This document shows, one piece after another, positions 1 to 64,000 of a stretch of 64,000 bases of DNA. The stretch lies in the NCBI GenBank assembly GCA_963734495.1, contig CAVTHK010000001.1, forward strand, positions 160,001 through 224,000. Reading direction: 5' to 3'. Every line of letters begins with the position of its first letter. The first letter of the stretch is position 1. A model generated the notes under the pieces. That model searched no databases and was not told where the DNA came from. It worked only from the letters and a program-made list of their open reading frames with translations. The position numbers and the translations under genes are program-made. Source of the stretch: an uncultured Spirochaetota bacterium. GTDB lineage: Bacteria > Spirochaetota > Spirochaetia > SZUA-6 > CAVTHK01.

Positions 1-553
1 GCCGCATCTCGAAGCCGTAGCCGCCCCCAATGGGGAACCAGCCGAGGTTCAGCGCGAACAGGTAGAGCAGGATGATGGAGAAGGCGAAAAAGGGCATCGA
101 GTTCACGAGCAGCGCAGCGGGAAAGAGCACCCGGTCGAAGGGCCCCTTCTTGTACGCCGTGATGGCCCCCAGCGCGTTGCCGATCAGCCAGCCGGTGAGG
201 ATGGCCGGAAGCTGAAGGCCGATCGTCCAGGGCACGGCCGAGCGCAGGATGCTCACGACCTTGCGGGGATAGAGCCCGAACGATGTGCCCATGTCGCCGC
301 GGAGCAGGTTCTTCACGTAGACGAGGAACTGGATCGCGATGGGCTTGTCCAGCCCGAACTCGCGGTAAAAGGTGTCGTAGAGCCGCTTGAGCGTGTTGCT
401 GTCGCTCAGGCCCTGCCCCATCTGGTCGACGATCATGCTCACCGGGTTGCCGCGGATCATGCGAGGCAGGAAGAAGTTCAGCATCACGGCCACGACCAGC
501 GTCAGCAGGTACCAGCCGCCGCGCCGGAGCAGGTACTTCGCGTAGTTGCTCAT
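1..553 (-). CDS. ABC transporter permease, OppB/DppB family (3' end outside window)
   Basis: Manual translation from ATG 553: MSNYAKYLLRRGGWYLLTLVVAVMLNFFLPRMIRGNP...FGLDKPIAIQFLVYVKNLLRGDMGTSF...PWTIGL; lies directly downstream of a family-5 binding protein. Confidence 0.9.
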   Translation of the reverse strand, partial: MSNYAKYLLRRGGWYLLTLVVAVMLNFFLPRMIRGNPVSMIVDQMGQGLSDSNTLKRLYDTFYREFGLDKPIAIQFLVYVKNLLRGDMGTSFGLYPRKVVSILRSAVPWTIGLQLPAILTGWLIGNALGAITAYKKGPFDRVLFPAALLVNSMPFFAFSIILLYLFALNLGWFPIGGGYGFEMR

Positions 554-566
554 GAGGTGCGCCGCG

Positions 567-590
567 AAAAGGGGCCCCCGGAGGGGCCCC
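567..590 (-). terminator. Stem-loop after the binding-protein gene (partial terminator or mRNA stabiliser)
   Basis: Minus strand GGGGCCCC-TCCG-GGGGCCCC followed by TTTT, between the SBP stop and the permease start. Confidence 0.6.
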
Positions 591-596
591 GAATGT

Positions 597-2348
597 CTAC
601 TTCGCCTTGATCATGTAAAGGCCGCGGACGCCCGACTGATCGGCGAGGATGGTGGGCGGGACGCCCGTGTTGTCCCCTTCGACCGGGAACCCGCTCCACA
701 CGCTGGTGTTGAAGGTGTAGAACCGGAAGGGGCGGTACATCAGGGGAACGGTCGAGACGTTCTTGAGCCAGATGACCGTGAGCTCGGTATACAGCTTCTT
801 GAGCTCCGCCTTGTCCGAGGTCCGCGGGATCTGCTCCAGGATCGCGTCGGCGCGGTCGTCATGGAACCTGTTGTAGTTCGAGAACGCGAGCTGCCCGACC
901 GCGGGGACGCCCTTGGAGTACAGAATGAAGTTGGCCCGCAGCCACGGCTGGCTCGGCATGGGCTGGCCGGCGGGGGCGAACATCACGACATCGAAGCTGC
1001 CGGTGTTGCGGTCGTTGGTGTAGACCGGCGCCTCGGGGAACTTGGTGCGCAGCTCGATGCCGATCTTCTGCGCGCTCTGAGCGACGATCTCGAGCGCGGC
1101 GTTCCAGTCAGTCCAGCCGTAGGGGCACTCCAGGTCCCACGGCCCCAGGCGCACGCCGTTGAGCACGCGGATGCCGTCCGCGCCTTTCTTGGCGCCGATG
1201 GAATCCAGCAGCTTGTTGGCGGCGTCCACGTCGTACTTCCACTGGTACTGCCTGATCGCGTCCTTGTCGATGTACTGCTCGGTCTCGACCGGCATCGTGA
1301 GCGCCGGCGTGATGTTCCTCGAATAGCCGCTCATCGCGAGCTCTTCGATCTTGGAATAGTCGATCGACATCGCGATCGCGCGCCGCACGTCCGGGTTGTT
1401 CATGCCGGGCTTGGAGAGGTTGAACCACATCGAAGGCATGCTCGCGGGCACGAAGTAGGGCAGGTCCTTGAGGTACGTCCGGATCGGCGTGCCGTCCTTC
1501 CACATGTCCCACACGTGAGGGGTGAACTGCTGCGACATGTCGACCTGGCTGTTCTTGAGCGCGAGGTCCCCGGCCGCATTGTCCTTGAAGATCGTGTGGG
1601 TGATGTACTTGGGCCCAGGGAGCTTGCCGAACAGCGCCTTGCCCCAGTAGTTGTCGTCGCGGATGAGCGTGATGCGGGTGTCGTCGTAGAAGAACATCTT
1701 GTACGGCCCGGAGGCCACCGGAGCCGGGTTGAAGAACTTGCGGATCTCGGCGATGTCGCCCTTGGCGTCCGCCTCGACCTTGGTCCAGACATGCTTGGGC
1801 AGCAGCGGCACGTCGCAGATGCTGTCGAGGATGAGCAGCTGGTTGGCCTTGTCCGCCTTTTGCTTGATGGTGAACGTGGCCGCGTCAGAGGCGGAGACCG
1901 AATCGATGTAGGTCCAGTACTGCGTCCAGTACGTGGTGTACTTCTTGCCCAGCTCGTAGCTGTAGGCCACGTCCTCAGCCGTCAGCTTCTGGCCGTCGTT
2001 CCAGTGCGCCGCCGGGTTGATCGAGACCTTGAGCGTGAGCGGGTCGGTCCACTCGTATTTCGCGCCGACCAGCGGGTCGATCTTGCCGTTGAGCATGTTG
2101 AAGGTGAACAGCGCCTCGTACGTGAGGAACCGCTGCTGCTGGATCGGGAACGACATGTTGCCGGTCAGCGGGTTGAAGTTGGTCGGGGCGCCCCATTGGA
2201 CGCCCGACATGTAGAGCGTCTCGTTTCGCGGGGTCGCCCCCTGCGGAGTGACGGCTTCTTCCTTCTTCTCAGACACAGGACCCGCAGATACCAGGCCCGC
2301 AGACAGGATCGCCAGCAGGCCGAGAACGAGGACCTTTCTGAATGCCAT
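597..2348 (-). CDS. ABC substrate-binding protein, family 5 (likely oligosaccharide-binding subgroup)
   Basis: Signal peptide MAFRKVLVLGLLAILSAG; PRNETLYMSGVQWGAPTNFNPL, WNDGQKLTAEDVAYS, GPYK, PYGWTDW motifs; GGAGG RBS before ATG 2348. Confidence 0.9.
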   Translation of the reverse strand: MAFRKVLVLGLLAILSAGLVSAGPVSEKKEEAVTPQGATPRNETLYMSGVQWGAPTNFNPLTGNMSFPIQQQRFLTYEALFTFNMLNGKIDPLVGAKYEWTDPLTLKVSINPAAHWNDGQKLTAEDVAYSYELGKKYTTYWTQYWTYIDSVSASDAATFTIKQKADKANQLLILDSICDVPLLPKHVWTKVEADAKGDIAEIRKFFNPAPVASGPYKMFFYDDTRITLIRDDNYWGKALFGKLPGPKYITHTIFKDNAAGDLALKNSQVDMSQQFTPHVWDMWKDGTPIRTYLKDLPYFVPASMPSMWFNLSKPGMNNPDVRRAIAMSIDYSKIEELAMSGYSRNITPALTMPVETEQYIDKDAIRQYQWKYDVDAANKLLDSIGAKKGADGIRVLNGVRLGPWDLECPYGWTDWNAALEIVAQSAQKIGIELRTKFPEAPVYTNDRNTGSFDVVMFAPAGQPMPSQPWLRANFILYSKGVPAVGQLAFSNYNRFHDDRADAILEQIPRTSDKAELKKLYTELTVIWLKNVSTVPLMYRPFRFYTFNTSVWSGFPVEGDNTGVPPTILADQSGVRGLYMIKAK

Positions 2349-2406
2349 GACAGTGCCTCCTTGAGACAACTGACTTCGACGGGAGCTGTGCCCGCCGCAA
2401 AAGGAA

Positions 2407-2435
2407 AGTCTAAGGGCGCTTCCTGCCGCTGTCAA
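2407..2435 (-). promoter_or_regulatory. Sigma70-type promoter of the ABC operon
   Basis: Minus strand TTGACA-17 nt-TAGACT, about 60 nt upstream of the SBP start. Confidence 0.55.
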
Positions 2436-2540
2436 ATCGAGCCTCGCTGGACATCGCGGGACTGGCGCGCCGGGCCACGCGCGCTCGTTGACGCTGCCTT
2501 GGGCGTGAGTCTAGTATCCGGGTGCGTAAAAGAGGTCGAA

Positions 2541-4433
2541 ATGGACAGCCCGCTGTATCTCATCCTCGAACCCGACAGGAATCCGGCCGGGCTCAGGGGT
2601 CTCCTCGAGTCGCACCCCGAGATACGCTTCGTTTCGCTTTCGGGCGTCGACCTGGGCGGCAACGACACCGACGAAAGGATCCCCGTGACTCACTTTCTCG
2701 GCCATATCGAGGAGTACCTTTCCGGCGGCGTGCAGACCGACGGCTCGAGCGTCGTCCTGCCGGGGATAGCGACGCTCAACGACGGCCAGGTCGACCTCGT
2801 CGCCGACCCGGACGTGCGCTGGTACGTCGACTACAACACCGAGCTCGGGGATCCCGAGGCGAGGGTCCCCGTCGGCACGCTCCGCATCCCGGCATTCCTG
2901 AAGCACGGAACGCGGTTCGTGGACTCGCGCTCCCTGCTCAAACGCGCCGTCGAGAGCTGCGAGCGGCGCCTGCTCGCGCTGCTGCGCTCCCATCCCGCGG
3001 CCGCGCGGGCCGCGGGCATCGACCCGGCGGGCGTCGTGGGCCTGCAGCTCGCCGCTGCGACGGAGCTCGAGTTCTGGGTGCGGACCCCGGGCGGCACGAT
3101 CGAGGCCGAGCAGCTGGAGGTGTCGCAGGTGCTGCAGGAGTCGTACTGGAAGCGGACCAAGGGCTCGGTGCGCTCCGCCCTCGAGCTCTCGCTGATGCTG
3201 CTCGAAAGGTACGGCCTCGCCCCCGAGATGGGCCACAAGGAGGTCGGCGGCGTCAAGGCGACCGTGAGCGGGCAGGGCGGCTTCGACGACATCATGGAGC
3301 AGCTCGAGATCGACTGGAGGTACGCGCCGGCCCTGCAGGCCGCGGACAACGAGCTGCTCGCGCGCATCATGATCAAGGAGACGTTTCGCCGCCACGGGCT
3401 GGAGGCCACCTTCATGGCCAAGCCGATGGACCTCGTGGCGGGCAGCGGGGAGCATACGCACGTGAACATCGTGGCGCTGATGCGCGACGGGTCGCGCGCG
3501 AACCTCTTCGCGCCCCGCGACCCGGGCGCGGACTACCTCGGCCCGCTCGGCTGGGGCGCGCTCATGGGGCTGCTGCGCAACTACGAGGCTGCCGGCGCGT
3601 TCGTCACCGCCTCCAACGACGCCTTCAACCGCCTCAAGCCGGGCTTCGAGGCGCCGGTCTGCATCGTCGCCTCCGTCGGCCGCGACGTCAAGCTGCCGTC
3701 GCGCAACCGCACCGTGCTCGTGGGCGTGGTGCGGGAGCTCGCGAACCCGCTCTCGACGCGCTTCGAGGTGCGGGCCCCGAACCCGCACACCAACACCTAC
3801 CTGGCGCTCGCCGCCTTCTGCCAGTCCATGGCCGACGGGATGCGCTGGGCGGCGGAGAGCGCGAAGCCTGCGGCCGAGCTCGAAGCCGGGTTCTCGAAGG
3901 CGGCCGGCGCTCCCCACCCCTACCTGGAGGCCGGTCGCGCCTACCGCAGCGAAGAAGACGTCTTCGAGGACTACGACGACAAGGAGCGCGAGTCCGCGTT
4001 CGGCCGGCCGCCCGCGACGGTATGGGAGACCCTGGCGAACCTCGACGCCTGTCCGGAAAAGACCGCCGTGCTCTGCGTGGACGGCGTGTTCTCCCCGGAG
4101 CTCATCGACTCGTACAGGCGGGCGATGCTGCTGCGCTGGACGATGGAGCTCTCGAGCCGGATCATCCCCGACAACTCGAGGCTCGTGCATGGCTGCGTGC
4201 GGATGGACGGCGAGAACCGGCTGGACCAGGAGCGCTGGGGCCGCATCGAGGCGCTCAAGCAGGCCCTGGCCCGCGACGACGTCGACCGGACGTGTCTGTT
4301 TACGCGGATCCGCGAAGCGGTCGCCGCGGGAGAGTACGCGACCGTCTCCTCCCTGCAGCTGGAAATGGAGGCGCGGATGGCGGAGCTCGCCGGCCTCCAC
4401 CGCCTCTACCGCAGGAACCTCGGGCCAGCCTGA
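2541..4433 (+). CDS. Glutamine synthetase-family protein (long, about 630 aa)
   Basis: TDGSS, TELEFW, HKEVG, EQLEID, FMAKP..AGSGEHTH, NRLKPGFEAP, RFEVRAPNPHTNTYL motifs; GAGG RBS before ATG 2541. The 546-2540 part of the listed ORF is antisense shadow of the SBP. Confidence 0.85.
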   Translation: MDSPLYLILEPDRNPAGLRGLLESHPEIRFVSLSGVDLGGNDTDERIPVTHFLGHIEEYLSGGVQTDGSSVVLPGIATLNDGQVDLVADPDVRWYVDYNTELGDPEARVPVGTLRIPAFLKHGTRFVDSRSLLKRAVESCERRLLALLRSHPAAARAAGIDPAGVVGLQLAAATELEFWVRTPGGTIEAEQLEVSQVLQESYWKRTKGSVRSALELSLMLLERYGLAPEMGHKEVGGVKATVSGQGGFDDIMEQLEIDWRYAPALQAADNELLARIMIKETFRRHGLEATFMAKPMDLVAGSGEHTHVNIVALMRDGSRANLFAPRDPGADYLGPLGWGALMGLLRNYEAAGAFVTASNDAFNRLKPGFEAPVCIVASVGRDVKLPSRNRTVLVGVVRELANPLSTRFEVRAPNPHTNTYLALAAFCQSMADGMRWAAESAKPAAELEAGFSKAAGAPHPYLEAGRAYRSEEDVFEDYDDKERESAFGRPPATVWETLANLDACPEKTAVLCVDGVFSPELIDSYRRAMLLRWTMELSSRIIPDNSRLVHGCVRMDGENRLDQERWGRIEALKQALARDDVDRTCLFTRIREAVAAGEYATVSSLQLEMEARMAELAGLHRLYRRNLGPA

Positions 4434-4469
4434 GCCGCCGGGTGTCCCGCCGCGCGCTCTTGCGGGCGC

Positions 4470-5789
4470 TTGCCGGCGGCTCGCCGTGTGGCGTATTGTC
4501 CCTGCGAGGTCTCGGCTGCCCTGCTGTACCTTCTTCTGTTTCTTTTTTCCTTCGCCGCGGTGCCGGTCTTTGCCTACCTCGATCCCGGCACGGGGAGCCT
4601 CCTGCTCTACGCCCTCGTCGGCATAGCGACGACCGCGCTGTTCGCCCTGAGGAATCTCTGGTACTGGGCGAAGGGCAAGACGCTCCTGTCGGCGACGGCG
4701 GTCGTTCGGGCCGAGCTTCCGGACATCGTGTTCCATTCCGAGGGAGGCAAGTACTGGCAGGTCTTTCAGCCGGTGCTCGCCGGCCTGCAGCAGCTCGGTG
4801 TTTCCTGCGCGTACGTCACCCCCGACGCGGCGGACCCCGCACTGAGCTGGACCGCGAAGGGGTTCACGGCGGTCCACCCGGGCGGCGAGATGATGACGAT
4901 CGCCTACATGAACGCGATCAAGGCGGCGATGGTCGTCTCCACGACCCCGAGCCTCGACGTCTACATGCTCAGGCGCTCCCGCAAGGTCAAGCACTACGCG
5001 CACCTGTTCCACGCCCCGACCGATGTCGCGTTCTACGAGAAGTTCGCGTTCGACTACTACGATTCGCTGCTCACGGTCGGCTCCTTCCAGGAACGGAGCG
5101 TCCGCGAGCTGGAACGAAGACGCGGCCTCGAGGAGAAGCAGCTCTTCGAGACGGGGTGCCCCTACTACGACTACATGCTCGAAGAGATGAGGGGTCTCGC
5201 GCCGAGGGAGACCTCCGGGCTGACCGTGCTCTATGCGCCGGCCTGGGGCGGCAGGAGCTCGGTCCTCAAGTACGGGACCGCGCTGCTCGACGCGCTGGCT
5301 CGAGCCGGAATCAGGACCATCTTCCGCCCTCATCCGCAGTTCTACGTTTCCCATCTCGACATCATCCGGGACATCGAGAAGAAGCTCTCGGGCAGCGCGC
5401 ACGTCGAGATCGACACGAACAGGACCGGCATCAGCAGCATGAGCAGGTCGGACGTGATGATCACGGACCTGTCCGGTGTCCTCCTCGACTACGCGTTCCT
5501 GTTCGAGCGGCCGATCATCCTCGCGAACTCGCGGGCGGACGTCGGCGGCCAGGAGGGCGAGGACCTGTCCGGCGAGATCTGGGATGTCGCGGTGAGCAGG
5601 CGGTTGGCGCGCTGCCTCGCCGACGATGAAGTCGGGCGCATCCCCGACATCGTCGTCCAGGCGAACGCCGACGGCGCGCAGTACGCCGGCGCCATCCGCG
5701 CGGTCAGAGACGGGGAGATCTACAACTTCGGGCGCGCGGGCCGCGCCGCGGCCGACAGCATCGCGAGGGTGCTCGGAGGCCTCGTGTGA
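4470..5789 (+). CDS. CDP-glycerol glycerophosphotransferase (TagB/TagF-like) with N-terminal membrane anchor; start uncertain
   Basis: LYAPAW, FRPHP and SDVMITDLSGVLLDYAFL motifs; hydrophobic N-terminus with YLDPGTGSLL. Confidence 0.75.
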   Translation: MPAARRVAYCPCEVSAALLYLLLFLFSFAAVPVFAYLDPGTGSLLLYALVGIATTALFALRNLWYWAKGKTLLSATAVVRAELPDIVFHSEGGKYWQVFQPVLAGLQQLGVSCAYVTPDAADPALSWTAKGFTAVHPGGEMMTIAYMNAIKAAMVVSTTPSLDVYMLRRSRKVKHYAHLFHAPTDVAFYEKFAFDYYDSLLTVGSFQERSVRELERRRGLEEKQLFETGCPYYDYMLEEMRGLAPRETSGLTVLYAPAWGGRSSVLKYGTALLDALARAGIRTIFRPHPQFYVSHLDIIRDIEKKLSGSAHVEIDTNRTGISSMSRSDVMITDLSGVLLDYAFLFERPIILANSRADVGGQEGEDLSGEIWDVAVSRRLARCLADDEVGRIPDIVVQANADGAQYAGAIRAVRDGEIYNFGRAGRAAADSIARVLGGLV

Positions 5790-8677
5790 ACGCCCTGCAC
5801 GCGATCTTCATCAGGCCCGTCGAGCAGCTCCTCGAGCTCCTCTTCGTGCGGTTCGCGGCCGCGACGGGCAGCTACGGCTGGTCTCTCGTCCTCCTCAGCC
5901 TGGCGGTGACGCTCATCACGGCCCCCCTCTACTACGTGGCGGAGCGCTGGAAGATCCGCGAACAGATCCTCCAGAAGACGATGGCCCGGGACCTGGCCAG
6001 CATCAGGAAGCACTATTCCGGCCAGAAGCGGTTCTACCTCGTCAGGAACGTCCACCGGCTCCACGGCTACAAATCCTTCTACGCGCTGCGCACGTCGCTG
6101 GGCCTCCTGATCCAGATCCCCTTCTTCTTCGCGGCGTACGGGTACCTGTCGCAGTTCCGGGGCTACGCGGGCACGGGCTTTCTCTTTGTCCCGGACCTGG
6201 GCCGCCCCGACGACCTCCTCTGGGGCGCTGCCCTGCTCCCCTTTGTCATGACCGCCGTCAACGTGGTGTCCTCCCTCGTCTACACCCGCTCCCGGTCCCT
6301 CAAAGACAACGCGCAGCTTCTCCTGCTGGCGCTCGTCTTTCTCGTCGTCCTCTACGACCAGCCCGCCGGGCTCCTCGTCTACTGGACGATGAACAACGTG
6401 TTCGCCATGCTCAAGAACCTCCTGCTCGCGCGTTTTCTGCCGCAGCCCGGGCCGGCCGCCGCCGGCGAGCCCGCGGCGGCGGTCAGCCGACGCGTGCTCA
6501 CGGCCGCCGAGCTTTCGCCGTGGTACTTCGTGCCCGTGGCCCTGCTGGTGGCCGCCCAGGCGTTCTGGCAGGTCCACTTCGATCGAAGCTTCAAGTACTG
6601 CATACTCGCGACCGCGATCATCGGCGCGGCGCTTTCGTTCGCGCTCATTCTCCGGCAGGCTCGTGTGCCGAGGCCGCGGTCCGCGCGGCTCCGTTCGATG
6701 GACCTGGCTCTGCTGTGGGCGCTCTTCGGCGTTTCGGCGTACCTGCTTCTTTTCGAGAGGCGGCAGAACATCCTCCTTTCGAACGCCACGGTCAAGTTCA
6801 TCCCGGCGGTGATCCAGGACATCATCGTCTACGTTGCCGGCAGACGCCTTCTTCCCGGGGCGCCGGCCGAGGACGCCGGCCTCGCCCCGGCGCAGGCCCG
6901 CAGGATCTTCGAGGCGGCCTCCGTGTTCCTGTTCGCCTACGTCTTCGTCCTCTCCCCGATGCTGGTCTATTTCTCGTCGCCGCAGGACATCGGTATCGAG
7001 GTGGGACCCCTCCTGGCGCGCCTTGCGCCCTGGGCGATCGGGTTCTCGCTGGCGAGTGCCGGCCTGATCAGGCTCGCGGGCGGGGGCGCTCAGCGCCGCG
7101 CGGCCGAAGCGTCGGTGGCGCTCATACTGGTCGCGATCACCTACAGCTACGTGATCCCCGGCGACTACGGGATCCTCGACGAGTTCAACCTCGAGAAGGC
7201 CTTTCTGCTGGAGCACACGCCGCTCGGCCTGTTCCTGGTCGACGTTCTGGTGATCATCCTGGCGGCAGCGGCCTCCCGGTACGCGCTGCGCAGGTGGGCG
7301 ACGGTCGTGGTGCCGTGCCTGGGAGCCGTGGCGATCGCGTTCGCGGTGCAGGTCACCGTGAGCGCGGTGCGAATGGACCGCGCGGCGATCGTGGCGGCGG
7401 ATCGCGAAACCCCCGCCCTTCCCGCGGACAGCGGCGCCGTCAATCACTTCTCGAAGACCGGCCGGAACATCGTGCTCGTCATCGCGGACATGTTCAACGG
7501 CAACTACATCGGGAGGATGCTCGAGCAGTTCCCCGAGACGCGGGACAAGCTGGACGGATTCACGTGGTACCCGAACACCCTCTCGATCTCTTCGCACACC
7601 GCGACTTCTCTCCCCGGGGTCCTCGGCGGCTGGAACTATTCTCCCGAGCACATGAACGCCGTCCCCGGCACGGGGATGCAGAAGTACGAGGAGGCTGTCG
7701 CCGGCTTCGGCACCGCGCTGCTCGATCGCGGCTACGACGTCTCGATGGTCGACCTGCTCTACATGGATGCCGCGAAGATCGGCGGGGGCAAGTACGCCGG
7801 GAAGCTGCACGTCGGCAGGTCGGACGAGTACGTCGGCTACTGGAGAGGCGCTGCGGGCGGGTCCGTCAAGCGCGAGCTCGCGGGCGGCAAGGCGCGCCTT
7901 CTCGTGATGGTCACGCTGTTCCAGTCCGTCCCGTTCATGCTCAAAGCCAGGGTCTACGACGACGGGAGCTGGCTCGTGTTCCGGCGTTCGTACCAGTTCG
8001 ACTACATCGCGCGGAAGACCACGGGCAACTACGCTTACCTCGACCTGCTCCCGAAGGTGTCGACGGCCGCGGGCCCCGGCGACACCTTCAAATTCATCCA
8101 CACGCAATTCACCCACGAGCCGTTCGGGATCACGCGCGAGGGCAGGATCATCGACCGGGAGTTCCCGGATCCGCAGTCCCGCAGCTTCATCGACGGCACG
8201 AGCGCCTACTACACCGCGCGCAAGTTCATCGACTTTCTGGCGGCGTGGACGCTCTGGATGAAGCGCGAAGGCATCTACGACAACACGTTCATCGTGGTGG
8301 TGTCGGACCACAGCAACAACGCCATGGACAATGACCTGAGACTGCCCGACGCCGCCGCGGGGCTCGTCCGCAGGCACGACATCTCGAGGGCCGGCGCCCT
8401 CCTGCTGGTCAAGCGGTTCGGAGGCTCGGGCCCCCTGCGCAGGGACGACAGGCTCATGAGCAACGCGGATACGCCGGCCATCGTGCTGAACGCGGCCGGC
8501 GACCGGTCGGTCTACGGCGAGGACCCCACGGAAGGGCCTGCCCCGAGAGGCCGCGTCGTCGAGTATGGGAGCCTCCGCGACAACTGGCACGATTTCCTGA
8601 ACAGCGAGCGCGCGAAGTTCAACGAGTACCTGGTCAGGGACAACATCTACGTGCCGGCCAACTGGGAGATCAAGTAG
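5786..8677 (+). CDS. YidC/Oxa1-like domain fused to a polytopic membrane region and a C-terminal alkaline-phosphatase/sulfatase (LtaS-like) domain
   Basis: N-term GSYGWSLVLLSLAV..PL, LLIQIPFF, FLFVPDLGRPD, PAGLLVYWTMNN; C-term NIVLVIADM, HTATSLP, THEPF, VVSDH; GTGA overlap with the upstream gene. Confidence 0.8.
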   Translation: MNALHAIFIRPVEQLLELLFVRFAAATGSYGWSLVLLSLAVTLITAPLYYVAERWKIREQILQKTMARDLASIRKHYSGQKRFYLVRNVHRLHGYKSFYALRTSLGLLIQIPFFFAAYGYLSQFRGYAGTGFLFVPDLGRPDDLLWGAALLPFVMTAVNVVSSLVYTRSRSLKDNAQLLLLALVFLVVLYDQPAGLLVYWTMNNVFAMLKNLLLARFLPQPGPAAAGEPAAAVSRRVLTAAELSPWYFVPVALLVAAQAFWQVHFDRSFKYCILATAIIGAALSFALILRQARVPRPRSARLRSMDLALLWALFGVSAYLLLFERRQNILLSNATVKFIPAVIQDIIVYVAGRRLLPGAPAEDAGLAPAQARRIFEAASVFLFAYVFVLSPMLVYFSSPQDIGIEVGPLLARLAPWAIGFSLASAGLIRLAGGGAQRRAAEASVALILVAITYSYVIPGDYGILDEFNLEKAFLLEHTPLGLFLVDVLVIILAAAASRYALRRWATVVVPCLGAVAIAFAVQVTVSAVRMDRAAIVAADRETPALPADSGAVNHFSKTGRNIVLVIADMFNGNYIGRMLEQFPETRDKLDGFTWYPNTLSISSHTATSLPGVLGGWNYSPEHMNAVPGTGMQKYEEAVAGFGTALLDRGYDVSMVDLLYMDAAKIGGGKYAGKLHVGRSDEYVGYWRGAAGGSVKRELAGGKARLLVMVTLFQSVPFMLKARVYDDGSWLVFRRSYQFDYIARKTTGNYAYLDLLPKVSTAAGPGDTFKFIHTQFTHEPFGITREGRIIDREFPDPQSRSFIDGTSAYYTARKFIDFLAAWTLWMKREGIYDNTFIVVVSDHSNNAMDNDLRLPDAAAGLVRRHDISRAGALLLVKRFGGSGPLRRDDRLMSNADTPAIVLNAAGDRSVYGEDPTEGPAPRGRVVEYGSLRDNWHDFLNSERAKFNEYLVRDNIYVPANWEIK

Positions 8678-8820
8678 GCGCGACCCTTGCGCCCGGGACG
8701 TGCGCGCGGGCCTGCGCCGGGGCCGCACGCCTCGGACTCCTGCGCCAGGAACCGTTTGCACAACCGGGAGCCGCGTGGCATCATGGCGCCCCCCAATCGA
8801 ATCATGCGGGAGGTGAGACC

Positions 8821-10042
8821 GTGTCCGTCCGCTCCACTGTCGAACGCGCGCTCGAGCAGGGCCGCGGGATCCTGCGCCTCGCTCCGAACTGGGTGCCCCG
8901 ATCGTTCTGCGTGCCGGGACGCAGGATCAAGCTTCACCCGGACGACTACTACGCCCTGGGCATAGAGCGGGGCGGCATCGACGAACGATGGTTCGCCTCC
9001 ACGACGCCGGCCGACAACGGCCCGAAGACCGCGCCCGACGAGGGCTTGAGCCGTATCGTCTTCGAAGACGGCGGCCGCGCGTCGCAGGTGCTGCTGAGGG
9101 ACGCGGTCGCCGAGATGAAGGGCGCCCTGATCGGCGACCGCCTCTGGAAGCAGCACGGCCGCTGGCCGATGTACTCCAAGTTCTTCGACAACAAGGGGCC
9201 GCTTCCGCACCACATCCACCACAGGGACGAGCACGCGGCCCTGGTCGGCCAGTCGGGCAAGCCGGAGGCGTACTACTTTCCGCCGCAGCTCAACAACCAC
9301 GGGGGAGACTTCCCTTATACCTTCTTCGGTTTCACCCCGGAGACGACCAGGGCGCAGGTGAGAGAAGCCCTCGTCAACTTCGAGAAGGGCGACAACAGGA
9401 TCACGGCCCTCTCGCGCTGCTACCGGCTCGAGGCGGGCACGGGATGGGACGTGCCGCCGGGAGTGCTGCATGCGCCCGGAAGCCTCTGCACCTACGAGCC
9501 TCAGAAGGCCTCCGACGTGTATTCCATGTACCAGTCCCTCGCCGGCGACCGATTGCTGGAGCCCGACGCGCTGTGGAAGGATTCTCCCAAGGAGAAGCGG
9601 GGGGACTTCGACTACCTGATCGAGCTCATCGACTGGCCCCTCAACGTCGACCCGGACCTTCACGCCAAGCGCTTCATGCCCCCGATTCCGGCGGGCGATC
9701 CGAAGGCGATGGCGGCGCAGGGTTACTCGGACCTCTGGGTGGCCTACAAATCGCACGCGTTCAGCGCCAAGGAGCTGACGGTCTTTCCGGGCCGCACCGT
9801 CACCATCCGCGACGCGGCCGCGTACGGGCTCATCATGACGCAGGGGCACGGCACCATGGGCGCGTGGGACGTGGAGACCCCGGTCCTTTATCCGCTACGG
9901 ACAGGTCTCCAGCGACGAGCTCTTCGTGACGGAAGCGGCCGCGCGGGAGGGAGTCACGATCGCCAACCCTTCGCGGACCGACCCGCTGGTGATGCTCAAG
10001 CATTTCGGGCCGGGCAACCCCGACCTGACCGTGCGGTCCTGA
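8821..10042 (+). CDS. Cupin-fold, phosphomannose-isomerase-like protein; frameshift near 9888
   Basis: PLPHHIHH, GKPEAYYF, VPPGVLHAPG, YEPQKASD; continues in the +1 frame as IRYGQVSSDELFVTE...LKHFGPGNPDLTVRS* (TGA 10040-10042). Confidence 0.7.
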
Positions 10043-10095
10043 GGCGACCGCGCGGCCCGCGGCCCGCGGCGCGCGGCGCGCGCGGCTCCGAGGCC

Positions 10096-10613
10096 ATGAT
10101 CCTCACGATCGGTCATTCGAATCGGGCGATCGAGGAATTTCTGGCGCTCCTGAGACGTCACGGCGTCGAGAAGGTCGTCGACGTGCGCACCATCCCCGGC
10201 TCGGCGCGCAACCCGCAGTTCAACGCGGAAACGCCTCGAAGCGAGCCTCCGCACCGCCGGAATCGCCTACCGGCACATCAGGGGGCTCGGCGGCCTTCGC
10301 CGGGCTCACAAGGATTCGCCGAACGCGGGCTGGCGCAACGCGTCGTTCCGCGGGTTCGCCGACTACATGCTGAGCCCCGAGTTCGAGGAGAGCCTGGCCT
10401 CACTCGTGCAGGAAGCCGCCGTGTGCGGTCACCGCGATCATGTGCGCCGAGGCGTTGCCGTGGCGCTGCCACCGGTCGCTGATAGCGGACGCCCTCACGG
10501 TCCGGGGGGTGGAGGTGGAGCACATCATCGGCGCGGGCGAGAGGCGGCATCACACCATGACGTCGTTCGCCAGGGTCCAAGGCACGCGCATCATCTACGC
10601 CTCGAGCGACTGA
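10096..10613 (+). CDS. DUF488-family protein; frameshifts near 10233 and 10430
   Basis: MILTIGHSNR..VVDVRTIPGS..NPQFN / LGGLRR..WRNASFRGFADYM / IMCAEALPWRCHRSLIADAL pieced together across three frames. Confidence 0.8.
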
Positions 10614-10664
10614 CCCGGGTCCGGGCTTGCGCGTTCTCCGCGCGCGCACAATAGTAGGCGCAGC

Positions 10665-11285
10665 ATGAAGACATACGAGTACGCGCGCATCCGCGTGCTG
10701 GCGCAGAGCATGGCGGAATCGGGGATCGACCCGGGCACCGCGGCCCGCATCCTCGAAGGCGGCGAGCTGGTCAGGAGGGGCACGAAGCCGGAGGGCAAGG
10801 CGGACTGGATGCGCGCCGCGATGCGCAGGATGGACGCGCTGCTCGACACGCAGACGAGGCGGCGCGTGCGCGAGCGATGCGCGTGCTGCCTCGGCGGAAA
10901 ACGCCTGGAGATATCGAAGAGCATCGCCCGGGAGAACGCGAGCCTCGACGAGAGGATCCGGGCGGCCAACGGCGCGAAGCTCGTGTTCGGCCACAGCGTC
11001 ACGCGCGAGGCCGACGGCGGCGTGGTCGTGCGCTTCCGACCTGAAGGGGAGGCAAGCTATGCTTGCGTGTGCCTGCCGCAGGCGAAGGCGCCGCTGCCCA
11101 TCACCTACTGCTATTGCTGCGGCGGCCACGTGAAGCACCACCTCCAGACCGCACTGGGCCGCAAGCTCGAATGCACCGTGCTGTCGTCGGCCCTCGCCAG
11201 CGGGGGGAAGAGGCCGTGCGCGTTCCGCTTCCGGCTCGTCGAGCAGGCCGCCTCCGGCGAGCCGCGAAAGCAGCCCCCCGCATGA
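10665..11285 (+). CDS. Cys-rich hypothetical protein (DUF6144-like, probable metal-binding)
   Basis: CACCLGG, YACVC, PITYCYCCGGH, CAFRF; 206-aa ORF. Confidence 0.6.
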   Translation: MKTYEYARIRVLAQSMAESGIDPGTAARILEGGELVRRGTKPEGKADWMRAAMRRMDALLDTQTRRRVRERCACCLGGKRLEISKSIARENASLDERIRAANGAKLVFGHSVTREADGGVVVRFRPEGEASYACVCLPQAKAPLPITYCYCCGGHVKHHLQTALGRKLECTVLSSALASGGKRPCAFRFRLVEQAASGEPRKQPPA

Positions 11286-12397
11286 GAGAGCTGCTTGATC
11301 GGCACGCCCGCGACCAGCTCATCGAGCTCGCGCGGACCATGGTCGACCAGGAAAGGGCGCGTATCGTCGTCCCGCCGTACGACAACAGCGAAGGCTTCTG
11401 GTTCGGCGCGGGCAACCTCTCGCGCGACGGCAGCGGCGCGTTCACCCTGGTGGGTCGATACCGGAACGCCGGCGACTCGCGCACCGGCCTCTCGGCAGGC
11501 GTCCGCGGGCTGGAGCTCGCGGTGTTCCGCTCGGTCGACGGCGCGAAGACCTTCGACAAGGTGCTCTCGCTGTCCAAGCGCGACCTCACGTTCGACGACC
11601 GGGAGGTCGTCTCGATCGAGGGCGCCAAGCTGCTGTTCTCCGATTCGGGCGTGGAGCTCTTCGTCTCGACGGAGAAGACGGGCATCCCCTACCCCGCGCA
11701 TCTCGCTGCCTTCCTCAAACCCGGCACCGGCGTCTGGACCATCGATCACGCGGCTGCCCCGTCGGTCGAGAGGCTCCGGGGAGCGAAGCTCCAGACCATC
11801 GTGGCGAGCACCGACCCGCGCTGGCTCCACGTCAAGGACCCTGTTCTGTACCCGGCGCGCAACGGCGACACGGTGATGTTCTTCTGCACGCACCCCTTCA
11901 ACTGGACGAGCTCGAACACGGGCATGACCGTCAGGAGGAGAGGCGCGGCCTCATTCGGCCCGCCCGAGTTCGAGCGCTTCCCGCGCGGGTTCACCTGGGA
12001 CGTGGCCATGAGCCGGATCACCGGGCTCTGCCCCGTGCCTCGGACCGGCCTCCTGGCGAGCGAGCCCGAAATCGCGCTGGCTTTCTACGACGGAGGCGAG
12101 TCCATGCGCCGCTGCGAGGAGCACGCCGCTTCGGTCCGGCGTCCGCGGGGCTACTCGTGCGAGGAGATCGGGGGTCTCGCATTCCTGCGCGGAGGCATCG
12201 AGGGGCCCATCGAGCGGCTCTCCGTCGACCTCCCGCTCTTCGTGAGCCCGCGCGGCACCGGCTGCAGCCGCTACGTGGATGTGCTGCCGACCGAACAGGG
12301 GTACCACGTGACGTGGCAGCAATCGCAGGCCGACGGCTCGCAGCCGCTCGTCATGAGCTTCGTGAGCAGGCAGGAGATCGAGCGCATCCTCCGGTGA
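11282..12397 (+). CDS. Sialidase/BNR-type beta-propeller glycoside hydrolase-like protein
   Basis: ATG 11282 overlaps the upstream stop (ATGA); Asp-box-like FRSVDGAKTF; HVKDP and CSRYVD motifs. Confidence 0.6.
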   Translation: MRELLDRHARDQLIELARTMVDQERARIVVPPYDNSEGFWFGAGNLSRDGSGAFTLVGRYRNAGDSRTGLSAGVRGLELAVFRSVDGAKTFDKVLSLSKRDLTFDDREVVSIEGAKLLFSDSGVELFVSTEKTGIPYPAHLAAFLKPGTGVWTIDHAAAPSVERLRGAKLQTIVASTDPRWLHVKDPVLYPARNGDTVMFFCTHPFNWTSSNTGMTVRRRGAASFGPPEFERFPRGFTWDVAMSRITGLCPVPRTGLLASEPEIALAFYDGGESMRRCEEHAASVRRPRGYSCEEIGGLAFLRGGIEGPIERLSVDLPLFVSPRGTGCSRYVDVLPTEQGYHVTWQQSQADGSQPLVMSFVSRQEIERILR

Positions 12398-12859
12398 GCC
12401 TCAGCCGCCAGCAGTCGCCCATACCCCTCGACGCGATGGAACGTGAGCGAGTTCGCGTCGTGGGCGCGGTGGCCGCCTCCCACCCCGTCATCGTAGGCCG
12501 TCCGCCGTCGTCGCTCACGTGGACGATCGCGCCGCGGTCGCACACCTCGGGCGCCCGCGCGTTCGTGGTGACGTTGGTGCGCAGGACATCCGCCAAGGAG
12601 CCCTCGGGCGTCACGACGCGCGCCGCGATGCAGGAAGGTTGGACCAGATCTGCCCGGAGAGAGAGGCCACGCGCCGCCACGCGGCCCCGCGGTCGGCCGA
12701 ACGGTAGACGAAGCTGTCGGTGTTGTTTGCGCCCGGCGCGAAGTGAGAGTGCAATGCGACGTCGTCGCCCGAGGGAAGGATCGCGATCGATGGGCAGCCT
12801 GCGTAGCAGCCGCTCGACGCGGGGCTGTGGTGGATGACGACTCCCGGCACGCTCGACAT
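12394..12859 (-). pseudogene. Internally deleted remnant of a BNR/sialidase-family gene
   Basis: Three frames give N-term VPGVVIHHSPASSG..PSIAILPSG..VYRSADRGAAW..GQIWS, middle VVTPEGSLADVLR..AIVHVSDDG and C-term RTAYDDGVGGGHRAHDANSLTFHRVE within about 460 bp. Confidence 0.55.
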
Positions 12860-12893
12860 GCGGGCAGTCTAGACTTGTTCGTACAGCCGCGCG

Positions 12894-13808
12894 TCACCCC
12901 CTGGCGTCACCCCCTGGACGCGCGAGCCCCCGCAGCGGCGACCGCCGCAGCATCGCCAGCCACGCCTCCGCCGCGGGGGAGAGCTGCCTGCCCCGTACCG
13001 TGTACGCCTCGACGGGCAGGGGCGGCAGCATCCCCGCGAGCGGAGTCGCCGCCACTCGCGCTCCGGACGGCACCCCGAACTCCGGCAGGATCGAGTACCC
13101 GAACCCGCTCTGCACGTACCGGAGGATCGTGGCCATGCTCGGCAGCTCCATCGCCGGCTCCGGCCCCGCGTCGACCGCGGAGCGGAGGGCGAGGTGCCGC
13201 TCCAGGTAGCGGCGCAGCTCCACGCCCCTCTCGAAGTGGAGAAGGCCCTTCGTCCCCAGCTCGCGGGCCAAAGGGGGGCGCGGCCGTTCCACGCCCCGCG
13301 GCTCGACCAGCAGGAAGCGCGCCTCCCCCAGCCTCTCGCGGTCGATCTGCCGGTTCCGGGGCGCGAGGTAGCCCACGCCGACCTCTGCAGCGCCGTCGAT
13401 CAGCAGGCGCAGGATCTCCTCGCTCCGGCGGTTGAACAGGGCGATCTGCACCCGGGGGTACCGCCGGTGGAACGCGCCGAGCGGCCCCGGAAGCACGTGA
13501 TCGATCAGGGCGAGGTTGGACGCGATCGCGAGCCGGCCGCTCGGCTCGCGGTCCGCCTTCCCGACCAGGCGCTCCAGGCTGCCGAGCTCCTCGAGCAGGG
13601 CCCGCGCGCGCTCGTACAGCAGGCGGCCCGCTTCGGTGGGGACCGCGCGTTTTCGCGAGCGGTCGATCAGCTGCCGGCCGACCTCGCGCTCGAGCTTGCG
13701 CACCTGGAGGCTGACGGCGGGCTGGGTGCGGAACACGCGGTCGGCCGCCCGCGAAAAGCTCTCGGCGCGGACCACTTCGACGAAACACTGCAGCGCGAAG
13801 AGCTCCAT
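12894..13808 (-). CDS. LysR-family transcriptional regulator
   Basis: FVEVVRAESFSRAADRVFRTQPAVSLQVRKLEREVG..PTEAG helix-turn-helix; 304 aa. Confidence 0.95.
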   Translation of the reverse strand: MELFALQCFVEVVRAESFSRAADRVFRTQPAVSLQVRKLEREVGRQLIDRSRKRAVPTEAGRLLYERARALLEELGSLERLVGKADREPSGRLAIASNLALIDHVLPGPLGAFHRRYPRVQIALFNRRSEEILRLLIDGAAEVGVGYLAPRNRQIDRERLGEARFLLVEPRGVERPRPPLARELGTKGLLHFERGVELRRYLERHLALRSAVDAGPEPAMELPSMATILRYVQSGFGYSILPEFGVPSGARVAATPLAGMLPPLPVEAYTVRGRQLSPAAEAWLAMLRRSPLRGLARPGGDARG

Positions 13809-13820
13809 GGGTGTCTATTC

Positions 13821-13865
13821 TACCATAAGTTCTGCAAATCACAGAAGTAAGCATTATTTATGGTA
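13821..13865. promoter_or_regulatory. AT-rich dyad region in the divergent LysR/SPFH promoter
   Basis: TACCATAA(13821-28)...TTATGGTA(13858-65) and inner TTCTG-N7-CAGAA(13830-46). Confidence 0.5.
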
Positions 13866-13908
13866 CTCATGATCCGGGCGCGGCAGAGTCTGGGCAAGGA
13901 GGCACAAC

Positions 13909-15054
13909 ATGCCGTTCGTACGAACAAAGCCCAGCGAGTTCCTCGTCACCGCGGACCACGGGAGGCTGGTCAGCCGCGGCGCCGCCGTGCGGCTGTTCCT
14001 GCGGCCGGGCACGCCGCACGTCAAGGTGCCCGGCGATCAGCGGGAGACCTGCTTCGAGATGACCCAGGAAACGCGCGACGGGATCCCCCTGCGGTTCAAG
14101 GGGAACGTCGTCTTCCGCATCGTGGCCCCGGCCCTGACCGCGCAGCTCTTCGACTTCACCTCCTTCGCGGGCCTGGAGGCGATGCAGGCGCTCATCAGCA
14201 AGGCCTGCCTCGGCGAGCTGCGCGACCGCGTCTCCCACATGACCATGAAGGAATGCATCGAGGAGCGGAAGACGACGCTGACCGGCGCGGTCCGCGACGC
14301 GCTCAGCGTCCTGGTCGGCGACGCCGAACGGGGATGGGGCGTCGTGCTCGACGTCGTGCAGGTCGCGCAGGTGTTCATCGTGGACCAGGACCTGCGCCGC
14401 CAGCTGGAGGCGGAGACCCGCAACCAGATCCGTTCCGCGAGCCAGCTGGCCGAGATGCAGGCCGGCGAGTCGGTGCAGGTGGCGAAGATCGCGTCGGCCA
14501 GGCGCGTGCAGCAGCAGACCCTCGAGGCGGAGAAACAGCGGATCGCCCTGGACAGCGAGAAGAACACCCTGGAGGTTCAGGCCGCCGAGTCGGTGGACCT
14601 GGCGAAGATCGCGTCGGCCAGGCGCGTGCAGCAGCAGACCCTCGAGACCGACAAGCAGCGGATTGCCCTCGACAGCGAGAAGGACGCCCTGGAGAAGCAG
14701 GCGGAGCGGGCGCGCATCGAGACCGATACGCCGGTGCAGCTCCTCCGCGTCCGCGACCATCTCGCGCTCCTGCGCGCGAAGAAGGAAGAGCTGGAGCTGC
14801 AGCGGGAGGTGCGGGCCCTCGAAGTCGAGACGGACCTGATCGCGAAGCGGGCCGAGCTCGAGCTCAGCAGGCAGAGGCTCCCGATCGAGCAGAGGCCGCA
14901 GATCGTGGAGTCCGTCTCGCGCATGTTCCAGGGCGCCCGGCTCTCGGTGTACGGCGAGGACTGCAAGCTCATGGAGACGGTGCACCCGCTCCTCGACCTG
15001 GTGGCCGGCGCGCTTCAGCCGCCGAAGGCCGAGCCCGAGGCGTCCGAAAGGTGA
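13909..15054 (+). CDS. SPFH/band-7 (flotillin-like) protein with coiled-coil tail
   Basis: FEMTQETRDGIPLRFKGNVVFRI, GELRDRVSHMTM, WGVVLDVVQV; long E/Q/R/A-rich helical tail; AAGGAGG RBS. Confidence 0.8.
   Translation: MPFVRTKPSEFLVTADHGRLVSRGAAVRLFLRPGTPHVKVPGDQRETCFEMTQETRDGIPLRFKGNVVFRIVAPALTAQLFDFTSFAGLEAMQALISKACLGELRDRVSHMTMKECIEERKTTLTGAVRDALSVLVGDAERGWGVVLDVVQVAQVFIVDQDLRRQLEAETRNQIRSASQLAEMQAGESVQVAKIASARRVQQQTLEAEKQRIALDSEKNTLEVQAAESVDLAKIASARRVQQQTLETDKQRIALDSEKDALEKQAERARIETDTPVQLLRVRDHLALLRAKKEELELQREVRALEVETDLIAKRAELELSRQRLPIEQRPQIVESVSRMFQGARLSVYGEDCKLMETVHPLLDLVAGALQPPKAEPEASER
14461..14700 (+). repeat. Tandem 2 x 120 bp (40 aa) in-frame duplication
   Basis: 14461-14580 and 14581-14700 both read gcc.gcgagtcggtg...ggcgaagatcgcgtcggccaggcgcgtgcagcagcagaccctcgag.. 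Confidence 0.95.
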
Positions 15055-15235
15055 AGTCCGCGGCGCGGCCGGCGCCCGACGGCCGGCTCAGAACGTGTAC
15101 CGCACCTTTTCTTCGCGGCAGACTACCACAAAAGGGCCCGGAGGCAAGCCGGGAACCGCTGGCGCAAGAGCGGATAGACATATATAAGAAGAACGGCGCG
15201 CGCCCCGCGCGCCGTTCCTATCGGAGGCCGGCGAA

Positions 15236-18131
15236 ATGGCGATGACGAACCTGCGCGAGCTCGACCAGCGCCGACGTGGTGCTCGCCGGCGGAACGCTGG
15301 CTGCCTGCCAGCTCGCGGTCGACCTCGCGGGACGCGGCCTCGCCGTGATCGTCACCACGAGCTCGTCTTCCCTCGCGCCCGAAATCTCGTCGACGCTGCG
15401 CGCGTGGGCCGCATCGGGCGCCTCTCGCGGCCCGCTCGCGCCGCTTCTGGAAGCCGGTCCGCTGCCGCACCTCGGTCGCCTGACCGAAGGGCTGGAGAAC
15501 CTGCTGCTCGATGCCGGGGTCCGCTTCTACTACCGCGCGTGGCCTGCGGGCATCGGGCTGGCAGGCGGCGGCGCCGCGGCGGTCGTGCTCGCCGGCAAGT
15601 TCGGCGTCGGGCTGGTCGCTGCGCCGGTGATCGTCGACTGCACGCCGCAAGCGACGCTCGCGAGAGCGGCCGGCGCCCCCGTCGTGCGGCGCGGCGCCGC
15701 CGGCGCTCCCGTCGCGTTCACGCAGGTTGTGCAGCATCTCGGCGACGCCGCGACCGTGCCGTCCTCCTGCAGCCTGCGGGTGTCCGCCGTGCGCGGCCCC
15801 TTCGTGGAGTACCGCTTCGAGACCGCCGCTGCGCCGCACGACCCGCTGTTCGCGGCCCGTGCCGCGGTCGACGCGCGCCGGGCTCTGCTGGCGGCGGGCC
15901 CGGACCTCCCGGCCGATCCGCTGCGGGTCGCCGACGAGGCGACCTTCGACCCGCTGTGGCGGCTCGAGCGGGCCGGCGTGGAAGGGCTGTCCATCCTCGG
16001 GCCGGTCGCGGTGTCGGGCGACGCGGAAGCGGCCGCCATGACGCGCGAGCCGCTGCGCGTCCTGCCTCTGGCCGCCGAGGCGGCCGGCGCTCTCGCCGCC
16101 GAAGCCCGGCGACGCCGCGGGCTCGCCGACCCCGCCGCGCCGCTGCAGATCAAGGCCGGCGAGCCTGCGACGCGCGAGGCCCCGCTGCGCCTCCACGACC
16201 CGGCGTTCGACGAGCCCGGCGTCGCCTGGCGGGCCGCCGAGATGGCGACGCCCGCGACGCTGCTCTCGCGGCCTCTGCTCGTCTGCGGCTGCGGGACCAG
16301 CGGCCTCGCGGCGGCGATGGCCGCGGCGCGCGCCGGCGTCGCGACCGCCTGCGTCGAAGCCAGCGGCGACCCCGGCGGCGTCCACACGGTCGGCGGCGTG
16401 CCCGACTACTGGTTCGGCAGCTGGTCGACGGCCATGGTCCGGCATCATCTCGCACTCAAGCGGATCGCGGCGGAGCGCCGCGTCCCGTGGTCGGTCGCGC
16501 AGATGGCGCTGGCGGACGAGGCCGGCGTGGAGCTGCTGCCGCTCACGCCCCTTGCCGGCGCGGTCGCTGACGGCCGAAGCGTGCGCGGCGCCGTCGTCGC
16601 GACTCCCGCGGGGCTCGGCGTCATCGAGGCGGAACTGCTGGTGGACGCGACCGGAGACGCCGACGTGGCGGCCTGGGCAGGTGCGCCGTACTCCTACGGA
16701 AGCGAGCGGGACGAGATCACCATGTGGTTTTCCTTCGGGAAATTCCGAAGGGACATGCCCGCCGCGAGCCGTCTCTACTTCTCGGTCGTCGATCAGCGGA
16801 GCCTCCGCGACACGACGCGCGCGATCGTGGCGGCCCGCAGGCAGGTGGGCGTGTTCGGCGAAGGCGAGTTCCCGCAGTTCACAGTCGCCACCCGCGAGTC
16901 CCGCCACATCAGGGGGCGCGCGCGGCTCGCCTACGCCGGGATGCTCTCGGGCCGGCGGTTCCCGGACGCGGTTGCCGTCGTGCGCTCCAACGTCGACATC
17001 AAGGGGCTCGCCTCGAGCGACCTGGCGATGAGCGGCTTTGTCGAGCGCGACTTCCTGCGCAACTGGACGGCAACGATCCCCTACGGGGCGCTCGTGCCCG
17101 AGGGGCTGGACAACCTGATCGTCACAGGGAAGGCATACTCGGCGAGCCACGACGCGCTCGCGATGGCGCGCATGCAGGCGGACATGACCGATCTCGGCGC
17201 GGCTGCCGGTCTCGCCGCCGTACTCGCGGCACGGGCTGCCGGCGGATTCCCAGGTGTCGATCCGCTGGAGCTGCAGGCGTCGCTGAGGGCCGCCGGGCTG
17301 CCGCCGCCCGGGGAGGCGGAGCCGCCGGCGAGCGACGAGCTCGAGTCGCTCGTCGACCGGGCGGTGATGGGTCCCCTGGAGCTGGACGGCCAGGCGAAGC
17401 TCCTGAGCGGCGGGGGCGAGGCCGCGAGGCTGATGCGCGAGGGCCTGCCGGCTTCGCGCGCCTCGTCGCGGTCGCTGCTCGCCCGCATGCTGGCCTCGCT
17501 CGGCGACCCCGCGGGATCGGAGGTTCTCCTCGCCGAGGTGGAGGCCGCGCTGAGCGCGCCCGAGCTGCCGCGCCTCTGGGCGCGCGAGCACCACCACCTG
17601 CCGGATCACGGCTGGGCGCCCGAGCCGGTCTACGCGATCAACGCCCTGGCGCTCGCGGGCGAGCGGAGGCTCGTTCCCCTCCTCGTCCGCCTGGTCGACC
17701 GACTGCCGATCGACGAGCATCTCACCGATTACCGCTTCTGCTACGTGCACGCCGTCGCCTACGCGCTCGAGCGCCTGGCGCTTCCCGAAGGAATCCCGCC
17801 GCTCGTCCGCCTGCTGGGCGAGCCGGCGCTCAGCAACCGCCGCCTCGCGCGCGATGCCGACCCGAGGCGGGGCGCCGATCACGTCGCCGAGCGCTGCGCC
17901 TACCTCGAGCTGGCGCTGTCGCGGGCGCTGGCCCGGTGCGGCGACCCCCGCGGCTACGACCGGCTCGCGAGCTGCCTCGAGGACCAGCGGCTGTACCTGT
18001 GCCGCTCCGCTCGCCTCGAGCTGCGGGAGCTCACCGGCGAGGACCTCGGCTTCGACGCCGCCGCGTGGCGCGCCTGGCTGGCGGAGAATCCCCAGCCGCA
18101 GCCGAGACCGTTCCACCGGCGGCTGGACTGA
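15236..18131 (+). CDS. FAD-dependent oxidoreductase (two FAD_oxidored-like units) with C-terminal HEAT-like repeats; probable frameshift near 15270
   Basis: ADVVLAGGTLAAC..IVDCT; LVCGCGTSGLAAAMAAARAG..VEASGDPGG..VDATGDADVA..RESRHI..IPYGALVPEGLDNLIVTGK; C-term LARMLASLGD, AINALALAG, ALARCGD. Confidence 0.8.
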
Positions 18132-18202
18132 GGTTCCGCACCTGTCCCATCCGCAGCCGCTCATCCGTCATTGAGCCAGACGTCTCGAGACAGGAGGGAA
18201 CT

Positions 18203-18514
18203 ATGAAGAAGTTCCTTGTGCTCTATAGTGGTGGAAAGTCCCCGGCCACACCGCAGGAGGGCGAGGCTTCCATGAAAGTCTGGATGGCATGGTTCGGGAA
18301 GCTGGGCAGCGCCGTGGTCGAAGCCGGCGCCCCGTTCGGCGGATCGAAGAGCGTGAGCCGCTCCGGAGTGCAGGAAGGCTCCGCGGGCAACGTCTCCAAC
18401 GGCTACAGCCTGCTCCAGGCGGATGACCTGGCCGCCGCGGCGAGACTGGTCAGGGAGTGCCCCATCATCGCGGACGGCGGCAAGGTCCACGTCTTCGACC
18501 TGCGGGCGATGTAG
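18203..18514 (+). CDS. YciI-family (DGPF-like) protein
   Basis: MKKFLVLYSGG..WMAWFGKLG..GAPF..GYSLLQADDLAAAARLVRECP; GGAGGG RBS. Confidence 0.85.
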   Translation: MKKFLVLYSGGKSPATPQEGEASMKVWMAWFGKLGSAVVEAGAPFGGSKSVSRSGVQEGSAGNVSNGYSLLQADDLAAAARLVRECPIIADGGKVHVFDLRAM

Positions 18515-18532
18515 CCTCACCGGCGGGAGGCT

Positions 18533-19864
18533 TCAGCCCTCAGGGGGAGCCTCCCGCGATTGCATGCGCGCAGCGCCGAGTTGCCCGGCTGCTTCCCCGC
18601 AGCGGGCGATGCGGCGGGCGAGAAACTGCTTCTCCCTGGCGGACCGGCACAGCCGTGCGGCCTCCTGAAAGCTCAGTATCGCAGCGCCATGATCGCCGGC
18701 CCTCATCTGGAACTCCCCGAGGCTTGCGGGAAGCAGATAATAGCGGTCGAGCTCGCCCGCGGCTCGGATCGATTCGAGCTCGCGGAGGGCAGCCGCCGGT
18801 CCCCGCGCGTAGCCCAGGGCAATGGCTCTGTTCAGCCGCACGATCGGTGTGTCGTAGACCGAGAGGAGCTTGCCGTAGAGCGAAACGATCATGGCCCAGT
18901 CGGTCTGCTCGAACGAAGGCGCTCCGCAGTGGCAGGCGGCGATCGCCGCTTCCACGTGATAGCGGCTGAGCTCCGCCCCGGACGCCGACCGGTCCAGGAG
19001 GTCGAAGCCGCGGGCGATGAGCCCGGCGTCCCAGCTTTCCCTGTCCTGCTGCTCGAGCTCGCGGATGGAGCCGTCCTCGTAAGTCCGCGCGGAGAGTCGG
19101 GCAGCCTGGAAATGGAGGAGAGCCAGCAGGGCGAAGGTCTTGGGCCGGGCGCAGGAGGTGTTCTCGGCGAGGAGGAAAGTCAGGCGGATCGCCTCGTCGC
19201 AGAGCTCAGCGCGGATGAGAGCATCGCCGGCGGCGCTCTTGTATCCTTCGTTGAAGATCAGGTACACGACCTGGAGCACGGCATCCAGCCTCGCCTGAAG
19301 CTGAGAATCGGGGGGCATCCGGAACGCCTCGCGGTCGTCCCGAAGCCTCCGGCGCGCACGGTACAGGCGCTTGCGCACGGCCTCCTCTTCGCAGAGCAGG
19401 GCGGCGGAAATCTCCCCGATGGAAAAGCTGCCGCAGAACTTGAGCGTGAGGGCGACCTGGTCTTCGAGGCTGAGCCGCGGATCGCAGCAGGTAAAGATCA
19501 TGCGAAGGAGAGCGTCGGGGATCCGCGATTCCTCGAACTCGCGGTCCACGGTCGCGGAGAGCGCTCCCTCGGAGAGCACCTGCCGGCGCAGATGATCGGC
19601 TGCTTTGAACCGGCTCCGCTCCGAGCGGATATGATCGATCGCGCGATTGCGGGCGGCCACCATCAGCCAGCCTCCGGGGTTGGCCGGGACCCCGCGAAAG
19701 GACCAGACCTGGAGGGCGGTGAGAAGCGTCTCCTGGACGATCTCCTCCGCGATGTCGACGTTGTGGAACCCGAGAATCCGCGAGAGCACGGCGACCATCT
19801 TGCCGGCCTGCCTGCGGAAGAGGTGGTCGACGATCGCGGGAACGCCGCGCGCCTGAGCCGGCAC
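18533..19864 (-). CDS. ECF sigma factor with C-terminal DUF6596/TPR extension (ECF42-type)
   Basis: AEEIVQE..W..GVPANPGGWL..ARNRAID; LRMIFTCCDP; VYLIFNEGY; LEQQDRESWD; YHVEAAIAACH; TDWAMIVSLY; LNRAIA. Confidence 0.9.
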   Translation of the reverse strand: MPAQARGVPAIVDHLFRRQAGKMVAVLSRILGFHNVDIAEEIVQETLLTALQVWSFRGVPANPGGWLMVAARNRAIDHIRSERSRFKAADHLRRQVLSEGALSATVDREFEESRIPDALLRMIFTCCDPRLSLEDQVALTLKFCGSFSIGEISAALLCEEEAVRKRLYRARRRLRDDREAFRMPPDSQLQARLDAVLQVVYLIFNEGYKSAAGDALIRAELCDEAIRLTFLLAENTSCARPKTFALLALLHFQAARLSARTYEDGSIRELEQQDRESWDAGLIARGFDLLDRSASGAELSRYHVEAAIAACHCGAPSFEQTDWAMIVSLYGKLLSVYDTPIVRLNRAIALGYARGPAAALRELESIRAAGELDRYYLLPASLGEFQMRAGDHGAAILSFQEAARLCRSAREKQFLARRIARCGEAAGQLGAARMQSREAPPEG

Positions 19865-19879
19865 GTTCGCCTCTCGGGC

Positions 19880-20221
19880 CTACATCGCGCGGATGGGCCG
19901 AACCTCGACGACACCGTCGATCTCGAACAGCGGGCACCCTCTGGAGATCTCGCAGGCCTGGTCCAGGCTGTCCGTTTTCAGGATGACGTAACCGCTCACG
20001 GCCTCCTTGGCTTCCGTGTACGGGCCGTCGGTCACGGGCTTTCCGGCTCCCTTGAGGAGGCGGCCCTCCGATCCGAGCGGATCGCCCCCGTCCCAGATCC
20101 CCTGCTTCGAGAGGCTCTCCATCCACGCGGTCCAGCGCCTCATGTGCTCCTGCATCTGCTCGGGGGACATCTTCTGCATTCGCGCGCCCCCGCCCCGGAG
20201 CAACAGCATGTATTTGTTCAC
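19880..20221 (-). CDS. YciI-family DGPF protein
   Basis: GTG start with GGAGG RBS; VTDGPYTEAKEAVSGY, VEVRPI. Confidence 0.9.
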   Translation of the reverse strand: MNKYMLLLRGGGARMQKMSPEQMQEHMRRWTAWMESLSKQGIWDGGDPLGSEGRLLKGAGKPVTDGPYTEAKEAVSGYVILKTDSLDQACEISRGCPLFEIDGVVEVRPIRAM

Positions 20222-20293
20222 GTCGCAGCCTCCCGCCGCTAATCTATCTACATGACGGCCAGCGGGGCGAGAATGAGATGGGACAGGGGACGC

Positions 20294-20322
20294 TTGACGA
20301 GCGGCGCGGGGCGTGCGATAGT
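20294..20322 (+). promoter_or_regulatory. Sigma70-type promoter preceding a structured leader
   Basis: TTGACG-17 nt-GATAGT with TG extended -10. Confidence 0.5.
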
Positions 20323-20344
20323 GGCCCCGCTCGAACAGCCTATG

Positions 20345-20433
20345 CGCATGCCTCACGGTCGCCCGGCGACAGAAGGATCGGAGGCGTGCGGTCACAGTTG
20401 AACATGGTGGCCGTCCCTCTGGACGGCTTTTTT
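20345..20433 (+). ncRNA. Candidate attenuator/riboswitch leader or small RNA
   Basis: Three overlapping hairpins ending in GCCGTCC-ctct-GGACGGC-TTTTTT. Confidence 0.5.
20410..20433 (+). terminator. Intrinsic terminator
   Basis: Perfect 7-bp stem GCCGTCC/GGACGGC followed by T6. Confidence 0.8.
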
Positions 20434-20509
20434 ATTGCCCGGGCCGCGACGAGCAACCGCCGCGGACGGTAATCCAGGGTTCCCGCAGGGGCGGGAGAAG
20501 GAGGCGCGC

Positions 20510-20557
20510 ATGAACCACACTTCAGACAGGCCGGATCCCAAGAGGACCGGCGCTTAG
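20510..20557 (+). CDS. Putative 15-aa peptide MNHTSDRPDPKRTGA (or stub of a deleted gene)
   Basis: AGAAGGAGG Shine-Dalgarno 5 nt before ATG; followed by a terminator. Confidence 0.35.
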   Translation: MNHTSDRPDPKRTGA

Positions 20558-20574
20558 GCGTTCGAGCCTGAGCC

Positions 20575-20609
20575 GGGGCCGCTCCGCGAGGGGCGGCCCC
20601 TCTTTATTT
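20575..20609. terminator. GC-rich hairpin between convergent units
   Basis: GGGGCCGCTCC-GCGA-GGGGCGGCCCC followed by TCTTTATTT. Confidence 0.7.
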
Positions 20610-21029
20610 GACGATGTAGCTCCGGTGGGCCCGGTAGTGCTCGGCGCCGTCGTAGCGGGCGATGCGTTCGAGCGCCGCATTCCAGGCGCCGTCCGGAACC
20701 GACTCGATGAGGCGCACGCGCCGGTCAAAGGCCGCCTGCGCTCTCGCCCTCGCCTCCCCGAGACTGAGGCCGCTGTCCTCGCGCTGCCAGCGCGCGTTGA
20801 TCTCGTCGTCGCTGCCTGTGAGGGGAGCGAGCGGCGCGCCGCCGAGCATCGCCTCCAGCTCGTCCATGGAGCGGGTGAGCCATCGCGCAAGGTGGGCGTA
20901 CACGTCGCGGCTCGTCCACTGCCACGACGAAGCGGGGTCGTGGAGCACCTCCCGCGGATGCGCGTCCAGGACCGCGACGAGCTCGTCCCATGCTGCCCGG
21001 TCTTCGCGCAGCATCGCCTTGACGTCCAT
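20604..21029 (-). CDS. DinB/ClbS-like four-helix-bundle protein
   Basis: WTSRDVYAHLARW, DDEINARW, AEHYRAH; start overlaps the Crp stop. Confidence 0.7.
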   Translation of the reverse strand: MDVKAMLREDRAAWDELVAVLDAHPREVLHDPASSWQWTSRDVYAHLARWLTRSMDELEAMLGGAPLAPLTGSDDEINARWQREDSGLSLGEARARAQAAFDRRVRLIESVPDGAWNAALERIARYDGAEHYRAHRSYIVK

Positions 21030-21790
21030 CACAAAGCCCGTCCCTCCGATGCGGCTAGCCGGGCGATCTGCCCGCGGTCCCGCAGGCGGACCCACCGCCT
21101 GCCCGCTTCGATCCATCCATCGCGCTGGAGCCGGCTCAGCGTGCGGCTCACGGTTTCCGGAGTCGTCCCTGTCATGGCCGCCAGGTCTTCGCGCGAAAGC
21201 GGCGCCTGGATCAGGATGCCGGAGCTTCCACGTGTGCCGAGCTTGTCCGCGAGCTTGAGCAGCGCGTGGGAGATCCGCACCTCCGCCGTGCTCGCGCTCA
21301 GGTGCTGGATCGTCTCGTGCGCCGCCCGCAGCCGCTTGCGTGTGATCTCGAGCACGGCGAGGGCGACCTTGGGAAAGGTCTCCAGGACCCGCCGGAACTG
21401 CTGCGCCGAGATGGCGAGCAGGCAGCAGGCGGTGCGCGCGCGCACGATGTCCGGGTACGCGGCATCTCCGGCCGGCGAGAGGCTGCCGAAAAAGTCGCCG
21501 CGCGCGAGCACTTCCATCAGGACGTCCTGACCGGAAGGCATCGGGTGAACCACCACGAGCTTGCCCGCGGCGACGACGTACAGGTGCTCCACGGGCTTTC
21601 CGGCCATCACGACGATCCGGCCCGCCTCGAAGCCCGTATCCCTGAAGCTCGCGTCGATCCGGGCGATATCGCGCGCGCCGAGGCCGCGGAAGAACGGCAG
21701 GCCCTTCAGGATCTCGAGCCGCATCTCGGGCGTGCACGTCTCGGGCTCGATCGAATCGTTGTGCAGCGGGACACGGCGCCTGCTGTTCAT
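21029..21790 (-). CDS. Crp/Fnr-family transcriptional regulator
   Basis: LYVVAAGKL, GDFFG, LSREDLAAMTGTTPETVSRTLS helix-turn-helix. Confidence 0.92.
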   Translation of the reverse strand: MNSRRRVPLHNDSIEPETCTPEMRLEILKGLPFFRGLGARDIARIDASFRDTGFEAGRIVVMAGKPVEHLYVVAAGKLVVVHPMPSGQDVLMEVLARGDFFGSLSPAGDAAYPDIVRARTACCLLAISAQQFRRVLETFPKVALAVLEITRKRLRAAHETIQHLSASTAEVRISHALLKLADKLGTRGSSGILIQAPLSREDLAAMTGTTPETVSRTLSRLQRDGWIEAGRRWVRLRDRGQIARLAASEGRAL

Positions 21791-21826
21791 TCCGCCTCAT
21801 TATAGCCCGGGCAGCCGGCCCGTGCC

Positions 21827-23713
21827 TCAAGCCCTCAGCAGCCTCATCGCGTTCAGAATCACCAGGAACACCGAGCCTTCGTGGATCAGCATCCCCGAGG
21901 CCATGCGGACCTCCCCTATCATCACGCCTGCGAGCAGAAGCGCCACGGTGGCCAGGGCCAGCGCCGTGTTCTGCCTGATGACCCGCAGCGTGCGCCGCGA
22001 CAGGCGAACCGCTTCGGGGAGCTTGAGCAGGTCGTCGGTCATGAGGGCGATGTCCGCCGCCTCGATGGCCACGTCCGAGCCCGCGGCGCCGAGCGCGATC
22101 CCGACGTCCGCCTGCGCCAGGGCGGGGGCGTCGTTGACCCCGTCGCCCACCATGGCCACGGTCGTGCCCCTGCCCTGAAGATTCCGGATGGCTTCGAGCT
22201 TCTCTTCGGGGAGCAGCTCCGAGTGCACGGCGTCGACGCCGACCTGAGCGGCCACGGCCTCCGCGGTCTGGCGGTCGTCGCCGGTAAGCATGACGACGCG
22301 CGTGACCCCGGCTTTCCTGAGGCCCTCGACGGCGGCGCGCGCCGTGTCGCGGGTCGTGTCCGCGATTCCGAGGACCCCCGCCACATGGTTGTCTCTCGCG
22401 ACGAGCACCGAAGTCTTTCCCTGCCCCCTCATCCTGGCAAGCTCCGCGGACACCTCGCCGTTGAAAGAGATGCCGAGCTCCGCCATCAGCTTGCGGTTCC
22501 CGACCGCGACGCGGACTCCCTCGTGCTCCGCCACCACTCCCTTTCCGGGGAGGCTCTCGAACCGGCTGGGATGCGGGACGGGCCCGTGCTCCGCGGCCGC
22601 GCGCACGATCGGCGCCGCAAGCGGATGCTCCGAGACGACTTCTCCGATGCCCGCAAGACGCAGGAGCGCGCGCTGCGCGTCGCTCCACGGCGATGCTCCG
22701 CCCGCGGCGCCCACGACCGCCACGTCCGTCAGGCGCGGCTTGCCTGTGGTGAGCGTGCCGGTCTTGTCGAACGCCACGACGGAGATCCTGCCGGCCTTCT
22801 CCAGGTGCTCGCCTCCCTTGATGAGGATGCCCTTTCGGGCGGCGCGGCCGATCCCGGCCACGACCGCCACAGGGGTGGAGATCACCAGCGCGCCGGGGCA
22901 GCTGATTACGAGAAAGGTCAGCGCGAGCTCGACGTCGCGGGTGACGGCGAACGTGACGGCGCTCGCGGCCACGATGAGCGGCGTGTACCAGCGGGCGAAC
23001 CGCTCGATGAGCTTCTGCGTCGGCGCCCTGGCTTCCTGCGCCTCCTCCACCCGGCGGATGACGCGCGCGAGGGTGGTGTCCGCCCCCACCCCTTCGGCCC
23101 GGACGTACAGCGCGCCGCCGTGCACGATCGTGCCCGCGTACACGCGCGAGCCCGCGGCCTTGTCCTCGGGCATCGGCTCGCCTGTGATCGTGCTCTCGTC
23201 GACGGCGGCGCTGCCGCGCAGCACCTCGCCGTCCACGGGTATCCGCTGCCCCGGCCTGATCACGACGGTCTCGCCGCGGCCCACCTCGCCCGGCGCCACC
23301 GACACCTCGCGGCCGTCACGCAGCACGGCGGCCGACTGCGGCACGAGGTCGATGAGCGTGCGCAGCTCGCGCCGCGTCCTCTCGAGGGTGCGCGCCTCCA
23401 GGTAAGCCCCCAGGACAAAAAGGAAGGTCACCGCGGCCGCCTCCCAGTACTCGCCGATGGCGATCGCTCCGGCGGTGGCGATCGTCACGAGCAGCTCGAT
23501 GCCGATCTGCCTGCGGGCGAGGGCGCGCACGCCACGGACCGCGATGTCGGAGCCGGCGAGCACGGCAGCGGAGACCATGAGGGCGTCGTGGGCCGCGTGC
23601 AGCCCGGCGAGGTGCTTTGCCGCGAGCCCCGCGAGCACGAGCGCCGCGTCGAATGCCGCGAGCGCGCCTTTGCTGCGCCGCAGGCGTCCGATGGCGGCCT
23701 TCACTTTGTTCAT
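21827..23713 (-). CDS. Heavy-metal P1B-type ATPase (P1B-4-like)
   Basis: TGE, SCPGAL, DKTGTLT, SEHPL, TGDD, GDGVNDAP and HEGS motifs; start MNKVK with GAGGAGG RBS. Confidence 0.93.
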   Translation of the reverse strand: MNKVKAAIGRLRRSKGALAAFDAALVLAGLAAKHLAGLHAAHDALMVSAAVLAGSDIAVRGVRALARRQIGIELLVTIATAGAIAIGEYWEAAAVTFLFVLGAYLEARTLERTRRELRTLIDLVPQSAAVLRDGREVSVAPGEVGRGETVVIRPGQRIPVDGEVLRGSAAVDESTITGEPMPEDKAAGSRVYAGTIVHGGALYVRAEGVGADTTLARVIRRVEEAQEARAPTQKLIERFARWYTPLIVAASAVTFAVTRDVELALTFLVISCPGALVISTPVAVVAGIGRAARKGILIKGGEHLEKAGRISVVAFDKTGTLTTGKPRLTDVAVVGAAGGASPWSDAQRALLRLAGIGEVVSEHPLAAPIVRAAAEHGPVPHPSRFESLPGKGVVAEHEGVRVAVGNRKLMAELGISFNGEVSAELARMRGQGKTSVLVARDNHVAGVLGIADTTRDTARAAVEGLRKAGVTRVVMLTGDDRQTAEAVAAQVGVDAVHSELLPEEKLEAIRNLQGRGTTVAMVGDGVNDAPALAQADVGIALGAAGSDVAIEAADIALMTDDLLKLPEAVRLSRRTLRVIRQNTALALATVALLLAGVMIGEVRMASGMLIHEGSVFLVILNAMRLLRA

Positions 23714-23726
23714 CTTGTCCCTCCTC

Positions 23727-23942
23727 TCACACAGGCGAGACGCGGGCTTCGTAGCCGGTCGACCGGACCTTTTTTGCGAGCGCCTCGGGCACGACGGCGT
23801 CGCGGTCGTGCTCGACCTCGATCCGCCCCGTGGCAAAGTGGACCTTCGCCTCGCTCACGCCCGGCACCGCTTTGAGCGCGGACTCGATCTTGAGCACGCA
23901 GGACGGGCAGGTGAGCTCTTCGCTTCTCAGGATGGTCTTCAT
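23727..23942 (-). CDS. HMA-domain metallochaperone
   Basis: ELTCPSCVLKIESALKAVPGV; 71 aa. Confidence 0.9.
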   Translation of the reverse strand: MKTILRSEELTCPSCVLKIESALKAVPGVSEAKVHFATGRIEVEHDRDAVVPEALAKKVRSTGYEARVSPV

Positions 23943-24001
23943 CGCGTTCCCTCCTCGAAAGGATTCTGCGTACAGGGTAAACAGCGACGCGCATCGCGAA
24001 C

Positions 24002-24015
24002 ATGATCCAGATCAG
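24002..24015. promoter_or_regulatory. FNR-like box upstream of the HMA-ATPase-Crp operon
   Basis: aTGAT-ccag-ATCAg versus FNR consensus TTGAT-N4-ATCAA, about 60 bp before the HMA start. Confidence 0.55.
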
Positions 24016-24089
24016 ATAAGCGCAGGAAGCCAGGGCGCCGATCGTGCGCGCGGCCGCCACGGTCCGCCCGTCGCGGCGGCGCAGTGCCC

Positions 24090-27000
24090 TCAGAGCGGCG
24101 GTCCGCCCGACAGGCGCTCGGCGGCCGCGGCGATGTAGGGGACGAGCAGGTCGTTCCGGTGCGTCCCCGTGCCGTCGTAGGTCAGGGTGACCACGGGCAC
24201 GCCAGTGACCTCTGCGATCCGCTGCGACTGCGCCTCCGTGACCAGCGCCGGACAGCAGAACGAAGGCCCCGCCTGCACGAAGAGCGCGAGGTCGCGGTGC
24301 CGCGCGAGCAGGTGGCGCACCTTGAGGATGTTGTCGAAGGACTCGCCGTCGTGCTCGAGCCGGACGTCCAGCGCGCTCAGCGCCTTCTCGTCGATGGCGC
24401 CTTCGGCGGTCCAGGGCCCGAGCAGCGGCTCGAACAGCCGGCCGTACGGCCGGGAGAACGCGCGCATCGCCGCAAGCAGGGCGCTGTTGGCCGCCACGCG
24501 CAGAAGGTGGCCTTCGTGCAGCCAACGGCGGAAATAGGACCCGGCGACGATCTCGACGTACTCGGTGTAGGGCGTGGTCACCACCTCGCCCCCCGCGGCT
24601 TCGATGCTCCGGACCAGGTCCTGGTTCATCACGTCGTTGTCGCGGACGTACAGGTCCCCGAAGATGGCCACCTTGGGCTTCCGACCGTCCCGATCCCAGT
24701 CGAGGACCCCGAACCTCCGGGCCACGTCTCTCCACCGTGCTGTCCAGGGCCGCGCGCCCCGCGAACGCCTCGACGAGAGCCGCGTGGCTCTCCCGCACAG
24801 CCCGATCGGTGTCGCCCGTCGCTCGCTCGTGCGGACGGATCCGGCACGCCAGACGCCTGAGTATCCCGCCGATCAGGTACGCGAGATAGGTGTCGATGCT
24901 CGCCCTCAGCGAGAACTCCACGTTGGTCAGGTTCCCCGCGTACACCGCGACTTCGCCCAGCCCTTCACGCTCGAGCATCGTCTTGATGAAGTGGGCGAAG
25001 AGCCCGAAGTTGCAGGCCACCGTTCCCGTCATCATCCACACAGCCGTGCGCGCCGGGTCGAGACTCTCCCGCCGGATCGTCTCGTTGCACTCCTGGACGA
25101 TGATGCTGAGCGGCAGACACTGGCCGCTGTTGATGAGCATGCTTCGCCGGATGGCCTCCGCGTCCTCGCTGAGGAGCCGCGCGTCGACTCCGGCGCGGCG
25201 CAGCGCGGCCGAGAGGAGCGGGTGGACCAGAGGGTCCCAAAGCGGCAGCAGGAGCACGCGCCCATCCAGGCTGCGACACAGCCTGGGCGCGACGGGAAGC
25301 GCGGCGCGCCGCCCGTCGGGCACCGGCCGGGCCGCGGCGTGGTTGCGGAAGGCGCGGACCGCGGCCTCGATCCTGGTCTCGTAGCCGACCGACGAGTCGT
25401 GATCATCGAGCTGGAGGATGAGGTAGGGCTTGGCCGCGCGCTGCATGATCCGCTCGAAGTACTCGATGAGCATCGAGTCCGGCGTGCACTTGAACGAGGT
25501 GACGAGCACGGGGTAGAGACCCGGCATCGAGGCCGCCCGGGCCGCCGCGTCCACGATCTCGGCGGCGTAGTTCCAGTGCAGCGCCCGCAGGAGCTCGCCC
25601 GTCTCGGCATCCGGCTCCGCCGCGGGGATCATGTCCTCCGAGAACGTCCTGATGCCGAGGGAATCGAAGATGCCGGGGATCCCCTTGTTCATGCCGGGCG
25701 AGAGGACCGTATACGGTCTGCCCAGCAGAACCACGGCCACGTCGCCCTGGGTCTCCTGGCAAAACAGGTGCGGCAGGTCGTCGCGCCGCCGGCGGAACCA
25801 GCGCAGCGCCTCCTCGAGCGCGGCCGCGACGCGCCGGCGCGAAAGGCCCGGGACGAGCGCGCCGAGCGCGCGGGTGAGCTCCGCGATCGTGGCGCGCGGA
25901 ATCGTGCGGCCGGGCAGGACGCCGGAGAGACGGACCAGCGGCATGAGGAGCCGCTCGCGGAAGCGGCCGCCGGCCATGGCGGCAACCACGGAGGGCCCGA
26001 ACTGGGTGTAGTAGCAGTACTGGCGCACGCGCCCGGCGCGGCCTTCGATGCCTTCCAGATAGATGGGAAGGAAGACGAAGTCTGCCTGCTCGCAGAGCCG
26101 GGCCGCCTGCCCGTGCAGCGCCGCCATTGGCGCGCAGAACTCCGCCCCGGCCAGGCGCTTGCCTTCGGCGAGGTCCTCGGGGCCGAGCTCCGAAGTGACG
26201 ACGGGGATCCCCAGCGCGCGGAAGAACCTCCTCCACAGGGGCAGGTGCTCGGCCATGGGAAGCGCGGCCGGCAGACCGACGGACGGTCGGCGCGGCGCCG
26301 CATCGGGAGGCTCGTCGGCCCCGGCGAACGCCCGCCTGTGCGCCTCGACGAGGTCCAGCCCTGCGCCCCGCGCGACGCGCCTGCGCGTCTGGTAGTCCCG
26401 GCCGCAAAGAAAGCCGTAGGCGACCTCGCGGCCGGCAACCGTTGCCACGCGCAGGGAGCAGCGGTTGCGGCAGAGTCCGCAGGTTTCGGCGCGGATCGGG
26501 ATATCCGATTCGGCCAGGCCGAAGCCGCGAAAGGCGGTGCTCGCCGGCAGGTCCTCCAGCACGGTCAGTGCCGCGCCGTGAGCCCCGGCCAGGTGGCAGG
26601 TGCGCGCGACGCGGATCCTGCGGCCCAGCTTCTGCTCGAACGCCGCGACCAGGGCGCGATTCCTGGCAGTCGCGCCCTGAAAGCAGATGTTGCCGCCCAG
26701 CTCTCTGCCTGCCACCTTGCTCAGGTAGTTCTCCCGCACGGCGTGCAGGACGGCAGCGAGGATCTCCTCGGTCCGGAAGCCCTGCGCGACGAGCTCGTGC
26801 ACGTCGCGCTCCATGAACACCGTGCAGCGGTCGCTGGCGAGGGGCGCCTGCACTCCCTCCGCCAGCCGGTAGTCGGCCAGCGAGCACCCGAGATTGCCCG
26901 CCTGCTCCTCCAGAAAGCTCCCGGTCCCGGCGGCGCAGACCATGTTCATCCGCGCAAACGTCACGTGGCCGTCGCTCAAGGTCGTGAACTTGCTGTCCTG

Positions 27001-28293
27001 GCCGCCGATCTCGATGATCGTGTCCACGCCGGGGTCCAGCGCCACGGCGGCGCGGGCATGGGCCGAGATCTCGTCGAGAACCAGGTCCGCCCCGATGATC
27101 GCCCCGACCAGCTTGCGGCCGGATCCCGTGGTCGCGGCGGCGGCGATGCGAAACGCGCGACCCTCGCGGACCTCGAGGTCGCGTGCCGCCTCGAACAGCG
27201 CCTGAGTTGCCGCCACGGGCGCGCCCGCGGTCATGGTGTACAGGCCGGCGATGACAGCGCCGTCGAGGCCGACGATCGTCGCCTTCGTGCTCGTCGAGCC
27301 GATGTCGATGCCGAGGACGGCACCCGCGCTCGCATCGGGATCGCCGAAGACCTCCACCTCGACCGCGCGGCCGCGCCTGTCCGACCGGTAGTCGTCGATG
27401 CGGCCGCTCGCGAAGTCAGGGTAGTCCGAAGCGGGAAGGCCGAGGGGCGGGTAAAGCGTCGTCTCGCGCCGCCCGCTTTCGCGGAACAGCGCCTCGGGGT
27501 CATCGAGGGACACCGCCGGCTCGGGCGGGAGACTCCTCAGGGCGTGCAGCGCCGCGCCATGGGCCGCATACAGGGGGCCCTCGTCATCGACCACGAGATC
27601 GGTGCCCAGCAGCCGGGACAGATGCCGCGCCACGGCGCGATTCCTGGCCACTCCGCCGCAAAGCGCCACCGGGCCGTCAGGCAGCGATCCCCCGAAGACG
27701 GCGTCCACGATGCTCTGCGCCAGGCCCGCGCACAGCCCGTCGCAGATCTCGGCGAGGCTGTAGCCTTCCTGCTGAGCGTGGATCAGGTCGGTGCGGGCAA
27801 AGACCGCGCAGCGGCTCGCGATCCGGGGAACGCGGCCGCCGCTGCTCTGCGCGGCCTCGGCCAGGTCGCCCACGGAGTCCAGCCCGAGCCGCCTCGCCTG
27901 CTGGTCGAGAAAGCTGCCTGTCCCGGCCGCGCACGACGAGTTGGCCGCGGTCCCGCGATAGCCCCCGCGGCTGTCGAGATCGATCCGGCCAAAGCGCTCC
28001 GCCCCGACCACGAGGATCGAGCGCACGCCGGGATGCCGGCGCCGGACCGCCTCGATGGTCGCGATCTGCCCGTCGACGCGGGGGCCGCGGACGACGTGGG
28101 GCGTGCCCGCCGTGCACGCAACCCGTGCGCGGCCCGCGCCGATCGACTCCAGGGCGGCGCGGACGCTTTCGCGGACGCGGCCGCGATGAGGCATGTAGGC
28201 CGAGTCGAGCAGCGTGCCGTCGCTCGCGACGCGCGCGACTGCCACGGTGGCGGACCCGACGTCGATTCCGACCATGTCCAGCTGATCCGCCAT
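24090..28293 (-). CDS. Multidomain acyl-CoA dehydratase activase (two BadF/HgdC ATPase domains plus DUF2229-like region); frameshift near 24730
   Basis: GIDVGS, CAAGTGSFLDQQA, SRCAVF; GIDIGSTSTK, TGSGR, EIGGQDSK, CAAGTGSFLEEQA, DRCTVF; AEFCAP, SFKCTPDS, GQCLP; C-terminal PSFCCP in ORF 24090-24725. Confidence 0.88.
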
Positions 28294-28455
28294 GAGGCCT
28301 CTTGACTCGAGTATACGAGATCGCAGGCGCAAAATGGGCGGCCGCGCGGCGACGGTCAAAGCGGCCGGCGAGAAGCTTGCGCCGGCGGAGCCTCCACGGG
28401 ATACTAGGTCGCTACGCGCCGCCTGGACCCCGGGGCCGCGCACGAGGAGGCAGTC

Positions 28456-30135
28456 ATGGAAGTCGAGACCAACGTGACGCAGGCGCAGATCGAGGAGTAC
28501 ACGCGGCTGGGCTTCTGGGACCGGTGGACGCTCTGCGACTACATCAAGCGCTGGGGCGCGGCCCTCCCGGACAAGGTGGCGCTGGTCGATCGCAGGAAGA
28601 GGCTCACGTGGTCCCAGTACCGCCTGATGATGGACCGCATGGCTCTTCATTTCCTCGACCTGGGCATAGGCCACGGCGACCTGGTGATCGCCCAGATCCC
28701 CAACTCCGTCGAGGCCGTGGTCATCGAGTTCGCGCTGGCGCGCATCGGCGCCTGCGTCGTGCCCCTGCCCATGCCGTGGCGGGAGCACGAGCTGGATTTC
28801 GTGGTGAGCCAGACCGAGGCGTCGGCCCTGATCACGGTGGCCGAGTACCAGGGCTTCGATCACCTGGCCATGGCGAAGAACCTGCAGACCCGCCACGCGA
28901 GCGTCCGCCGGATCATGCTGCTGGGCGCGCCCGCGGACGGCGCGGTGTCGCTCACCGATCGCTGGGACAACCCCATCGAGGAGCAGCATCCCGAGGAGTA
29001 CCTGGACCGCAACTGCAGGGTCGACGCCAACCTGCCGCTGACCATGTGCTACACGTCCGGCACGGAAGCCCAGCCCAAGGGCTGCCCGAGGACCCACAAC
29101 CACTGGAAGTGCTTCGAGCGCTCGGGGTTCTTCCATCACCTCATGCAGAACATCGACGACCGCGTGGTCATGGCGCTGCCCTGGTTCAACCTCTTCGGCC
29201 AGTGCATCGGAATCCTGTCCATGGCCATGCTGGGAGGCACCCTGATCCTGCTGGACGGCTTCAACCCGGCCGTGATGGCCCAGACCATCGCCCAGGAGAA
29301 GGCCACCGTCTACGCCGGCGTGCCGGCAATGCACATCGCGCTGCTGAACTACCCCAAGCTCGGCGACTACGACCTGTCGTCGCTGCGGGCCGTGGCCAGC
29401 GGCGGGGCCCCCTGTCCCGTGGCGGTGATCGAGAGGATGATGAAGACCTACGGCTGCCTGATCTGGAACGGCTTCGGCTCCAACGAGGGCTACCTCAACG
29501 TGACGGAGCTCGGGATGGCGCCGCAGCTCGTATCGACCACCATGGGGATCCGCCAGCTTTACAGCGAGATCAAGATCGTCGACAAAGACGGCAACCGACT
29601 CGGCGTCGGCGAGATCGGCGAGTTCTGCCAGAAGGCTCCCTTCATCATGGCCGGCTATTTCAAGCGCCCTGACCTGAACAAGAAGAAGTGGGACAACGAA
29701 GGCTTCTACCACAGCGGCGACGGCGCCTTTATCGACCAGGACGGCTACTATCACTTCGTCAGCCGCATTGCCGACATCATCATCCGCTCGGGAATGAACA
29801 TCAGCGCCGAAGACGTCGAGAGCGTGCTCTACAGGCACCCCAAGGTGCTCAACGCGGCGGTCGTCGGCATGCCCGCCCAGCTGCTGGGCGAGCGGGTCTG
29901 CGCCTACGTCGAGCTCAAGGAAGGCGTGGAGACCTTGACCAAGAAAGAGGCTTGGGAGCTGATGGAGTCGGAGAAGGTGGCCCGCTACAAGTGGCCGGAT
30001 CGCGTGGAGATCATCAAGGCCCTGCCCCGCACGCCCACGGGCAAGGTGATCAAGAACCTGCTGCGCAAACAGATCGCCGAGAAGCTCGCGGCCGAGCGGG
30101 CGCAGAGAGGCTCGCAGGACGACGACGAAGCATAG
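28456..30135 (+). CDS. AMP-binding acyl/aryl-CoA ligase
   Basis: YTSGTEAQPKG, FGSNEG, FYHSGD, RIADIIIRSGMNI, LPRTPTGKV. Confidence 0.92.
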   Translation: MEVETNVTQAQIEEYTRLGFWDRWTLCDYIKRWGAALPDKVALVDRRKRLTWSQYRLMMDRMALHFLDLGIGHGDLVIAQIPNSVEAVVIEFALARIGACVVPLPMPWREHELDFVVSQTEASALITVAEYQGFDHLAMAKNLQTRHASVRRIMLLGAPADGAVSLTDRWDNPIEEQHPEEYLDRNCRVDANLPLTMCYTSGTEAQPKGCPRTHNHWKCFERSGFFHHLMQNIDDRVVMALPWFNLFGQCIGILSMAMLGGTLILLDGFNPAVMAQTIAQEKATVYAGVPAMHIALLNYPKLGDYDLSSLRAVASGGAPCPVAVIERMMKTYGCLIWNGFGSNEGYLNVTELGMAPQLVSTTMGIRQLYSEIKIVDKDGNRLGVGEIGEFCQKAPFIMAGYFKRPDLNKKKWDNEGFYHSGDGAFIDQDGYYHFVSRIADIIIRSGMNISAEDVESVLYRHPKVLNAAVVGMPAQLLGERVCAYVELKEGVETLTKKEAWELMESEKVARYKWPDRVEIIKALPRTPTGKVIKNLLRKQIAEKLAAERAQRGSQDDDEA

Positions 30136-30165
30136 ACCGGGCGCGGATCGCCGCGGCCGCGGCTC

Positions 30166-32340
30166 TCAGTCTCCCCGTCTGCCGGCCATCGCCTGCAGCC
30201 TGGCCGCGATCGTCTGATCATCGAGCAGGGCCGCGGATTCCAGGGCGCGGGACACGGGATTCGGGATGTCGAGGGAAGCGAGGCACCCGGGAGGGCCGTC
30301 CAGCTCGTCGAAGAATCGCCCGGTGATCTGCGCCGCGATCCGTTCTCCGATGGCCTGGCCGGCGGCCGCACCCTCCACGATCGCCACGGCGCCCGTCTTT
30401 CGCAGCGAGGCGCCGATCGTGTCCCAGTCGATGCTCGCCATATCGAGGCTTCTGAGGTCGATGATCTCCATGCTCACTCCCTGCGCCTCGAGCGCGGGGG
30501 CGAGCGCCTCCAGCCGTCCTACCATCGCCGAATAGGCGAGCACGGTGATGTCGCTGCCGGCGCGAACGATGCGCGCCTTCCCGAACGGGATGCAGTAGTC
30601 CAGATCGTTTTCGGGGATGGGAAACGACCGGGGGTACAGGCTGTAGTGCTCGAAAACGACGACGGGATCGAGCGAGTGCATCGCGGTGTTGAAGAGCCCG
30701 ACGTATTCGAAGGCATCGCTGGGAGCAACGATGCGCCAGCCGGAGAAGGCGGCGAACAGCCCGACCGGATCCATCGAGTGCTGGCCGCCGTACCCGAAGC
30801 CGGTGGAGACCCGCGTACGCAGCACCAGGGGAAGGTCGGTGGTCCCGCCGTACATGTGGCGCGCCTTGGCGATCTGGTTGAAGACCTGGTCCGCGGCAAC
30901 GAGCGTGAAGTCGGGGAACATGATCTCGATGATGGGTTTCGCGCCCGACATCGCGGCCCCGAGCCCCACGCCCGTGAAGCCGCATTCGGAAATCGGGGTG
31001 TTGATGAGCCGGCCCGGGAACCGCGCGGGCAGGCCCTTGGTGGCTCCGTAGGAACCGCCCCCGAAGTTGGCGACCTCTTCGCCGATCACGAAGACACGGG
31101 GATCCTTTTCCATCCAGCGTCCGGCCACCGCCGCGACGGCATCGGAGTACCGGATGTCGCGAAAGCGCGAGAAGTCCGACCGCTCGTGGTAGGCGAGGCC
31201 TTCGAGCTCCCTCGCCGAGCTGCGAAGCCCGGAGGCGACGCCGGCCTTGTCGGGCCACAATTCGACCCGCACCTGGAGCTTCTCGCCCCGGATGGCACAC
31301 AGGTCGACGGCCGTCTCGACCGCCGTTTCGGCCATGCCGCGGATTCGCGCTACGGCGGCGTCGGTGAGGAGGCCCGCCCGCACCAGGGATTCCGGATACC
31401 GGGAATACGCATCCCTGCTCAGCCACTCGGTCTCTTCTTCCTTGCTGCGGTAGCCGAACGCGCTCCCCTTGAGGTCCCCGCCATGGTGGTAGTGGCGGTA
31501 GCAGCGAGCCTCGACGAGGAAGGGTCCCTCGCCTGCCCGGATGCGGGAAGCGGCGTCGCGCATGCATGCGTAGACGCCGGGGACGTCGTAGCCGTGGACG
31601 ACGCGCCCGTGCATCGCCTTGGCGGCGGCGTGAATCGACAATTCGGGCACGGCACAGGCGTCTCTCACCGCCGTGGCGACCGCGTACTGGTTGTTCTCGA
31701 CGAAATAGACGATCGGAAGCTTCCACAGTCCCGCGAGGTTGGCGGCCTCGTGGAACGCACCCTGGTTGACGGCGCCGTCGCCAAAGAAGGCGACCACGAT
31801 ATGGCCGCTCCCCGCGCGCTTCGCTGCCAGGGCCGCGCCGGTAGCCAGAGGGATACCCCCTCCGACGATCGCGTTCGTGCCCAGGACACCCGACGCAATG
31901 TTGCGAAGATGCATGGAGCCGCCGCGGCCGCCGCAGTAGCCGGCCGCGAGCCCCATGATCTCCGCGAGTGTCCGGTTGACAACCTCCTGCCCTGCCGCCG
32001 GGAGATCCTCGGTTCGCGGGTCCCACCCCGCGGGGAGAACGGCGTTCATGGTCTTGGCGAGAAACTGATGGTGGGCCCTGTGGCTCGCGCTGATCTGGTC
32101 TTCGGTGGTGAGGGCCGCCATCGCGGCCGCTGCCACCGCCTCCTGCCCGATGCTGATGTGGATGGGGCCGTTGACGCAGTCGTCCTGCTTGAGCCTGATC
32201 ACGCTTCGTTCGAATGCGTTGATGAGGTAGATCTCGAAGAGCACCCGCACGGCCGTGAGGGGGTCCATCGCGCCGACATCGCTCCCGGCGGACCGCCACT
32301 CCTCCCAATCGAAATCGACGCTGAGCTTCTCGCGAGTCAT
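30166..32340 (-). CDS. ThDP-dependent 2-oxoacid/acetoin dehydrogenase E1, fused alpha+beta
   Basis: HISIGQEA, GRGGSMH, FFGDGAVNQG..ENN; NTPISE, EIMFPDF, GGQHS, EIIDLRSL. Confidence 0.92.
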   Translation of the reverse strand: MTREKLSVDFDWEEWRSAGSDVGAMDPLTAVRVLFEIYLINAFERSVIRLKQDDCVNGPIHISIGQEAVAAAAMAALTTEDQISASHRAHHQFLAKTMNAVLPAGWDPRTEDLPAAGQEVVNRTLAEIMGLAAGYCGGRGGSMHLRNIASGVLGTNAIVGGGIPLATGAALAAKRAGSGHIVVAFFGDGAVNQGAFHEAANLAGLWKLPIVYFVENNQYAVATAVRDACAVPELSIHAAAKAMHGRVVHGYDVPGVYACMRDAASRIRAGEGPFLVEARCYRHYHHGGDLKGSAFGYRSKEEETEWLSRDAYSRYPESLVRAGLLTDAAVARIRGMAETAVETAVDLCAIRGEKLQVRVELWPDKAGVASGLRSSARELEGLAYHERSDFSRFRDIRYSDAVAAVAGRWMEKDPRVFVIGEEVANFGGGSYGATKGLPARFPGRLINTPISECGFTGVGLGAAMSGAKPIIEIMFPDFTLVAADQVFNQIAKARHMYGGTTDLPLVLRTRVSTGFGYGGQHSMDPVGLFAAFSGWRIVAPSDAFEYVGLFNTAMHSLDPVVVFEHYSLYPRSFPIPENDLDYCIPFGKARIVRAGSDITVLAYSAMVGRLEALAPALEAQGVSMEIIDLRSLDMASIDWDTIGASLRKTGAVAIVEGAAAGQAIGERIAAQITGRFFDELDGPPGCLASLDIPNPVSRALESAALLDDQTIAARLQAMAGRRGD

Positions 32341-32425
32341 TGCGGCCCCTCCCCGGCAGATGCGGTCGACGGACAGCCTAGGAGTGCAGCGGCAGGTCGT
32401 CAAGATCTGATATGATCAGAGCAAG

Positions 32426-33497
32426 ATGAAGGCAACACCCGGGCTCCTCGAGCTCGCAGACGGCCGCAGGGTCGCGAAGCCCGACTGGGCCGAGCGCCGC
32501 AGGGAGCTGCATGCGGCGATCGTCGAGCACGAGTACGGCGGGATGCCGCCCGCGCCGAAGGGCACGACTGTCGAGCTCCTGTGCAGCTCGACGATCAGGA
32601 GCGAAGGCGGCGTCGGGTTCCGCACCTACGAGGTCCGCTGCGATTTCGACCGCGGCCGCGAGCTCGCGTTCTCGCTGAACCTGTGGGTGCCGCCGGGCGA
32701 CGGCCCGTTCGCCGTGGTGCTCGACGGCGACGGCTGCTGGCGCTACCTTCAACGACGACATCGTCCGGCGGGTGATCGCGCGGGGAGCCATCGCCGCCTC
32801 GTTCAACCGGACCGCGATGGCCGCGGACAACGGCGAACGCCATCGCCAGACGGGCCTCTACCGGATCTTCCCCGAGGCGTCGTTCGGCGTGCTGGCGGCC
32901 TGGGCCTGGGGCTATCACCGGTGCGTCGACGCGCTGGGAACCCTCGGCTTCGTGCGGTCCGACCAGATCGCCATCACCGGTCACTCGCGCGGAGGGAAGA
33001 CGGTGCTCCTCGCGGGCGCGACCGACGAGCGGATCGCCCTGACCAACCCCAACGACTCGGGCACCGGCGGCTCCGGGCTCAACAGGCTCAAGGGCAGGGG
33101 CGCGGAGGTGATCGACGACTTCTTCCGGTCGGGCAACATCTTCTGGTTCGGCAAGGGCTTCGCGGAGCACCGCAATCGGGATGCCGAGCTGCCGTACGAT
33201 CAGCACTACCTGCACGCCCTGATCGCGCCGAGGGCGCTGCTCGTCAACGAGGCCCATGGCGACGCGTGGGCGAACCCGCCGGGATCGTACGCGGCCTGCC
33301 TGGCGGCCCGCGAGGCGTACGAGCTGCTGGGCGCCCGCGACGCGATCGGCTGGTCGTTCCGGGAGGGGGCCCACGGGCACACGCCCGAAGACTTCGACGC
33401 GCTGCTGGATTTCGTGGACCTGCGCTTCTCCGGCAAACGGCCCGTGCGCGGATTCCAGCGCGAAGTGTTCTGCGACCTCGACGCGCAGCTCACCTGA
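32426..33497 (+). CDS. CE15 glucuronoyl-esterase-like alpha/beta hydrolase; frameshift near 32750
   Basis: WAERRREL..EYGGMPP; AAWAWGYHRCVDAL, GHSRGGK, SGTGG, LPYDQHYLHALIAPR, DAWANP, REGAH. Confidence 0.85.
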
Positions 33498-33539
33498 TGA
33501 GCGGGGCCACGGTTGAAAAACCCTGCGGCGTGCCGTAGG

Positions 33540-35328
33540 ATGCAGCCAGCCCCTCGGGGGATAGCCTCTGAGACTCAGAAGCATTCGGTCCAAACTGCTC
33601 TTCTCGTTCATCTCCGTCATCCTCCTGCCTCTCCTTACCCTTGGCGTGCTCGGCTCGTACCTCTCGGCGAGGACGCTGGAGAGCGAAGCCACCAGCAACA
33701 CGTGGCAGCTCATCAGGCAGGTCACACGAAGCATCGAGTCCTCGATCCGTCAGACCGAGAGCATCATCGCCGTCGTCGACGCCGATCCCGACGTGCAGGC
33801 GTTCATGGCCTTCCAGGGCTCGGCGCAGCCGTTTTCGCCCGGGGCGGAGGCCGCGGCCCGGCAGCTCCTGCGCTCCATCTCGAATGCGCATCCCGAGATC
33901 GCCGGGATCCTTGTCGTGAGCGCCGACAACCGTCCGCTGAGCAACGAGATCCAGCCCATCACGCGCGATCCGCTGACCGAGGAGAGCTGGTACAGGGCGG
34001 CGGTGGACAACCCGGGCAGCGTCAGGCTGCTGTCGCGACCCATCGGGCGCAACCTGCGGAGCAGCCGCGAATACAGCGCCGACGACGTCGTGTCCATCGT
34101 CAAGGCGGTCGTCGATCCCCGCACTACCCGGGTCAGGGGCGTCGTCCTCATCGACCTGCGCCTCGAGGTCATGGAGGCTATCTTCGCCGACCTGACCGTC
34201 GGCCTGGGCGGGTTCCTCTTTATCCAGGCGCCGGGCGCCGCCATCGTCTACACGCCGGTGAACCCGATCGTGTACCGGGTCCGCGACGAATGGCTCGGCG
34301 TTCCCCGGGCGATCAGCGTCCGGCGCATCAAGGGCGCGGACTACCAGATCGTCTCGCAGTGGTCCGACTACACCCAGTGGAAGACGGTGGGGGTGTTCCC
34401 CCTGAACGAAATCATGAGCCAGGTGAGCAGCATCCGCACCTCTTCGCTGATCATCGCCGGCATGACGGTGCTCGTGGCCCTGGTCGTCTCGGTCTTCTTG
34501 ACCGGCGGGATCGCGCGCCCGGTGATCGAGCTGCGCTCGCTGATGAAGGAGGCGCAGGACGGAAACCTCAGCGTCCGCTACAAGGGCCGCCAGGAGGACG
34601 AGATCGGCTATCTCGGCAAGAGCTTCAACGCGATGATCGAGGAGGTTCAGAAGCTGCTCGACATGGTCTACCGCGAGCAGCAGAGCAAGCGGGAGGCCGA
34701 GCTCAAGATCCTCCAGGAGCAGATCAAGCCGCACTTTCTGTACAACACGCTCGACACGATCCAGTGGATGGCCCAGCAGCACGGCGCGCAGGATATCGTG
34801 AAGATCGTGGGCGCCCTCACGAGCCTGTTTCGGATCGGGCTTTCCCGCGGCAGGGAAATGATCAGCGTGAGCGAGGAGCTCGAGCACGTGCGGAGCTACC
34901 TCATCATCCAGAAGGCGCGCTACGAGAACAAGTTCGATTTCGAGCTGCGCACCGACGACGACGTGGCCTCCCTCATGGTGCTCAAGGTCACGCTCCAGCC
35001 TCTGGTGGAGAACGCGATCTACCACGGCATCAAGGAGAGGCGCGGCCATGGCTCCATCCTCGTCGAGGCGCGGCGCGAAGACGGGATGCTCCTCATGCGG
35101 GTGACGGACGATGGAGTGGGCATGAGCCCGGCCAGGCTCGAGGAGATCCGGGCTCTCCTCGCGGCGAGCCCGTCTCCCGCGGGCGCGCTCGCGGGATATG
35201 GCATTCACAACGTTCACGAACGGATCCAGCTCTCCTTTGGCAGCCGCTACGGCCTGCGCTTCGAGAGCGAGCGCGACCGGGGCACGACCGTGGAGATCCT
35301 CCATCCGCTCGTCACCGCCGGAGGGTGA
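33540..35328 (+). CDS. YesM/LytS-type sensor histidine kinase (Cache-HAMP); probable frameshift near 33560
   Basis: DEIGYLGKSFNAM, LQEQIKPHFLYNTL, LQPLVENAIYHG, DDGVGM, GYGIHNVHERI; first TM SIRSKLLFSFISVILLP lies upstream of the listed start. Confidence 0.92.
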
Positions 35329-35332
35329 GTCG

Positions 35333-36538
35333 ATGTGGAAGGTGATGATCGCGGACGATGAGCCGAAGATCCGCCGGGGACTCAGGGCCGCGATCGAGCG
35401 CATCCGGCCCGACATGAAAGTGGTGGCGGAGGCCGAGGACGGCGAGGAGGCGCTCGCGCTGGTGCGGAAGGAGCAGCCGGACATCCTCATGATCGATGTG
35501 CGGATGCCGTTCCTGAACGGCCTCGAGCTGATCGAGAAGGTCGGCGGCGAGGCGGGCGACTGCATCATCATCGTGGTGTCCGGCCACGACGAGTTCCAGT
35601 ATGCCCAGCGCGCGCTCCAGCTCAAGGTCTTCGAGTATCTCCTGAAGCCCGTGCCCGAGGACTTGCTGACCGCGGTGCTGGCCCGAGCCGAAGAGGCGCT
35701 CGCCGCCACCCGGCGCCAGCGCCAGTACCTCGGCTGGGCCCGCGAGCAGCTCGAGCGCAATCTCCCTCTCCTGCGGGAGCAGTTCCTGCGCGACTGGGCG
35801 AGGGGACGGCTCTCTGCGGTCGAGATCAACGAGCAGGCCCCGTTCCTCGGTGTGCGGGTGAGCGGTCCCGCCGCGATGGCCGTCGTCCACATCGTGGACC
35901 GGGCGGTCGCCACGGCGCCTTCGGAGGAGCGGGAACGCCGGATTGCCCTGTTTGCGATCCGTTCCGTCGTGGAGGAGACCCTGGCGGAGCTCGCCCCTCT
36001 GACGGTGTTCAGTGACGACAGGGACGACATCGTGGTCATCTGCGGGGCAGGCGGCGGGAAGACCTGGATCGAGGCGCCGGTGAAGATCGAGCAACGTGTC
36101 GTGCCCAGCCTGTGCCAGGCGCTGATCGTCGTGCAGGCTTCGGTCCCGGAAGCCCTGCACGGGGTGCCCGAAACGTACGAGACGCTCAGCGCGGAAGTGG
36201 CCAGGCGGTGCGGCCACCGGTCGCTTGTCGAGCTTGCTCAGCGCTACATCGACGCCCACTACGACGAGCCGACCCTTTCGCTCGAGGAGGTGGCCTCTTC
36301 GGCCAGGATCAGTCCCGGCTACCTCAGCAGGCTGCTCAAGCTGGAGACCGGATTCTCCTTCGTGGAGTACCTCACGCGGGTCCGCATCAACAGTGCGATC
36401 GAGATGATGAACGACCCCGCGGTAAAGGTATACGAAGTGGCCGAAGCAGTCGGCTACCAGAGCCAGCACTATTTCAGCCGGGCATTCAAGCGGGTGTTCG
36501 GCCGGCCTCCCGTGGAATACCGACAAGCCCGCACATGA
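35333..36538 (+). CDS. YesN-type response regulator (REC + AraC helix-turn-helix)
   Basis: MWKVMIADDE, DVRMP, YLLKP; YLSRLLK..VAEAVGY..YFSRAFK. Confidence 0.95.
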   Translation: MWKVMIADDEPKIRRGLRAAIERIRPDMKVVAEAEDGEEALALVRKEQPDILMIDVRMPFLNGLELIEKVGGEAGDCIIIVVSGHDEFQYAQRALQLKVFEYLLKPVPEDLLTAVLARAEEALAATRRQRQYLGWAREQLERNLPLLREQFLRDWARGRLSAVEINEQAPFLGVRVSGPAAMAVVHIVDRAVATAPSEERERRIALFAIRSVVEETLAELAPLTVFSDDRDDIVVICGAGGGKTWIEAPVKIEQRVVPSLCQALIVVQASVPEALHGVPETYETLSAEVARRCGHRSLVELAQRYIDAHYDEPTLSLEEVASSARISPGYLSRLLKLETGFSFVEYLTRVRINSAIEMMNDPAVKVYEVAEAVGYQSQHYFSRAFKRVFGRPPVEYRQART

Positions 36539-38386
36539 AAGCCCGCACCCCCCTTCTGCTGCCGCTGCTGTTCGCCATGGCGGCCTGCCGGCCTTCGACC
36601 GATCCGAAGGCCTTCGACTACGTGATCGGTGTATCGATGGCCAACCTCACGGAACCGTGGCGCATCAACATGCGGGACGAGATCATGGCGGAGGCACGCC
36701 GGCACCGTGACCTGCGCATCGTGTTCACCGACGCCGCCGATTCCAGCGGCCGGCAGATCCAGGACGTGCACACCCTGCTCGGTTCGGGCATCGACCTGCT
36801 CATCATCTCGCCGAACGAGTCCGAGGCGCTTTCGCCGGTGATCGCCGAGGCGTACCAGAGGGTTCCCGTGATCCTGCTGGATCGGTCCGTGATCGGGTTC
36901 GACTACACCCTCTTTATCGGCCCGGACAATCGGCTCATAGGAAAGCAGGCCGGGCAGTACGTGAGAGAGCTCCTCGGCCCGAAGGGGGGAAAGATCGTCG
37001 AGATCCTGGGGCGGTCCGGCTCTCCGCCGGTTCTGGATCGCAGCGTCGGCTTCCGCGAGGCCCTGGCGCAGCAGGACGACATAGCGGTCGTGGACACGCT
37101 CGTGGGAGACTGGCTGCGCGACAAGGCCGAAGACGAGCTTGCGGCCTGGCTCCGAGCGGGCGGCCGCGTGGACGTGGTGTTCGCGCACAACGACGCCATG
37201 GCCGACGGCGCGCGCAGGGCAGCCGCGAAGCTGGGCATCCGCGGCATACGCGTGGTCGGCATCGACGGGCTGCCAGGCCCCGACGGCGGCATCGAGATGG
37301 TCAGGCGCGGCGCACTCTCCGCGACTTTTACCTGCCCCACGGGAGGCAAGGAAGCCGTCATCTACGCCCTCGACATCCTGCATCACGAAGAGGGAATCCC
37401 GAAGAAGATGATCCTCAGGACCTCGCTGGTGACACCCGAGACGATCGAGCGGGGCGCTCTCGCCGCCTCGCCGCGCGCCGCGTCTGCCCGGGCCGGAGCG
37501 CCGGATCGTGCTGGGATTCGCACAGGTCGGCAAGGAAAGCGACTGGCGCCTGGCGAACACGGAGTCGATCAAGACGGCGGCCCGGCAGGCCGGGATCGAC
37601 CTGATCTTCGTGGACTCGGAGCAGCAGCCGGAAAAGCAGCTCGAAGCGGTCCGCTCCTTCATCGCCCGCGGCGTGGACATCATTTCCTTCTCGCCGATCG
37701 TCGAATCGGGCTGGGAGCCGGTGCTGCGCGAAGCCAGGGCCGCGGGAATCCCGGTGTTCATCACCGACCGTGCGGTCGACGTCAAAGACGAGTCTCTCTG
37801 GGTGACCCTGATGGGCTCGGATTTCGTCGAAGAAGGCAGGCGCGCGGCGCGCTGGCTGATCGCCACCCTCAAGACGGACGCGCCGGTCAACATCGTGGAG
37901 CTTCAGGGCACGATCGGGTCCGCTCCGGCCATCGACCGCAAGATCGGCTTCGAAGAGGTCCTGAAGGACCATCCCAACTACCGGATCATCGTGTCCCGCA
38001 GCGGCGACTTCTTCCGCAGCGTCGGAAAGGAAGTCATGCAGCAGATACTCAAGGACCTCGCAGCCGACGGCCGCAGGATGGACGTCCTGTTCGCCCACAA
38101 CGACGACATGGCCATCGGCGCCATCGCGGCGATGGAAGCCGCGGGGATGAAGCCCGGCAAGGATGTCGTCATCGTTTCGGTGGACGGGATCCGCGACGCC
38201 TTCAAGGCCATGATTGCCGGCAAGCTCAATTGCTCCGTGGAGTGCAGCCCCCTGCTCGGCCCGCAGCTGATGAAGGCGGTCAAGGACTTCGCCTCGGGCG
38301 AGGAGCTGCCGGTGCGCATCGTCACTTCGGAGGTCGTGTTCCCCGCCGCGGTCGCGCGCGCCGTCCTGCCGACCCGCAAGTACTGA
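36535..38386 (+). CDS. Tandem two-domain sugar-binding lipoprotein (RbsB-like plus YtfQ-like); frameshift near 37490
   Basis: Lipobox-like FAMAAC; domain 1 IGVSMANLTEPWR..AHNDAMA; domain 2 LGFAQVGKESDWRLANT..AHNDDMA..VECSPLLGP, with no own signal peptide. Confidence 0.75.
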
Positions 38387-38520
38387 GCCGCCCACGCCAG
38401 GGTCGCGGTCCCGTTCGCCGCCGCCCCGCGCGTCGGCCGAAAAGTACACGAAATAGCGGAATCGTCTAAATACAACTCGACCCGGGCATGCTACACCCGC
38501 ACATGGGGAGGAGCAGTGCC

Positions 38521-39156
38521 ATGCGGAAGATTCTTCGAGGTGTGTGGGCGCCGTTGATCCTCTTGCTGACGACGGCGGCAGGCGCGTTCGCGCAAGCGGC
38601 GGGCAGCGTGACCTGCGTGGGCGTGTACTCGGAGACCGCCGCCGGATCCGTCAGCTACAGGGTCGGCAGAGGCGAGTGGGTCGCGATCAAAGTGGGCGAC
38701 AAGATCCCCGCCGCCGCTCAGATCAGGATCAACGTGGACAGGGACTGGGTGGAGCTCACTCCCTCGGGCAAACCGGACACGGTCTACGAAATCCAGGGGC
38801 CCGAACGGGGAGAGAAGCTGCTGTCGGTCACCGACATCCTCAAGGGCAGCCCGCGGACGGTCTCTTTCCCGAGCGGCACCAGGAGCAGGCCCGACCCGAA
38901 GTTCCAGGACAAGCTCGTCGTCACGCAGTACCTGGGGAGACAGATCTACATGACGAGCAACGGCAGCACGCGAGACATCAAGTACGGCGACGTCCTGGAG
39001 CTGGGAGGCAAGGTCACCATCATCGCCATCAACAACACCATCACGCTGATGAATGCCGGCGGCGAGGTGACGACCGTGATCGGACCGCTGAAGTTCGAAG
39101 TGGAACAGGTGCTCCACAACGAGAAACTTTACAAGTTCCTGAACGTCCCAAGATAG
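38521..39156 (+). CDS. Secreted hypothetical beta-rich protein
   Basis: Signal peptide MRKILRGVWAPLILLLTTAAGAFA; GGAGGAG RBS. Confidence 0.75.
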   Translation: MRKILRGVWAPLILLLTTAAGAFAQAAGSVTCVGVYSETAAGSVSYRVGRGEWVAIKVGDKIPAAAQIRINVDRDWVELTPSGKPDTVYEIQGPERGEKLLSVTDILKGSPRTVSFPSGTRSRPDPKFQDKLVVTQYLGRQIYMTSNGSTRDIKYGDVLELGGKVTIIAINNTITLMNAGGEVTTVIGPLKFEVEQVLHNEKLYKFLNVPR

Positions 39157-39281
39157 CAGCGCACAAGGAGGTCGGGGAGGAGAGAGGGGAAAGAAGGCCA
39201 GATCGTTTGAGGCTTTTCCCCGCCGGTCACCCGTCGGGGAAAAGGGACATCGCCGGAAGGCACGGCTCAAGGGAGGATTGC

Positions 39282-40257
39282 ATGAAGAAATGGGGAAAGA
39301 TTCTCGCGCTGATCGCGGTGGCGATGGTTGCGATTTCGGTCACCGCGTTCGCGCAGCCCAAGCAGTGGGTCGTCGGGTTTTCGCAGATCGGCTCCGAGAG
39401 CGAATGGAGGACCGCCGATACCATCTCCGTCCAGAACGCGTTTCTTGAAGACCCGAGCTTCACCCTGATCTACTCCGACGCTCAGCAGAGGCAGGAGAAC
39501 CAGATCAAGGCGATGCGGTCTTTCATCGCAAGAAGGGTCGACTGCATCCTGTTCACGGCGCTCGTCGAGACCGGCTATGGCCCCGTGCTCCAGGAAGCGA
39601 AGCGGGCCGGAATCCCCGTCGTCATGATCGACCGCGACGTCGCCAAGGAAGACCAGGGGTTGAGGCTCACGATCATGGGATCCGACTTCGTCAAGGAAGG
39701 CGAGAAGGCCGGCAACTGGCTCGCCGACTACCTGCAGAAGAAGGGTCTCGACGACGGCAGGAAGACCATGAACATCGTCGAGCTGCAGGGGACCACCGGA
39801 TCGGCGCCTGCCATCGAAAGGAAGACCGGCTTTGCCAACATCATGGCCAGGCATTCCAACTGGAAGCTCACGCCGCTCCCAGACCGGCAACTTCACCAGC
39901 TCCGAGGGCAAGCAGGTCATGGAGGCCTTCCTCAAGGCTGACAAGAACATCGAGGTCCTGTACGCCCACAACGACCAGATGGCCCTTGGCGCGATCCAGG
40001 CGATCAAGGAAGCGGGCCTCAAGCCCGGCAAGGACATCATCATCGTCGGCGTGGACGCCGTGAAGGGCGCCTTCGAAGCGATGGTCGCCGGCGAGATGAA
40101 CGCCTCGATCGAATGCAGCCCGCTCCTCGGCCCCCAGGCGGTGCAGGCGATCCGGGACCTGCGGGACGGCAAGAAGCTCCCCGCGCGGATCTACACGATC
40201 GAGGGCATCTTCGACGAGACCAACGCAGCCGCGGCGCTGCCTACCCGCCAGTATTGA
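39282..40257 (+). CDS. ytfQ: Sugar ABC substrate-binding protein, YtfQ (galactofuranose)-like; frameshift near 39870
   Basis: VGFSQIGSESEWRTADT, DAQQRQENQIKAMRSFIA, ELQGTTGSAPAIERK; then SQTGNFT..AHNDQMA..IECSPLLGP. Confidence 0.85.
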
Positions 40258-40279
40258 TTTCGCTCACTCCGTGATGTAA

Positions 40280-40310
40280 GACCACCCCGGGGATCCGCCC
40301 CGGGGTGGTC
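40280..40310 (+). terminator. Strong stem-loop after the SBP gene
   Basis: GACCACCCCGGGG-atccg-CCCCGGGGTGGTC. Confidence 0.6.
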
Positions 40311-40363
40311 CTTCTTCCAGCCCGGCGGGTGCCCGCGAGGACAGCAAAGAGGAGGCGTGAGGT

Positions 40364-41892
40364 ATGTCCGAGAACGCTCCCATTCTCGAGATGAGGAAGA
40401 TCAACAAGCACTTCCCGGGCGTGAAGGCGTTGTCCGAGGTGAACTTCCGCCTCTTCAAGGGCGAGGTGCACGCGATCATGGGCCAGAACGGCGCCGGCAA
40501 GTCGACCCTGGTCAAGGTGCTCACGGGAGTCTACCGGCACGATTCAGGGGAGATGCTCCTCGAGGGCAGGCCGATCAGGCCGGACTCGCCCATGGCGGCG
40601 CAGCGGCTGGGGATCAGCACGGTATACCAGGAGATCAACCTCTGCCCGAACCTCTCGGTGGCGGAGAACGTCTTTATCGGACGGCAACCGATCAAGGCAG
40701 GGCGCATCGACTGGAAGGAGCTCAATCGCAGGGCGGACGAGTCGCTGAAGAGACTGAACGTCGCGGTCGACGTGACGCAGCCGCTCTCCTCGTATTCCAT
40801 CGCGATCCAGCAGATGGTTGCCATCGTGCGCGTGCTGGGCACTTCGTCGAGAATACTGATCCTGGATGAGCCCACCTCCAGCCTCGACGAGGCCGAAGTG
40901 GATCAGCTGTTCAAGGTCATCCGCAAGCTGCGCGACGACGGTCTGGCGATCGTGTTCATCACCCACTTTCTCGACCAGACCTACCGGATCTCGGACCGGA
41001 TCACGATCCTGAAGAACGGAGAGCTGGTCGGAGAGTACAGGCCGGAGGAGCTCCCCAAGGTGGAGCTGATCGCGAAGATGCTCGGAAAGGAGTTGTCCGA
41101 GTTCAGCTTCGCCGTGACGGGTGAGGACAGGAAGAAGGAAGGCGCGAGAGCCGCCAGGGACTCGAAGAGCGTCCTGACGGTCAAGGACCTCGGGCTGGAG
41201 GGCTCGATCGCCCCGTTCAGCCTCGACCTGGACGAAGGAGACGTGCTCGGGCCTGGCGGGACTCCTGGGCTCCGGGAAGAACGGAGATGGCCCGCCTCAT
41301 CTTCGGGATCGACGGGGCCAATCAGGGCGAGATCCACGTGAAGGGGAAGAAGACGCGCATCAACACCCCCCGCAGCGCGATGCTGGCCGGAATGGGTTTC
41401 TGCTCCGAGGATCGCAAGAACGAAGGCATCTTCCCCGAGCTGACGGTCCGCGAGAACATCGTCCTGGCCCTGCAGGGGAGACGGGGCGTCTTCCGCTACA
41501 TACCCAGGCAGAAGCAGCTCGAGATGGCCGACGAGCTGATCAGGTCTCTCGCCATCAAGACGCCCGGCGCGAACAACGAAGCCGGCCAGTTGAGCGGAGG
41601 CAACCAGCAGAAGCTGATGCTGGCGCGCTGGCTGGCCACCAACCCGATCATCCTCATCCTCGACGAGCCGACCCGCGGCATCGACGTCGGAGCCAAGCTG
41701 GAGATCATGGAGCTGATCCTGAACATGAGCCGCCAGGGCATGGGCCTCATATTCATCTCCTCGGAGTTCGAAGAGATCGTCCGCTGCAGCACGAGGGTCG
41801 CGGTCCTGAAGGACAAGGCGAAGGTGGCCGAGCTGAGCGGCGACGAAATCAGCGAAGGCGCCATCATGCACACCATCGCGGGGGGGAGATAG
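40364..41892 (+). CDS. ytfR: Sugar ABC ATP-binding protein (two NBDs, YtfR-like); frameshifts at 41250-41290
   Basis: GQNGAGKSTL, ILDEPT; SEDRK, LSGGNQQK, LDEPTRGIDVGAK. Confidence 0.9.
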
Positions 41893-41894
41893 CC

Positions 41895-42917
41895 ATGGAA
41901 ACCTGGAGGCGCTTCGGCCGCAGCAAGATCATGTGGCCCCTGGTCACCCTGGCGATCCTGCTTCTCTTCAACCTCTTCTTCACGCCGAACTTCTTTCACA
42001 TCGAGATGCTCGAAGGACACCTGTTCGGCAACCTCATCGACATACTGAAGAACGGCGCCCCGATCATGATTCTCGCCATCGGGCTGACGCTCGTCATCGC
42101 GACGCACGGGATCGACATCTCGGTCGGATCGATCGTGGCGATCTCGGCGGGCGTCGTGGCGATGCTGATCGGCGGCGACCTGGCGGGCAATCCCAAGTAC
42201 CCCCTCGCCTTCGCGATGGTCGCCGCCCTGCTCGTCTGCACCGCGGCGGGAATGTGGAACGGGATGCTCGTCTCCTGGATCGGCATGCAGCCCATCATCG
42301 CGACCCTGATCCTGTTCGTCGCGGGACGCGGGATCGCCATGGTGACGACCAACGCCATGGTGATCTGGCTCTACGTCAAACCGTTCGCCCTCCTGGGACA
42401 GGGCTACCTGTTCGGCCTGCCCTTCTCGCTGTACATCGTGGCGTCCTGCTGGCCGGAACGCTGGCTGGTGACCAGGAAGACGGCCCTGGGCATGTTCATC
42501 GAGGCCGTCGGGATCAACCCGACGGCGACCCGCTTTGCCGGCATCAACGCGAAGAGCATCGTCTTCTGGTGCTACACCTTCAGCGGGTTCTGCGCGGGCG
42601 TGTCCGGATTGGTCGTCTGTTCCACGGTCATGAGCGCCGACGGGAACAACGCGGGCAACCTCTTCGAGCTGGACGCGATCCTGGCCGTGGTGCTCGGCGG
42701 CACGTCGCTCAACGGCGGCAGGTTCTTCCTGTTCGGCAGCATGGTGGGAGCCCTGATCATCCAGACCCTGACGACGACCATCTACGCCTTCAACGTGCCG
42801 CCCGAGATCGCCCAGGTCGTCAAGGCGCTGGTGGTGTACGCGGTCAGCCTGCTGCAGTCGGAGATCTTCAGAGCGCGGGTTGCGGGCGTGTTCGGGCGGC
42901 GGGAGGCGGCGGCATGA
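41895..42917 (+). CDS. ytfT: Sugar ABC permease (YtfT-like)
   Basis: GIDISVGS, QPIIATLILFVAGRGIA, ELDAILAVVLGGT. Confidence 0.88.
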   Translation: METWRRFGRSKIMWPLVTLAILLLFNLFFTPNFFHIEMLEGHLFGNLIDILKNGAPIMILAIGLTLVIATHGIDISVGSIVAISAGVVAMLIGGDLAGNPKYPLAFAMVAALLVCTAAGMWNGMLVSWIGMQPIIATLILFVAGRGIAMVTTNAMVIWLYVKPFALLGQGYLFGLPFSLYIVASCWPERWLVTRKTALGMFIEAVGINPTATRFAGINAKSIVFWCYTFSGFCAGVSGLVVCSTVMSADGNNAGNLFELDAILAVVLGGTSLNGGRFFLFGSMVGALIIQTLTTTIYAFNVPPEIAQVVKALVVYAVSLLQSEIFRARVAGVFGRREAAA

Positions 42918-43922
42918 AAGCGAGACTTCCCATACTTCGTCACCCTGGGGCTGTTCGTCATCATGTTCGCGCTGGGCTCGATCGCGTTCACCGGGTTCTT
43001 CTCGGTGCAGAACTTCCTGAACCTCTTCATCGACAACGCCTATCTCCTGATCCTGGCCGTCGGCATGACCTTCGTCATCATATCGGGAGGCATCGATCTG
43101 TCGGTGGGCTCGGTGCTCGCGCTGTCCACAATGGTGGCGTCGAGCCTCCTCGAGAAGGCTCACGCGAGCCCGATCGTGGTGATCCCTCTCGTGCTTGCGA
43201 TGGGGACGGCGCTGGGCCTGTTCATGGGCTACCTGATCCAGAGCTTCAGTCTCCCCCCCTTCATCATCACGCTGGCGGGGCTCTACCTGGCGCGCGGGCT
43301 CTGTTACGTGGTGAGCATCGACACGATCGCGATCACCAACGAGTTCTGGAAGACGGTGGCGTACGCCTCGGTCAAGATCGTCGGCAAGGACTTCGTCTCG
43401 CCCGGGGCGATCATTGCGGTCGCCGTCGTGCTGGCCGGGCTGTACGTTTCCCGCTTCACCCGGCTCGGAAGGACCGCGTACGCGATGGGCGGGAACGAAC
43501 AGTCGGCCGTCCTGATGGGACTTCCGGTGGCGAGCACAAAGATCACGATCTACGCCCTGAGCGGGTTCTGCTCCGCGCTGGCCGGGATCGTGTTCACCTT
43601 CTACACGCTCTCCGGCTACGCGCTCCACGGCAAGGGGATGGAACTGGACGCCATCGCCACGGTGGTGATCGGCGGCACGCTGCTGACCGGCGGAGCGGGC
43701 AGCATCCTGGGCACTGTGCTGGGCGTGCTGGTCTACGGAATCATCCAGGTGCTCATCGTCTTCCAGGGCACGCTGAACTCCTGGTGGACGAGGATCGTGA
43801 TCGGCTTCCTGGTGTTCGTGTTCTGCCTCCTGCAGCGGCTGTTCGAATCGAAGAAGAAGAAGGCGACCGTGGGCAGGCGCCCTCCCGCAGAGCGCGCAGA
43901 GGTCCAGGCAGCGCGATTGTAG
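42914..43922 (+). CDS. yjfF: Sugar ABC permease (YjfF-like); frameshift near 42930
   Basis: NLFIDNAYL..GMTFVIISGGIDLSVGS, GGNEQSAVLMGLPV, ELDAIATVVIGGTLL, LNSWWTRI. Confidence 0.88.
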
Positions 43923-43929
43923 CGGACGG

Positions 43930-44829
43930 GTGTCACGCGCGATGCCGACGACGATGACCCGCAACAACTCCCATCGACAGCCGGATCCCGCCGAAAGCTG
44001 GGAGCTCGACCGCTCGGAATCCGCGGCAGACTCGTCCTCACGGGGGATCTACGACGTCTTCCCGCGCACTCCGCGCACCGCGGAGGACCTCCCCGAGGGC
44101 GCCCTCGAGACGCTCAACAGGGGCTGCTCCCTGGGAGGGCTTGAGCAGCTCTTCGTGATTCCCCGCGCGACGCGCTCGACGGGGTGCGGCGACCAGAAGG
44201 TGACATCGCCCCGATGCGTCCTGGGCATGGGCACGCGGGCCGTCGGGCTCTGGACCGAGGAGCCCGAGAGAGGGATGAAAGTGCTGATCCCCCTCGACAG
44301 GATCGGCGCGATCGAGGACGTCACGATCCTGCTCTACGGCAGGCTCAGCTTCTTCTCGTTCGCCGAGAGGCTGACGATCCGCTACAACACGCTGGCGCGG
44401 TCCGGCCTCAGGCCGGCCCTGCTCGCACTGCGGGAGAGGCTGACGGGCTTGCCGCTGCCCCTCCCCGCGGAGGAGAACGCGCGCGTGGAGCTCCCGGTCA
44501 AGTGGAAGCGCGTCCTCAGCGGCCCCGTGGCTCGATTGCGCGAAGGGGCCCCGGTCCTCTATCGGTTCGCCGTCGCCCCAGGGAGAACCGGCGAAGACGT
44601 CGATCGCGGCCAGCTTCTGGTCGTGAACCCCCACGAGCTTGTCTACACATGCGACCCGCTCGAGGCGTCCCACAACTATGGCGAGGACTCCTATGTTGTT
44701 CCCCGCGCGCGGGTCACCCGCGTGCGAGCCCGCGAGAGGCAGCTCGAAGTCACCGCCAATGGAGCTCGTTTGTCGCTGAGCATGGCGCCCGAGCTCCGAG
44801 AGGCCGCGGTCCGCTGGTTGACAGTCTGA
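43930..44829 (+). CDS. Hypothetical protein
   Basis: 299-aa ORF with globular composition filling the gap between flanking genes; start uncertain. Confidence 0.6.
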   Translation: MSRAMPTTMTRNNSHRQPDPAESWELDRSESAADSSSRGIYDVFPRTPRTAEDLPEGALETLNRGCSLGGLEQLFVIPRATRSTGCGDQKVTSPRCVLGMGTRAVGLWTEEPERGMKVLIPLDRIGAIEDVTILLYGRLSFFSFAERLTIRYNTLARSGLRPALLALRERLTGLPLPLPAEENARVELPVKWKRVLSGPVARLREGAPVLYRFAVAPGRTGEDVDRGQLLVVNPHELVYTCDPLEASHNYGEDSYVVPRARVTRVRARERQLEVTANGARLSLSMAPELREAAVRWLTV

Positions 44830-44866
44830 AAGCCGCGGGCGCCCGCGGTGGAGACGCGAAGCGTTC

Positions 44867-45169
44867 CTATCGGCCGAGGCGCTGCTGCAGGACCTCGAAC
44901 CCCGCCCACGTGACCTGCTGGCACAGGGCGGTGATCTTGGGGAACGCTTCCTGGTGCTCGGGCGAGGCCACCCACTTGAGGCGCAGCTCCTCGCTCTCGA
45001 AGGCGAGCTCTATGCGATACTGCCTCAGGGCATCGCGTGCCTTGAGCAGGGCGACCCGCCGGAAGCCGTTCTGGACGGATATCGCCGGCGCGAACGCGTC
45101 GCGAAACGACGCCTCCAGCTCCGCGTCCTTTCCCGCGAGCGGCTCCAAGTAGATGTGCAGCTCCGTCAT
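44867..45169 (-). CDS. Antibiotic-biosynthesis-monooxygenase (ABM)-like protein
   Basis: MTELHIYLEPLAGKDAELEASF..NGF..FESEE..WVASPEHQ; ATGA overlap with the MBL gene. Confidence 0.7.
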   Translation of the reverse strand: MTELHIYLEPLAGKDAELEASFRDAFAPAISVQNGFRRVALLKARDALRQYRIELAFESEELRLKWVASPEHQEAFPKITALCQQVTWAGFEVLQQRLGR

Positions 45170-45912
45170 CGCTCCGGCCCCCCGATCTCGCAGCTTTCGC
45201 CGGGCTCCAGCGCCACGAGGCGAACCTTCGGCGCGCGCACCTTCATCTCGACTTCCAGGCGGCGCAGATCGAGCATCTGGTTGGCGAAAGTGCCGTGATG
45301 AATCGGTATGAGCACCCGCGGCAGGATCAGGGAGGCCGCGTAGGCGGCTTCGCGGTAGCCCATGTTGTACTTGCCGCCCACGGGACAGATCGCGAGGTCC
45401 GGAGCGTAGAGATCGCGAATCAACGCCATGTCGCCGAACACCCCCGTGTCCCCGGCGAAGTAGATGCCCGGTCCGTCCGCGATCCGCAGCACGTAACCGG
45501 CCGCGCCGGAACCGGGGACGACGGTGCCGTCCTTCTGGTACTCCTCGCCCAGGATTTCGGACGTGTGGTCGGCAGCGACCATCGTCAGGGTGAAGGCCTC
45601 CGTCTCCCAGCTCCCCCCGATGTTCAGCGGGTAGGAGTCCACGTCGTAGCGGATGCCTTTGTGGTCGGCGTAGATGGCGATCTCCGGGCTGCAGATCAGC
45701 CTGGCCCCGGTCTGCTTCACGATCTGGAGCGAATCGCCGATGTGGTCGTCGTGTCCGTGCGTCACGCAGACCGCGGTCGCCTGCCTGATGTCCTTCAATT
45801 TGATCGGGCATTTGGGGTTGCCCTCGATCCAGGGATCGAAGAAGATCGTCTGTCCGCCCGCCTCGACCCGGATCGAAGCGTGCCCCAGCCACGTTACCTT
45901 TGCCACAGTCAC
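45166..45912 (-). CDS. Metal-dependent hydrolase, MBL fold (UPF0173-like)
   Basis: TWLGHAS, FDPWIEGNP, THGHDDH, YFAGDTG, IPIHHGTF. Confidence 0.9.
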   Translation of the reverse strand: MTVAKVTWLGHASIRVEAGGQTIFFDPWIEGNPKCPIKLKDIRQATAVCVTHGHDDHIGDSLQIVKQTGARLICSPEIAIYADHKGIRYDVDSYPLNIGGSWETEAFTLTMVAADHTSEILGEEYQKDGTVVPGSGAAGYVLRIADGPGIYFAGDTGVFGDMALIRDLYAPDLAICPVGGKYNMGYREAAYAASLILPRVLIPIHHGTFANQMLDLRRLEVEMKVRAPKVRLVALEPGESCEIGGPER

Positions 45913-46880
45913 GTTCCCGCCTCCCTTGCGCTTCGACCTCGACGCGGCCTGCGGACCGCCTCTGCCTCGAGCAGGGCCTGCAGGTTGCGGCCGATGACCG
46001 GGAGATATCCGTTCAGGCCGAGCCGGGAGAGCTTTTCGCTGATGGCGGTCCAGGGAGCGGCTCCCTTGTCGGGCGCAGCGCGCAGGATCGCCTCTGTCTC
46101 TTCGCGATCGAACGTCACCCGGCTGTCCCGCTCGACGAGCATGCCCTCGTTGGACGGGCAGATCTCCTGGCAGGCCATGCAGCCGACGAGGCAGTTGTGT
46201 GCCGAGGCGGGAATCCAGCGCGGCCAGCTGCCCGGAGCCTCGTTGAACGCGACCAGGCACCTCTCGGCGTTCAGGAGGAATCGCTGCCTCGGGATCGCTC
46301 CTGTCGGGCACGCGGCGAGGCACGCGTCGCACGATGCGCAGGCAGCCATCGAGGCGGGGCCCCGCGGCGCCGGAAGCGGCAGCGCGGGCGCCGCGCCAGT
46401 GAGCACGGCGCAGAGAAGCACGTAGCTGCCGAGGCCCCGCGCGTAGGTGACGTTGTTGCGGCCGTACTCGGTGAGGCCGAGACGAGTCGCGACGGCTTTG
46501 CGCGGACCGCGCAGCGGCACGAGGTCTCCGTCGAGCTCGGGCAGCAGCGCCTTGAGCTCGGCCACGATCGTCTGATCCATGCGCGCGTCCTCGCCGTAGG
46601 TCGGCGGCACGCGGGCCTCCACGATTCCATCGGGAAGCTCGAACGCTATCCACAACGCGGGACACGGCACGGCCACCGCGATCACGGCGCGAGAGCCGAG
46701 GTCGGACGGAAGCGTGGGCTCAGCGAGCCACCTGAGCCACTTTGTCACGAGGTCAGGGTCCAGCTCGCCGCCGCGGGCGCGAGCAGCGACGTCCTCCAGT
46801 GCCTGCGGAAGCACGGTTGCGGGTCCAGCCGCAACGCGGTAGCCCCTGACGCGAGCCCACTCCTGCAGACGGTCGAGCAT
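45909..46880 (-). CDS. QueG-like 4Fe-4S dicluster protein
   Basis: KAVATRLGLTEYGRNN..GSY, CASCDACLAACP, ERCL, LVGCMACQEICP. Confidence 0.8.
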   Translation of the reverse strand: MLDRLQEWARVRGYRVAAGPATVLPQALEDVAARARGGELDPDLVTKWLRWLAEPTLPSDLGSRAVIAVAVPCPALWIAFELPDGIVEARVPPTYGEDARMDQTIVAELKALLPELDGDLVPLRGPRKAVATRLGLTEYGRNNVTYARGLGSYVLLCAVLTGAAPALPLPAPRGPASMAACASCDACLAACPTGAIPRQRFLLNAERCLVAFNEAPGSWPRWIPASAHNCLVGCMACQEICPSNEGMLVERDSRVTFDREETEAILRAAPDKGAAPWTAISEKLSRLGLNGYLPVIGRNLQALLEAEAVRRPRRGRSAREAGT

Positions 46881-46948
46881 GGTCCCAGCGTGCGCGCCAT
46901 GACGGCCGCTGTCAACGCGGACGCCGCCATGCGCGGCCCGCAACGAAT

Positions 46949-46978
46949 TTGACAGCGCTGTTTGGCGCCACCTATAAT
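46949..46978 (+). promoter_or_regulatory. Consensus sigma70 promoter for the giant gene
   Basis: TTGACA(46949-54)-18 nt-TATAAT(46973-78). Confidence 0.8.
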
Positions 46979-47016
46979 CATTGCTGCTCCCGTCACAACG
47001 CACGTTTTCAGGGGAA

Positions 47017-50000
47017 GTGCAGATCCACGTGGAGAGGGAAAGCCGTACCTATGTGCTCGAATCTCTGGAGCAGCGGCTTCTCCTGTCAGGGACTGGAATC
47101 CCGGACGCGATGGCGGCGGCAGTCCCCCCATGTGAGTCGCTCATCCAGGTGCAGGTGCGCGGAAGCGGCGAGCAAGTAACGATTTCGCAACAGTCAAGCT
47201 CCGGGTACAGCCCCGAAGCCAAACTGTCTGATCTGTTCGGGGTCGGAGAGCAAGGCGACGAGAGCGAAGGCGACGAGAGCGGGCCTGTTCGCGAGGATCC
47301 TCTCGCCGGTCCGCAAACACCGGCTTCCACTACCGTTGATCCGAGCTCGCAGGGAACGGAGCTCGCATCTCCCTCGGATCAGGACGGAGACAGGGCGGAA
47401 GACCCCGTTTCCGACGGACCGATCGGGCGCTCGCTCAATCGATCGCGGCCGGCCGGCTCGTCGAAATGCTCGAGGCGGCACAGCCGCCCCCGGACCATGA
47501 GGACAGCGCAGCCGCGACCGGACTCACTCTCGGGGATCTGGACTCGTTCGTAGAAGAGGCCAGGAGACGGTGGCGGGAGAGTGCGTCGATCGACGACAGT
47601 GGGCTGGATCTCCTCGCGTCCGCTTCGTTCAGCATCGCGGATCTCGATGGCTCTGGCGCTGGGCCTGACGAACGGATCTGCGTCCAGATCGACGCAGACG
47701 CCGCCGGCCACGGGTGGTTCGTCGATTCCTCGCCTCACGACGACCAGGAGTTCGAGCTCGTGTTCGGCGATACGCTGCTGGCCGACTACCGCAGTGCAGC
47801 GGCCGGCCGCATGGATCTGCTCACGGTCGTGATGCACGAGCTCGGGCACGTTGCCGGTTTCGAGCATACCGCGCAGACGGGTCTGATGGCGGAGACTCTG
47901 CAGGCAAGCCAGAGGCATCTGCCGGCGAGCCGCAACGCTGGCCCGGACGCGGCTTCCGCAGCCGACGAGCTGGTTGAGACCCTGCGGGCCGGCGAGCCCC
48001 CGCCCGCGGACGGGCTGTTCCTCACGATCACCCCGGACCCCACCGGCGCGGACCTCAGTCTCCTGAGGCAGGGCCTGCCGGAATTCTTTGGCGGCCTGCA
48101 GGTCCGTCTGAACATATCGGTGTTCAATTCGGCCACCACGTACGTGGGGCTCCCCCTCATCGGCACGCAGATGGCGACGGAGACCCCGGGGCAGTTCGCC
48201 GACCTGCTTGCATCGCGGCTCTCGGACTTCCTGGCAGGGATCGACAACGTCTCCGTCGATTCCGTCGTCGCCGAGCTCGAGCGGACCCTGGCCGGCAGCA
48301 TCGCGGGCGACATCAGCGTGTACGGCCGCGACGGAGACCCCCTCATCCTCTTCCAGCTCACCCTCACCGGGACCATCTCGGACGCTGTGGATGCGGACCT
48401 GGGCCTGGGCGAGGATCCCTTCCTCGAAGTCCTGATCAACACAGAGGACATGGCGCAGGTCACCGCGACGTGGAGCCTGGAGGTCACCTTCGGGGTGATT
48501 GAAACGAGCGACGGCTCGTTCTTCGTCGTCGACACTTCGCAGGCTGACGAGGTCGCCGTCGAGGTCCAGGTGATCCTGGACAGCGACCTGTCCGCCATCG
48601 GGAAGCTGGGTGTCTTTTCGGCGCTGATCGAGAACGATCCGAATCAGGTCTCGACGTTCCAGGGCAGCTACACCATCGACCTGGTGGACCCCGACAACCA
48701 TCTGACAGTGGCGGAGCTCGACTCGCTTGTCCTCGACGCCTCGCTTTCAGGCACCGGCTATGCGGACCTCGACATCGAGGGCTCCTTTGTTCCCGATCTC
48801 TACGCCTGGACAGACGGGCAGTACCAGGGGCTGACCGACGCGGATCGCAACGACGTCTTCAACGTGGCGATCACGACCGACGCGAAAATCACCTACGCGT
48901 TTGCGGATGCCGACCCGTCATCCGCGACCTTCGGCACCGATCCGGTCATCGCGTTCGACAATGTCCAGCTCGACGCCGACGAGTACCTCGGCGGGTTCCT
49001 CGGGCCCGTCATCAGGGCGCTGCGGCCGGTCCTTTCCCAGATCAAGCCGATCCTGGATTTCCTGCAGACCCCCATCCCCGGCATCAGCGATCTGAGCGAA
49101 GCCGTGGGCGGGCCCCCGGTGACGTTCATGGACATGGCAAGCATCGGGTCCCCCGCTGCTTCCGCGGCCCTGCGCACCCTTTCCCTCATCACCACGCTGG
49201 TCACGGCCGAAGCGCCCGCGCGCACGGGAACCCTGACCAACCTGGTGGGCATGGGCTCGTTCAGGGTCCGCGCGTCCAAGGTGTTCGGGCAGAAGACCGA
49301 GGTTACCGAGTCGAAGCCGGCAACGGATGCAAAGAAGGGAGTGCAGAGCAAGAACGAGCTCGTCATGAAGCTCGGAGGAGACATCAGCCTGCCCCTCCTG
49401 GAGGATCCTCAGAACATCTTCAAGCTCATGCGCGGCGAGACCGACGTCACGATGCTCGGCCTGAGGATCGACCTCGACCTGCAGCTCAAGTTCGCCAAGA
49501 CAATCCCGGTGTTCTGGATCCTCTCAGTGAAGATCGAGGCGAAGTTCGGCATGCTGCTGGATTTCGACATGGGCTACGACACCCTCGGCATCCGCTGGCT
49601 GTCCGAGACGCTGGACTACAGCGATCTGTCCACCCTCGAAGCGAGCCTCCTGGGCAACAAGCAGCTCTTGAGAGAGGGACTATACTTCGACGACCACAAC
49701 AGCAAAGGGGCCGTGGACGGGAACATCTCGCCGCCGGCCTTCACGGTGTCGGGGGAGCTGGCCGAGGACCCGCCGAACCTGGACGGCGCCGAACTCAAGT
49801 TCTTCGCGTCCGTTGGCGCGGGGGTAGTCCTGGGGATCGACACGGGGGTCATCAAGATCAACGTCGGCGTGGACTTTCCGTTCACGCTGGACATCCTCTT
49901 CGACCTGAACGACCTCCCGAACCGGCTCCCTCCCGACCAATGGCGCGACCCCGCGCTGGAGCCCGGCGTCCTGTACCAGTATCCCGCATCGCCTGCCGAC

Positions 50001-53000
50001 TATACCTACGACGGCCGCGTGAGGCTCGGCGAGCTGGACATGGAGCTCGCCTCCGATCGCCTCGCCATCTTCAAGTCCATGGGAGAGTTCTCGGTAGCGC
50101 TGCAAGCGTACATACTGGGCACGCTGGATTTCGGGTTCTTCAAAATCGTCGTCGTCGACAAGCGATGGAATCTGTACAAGATGACGCTCGCCAATTTCGA
50201 CATCTACACGCCGCCCAGCGACACGGAGGTGCTGTCCGGTGTCGTCAAGCGGCCGCCTGTTTTTGCCGGTTTCCTCGATCCCGCAGATCCCGGCACGCTC
50301 ACCCTGTACATGGGACCCTACGACTACCTGCGCGAGAACACGAACCCCAACGGCCTCGGTCGCGATTACGGGTTGGACGAGGAGTTCCGCATCCGGTCGC
50401 TTGGCCCGACGGACCCGAACGATCCCGATGCGGGTGAGACCGTGGTCGTGAAGTACCTGGACACCTTCGAGCAGGAGTTCACCGGGGTCAAGAAGATCGT
50501 TGGAAACGGCGGCAGCGGCGACGATGTCTTCTACGCGGATGAGACGGTCGGAGTCGACGTGGTCATGGTGGGTGGAGACGGAGCCGACGCGCTGGTCTAC
50601 CGGGGCTCGGGCGACGCGACGCTCTGGGGCGATGCCGGCGACGACGTGCTCGCAGGCGGCGGCGGCAACGATACCCTGGTCGGCGGAGATGGAAAGGATG
50701 ACATCGACGGCCAGGCGGGCGACGACCTGCTGATAGGAGGCAACGCGATCCTGGACGTCGTCGCAGGCGTGATTCCCGATCCCGCGGATGACGCGGTCGA
50801 CGGCGACATGCTCCTCGGCGGTCCCGGCGCGGACGTTCTCTATGGACAGGGAGGCGAGGACTATCTCGACGGCGGGGACGGAGACGACGTGCTTGTCGGA
50901 GGCGCCGGCGCCGACCGCTACATCTGGCGGCCGGGCAGCGGCGCAGATACCTTTGTCGAGGCTCCCGGATTGGCGGACAGCGACCAGCTCACCGTCGAGG
51001 GCGGGCTGGAGCTCGTCGGCAGCGGCGAGGATGTCGAGAACTACTATTACCGCGAACTCGACGACGACATCACGCTGAGCAGCGCGGGCGCTGCCGTGAT
51101 CATCAACGACGGGTCCTCGTCGATCTCAGCGGAGAACATGGAACAGATTGTCGTCGCGGCCGGAGGCGGCGCGGACACGGTGACGATCGGAGACCTCTCC
51201 GGGACTCGCCTGGAGCGGCTCGCCATCGACCTGAGCTCCCCCGTGGAGACCGCTCCCGAGGGCGACAAGGTCGTGATCAACGGCAGCGCGGATCCCGCGG
51301 TGGTCGACGTGATCACTGTGGACGGCGTCTACGAGCAACACGATCAGACGAACCTCGAAACCGGGGAGACGGGACCCGGCTCGAGCCCCGCGGTGCGCAT
51401 CACCGACGCGCAGCTCTCCGGTGCGGGAAGCTCGCAGCCGTGGGAAGCCTTCATTATCAATTCCTCCCCAGACAGGGATCAGCTGGAGATCTACGGGAAT
51501 CAGGGCGACGACCGGCTCTCCATCACCGCGGGGCAGGAGGACGTCCGGGTCCATGACCTGATCGACGTTTCCCTCTATGGAGGAGAAGGCAGCGATACCA
51601 TCCGCTCGGTCTACGCCGACGTGCGGATCGATGGCGGGGCCGGCACGGATTTCGTCACCCTGGCGGACGACGAGTACGGCCGCGATCTGCCGAGCGCGAT
51701 GCGGTTCGATGAGCTGCAGAGCGATGTCCTTGAATACGGCGAGGACGGGCTCCTGCTGACCGGCTCGAGCATTCTGGCGGCTTCCGCGGAGGTCAGCAGG
51801 TCCGTCTATCCCTCGGACCCGGTCTCCGAGCTCTTCACGCTGCGGATGGCGGACGGCGGTGCTTTCGATCTCGATGCCCTGGACGTCCGCCTTCGCGACG
51901 CGGACACCGCCGGCCAGACCGTCATGTTTACGGGCACGACTGCGAGCGGCGGCACGGTCACGCAGAGCTTCTACGTCGACAGCGACGGGGCGGCCCCCGA
52001 GTTCCACACCCTGCTCTTCGGCGCCGGATTCGCCGATCTCGTCTCCGTCTCCTGGCGTCCCCTGATGACGGTGACGGACAACATCGTCGCCAACGGACCG
52101 CGTCTCACGCTGTCCAGGGCCGGATCGGATTCGGGTGCCTTTGTCGCAGCCAGGCGAGGATTGCCCGACACCGTTGCCTGGTTCGCGGGGATCGAAGAGA
52201 TGCGCCTGGAGATGGGTTGCGACGCAGCAGGAAACCACCTGCAGGTGTTGAGCTCGATCGACGGCCCTCTCACGGTGGACGACGGCGCGGGGAACGACGC
52301 CCTGTTCATCGGATCCACGCAGGGGCCCCTCGTCGTCAACCTGGAAGGCGGCAACAACGAGGTGTCGTTCGGAAAGGACGGCACGCTGGCCGCGATCTTC
52401 GGCAGCGCGCATGTGAACGGCGGCCCCGGCGAGGACACGATCGTGTTCGACAGCACGGGGGAGGTCTCCGTTCAGGGGCACGTGGGGAGCGACGAGGTCC
52501 TGGGACTCGCCGCCCCGGCGGTTGTCGGCTTTGACGCGAACGTCGAGAGCCTGTGTCTCCTGCTCGGACCGGGAGACGACACCCTGTGGGTCCCCGATCC
52601 CGGCAGGAACATCGTGATTCGCGGAGGTGAGGGGGAGGATACCCTCGTCCTCGATCTGGCCGCGGACCCGGTGACGGGCAAGGTGACGACCTTTGACGTC
52701 GAGACCATACGCGTCTCGGACGTTCGAGCCGCGGGCGCGGGCGTCTGGACCCTCACCGATGTTCCCGCAGGGACCGGCCAGCCGGTGGCGAACACCAGCC
52801 TCTGGGCGCTCGACGGGGCGCCGCTGCTGCAGACGTTCGACGCAGCCTCGAGCCTGCTCTCCCTCACGTACCGTGCCGACACCGTCGAGATACTCGACGT
52901 CAATCACGACACCTCGGTCGATCTGAAGCAGGGGGACGACGAGGTCCGGGTGGGTCTGCCGCAGCAGAGCCTCTACAAGAACCTGGATGACATCCTTTCG

Positions 53001-56000
53001 CGCCTCATCCTGCTGGGCGGGGATGGAAGCGATCGGCTGCGGCTCGCCGACACCGAGAGCGGCAGCGAAAGACAGATCGGCGTTCTCGGGGTCTCTTCGA
53101 TCGCCGGGTTCGGCATGCCCCTGGAGGCCCGTATAGAGCATTACGGTTTCGAGGAGCTGGCGATCGAAGCGCTGGACGACAGCGGATACGACGTCACCAT
53201 CCTCGAAAACGCAATCTCCGCGACGATCACGCTCGGGGCCGGCGACGACACGGTCTCGGTCGGCACGAGCTCGGGGCCGCTGAGCCTGAACCTGGGAGAA
53301 GGCGATGACGAGGTCGATCTCCATGCAGCAGCCGCTCTCCTGAGCATCGACGGAGGCGGCGGGGACGGAGACAGGCTCGTCTTTGACGGGACGGCAAGCG
53401 CATCTCCCCTGAGCGGGACCCTGTCCGACGGTGACGGCCCGCTCGGCCTGCTCGCCATCACCGGCCTCGTATCGGCGGCCTCTTTCCAGGGCATGGAAGA
53501 GGTCGATGTTCGTCTCGGCAGCGGCAGCGACGCGTTCCTCGTCGATCACGCCGGCGCGGGTCCCGTGCTGAACGTCTCCGGATACGGAGGCGACGACAAG
53601 CTCACGATACTCGACTGTGGGCTCGCGGCCGACTTTGTCGGCGGGTCGGGCAACGACACGCTGGAGATCGAGATTCCGGGCGATCCTGTCCTGGAGGATT
53701 TCACCGGCCTCACCTTTGTCACGGAGACGCTGGTCATTGACAACAGCAGCTACGGCTCCGGCGTGGACTGGACGCTGGAAGCCGGCGTCCTGTCCGCGGG
53801 CGGCAACGCCGTGGTCAAGACCGACGGAGCAGACGAGGTCAGGATCATCGGCGGCCTGGGGACCGACACGCTCGCCGTCGTGGAAACGGGCGGGCCGGTG
53901 GACGCGAGCATCAGCGGCAACCGCGTCAAGCTCATTCAGGGCGCGGTGGTCCTGGAGCCCGAGGATTTCGCGCACGACGACAGGCTGACCACCGCCGGCG
54001 GAATCGAGGGATTGGCGGGCCCCGAAGGTCTCGCGGTGGTCCCTGATCCGAACGGCAGCTTCGTGTATGTCCGCGATGCCGACGGCACGCTGAGCGTGTT
54101 CCGCGAAGGGCCGGCGGGCCTCGAGCTCCTCCAGGTGCTGCCGGCTTCGAGCGATGGCCTGGGCGGAGGCGTCGGGAACACGAGCGACCTCGTGGTCACG
54201 CCGGACCTGCGCTTCCTCTACACGAGCACCGGCGCGCTGAGCCAGATCGGTGTGTTCAGCCGCGATGCCGTGACGGGCCTGCTCACCTACGCCGCCACTT
54301 TCAAGGACAGCGAGAACGGGCTCGACGGCCTCGGCGGAGTCTCCGGCCTGGCGATCAGCGGGGACGGGGCCTTTGTCTATAGCGCGGCAACGGGCGAAGG
54401 CGCCGTCGGCGTGTTCGACGTTCTTGCGAACGGCAGCCTCACGCTGCGGCAGGTGCTCTGGGGCCAGGCCGGCGTGGACCGGATCGCGATCGCGGACGAC
54501 GGCTGCAGGGCGTACGCTGCTGCGGGCCACGACGTCATCGCCTATCTGCGTGATACGTCCACGGGGACTCTCACCTGGATGTACCGCATCGGGCCGGACG
54601 GGACCATAGTCAGGGACCTGACGTCTGCCGGGGGCGGGGATGCCGAGCCCAACGACCAGGCAGCATTTGCGCTGGATCTGGAAAGCATCTTTGCATCGGA
54701 TACGTCGTCCTGGTCGCAGAGCTGGAGCGCGTATATTCCCGGGCAGAGATACGCTTCATGGTCCACTACCTTCGCGGCAGAGGCAGGAGCAACCGTACGT
54801 CTGGACAACAGTGTCCGTCTGTCCGCCTACAGCGCGACCGCGACCATGGAGATCCGACTTGCCGGAAAAACGCTTACGTCGCTCATCAATAGCAGCCTGC
54901 TGCAGTACGAGTGTCCGACGTCGGGAACCTACGAGATAGTCCTCATCAACTGGGCTTATTTCATGGGGCCCATGTCGGGCACGCTGACGGCGACGGTCTC
55001 CCCCCTCGCTGCGAGTCGGAGCGCCACGGCAGAGGGCGAGATATCGGGCACGCAGGACGCCGACTTCTACCGATTCCAGGCTTCGCCCGGCGACGTCGTC
55101 ACGCTCACAGCGGATGCCCAGAACGTGACCCTGCCGAACCCTGCCTTGCAGGTCTTCGGGTACGACGAGCTCGACAACACGTGGGTGGAGCTGCCCTTTG
55201 CCCTCGTGAACGGCAGCCTGCGCTACACGGCCATGCCGTATTCGGGCGACTACTACCTGGTCGTCGAAGCGAGCGGCTCGCAGACCGGGACCTATCGGTT
55301 CACTGTTCAGCACAGCTTTCCGGGGATCCGCTCGGAGTCGGAGACCGGCGCGACCAACACGAATGACACGGCGGCGAGGGCCGACGACCTGACCGGGAGC
55401 TTCAGGCCAGGAGCGGGAGACGTCTATACGGCGCTGATAGGCGGCAGCCTGGACCCCGTCGACCTCACTCAGCCTGATCGTAGATCTGACCGCGCTCGGA
55501 CGAACCTCACCGTCGTACCCGGACCCCGTCGCCACCCAGTCGGCCAATCCGCCCTGGGGCGGCATAGCGCAGCTCGGCGTCGACGGCTACGTGCGCGTGT
55601 ACAACCCTCCAGGCAGCTATTTCCCGCGATACAGGGAACCGGGCACGCCGTTCTACCCGGGTCCCGGCTATCTCTACATCCTCGACGGGGTCTATCCCTC
55701 TCTGGAGGCCTTCGCAGTCGCCTCCACCAACTATCCCAATCCCGATCCCAAGTGGCTGCACTACTGGTGGAGCCTCGATCTGACCCCCAACGTGGACGAG
55801 CTCTACCAGATAACGGGCATAGACATCGTCGCTTTCTGCCCGTCAAAGGCGGTCGAGCTGACGGTCCTCGCAGGCGACTACATCTGGCCCAACGGACCGA
55901 ACAGGACATACGGGCAGGGCATTCCTTTCCAGTACGACCCCGGCCAGGACATCTGGCCGATGGAGTACGCCACTTACTCCATCACCATGCCGGCCGGATA

Positions 56001-59000
56001 TCTCACCTTCGGTGACCACGTCTTTATCAGGTCCAGCAACGCGATCTACTACGCATACGCCGACTCCGAGTGGCTGTACATCGGCGAGATGAAGGTATAC
56101 GGGAGGAAGGCAGATCCGGACGTCGACTTCTACAGCTTCGACGCGCAGGCGGGAGACACGCTCGACATCACGATGACCGGCGCGACGCTTGCGGATCCGA
56201 GGATCTGGCTCTACGACGCGCAGGGGAACGAGATCGCCGTGGGCCTCACCGGTTCCCTCTCCCGGCAATTGACCGACGATGGAACTTACTACGTCAAGGC
56301 GGGCGGAACGAGCCGGTACTCGTACGGCAGCTACGGCCTGAACGTGTCGGTCACCAGGGCGGCGCCGGCGGCATCCACCACCATCGACGACCCGCGGGCC
56401 ATGGCGACGATCACGATCGACGCGGCCGGCACGCCCGACTATCTCGACAAGCGATTCCTGTACATCGGCGGCACGACCTTGTCGGGCGAGAACGCCCTGC
56501 AGGTCTTCGACGTATCGGGCGTGCTGCCGCGGCCTCGGCTGCTCCAGACGGTGCAAGGCCTCGGGCAGGTCTACGGGATCTCGACGGGCGGGGCTGAGGA
56601 CGGCCTCGTGTTCGTGGCCCACCGCGGCGCCGGCGGCGAGGGAACGGTGTCGGTGTACCGCAGGCTTGCGGACGGCACCATCACGTGGATGCACAGCCTT
56701 GGCCTCGGCGTCACAGGCACTGCGGAGGCCGTCGCGGACATGGCCCTGGACGTCGAAGGCGACAGGATCTACGTCACCGATGAGAGCGGCCAGGACCTCA
56801 CCGCGCTGCGTTTCGACGGGACGCAGCTTTCCGAGGATTCCACGGCCTGGCACGGACAGCCCCTGGGAGACATCGTTCCGTGGCTGCAGTCCGTTCACGT
56901 GAGCGCGGACGGTCAGTTCGTCTACGGCGTCAACCCCCAGCTCGACGCGCTCCTGGTGCTCCGCTCGGACAGCCTGTCCTTTGCAGCCTGCTACATCGAC
57001 GGGCAGTCCGGAGTCGACGGGCTCGCCGGGGCCGCGGCGGTCGCCCTCAGCCCCGACGGGCTGCGGGTGTACGCGCTCGCTCCGGGCGACAACGCCGTCG
57101 CCGTGTTCGACGTGGTCTACTCGCCCGTGAATACCTGGAGACTGGCGTTCGTCGCCGCGATCCCGCTGGATTCGTCGGGGCTCGGCGATGCGACTGGCGA
57201 TGCGACGGCCCTGGCCGTGGGCACGGACAGTCTCTACGTCGGGTTTGCGGGAGGGATTGCCCGATTCGACTCCGGCTCTTTCCAGCTGCTCGGCTCGGCG
57301 CCGGCTCTCGGCGTGACCTCCCTCGAGGCAAACCCGACGTATCCGGCGCTCTATGCGACTGCCGACGGAGAGCTCCGGCGGTATGCGTCCGATCTCGCCG
57401 GCCTGCCCCAGGTCATCGGCGGCCTCCCCGGCGCCTGCGACATCGCGGTCAGCAGCGACGGCGGCACGATCTACGCAGCAGTGGCAGGCGCGAACGCTAT
57501 CGCCGCGTTCGGCGAATCCGGCGGCGCTTTGTCGAGCACGCCCCTTCAACTGATAAAGGAAGGCCAGAGAGGAGTCCGCGGCCTGGTCGGCGTGAGCGCG
57601 ATAGCCTTGTCACCCGCCGGCGACCTGGTCTTTGCGGTGGGGAGCGCCAGCGACTCCCTGGTCGTGCTCAAGAGAAATCCGGTCACCGGCGAGCTTCTGT
57701 TCGCCCAGGCCTTCAGGAACAGCGGCGAGCTGGGTCTCGAGTCGCCGAACTCCGTTGCTGCTGCGGGCACGCGCGTCTTTGTCGGGTCCTCGGCGGGGCT
57801 GGGCATCCACGGCGGAGGCGTCGCATCCTACAGCCGCGTCGAATCGGGCGACGCCGAGCAGGGGTACACGGTCAGCTTCGTGGACGTCGAGGAGCTGAGC
57901 CTCACCACCGGCCTGCATCAGGACACCGTTCGGGTAACGGACCCGCCCTCCGTGGATCTGCTTTCGATCGATACCGGTGCCGGCGCCGACGTTGTGAATC
58001 TCCAGGGTCTCGGCGCGCGGACGGAGATCCGCACGGGCGACGATGAAGACACAATTCTCGTCGGCTCGATCGACGCCGGGGCCCTGCTGGCCATCGACGC
58101 CGGGGCCGGGGAAGATTCGATTTTCCTCGCCGGCGCCGGCGCGGATGCACAGGTCGAGATTCACGCCGGCCCCGCGAACGACGTGATTCAGATCGCAGGC
58201 GCGGCGCTCCAGAACGGCTCCCCGGTAGAGCTCTTCGGCGACGACGGCGAAGACACGCTGCTCTTCGATCCTTCGGGGCAGCCGGTCGATCCTGCAGCTC
58301 CGTCGACCCCCGATGGCTCCCTCAAGGTGCTCGCCTCGGACGGCGGAGTCGTGGACTACTGGAGCATCGAGAGCGTGCCGGGATTCCAGGCCGCGACCGT
58401 CGAAGCGGGCGGAGACACCGCGCTCTCCGAAGGGCAGGACCTCATCCTCGCCGCGACGGCGACGGCGGCCACAAACACGCAGATCGTGTCCCTGCTCTGG
58501 GACATCAACGGCGACGGGTTCTTTGGTGATGCGCAGGGCGCGACCCCGACGGTGAGCTGGGAGGATCTCGTTGCGCTCGGCATCGGCGACGGGGCAGCGC
58601 AGGAAAAAGGCGGCACGCGCTACGTGGTCAAGCTGCGGGCCTACGACGACGCCGGACGGTTCGCCGAAGACGAAGCGGCGCTTACGATCTTCGATTCGCC
58701 GCCCGCGATCGCGGTCACCGCGCCTGCCACCGTGTCGGTCGGTGAGACCCTGACCATCGGCCTTGCTGCGCGAGATCCCGGCGACGACACCATCGCGCAG
58801 TGGACCGTCGACTGGAGCGACGACCCGCAGGTTCCCGCAATTGAGAGCTTCCCCAGCGATTGCGCTTCGATCGAGCTCGTGTGCCTTCGGACCGGCGTTC
58901 ACACGATCACGCTTGCGGCTTCCGATGAGGACGGGACCTACACGCGGACGATCTCGGTCACGGTCGAAGCCCCGAGACCCGATGCGGGCGGTCCATACAG

Positions 59001-62000
59001 CATTCTCGAAGGACAGAACCTCTCACTTCAGGCGACGGCTCCCGGCGGTCCGGACATGGCGTGGGACCTGGATGGAGACGGGGAGTATGATGACGCGTTC
59101 GGCGCTGGTCCTTTCCTGACGTGGAGCGATCTGGCGAACCTGTCGAATCGCATCGACGACGACGGCTCGTACGTGATTTCCGTGCAGGCTTCGTACCTGG
59201 ACATCTCGGGAGGCGTCGTCCATATGCGCACTGCAGATGCCCAGTTGCTGGTTTCTAATGCGAGCCCAACGGCGGACTTTGCGGGCGCCGGACCCGTGAG
59301 CGAGGGCGGGACAATCACGGTCGTCTTCGGCAATCAGCACGATGCCTCTTCCCGGGACGAGGCGGCCGGTTTTGGATACAGCTATGACCTCGACAACGAC
59401 GGGACCTTCGACATCGTCGACAGCGCCGATCCTTCGGTCTCGTTCACCGCGGCCGACTCCGGCTCCCGGATCGTCCGGGGCCGCATCACCGACAAGGACG
59501 GCGGCTTCTCCGATCACCTGGCAGGCGTAACGGTCTACGAGGTGGCGCCGCTGATCGAGCTCACCGGCTCCGATTCGACAAACGAAGGCTCGCCGTATTC
59601 GCTGGAGGCAACCGTCACCGACCCCGGGAACGACACCATCGTCGAGTGGGTCCTCGACTGGGGCGACGGAAGCGCGAGAGAGACCCTGGACGGCGGGACG
59701 CGGGCCTTTGCCCATGAGTTCGCGGACGACGGTGTCTTCGACGTCACGCTCACGGCCAGGGACGAGGACGGCATCTACATCGCGTCCAGGACGGTCACTG
59801 TAAGCAACGTGGCTCCAGTGCTCCGGATCGCCGGGGTGGCATCCACGGAAGAGGGCAGCACGTACACCCTGTTCCTGGCGTCCGATGACCCCGGCGAGGA
59901 TACCATTCTCGAGTGGACCATCGACTGGGGAGACGGCACGGTCGACACGATTTCGGGAGAGGCTCGAGCGGCCCGGCACGTTTACGCAGACGACTCTGCG
60001 GACGAGCCGTTGGGCGCCTATCGCATAACAGTCACAGCCACGGACGAGGACTCGCCTCCGGGCCAGCCTTACGCGGTCACGCAGGTGGCCGCGCTCACGC
60101 AGCCCCTCTACGCCTGGGACGAGGGCCAGGGGACCGTGCGCCGCTTCTACCTGCTGACCCGCGAGGGTCTCGCCTGGCGCGATGCCCTGCTCGAAGCCGA
60201 GGCCCTGGGCGGGAATCTTGCCGCGATCACGAGCCAGGCCGAACAGGACTTCCTGGACGATGCGTTTGTCCGCGGAGTGTTGTCGCCGCTGCCCCTCTGG
60301 ATCGGGCTCAACGACGCTGACGGCGACGGCGTGCTGGCCTGGGCGAGCGGGGAGAGCCTGCAGTACGCGAACTGGACGATCGGCGGCTGGGACGGCCTGC
60401 CGTACATCGCCCTCGTGCCCCAGGCGGGCGGGGACTTCGCGTCGCGGGTCATCGGGTTCGAGGCGCTTCCCGACAGCGTCAGGGTCTATGAAGAAGGCGG
60501 CCTCCTGCTGGCCACCGACGGGGCCGCGCTCATCGGCGCTGCAGGTCACGGAAGCCGCGCGGTAGCGTCGGCCTCCGCGACCGATGCCTTCACGCTGTCG
60601 CTCTCCGGCGGCGGTGTGTTCGCCGTCCGCTCGCTGGATATCTCTGCGCCCTCTCCCCAGACCCTCCGCTTCGACGGCACGACGCCCGAGGGGACAACGG
60701 TCAGCCTGACCTTCGAGGTCGGCGGCGCGGGGCCGGGGACCTTCGAGACCATCTCTTTCGGTTCCGCCTTCCTTCACCTTGTTTCCTTGACCTGGACGCC
60801 GGGGTCTACGGTCGTCGACAACGTAGAGATCACGGGGACACCGTCGCTGTGGGCCGGGTTCACCGACGAGCAGTGGCGCGGAATCGTCGAGCTCGGCTCG
60901 ATCTCTGGCCTGCCGTTCGTGGCCGCAGGCGTGCTGCCGGTCGTCGTCGAGAACGTGGCGCCGTCGATCCCGATGTCCGGAGCTGCCGCTGTGAGCGAGG
61001 GCGAAATCTACGTCCTTTCTCTCGGCGTTCCGTCGGACCCCGGCGCGGACACCGTGACGCGCTATCTGATTGACTGGGGCGACGCCGAGGAGCTCGTCGA
61101 TGCGCCGGCGCCCGGCGTGGATGGCTTCGTGCCGGCGCTCTCTGTCTCCCACGTGTATTCCGACGGTGAAGCGGCTTACGAGATCAGCGTCACGTTGATA
61201 GACGAGGACGGCAGCTACGAGAGCCCCTCGCGCCTGGCGGTGGTGGTCGAAAACGTGGCTCCGCTTGCGCAGCTTTCCGGCGCCTCGAGCGCGGATGAGG
61301 GCTCGCAGTACACGCTCTCCATCGGAGACCCTTACGATCCGGGCGTCGATACCGTGACCGAGTACGTCGTTCACTGGGGCGACGGCAGCGTTGAGAGCTT
61401 TGCTCAAGCCGGCGAGGTCGACCACGTCTACTATGGCGCCGCAGAGCGCGTGATCACCCTCGACCTGGTGGATGAAGACGGCGTCTACCTGGCTGTCGAT
61501 TCGCTGAGCCTCACCGTCAAGGACGCGCCGCCGAGCATCATTCTTGCCGGAGCGTCGGAGGTCGTCGAAGGGGCCGAGTACGCGCTCGTACTCGGCGAGG
61601 CGACGGATCCCGGACAGCCCGGCGTCGTCGTCGAGGTCGAGGAATACATCGTCCACTGGGGCGATGGCGCAACCGAGAGCTTCACGGAAGCGGGCGCGGT
61701 CCTTCACACGTGGCTCGAAGGCCCGTTCCAGCACGTCATCACGGTGGACCTGGTCGTCGGCGGGACGCTCTACAGCAACGCGGGCAGGCTCGGCATCTCA
61801 GTGAGGAACGCGCCCCCAGTCATCCTCAGTCTGGAAAGCAGCGCTTCCGGCACCAGCACGGCGCTGCCGGTCGAAGACGTCATCGTCACCGGCACATTCG
61901 AAGACCCGGGGATCCTGGACACCCATACGAGCGTCATCGACTGGGGCGACGGCACGGTGGAGCCCGCCGTGGTCACGCAGGGAAGCGGTTCGGGGACGCT

Positions 62001-64000
62001 CACCGGCAGCCACAAGTACACCTACAGCGGGTTCTACGACATCCGGGTGACGGTCACGGATGACGATGGCGCGAGCGACAGCGAGGGAACGCTGGCGATC
62101 ATCAGCGGCGTCGGCATCATCGACGGCGTCCTCTACATCGCCGGCACCCCGGGGGCGGACCACGTCGTTGTCAGCCAACTCTCCTATCCCATTTCGTACT
62201 GGAGCATGAACGAGGGAAGCGGGCACGAGATAGGCGACAGCGCCGGCGAGCCGCAGGACGGGTGGTTGTACAGCCCGTGGCCGGACCGCGACGACGCGGG
62301 GCCGTCGGAGGCGCCGTTCGACGCGCAGACCGGGGTCGACTTCCACCGGGAGCACCGCGAGTACATCGCGGTCGCTCACGATGAGGCCTTCGAGCTGTCG
62401 GAAGGCACGATCCAGTTCTGGTTCAAAAGCGACAAGGGCGGCCGCCAGGCGATGCTTTCCAAGGACGGCTGGGGGACGGGGGCCGGGGGACTGACCATCT
62501 GGCTGGTGGACTCCCGGGTCGAGGTGAGGCTGGAGAGCGAGGACGGCAGCACCACGATCAAGTCGTGCAAGGTGGTGGACCGGAGCGGGTGGAACCACCT
62601 GGCGTTCAGCTTCGGGCCCCAGGGGATGAAGCTGTACGTGAACGGGGAGCTGGTCGGGGAGAACGGGTACCAGGGAGGGCTCGAAGGGAACCGGGAGCCG
62701 CTGGTGCTGGGTGGCTCGATCGCGGGCAACAAGGGCGACAGCGCTGACCTGTCGCGGCTGAAGGTGACGGACTTCTTCGACGGCTCCCTCGACGAGGCGG
62801 CGATCTACGGCGAGCAGCTGGCGGAGGAACAAATCCGGCGGTTGATCACGGACGGGCCTGCACGCGTCGCCAGCGGCCGGGGAACGGTCATCGAAGTCCG
62901 GGCCGATTTCATTGACAACGAAGAGCACACGAAGCGCTTCAACGTCGCGGACATCGAAGCCATAGTGGTCCTCCTCGGGGACGGCGACGACACCGCCGAG
63001 ATCGGGGCAGAGATCACTCTTCCGCTGCGGATGTATGGAGGCAAGGGAGACGATCGGCTGGTCGCGGGCAGCGGCGACTCCGAGCTGTACGGCAACGAGG
63101 GAGATGACCGGATCGCCGGCGGTCCCGGGAACGACACCATCGACGGCGGTGAAGGCGACGACGTCCTGTTGGGCGGAGCCGGCAACGACCGTCTCTACGG
63201 TGGACCGGGAAACGACGTGCTCATCGGCGGGGCCGGGGACGACGTCCTGGACGGCGGCGAAGGGACGGACACGACGTTCGGCGATGCGCTTCTTCCCATT
63301 TCCTGCTGGAGCATGAACGAGGGGAGCGGCCACGAGATCGGCGACAGCGCCGGGCGAGCCGCAGGACGGGTGGCTGTACAGCGCGGTGGCCGGACCGCGA
63401 CGACGCGGGGCCGTCGGAGGCATCGTTCGATGCGCAGACCGGGGTCGACTTCCATCGGGAGCACCGCGAGTACATCGCGGTGGCTCACGACGAGGCCTTC
63501 GAGCTGTCGGAAGGCACGATCCAGTTCTGGTTCAAGACCGACAAGGGCGGCCGCCAGGCGATGCTCTCCAAGGACGGCTGGGGGTACGGGGATGGCCTGA
63601 CCATCTGGCTGGTGGACTCCCGCGTCGAGGTGAGGCTGGAGGGCGAGGACGGGAGCCACACGATCAAGTCGTGCAGGGTGGTGGACCGGCGCGGGTGGAA
63701 CCACCTGGCGTTCAGCTTTGGGCCCCAGGGGATGAAGCTGTACGTGAACGGGGAGCTGGTCGGAGAGAACGCGTACCAGGGAGGGCTCGAGGGGAACCGG
63801 GAGCCGCTGGTGATGGGCGGCTCGATCGCGGGCAACAGGGGCGGCGGCGCCGACCTTTCGCGACTGAAGGTGACTGAGTACTTCGACGGCTCCCTCGACG
63901 AGGCGGCGATCTATGGCGAGCAGATGACGCAGCAGCAGATCCGCCGGCTGATCGCAAGCGGACCTCTCGGGCTCTACGGCCTGCAGGGCTACGGCGGCAA
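47017..64000 (+). CDS. Giant LEPR-XLL-type extracellular multidomain protein (partial; frameshifts near 47450, 55470, 63355 and 63385)
   Basis: N-term YVLESLEQRLLLSG; MHELGHVAGFEH; GGxGxD RTX repeats; lactonase-like propellers; PPC (DVDFYSF..AGD); many PKD repeats (W.IDWGDG); C-type lectin (WIGLND..YANW); two LamG domains. Joins ORFs 46981-47553, 47466-56015 and 55591-63600. Confidence 0.85.
62188..63960 (+). repeat. Direct repeat of a LamG module of about 660 bp (62188-~62850 and 63295-~63960)
   Basis: Both copies start cccatttc.t.ctggagcatgaacgaggg and share long identical runs, e.g. ttcgacggctccctcgacgaggcggcgatcta. Confidence 0.95.

Follow-up and report, generated by a model that had tools for sequence, protein, structure and literature searches.

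A conserved gene pair coupling a TagF-like transferase to a YidC-containing fusion protein, probably for head-group decoration of the cell envelope

The window analysed here, a stretch of 64,000 nucleotides, contains two overlapping genes on the forward (+) strand. The first (P0001, 4470..5789, +) encodes a TagF/TagB-family CDP-alcohol phosphotransferase-like protein of 439 aa when read from the TTG at 4470. The second (P0002, "YS", 5786..8677, +) encodes a fusion protein of 963 aa, described here from its ORF, Pfam and NCBIfam profiles, an alignment and a structure model. In the DNA, the GTG start of the fusion gene (5786-5788) overlaps the TGA stop of the TagF-like gene (5787-5789), and the four shared bases, GTGA (5786..5789, +), are read as translational coupling of both genes. 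This arrangement is as a previous, sequence-only reading had described it. Because the collection's own protein record for the TagF-like gene matches residues 8-439, translation probably begins in fact with the GTG at 4488, for a protein of 433 aa.

The TagF-like protein matches Pfam Glyphos_transf at 38.4 bits (cut-off 22.1) and is the sole such match in the genome. Its structure model (pLDDT 87.6, pTM 0.82) has TagF 3l7k (E 5.8e-14), Cps3D 8qoy and TarL 8va1 as top Foldseek matches. The protein consists of a hydrophobic N-terminal segment, the motif YLDPGTGS (residues 36-43; 4575..4598, +), a single TM helix immediately after the motif, and a cytoplasmic GT-B domain. Y36, D38, P39, G42 and S43 are invariant in an alignment of 30 sequences (A2); many relatives have an A-x-A-like site ahead of the motif, and others begin a few residues before it. 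The donor-side motifs align with those of TagF and the CDP-donor motifs are kept, in agreement with the CDP-glycerol glycerophosphotransferase motifs previously noted in this gene. H178 and H181 (H-L-F-H-A; 5001..5012, +), invariant in 30/30 sequences of A2, are candidate residues that we take to be, from the motifs known in TagF, counterparts of its catalytic-histidine motif (TagF H444). R-P-H-P-Q (residues 286-290; 5325..5339, +), also invariant in 30/30, aligns with R-M-H of the donor-binding half of TagF. Among 1.84 billion proteins, this subfamily has 302 representatives at E 1e-30 or lower.

The fusion protein begins with a YidC/Oxa1-like core (residues 1-217; 5786..6436, +), in which an amphipathic N-terminal helix is accompanied by five TM helices and, at approximately residues 53-92, by a cytoplasmic hairpin rich in K/R that includes the motif GQKRFYL. 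Residues 30-214 match Pfam 60KD_IMP at 71.6 bits (cut-off 35), and the core scores 73.5 bits against NCBIfam TIGR03592, under the cut-off of 84.3. The N-terminus models as a YidC core and aligns with solved YidC chains. T42 (5909..5911, +) stands where YidC has its conserved hydrophilic-groove arginine, aligning with the Arg of chains 3wo6/3wo7 and 6y86/5y83; among 25 family members this column contains T in 17, N in 7, S in 1 and R or K in none. Given that the groove arginine is reported to be dispensable in E. coli YidC, its loss is compatible with insertase activity. A separate housekeeping yidC of 588 aa, with a YidC periplasmic domain and a 60KD_IMP match of 207.6 bits, is found at another place on this contig with rnpA and jag on either side, so the fusion is not the only yidC of the genome.

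A Pro/Ala-rich cytoplasmic linker (residues 223-240; 6452..6505, +; pLDDT <50 at 223-235 and 237-240) connects the core to four additional TM helices (residues 241-355; 6506..6850, +), modelled as H241-264, H266-292, H297-323 and H333-355. No family was detected for residues 241-355; as read from the sequence, their Arg-rich loops alternate as an in-out topology predicts. Five more TM helices (residues 368-529; 6887..7372, +) bring the total to approximately 14, namely the YidC-like core and nine further helices, and together with the C-terminal domain resemble the PbgA/EptA/MCR-1/LtaS-type membrane module. In a VIA alignment, residues 363-963 of the model matched residues 7-547 of the PbgA 6xlp chain (Z 20.5, rmsd 13.1 A), and Foldseek matches of the full-length fusion were PbgA 6xlp at rank 1, MCR-1 9nww and EptA 5fgn.

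The periplasmic alkaline-phosphatase-superfamily domain (residues 557-963; 7454..8674, +) contains T605 (7598-7600, +) as the candidate nucleophile in the motif SSHTATSLP, and D568 (7487-7489, +), H777 (8114-8116, +) and D841-H842 (8306-8311, +) as candidate metal/substrate ligands. Each of these residues, and N561, is invariant in 25/25 aligned family members. These profiles, the model and the invariant residues bear out the sequence-only reading, which had described a YidC core joined to many TM helices and an alkaline-phosphatase domain with a Thr nucleophile (HTATSLP) and D, H and DH metal ligands. Residues 560-848 score 24.6 bits against Pfam Sulfatase, just under the cut-off of 25, and the best sequence match of this domain among solved structures, obtained with the family profile against the PDB, is LtaS 2w5q at 36.5 bits. 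Because VIA comparisons with sulfatases, YejM/PbgA, LtaP/LtaS, EptC and MCR-1 are all tied (Z 19.1-21.6), the fold fits LtaS/EptA-type transferases, true sulfatases and non-catalytic PbgA equally.

The two genes form a conserved cassette. In a sample of 201 genomes of the phylum, with the fusion called at a best E of 1e-57 or lower, 36 have the TagF-like gene and 35 the fusion. The TagF-like gene accompanies the fusion in all 35; in the remaining TagF-positive genome (G087), the match is no more than a distant one. In public DNA, 52 of 76 loci contain 58 TagF-like ORFs. For 45 of these ORFs a fusion gene is found within 300 bp on the same strand, and for 10 more at 1.9-6.5 kb, likewise on the same strand. 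Records from Desulfovibrionaceae, Bulleidia, Neptunomonas and Odoribacter are among the loci. One locus (L011) has a tandem TagF-fusion-TagF-fusion array, and six (L042, L047, L049, L051, L056, L060) have a split form in which a YidC-like gene is followed by the TagF-like gene and then a TM-phosphatase gene. Of 70 loci where a fusion ORF is present, 20 showed no TagF-like ORF in the locus DNA retrieved; seven of these 20 have at least 4.6 kb on both sides, among them the two with top identity to the query (L004 and L005, 50-54%). Some genomes have up to seven places matched by the fusion, more than one of which may share one gene, and one or two TagF-like genes. Because the matched places outnumber the TagF-like genes in these genomes, the fusion is probably able to function without a dedicated partner too.

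In a predicted complex, the cytoplasmic hairpin of the YidC-like core is the docking site of the TagF-like enzyme, with an ipSAE of 0.69 (runs 0.72, 0.69 and 0.68), compared to 0.00 for the best of three controls; the mark applied to such predictions was attained in 116 of 157 solved complexes and in 2 of 215 mismatched pairs. At least 44% of contacts are common to the runs, and partner pLDDT is at least 77. The predicted interface involves residues 69-92 and 229-232 of the fusion and residues 61, 65, 164-166, 190-195, 216-219 and 359-364 of the TagF-like protein, and is no more conserved than its surroundings (0.57 vs 0.57 in the fusion, 0.54 vs 0.51 in the TagF-like protein). Together with the absent groove arginine, this predicted docking strengthens, short of proving, the earlier suggestion that the YidC fold has been repurposed.

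The genes surrounding related pairs are informative about the donor. A nucleotidyl-activation gene is present in 34 of 52 TagF-like loci, with none seen in the locus DNA retrieved for the other 18. The 34 comprise 11 with an NTase-CobD-like decarboxylase fusion, 10 with phosphonate genes, six with an NTase-choline kinase fusion, three with only a stand-alone cytidylyltransferase and four with other genes. The phosphonate neighbours are PepM/Ppd/AEPT/PntC, of the aminoethylphosphonate (AEP) pathway; in one locus (L078) the gene row is TagF-like, PepM, Ppd, NTase-AEPT, fusion. Two of the 10 phosphonate loci also contain a stand-alone cytidylyltransferase, and such a gene, TagD-like, occurs in only five of the 52 loci (L016, L018 and L022 were inspected). 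The donor in related loci thus appears to be more often aminoethylphosphonate, phosphocholine or phosphoethanolamine-like than glycerol phosphate. In the studied genome, which is 83% complete, no TagD (glycerol-3-phosphate cytidylyltransferase) scored above cut-off (best 36.9 vs 165.4 bits), LicD had no match, and no donor gene lies beside the pair in the window. Because TagD is lacking above cut-off and TagD-like genes are found in so few loci, the activated donor would come from other genes. The description of the pair as a "self-contained" system for a "polyol-phosphate" unit, as previously proposed, is not supported in either respect.

Candidate donor genes are present elsewhere in the genome, namely a PepM fused to a nucleotidyltransferase (TIGR02320, 376 bits; cut-off 319.55), Ppd (TIGR03297, 423.5 bits), a class-V aminotransferase and a second nucleotidyltransferase. 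This phosphonate cluster is approximately 470 kb from the pair, contains an ABC-2 transporter of its own, and may also encode a dedicated transferase that escaped recognition. PepM is found in 12 of 35 pair-positive genomes compared to 11 of 166 others, leaving 23 pair-positive genomes without it, and the NTase-decarboxylase of the type seen in L007 occurs in eight genomes, all pair-positive. PntC (Tde1415) yields CMP-AEP, and Rice et al. state that the steps beyond CMP-AEP are unknown, with no occurrence of YidC, sulfatase or TagF in their text (PMC6697681). CMP-AEP is a plausible, if tentative, donor in the studied genome, an assignment by exclusion in a genome 83% complete.

We suggest that the pair probably decorates the cell envelope with small phosphate or phosphonate head groups, as judged from sequence and gene context. 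It is fairly likely that the two proteins act together in this decoration, and we lean slightly toward regarding the two genes as one functional unit, a module for head-group installation. In the scheme we propose, the TagF-like enzyme, docked on the YidC-like hairpin, would draw on a CMP-linked donor to load head-group-phosph(on)ate on a lipid carrier in the membrane and set CMP free. In the studied genome this donor would be CMP-2-aminoethylphosphonate, and in relatives CDP-choline, a CDP-ethanolamine-like compound or CDP-glycerol. The polar head of the lipid would then reach the outer leaflet by way of the hydrophilic groove of the YidC-like domain; in vitro, E. coli YidC acts as a scramblase for glycerophospholipids (PMC11047089). 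Finally, by analogy with LtaS, EptA, OpgB and BcsG, which use bulk phospholipids, the periplasmic domain may load the head group on Thr605 and pass it on to a glycolipid, glycan or protein acceptor in the envelope. The full sequence of making, flipping and attaching, with the YidC fold as conduit, is speculative and rather doubtful. The division of labour between inside and outside that was envisaged earlier is supported by the combination of a cytoplasmic CDP-dependent transferase and a periplasmic Thr-nucleophile domain. Literature searches found no functional characterisation of the pair; for the fusion, this had been remarked before.

Alternatively, the two proteins may catalyse separate steps. 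The TagF-like protein would act like LicD in the cytoplasm, decorating a lipid-linked glycan, and the periplasmic domain would independently use bulk PE, PG or PC, as EptA/LtaS do, with the YidC-like domain merely a built-in insertase/chaperone or passive scaffold that aids insertion of the fused 9-TM module or of the TagF-like N-out tail. A short N-out tail followed by one TM helix is a classic YidC-only substrate, and the TagF-like N-terminus has this appearance (N-out/C-in by the positive-inside rule). The surplus of fusion matches per genome, the fusion genes without a TagF-like neighbour, and the glycan genes near the pair in several loci (UGDH, ManC, Bac_transf, GT4, Wzt-like ABC) also fit separate action. 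However, the two families co-occur one-to-one in the 201-genome sample, G087 excepted, the tandem array repeats both genes, and the split form keeps the YidC-like gene adjoining the TagF-like gene. In addition, relatives such as LtaS, EptA and PbgA need no YidC of their own, none of the 25 members has the groove arginine, and the predicted contact joins the catalytic domain to the YidC hairpin rather than the TM tail to the groove. We regard separate action as unlikely.

A self-contained teichoic-acid-like system, with a glycerol- or polyol-phosphate unit or polymer assembled from CDP-glycerol by the TagF-like enzyme and then attached or lengthened on the outer side of the membrane by the LtaS-like domain, would account for the placement of the TagF-like protein, by Pfam and fold, among CDP-glycerol glycerophosphotransferases, for LtaS as best sequence match, and for the five loci with TagD-like genes. 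Also in its favour, the lipooligosaccharide of T. denticola has a diacylglycerol anchor (PMC3776326). The sub-threshold TagD score and the neighbourhoods, most of which encode phosphonate, choline kinase-NTase or decarboxylase-NTase donors, count against this system, as does the fact that nothing points to polymerisation over single transfer, and we consider it improbable. Finally, a periplasmic domain acting as a hydrolase (phosphodiesterase/sulfatase) or a non-catalytic PbgA/YejM-type lipid-binding sensor is very improbable despite the sulfatases and YejM/PbgA in the top VIA rows (Z 20.5-21.6) and PbgA 6xlp at Foldseek rank 1, given the Thr in 25/25 in place of the Cys/Ser of the sulfatase formylglycine motif, the invariant metal-ligand positions D568, D841 and H842, residues that PbgA has reportedly lost, and a membrane anchoring and gene context that favour transfer.

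The head-group module that we favour has parallels in four groups of known systems. The TagF-like protein shares with TagF/TagB/TarL and Cps3D the Glyphos_transf domain, the GT-B fold and the motifs APxW, R-x-H and (S/T)D-x-S-x4-D-Y, but forms a distinct subfamily with an N-terminal TM anchor bearing the invariant YLDPGTGS; the donors made by its neighbours are of the AEP, choline or ethanolamine type, not CDP-glycerol or CDP-ribitol, and no TagD was found in the studied genome (83% complete). Similarly, the fusion has the 60KD_IMP core of YidC/Oxa1/SpoIIIJ, with five TM helices and a cytoplasmic hairpin, but that core is below the NCBIfam cut-off (73.5 vs 84.3 bits), has T, N or S for the groove Arg in 25/25, lies outside the rnpA-yidC-jag context and is joined to an enzyme.

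The fusion resembles LtaS, EptA (MCR-1), OpgB and BcsG in that a TM module precedes an alkaline-phosphatase fold in the periplasm, Thr occupies the nucleophile position, the metal ligands are Asp/Asp-His and the predicted chemistry moves a phospho-head group from lipid to an acceptor in the envelope. The sequences are weakly similar (LtaS 36.5 bits; Sulfatase 24.6 vs 25), and the known enzymes have five TM helices, without a YidC domain, and use bulk phospholipids, whereas the fusion has approximately 14, including the YidC-like core, and is genetically locked to a cytoplasmic CDP-dependent transferase. The Lic (LicA/B/C/D) and Pnt (PntC) pathways likewise activate a small head group by cytidylyl transfer for envelope decoration, and an NTase-choline kinase with an EamA permease, or PepM/Ppd/AEPT/NTase, adjoins the pair in related loci. 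The transferase in those pathways is LicD-like or unknown, whereas in this genome, where LicD was not found, the TagF-like enzyme and the fusion stand in its place.

We conclude that the TagF-like gene and the YidC–LtaS/EptA-like fusion gene form a real, conserved and uncharacterized two-gene module. ORF calling placed the TagF-like ORF (P0001; 4470–5789, plus strand) and the ORF of the 963-residue fusion protein (P0002; 5786–8677) on the same strand, and the DNA read shows that they overlap in a GTGA at 5786–5789, where the GTG start of the second gene lies over the TGA stop of the first. The two-gene architecture proposed in the sequence-only reading was confirmed in every respect, from the ORFs and their overlap to the Glyphos_transf and 60KD_IMP domains and the SSHTATSLP motif, and family matches, invariant residues and structural models all bear it out. 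An HMM scan placed the Glyphos_transf and 60KD_IMP matches above their cut-offs and the Sulfatase match just below its own. The true start of the TagF-like gene is probably the GTG at 4488, because the protein collection's own record of P0001 aligns with residues 8–439 of the 439 that we called.

In its source genome the pair lies downstream of a glutamine synthetase gene, and the ORFs that follow the pair are unrelated or unidentified. The glutamine synthetase ORF, called from 546 to 4433 on the plus strand, is over-long; the real gene spans about 2480–4433 (Gln-synt_C, 120.5 bits at residues 918–1108), the long 5' extension is probably non-coding, and 36 bases separate the end of the gene from the TagF-like ORF. 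The ORF directly 3' of the fusion gene (8821–10482, plus strand) is probably two genes, its sole family match being a short DUF488 piece at residues 437–472, near the C-terminal end, and we saw no link between it and the pair. A scan of 4200–9000 returned no promoter-like sites and three terminator-like sites, compared to 1.8 expected.

TagF-family enzymes transfer alcohol phosphates from CDP-alcohols with release of CMP. P0001 is the only Glyphos_transf match in the source genome (PF04464, 38.4 bits, cut-off 22.1), and its model has a GT-B fold (pLDDT 87.6, pTM 0.82). In a Foldseek search, TagF chains filled ranks 1–10 (E 5.8e-14 to 5.2e-13), and the capsule polymerase Cps3D and TarL came next; VIA placed UDP-GlcNAc 2-epimerases (Z 21.9) above TarL (Z 19.8) and TagF (Z 19.5). 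The C-terminal half of the family profile carries counterparts of the donor-side motifs of TagF and Cps3D, namely APsW for APTW, RPHPQ for LRMH and isDlSgvifDy for ITDYSSVMFDY. In an alignment of 30 relatives, H178, H181 and H288 are invariant, and H181 is, by its motif, a candidate counterpart of the TagF catalytic His. The same alignment shows an invariant N-terminal Y-[LI]-D-P-G-T-G-S, after which come a single TM helix and basic residues, an arrangement that places the catalytic domain in the cytoplasm. Some relatives have a signal-peptide-like hydrophobic segment with an A-x-A-like end before this motif, and others lack it. This subfamily has 302 representatives at E ≤1e-30 among 1.84 billion proteins. 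Two TagF-like proteins of about 1025 residues, P0208 and P0210, have some 600 additional C-terminal residues; in P0208, hhalign matches residues 620–948, the D and DH positions among them, to the final TM helix and phosphatase domain of the fusion family (probability 83%, E 9e-6), and by this alignment the P0208 type may be a direct fusion of the TagF-like and phosphatase domains without a YidC part. Another relative, P0178 (784 residues), is fused to a GT4 glycosyltransferase.

The N terminus of P0002 resembles YidC in both sequence and predicted structure. Residues 30–214 match 60KD_IMP (PF02096) at 71.6 bits (cut-off 35), and NCBIfam returned YidC models only, none of which reached its cut-off: yidC_oxa1_cterm (TIGR03592) scored 73.5 bits against 84.3, and the equivalog models were far below theirs. 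Residues 25–214 align in sequence with solved YidC chains. An AlphaFold model of the whole protein, built from a 25-row alignment (mean pLDDT 85.2, pTM 0.71), has a YidC-like core at residues 1–217, mostly with pLDDT of 80–93, in which helices at 30–76, 79–92, 98–121, 151–166, 172–189 and 194–217 make up the five-TM core and the cytoplasmic helical hairpin between its first two TM helices. The earlier proposal of a YidC-like N terminus therefore stands in the predicted model. T42 falls on the conserved Arg of the first core helix in alignments with 3wo6/3wo7 and 6y86/5y83. This hydrophilic-groove position is Thr in 17, Asn in seven and Ser in one of 25 family members and is never basic; the groove arginine conserved in YidC/Oxa1/Alb3 insertases is absent from all 25 that were aligned. 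P0002 is not the housekeeping YidC of its genome, because a separate yidC gene (588 residues; 60KD_IMP at about 207.6–211.5 bits, with a YidC_periplas domain) occupies the rnpA-yidC-jag context, between a gene for Ribonuclease_P and one for Jag/KH/R3H. The two proteins are 28% identical over 123 residues.

Beyond the core, the model of P0002 has a disordered linker (residues 223–240), nine further helices (241–529) and, starting near residue 557, an alpha/beta domain. The K/R-rich parts, namely the hairpin at 53–92, the linker and the loops near 290–306, 353–373, 431–441 and 504–505, lie on one side of the membrane. With nine helices following a cytoplasmic linker, and with the alternation of Arg/K-rich loops, the modeled C-terminal domain is predicted to lie outside the membrane. 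The alignment to PbgA (6xlp; Z 20.5, rmsd 13.1 A) covers model residues 363–963 and so suggests an LtaS/EptA/PbgA architecture for the last five helices and the C-terminal domain. The best full-length Foldseek matches of P0002 were membrane-anchored members of the alkaline phosphatase superfamily, namely PbgA (6xlp), MCR-1 (9nww) and EptA (5fgn), then LtaS (2w5q; E about 1e-6 to 1e-7).

LtaS, EptA, OpgB and BcsG move a phospholipid head group, by way of a Thr, to an acceptor on the outer side of the membrane. The corresponding region of P0002 (residues 560–848) matches the Pfam Sulfatase family (PF00884) at 24.6 bits, compared to a cut-off of 25, and PF00884 is in the precomputed Pfam list for the record identical to P0002 and for most of its homologs. 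VIA aligned residues 557–963 at Z 19.1–21.6 alike to sulfatases, YejM/PbgA, LtaP/LtaS, EptC and MCR-1 (for example, LtaP 4uop at Z 20.4, rmsd 3.9 A and 299 aligned residues, EptC 6a82 at Z 19.9 and MCR-1 5lrm at Z 19.2), and fold alone cannot separate transferase from sulfatase because these values are tied. N561, D568, T605, H777, D841 and H842 are invariant in all 25 family members aligned; T605, in the SSHTATSLP motif, begins the predicted helix 605–618, D568 follows the strand 561–567, and D841-H842 follow the strand 834–839. Assigned by fold position and motif, a Thr at the nucleophile position together with an invariant Asp and Asp-His argues for an LtaS/EptA-type phosphotransferase rather than a formylglycine sulfatase. 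The fusion family comprised 141 relatives among 8000 scored candidates, named in their sources only as "YidC/Oxa1 family membrane protein insertase" or "hypothetical". In a search for unfused relatives of residues 241–963, 24 of 7999 scored proteins matched at E ≤1e-10; the three close matches without a YidC domain (P0124, P0125 and P0126) are on contigs of 1.9–3.3 kb and may be truncated.

Structure prediction supports binding between the two proteins. A complex of fusion residues 1–545 and TagF-like residues 14–439, each with its own alignment and without the periplasmic domain, reached an ipSAE of 0.69 (0.72, 0.69 and 0.68 in individual runs), compared to 0.00 for the best control; among solved complexes, 116 of 157 reach the mark used for this score, and among mismatched pairs 2 of 215 do. 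At least 44% of contacts agreed between runs, with partner pLDDT of at least 77. The predicted interface comprises, in the fusion, the YidC-like hairpin at 69–92 (K81, F83, Y84 and L85 of GQKRFYL) and residues 229–232 and, in the TagF-like protein, residues 164–166, 190–195, 216–219 and 359–364 of the catalytic domain and residues 61 and 65 of the juxtamembrane helix. These two were the only residues of that helix in the interface. We considered that the YLDPGTGS tail or the TM helix may sit in the YidC groove; the prediction gave no confident contact there. In the family alignments, interface positions were no more conserved than their surroundings.

The pairing of the two genes is conserved. 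At least 637 stretches in the contig collection encode a relative of the fusion, and the best 76 loci, which we analyzed, come mostly from Treponema, Brachyspira and other Spirochaetota, with some from Desulfovibrionaceae, Bulleidia, Neptunomonas and Odoribacter. Clustering of ORFs in these 76 identified a fusion ORF in 70, a TagF-like ORF in 52 and both in 50. The survey of neighborhoods upheld the pairing that had been proposed: 45 of the 58 TagF-like ORFs share the strand of a fusion gene and lie at most 300 bp from it (21 upstream and 24 downstream), and a further 10 share its strand at a distance of 1.9–6.5 kb, with donor genes in between. Of the other three, one lies on the opposite strand and two fall on short contigs. 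In 20 loci with a fusion ORF, seven of them with at least 4.6 kb on both sides, no TagF-like ORF was found in the fetched DNA. Among them are L004 and L005, which at 50–54% are the most identical to the query of the loci compared; the neighbors in L004 are unrelated housekeeping genes.

At the genome level, the co-occurrence of the two genes is exact over 13 genera, a figure that describes rather than tests the association because kin are not independent. The TagF-like gene was found in 36 of 201 sampled genomes of the phylum. The fusion profile matched 87 of the 201 at E ≤1e-30, of which 52 are single matches at 1e-31 to 1e-40, and those listed individually sit in frames of about 510–610 residues that represent ordinary YidC. 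A true fusion (best E ≤1e-57) is present in 35 genomes, all of them among the 36 with a TagF-like gene; the 36th, G087, has only a distant TagF-like match. Up to seven places per genome matched the fusion, several of which may share one gene, compared to one or two TagF-like genes.

The arrangement of the cassette varies. Treponema putidum (L011) has a tandem array of fusion, TagF, fusion, TagF and fusion, and Treponema denticola also carries the pair in tandem. Six loci from Leptospirales and other Spirochaetota MAGs (L042, L047, L049, L051, L056 and L060) carry a split system, in which the YidC-like part is a gene of its own, followed by the TagF-like gene and then by one that encodes the TM helices and phosphatase domain in about 595 residues. 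In L056, for example, these are at 8001–8687 (228 residues; 60KD_IMP, 77.8 bits), 8704–9996 (430 residues; Glyphos_transf, 40 bits) and 10010–11803 (597 residues). In four of the six, PepM, Ppd and NTase-AEPT genes lie just upstream on the other strand. Two genomes of 1.4–1.5 Mb (G095:C3:31027–32794 and G181:C21:18242–20090) have a YidC-like part in a 224-residue frame with an in-frame TAA beside a weaker TagF-like match, which in G181 has two internal TAA codons; these copies may be split, decaying or differently read. In Brachyspira (L023, L024, L025, L029, L035, L037, L057 and L069), SpoIID-like and SLT lytic transglycosylase genes follow the fusion gene or its cassette, which may reflect genus synteny only or hint at a peptidoglycan-linked acceptor.

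The commonest third gene of the loci encodes a LicC/PntC-like nucleotidyltransferase domain, which occurs in several architectures. In L007:10910–12724 and 11 other ORFs it is fused to a CobD-like PLP decarboxylase; in Brachyspira it is fused to a choline/ethanolamine kinase with an adjoining EamA permease; and in the Tde1415 type it is fused to or beside a class-V aminotransferase, with PepM and Ppd. Stand-alone TagD-like cytidylyltransferases are found in a few loci. When locus ORFs were classed by BLAST against one reference per domain, 34 of the 52 TagF-like loci had an activation gene (11 decarboxylase, 10 phosphonate, six choline-kinase, three stand-alone cytidylyltransferase only and four other), and none was found by this classing in the remaining 18. 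Two of the 10 phosphonate-type loci also carry a stand-alone cytidylyltransferase. The gene row in L078, for example, is TagF-like, CyTase-PepM, Ppd, NTase-AEPT and fusion. In Neptunomonas qingdaonensis (L030:1045–8341), CyTase-PepM, Ppd, an iron alcohol dehydrogenase and the TagF-like gene precede a shorter fusion of 815 residues, and the dehydrogenase suggests hydroxyethylphosphonate rather than aminoethylphosphonate as the head group.

The 604-residue L007-type neighbor was considered as an ortholog of Tde1415 (PntC-AEPT) and rejected: only its N-terminal 160 residues match 6pd1, and its C-terminal half matches CobD (1lc5) and, as best solved match, 6oux (144.7 bits). True fusions of the nucleotidyltransferase with a class-V aminotransferase exist in other loci. 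The 6oux entry is named "threonine phosphate decarboxylase-like enzyme", and we take it to be a serine-phosphate decarboxylase that makes phosphoethanolamine. By analogy with serine and threonine phosphate decarboxylases, the L007-type fusion could provide a de novo route to CDP-ethanolamine or CDP-aminopropanol. It is present in eight of the 201 genomes, all with the pair. PepM (TIGR02320) is present in 12 of the 35 genomes with the pair compared to 11 of the 166 others, and one or other of these two genes covers 19 of the 35.

The source genome carries its own phosphonate cluster (C1:626000–644000; L088) on the contig that bears the pair. The cluster is about 470 kb from the pair; in 10 of the 52 TagF-like loci the two are adjacent. 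It encodes PepM (TIGR02320, 376.4 bits, cut-off 319.55) fused to an NTP_transf_3 domain, Ppd (TIGR03297, 423.5 bits, cut-off 312.5), a class-V aminotransferase (Aminotran_5, 78.7 bits), a second NTP_transf_3 domain, an ABC-2 permease and ATPase pair and an NAD-dependent epimerase; the Pnt set of PepM, Ppd, aminotransferase and a candidate LicC-like cytidylyltransferase is present. An ORF of this cluster without a family match (L088:5566–6465) could be a further transferase. In this genome, which is 83% complete so that absence is not proven, we found no LicD match, no L007-type fusion and no glycerol-3-phosphate cytidylyltransferase at cut-off (TIGR01518, best 36.9 bits, cut-off 165.4). By exclusion, CMP-2-aminoethylphosphonate is the likeliest donor for the single TagF-like enzyme of this genome, a candidate that we put at a little short of an even chance. 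The chemistry is probably head-group decoration with a phosphonate or zwitterionic phosphate, which we hold to be more probable than the polyol-phosphate polymer first proposed.

In the mechanism that we propose for the module, the TagF-like enzyme would sit where the YidC-like groove opens to the cytoplasm and load a head group onto a lipid, the groove would take the polar head across the membrane, and the periplasmic domain would attach it to an acceptor in the envelope. As acceptors, the candidates are the glycolipids of treponemes, which are diacylglycerol-anchored (PMC3776326), or glycans made by the products of nearby UGDH, ManC, Bac_transf, GT4 and Wzt-like genes. Alternatively, the outer enzyme of the fusion may draw on bulk phospholipids as its donor. 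The excess of fusion paralogs over TagF-like genes fits this alternative and the proposed mechanism equally well; under the latter, a single donor pool would serve several outer enzymes, each specific for its acceptor. The full proposal of a lipid-linked donor made and used by the module itself is that the YidC fold has been recruited from protein insertion as a head-group conduit and docking platform, so that a TagF-like CMP-donor transferase, a YidC-like flippase and a periplasmic LtaS/EptA-like transferase form a three-part machine that makes its own donor and uses it outside; we regard this as possible rather than likely. What the YidC fold does is the point of greatest interest in this module. 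E. coli YidC is reported to scramble glycerophospholipids in vitro (PMC11047089), and the three-part machine, if true, would be a natural case of a YidC/Oxa1 fold serving other than protein insertion and would bear on such lipid scrambling.

Our literature search found no publication on the fusion or the pair, in agreement with the sequence-only reading, which knew of no functional study of the fusion; supplementary gene-cluster tables (Rice et al.; Li and Horsman) may list the genes under other names. Searches on YidC with sulfatase fusion, LtaS or phosphoethanolamine transferase returned unrelated work only (for LtaS, as judged by title or abstract among the matches listed), those on TagF-like proteins and phosphocholine found only capsule work, and no paper among the matches listed joined phosphonates or pepM with a glycerophosphotransferase. 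The text of a phosphorylcholine gene survey (PMC10434233) contains none of Treponema, Brachyspira, Spirochaet-, glycerophosphotransferase and YidC, and that of Acker et al. (PMC8931226) none of sulfatase, YidC, LicD, teichoic, CDP-glycerol and glycerophosphotransferase. Selenomonas phosphonate clusters with "multiple sulfatases" have been assigned to phosphonolipids (Li and Horsman, PMC8942020). On a CMP-AEP transferase the search found only Rice et al. (PMC6697681), who report that PntC enzymes make CMP-AEP and state that the subsequent steps, by which AEP becomes a phosphonyl modification at the cell surface, are unknown. The cassette is a concrete, testable candidate for this transfer, and the three-part machine, if true, would be the long-missing step that puts CMP-aminoethylphosphonate on the cell surface of phosphonate producers.

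The component families, and head-group decoration of the envelope as an overall job, are known. What is new is that a YidC fold is fused to an LtaS/EptA-like enzyme, that this fusion is obligately paired with a TagF-like enzyme anchored in the membrane, and that both are linked to donors of the AEP, choline and ethanolamine types. Zwitterionic envelope head groups influence how the immune system recognizes cells and how well cells resist cationic peptides, which makes the system relevant to host-microbe biology. Like YidC, Oxa1 and Alb3, the fusion has a predicted five-TM core and hairpin, but it lacks the groove Arg and lies outside the rnpA-yidC-jag context. Its candidate nucleophile is a Thr, whereas formylglycine sulfatases carry a Cys/Ser motif. 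Compared to Lic/Pnt-type routes, with LicD not found in the source genome, the pair is a candidate LicD-independent route to phosphocholine- or phosphoethanolamine-type decoration in spirochetes, including oral Treponema and intestinal Brachyspira.
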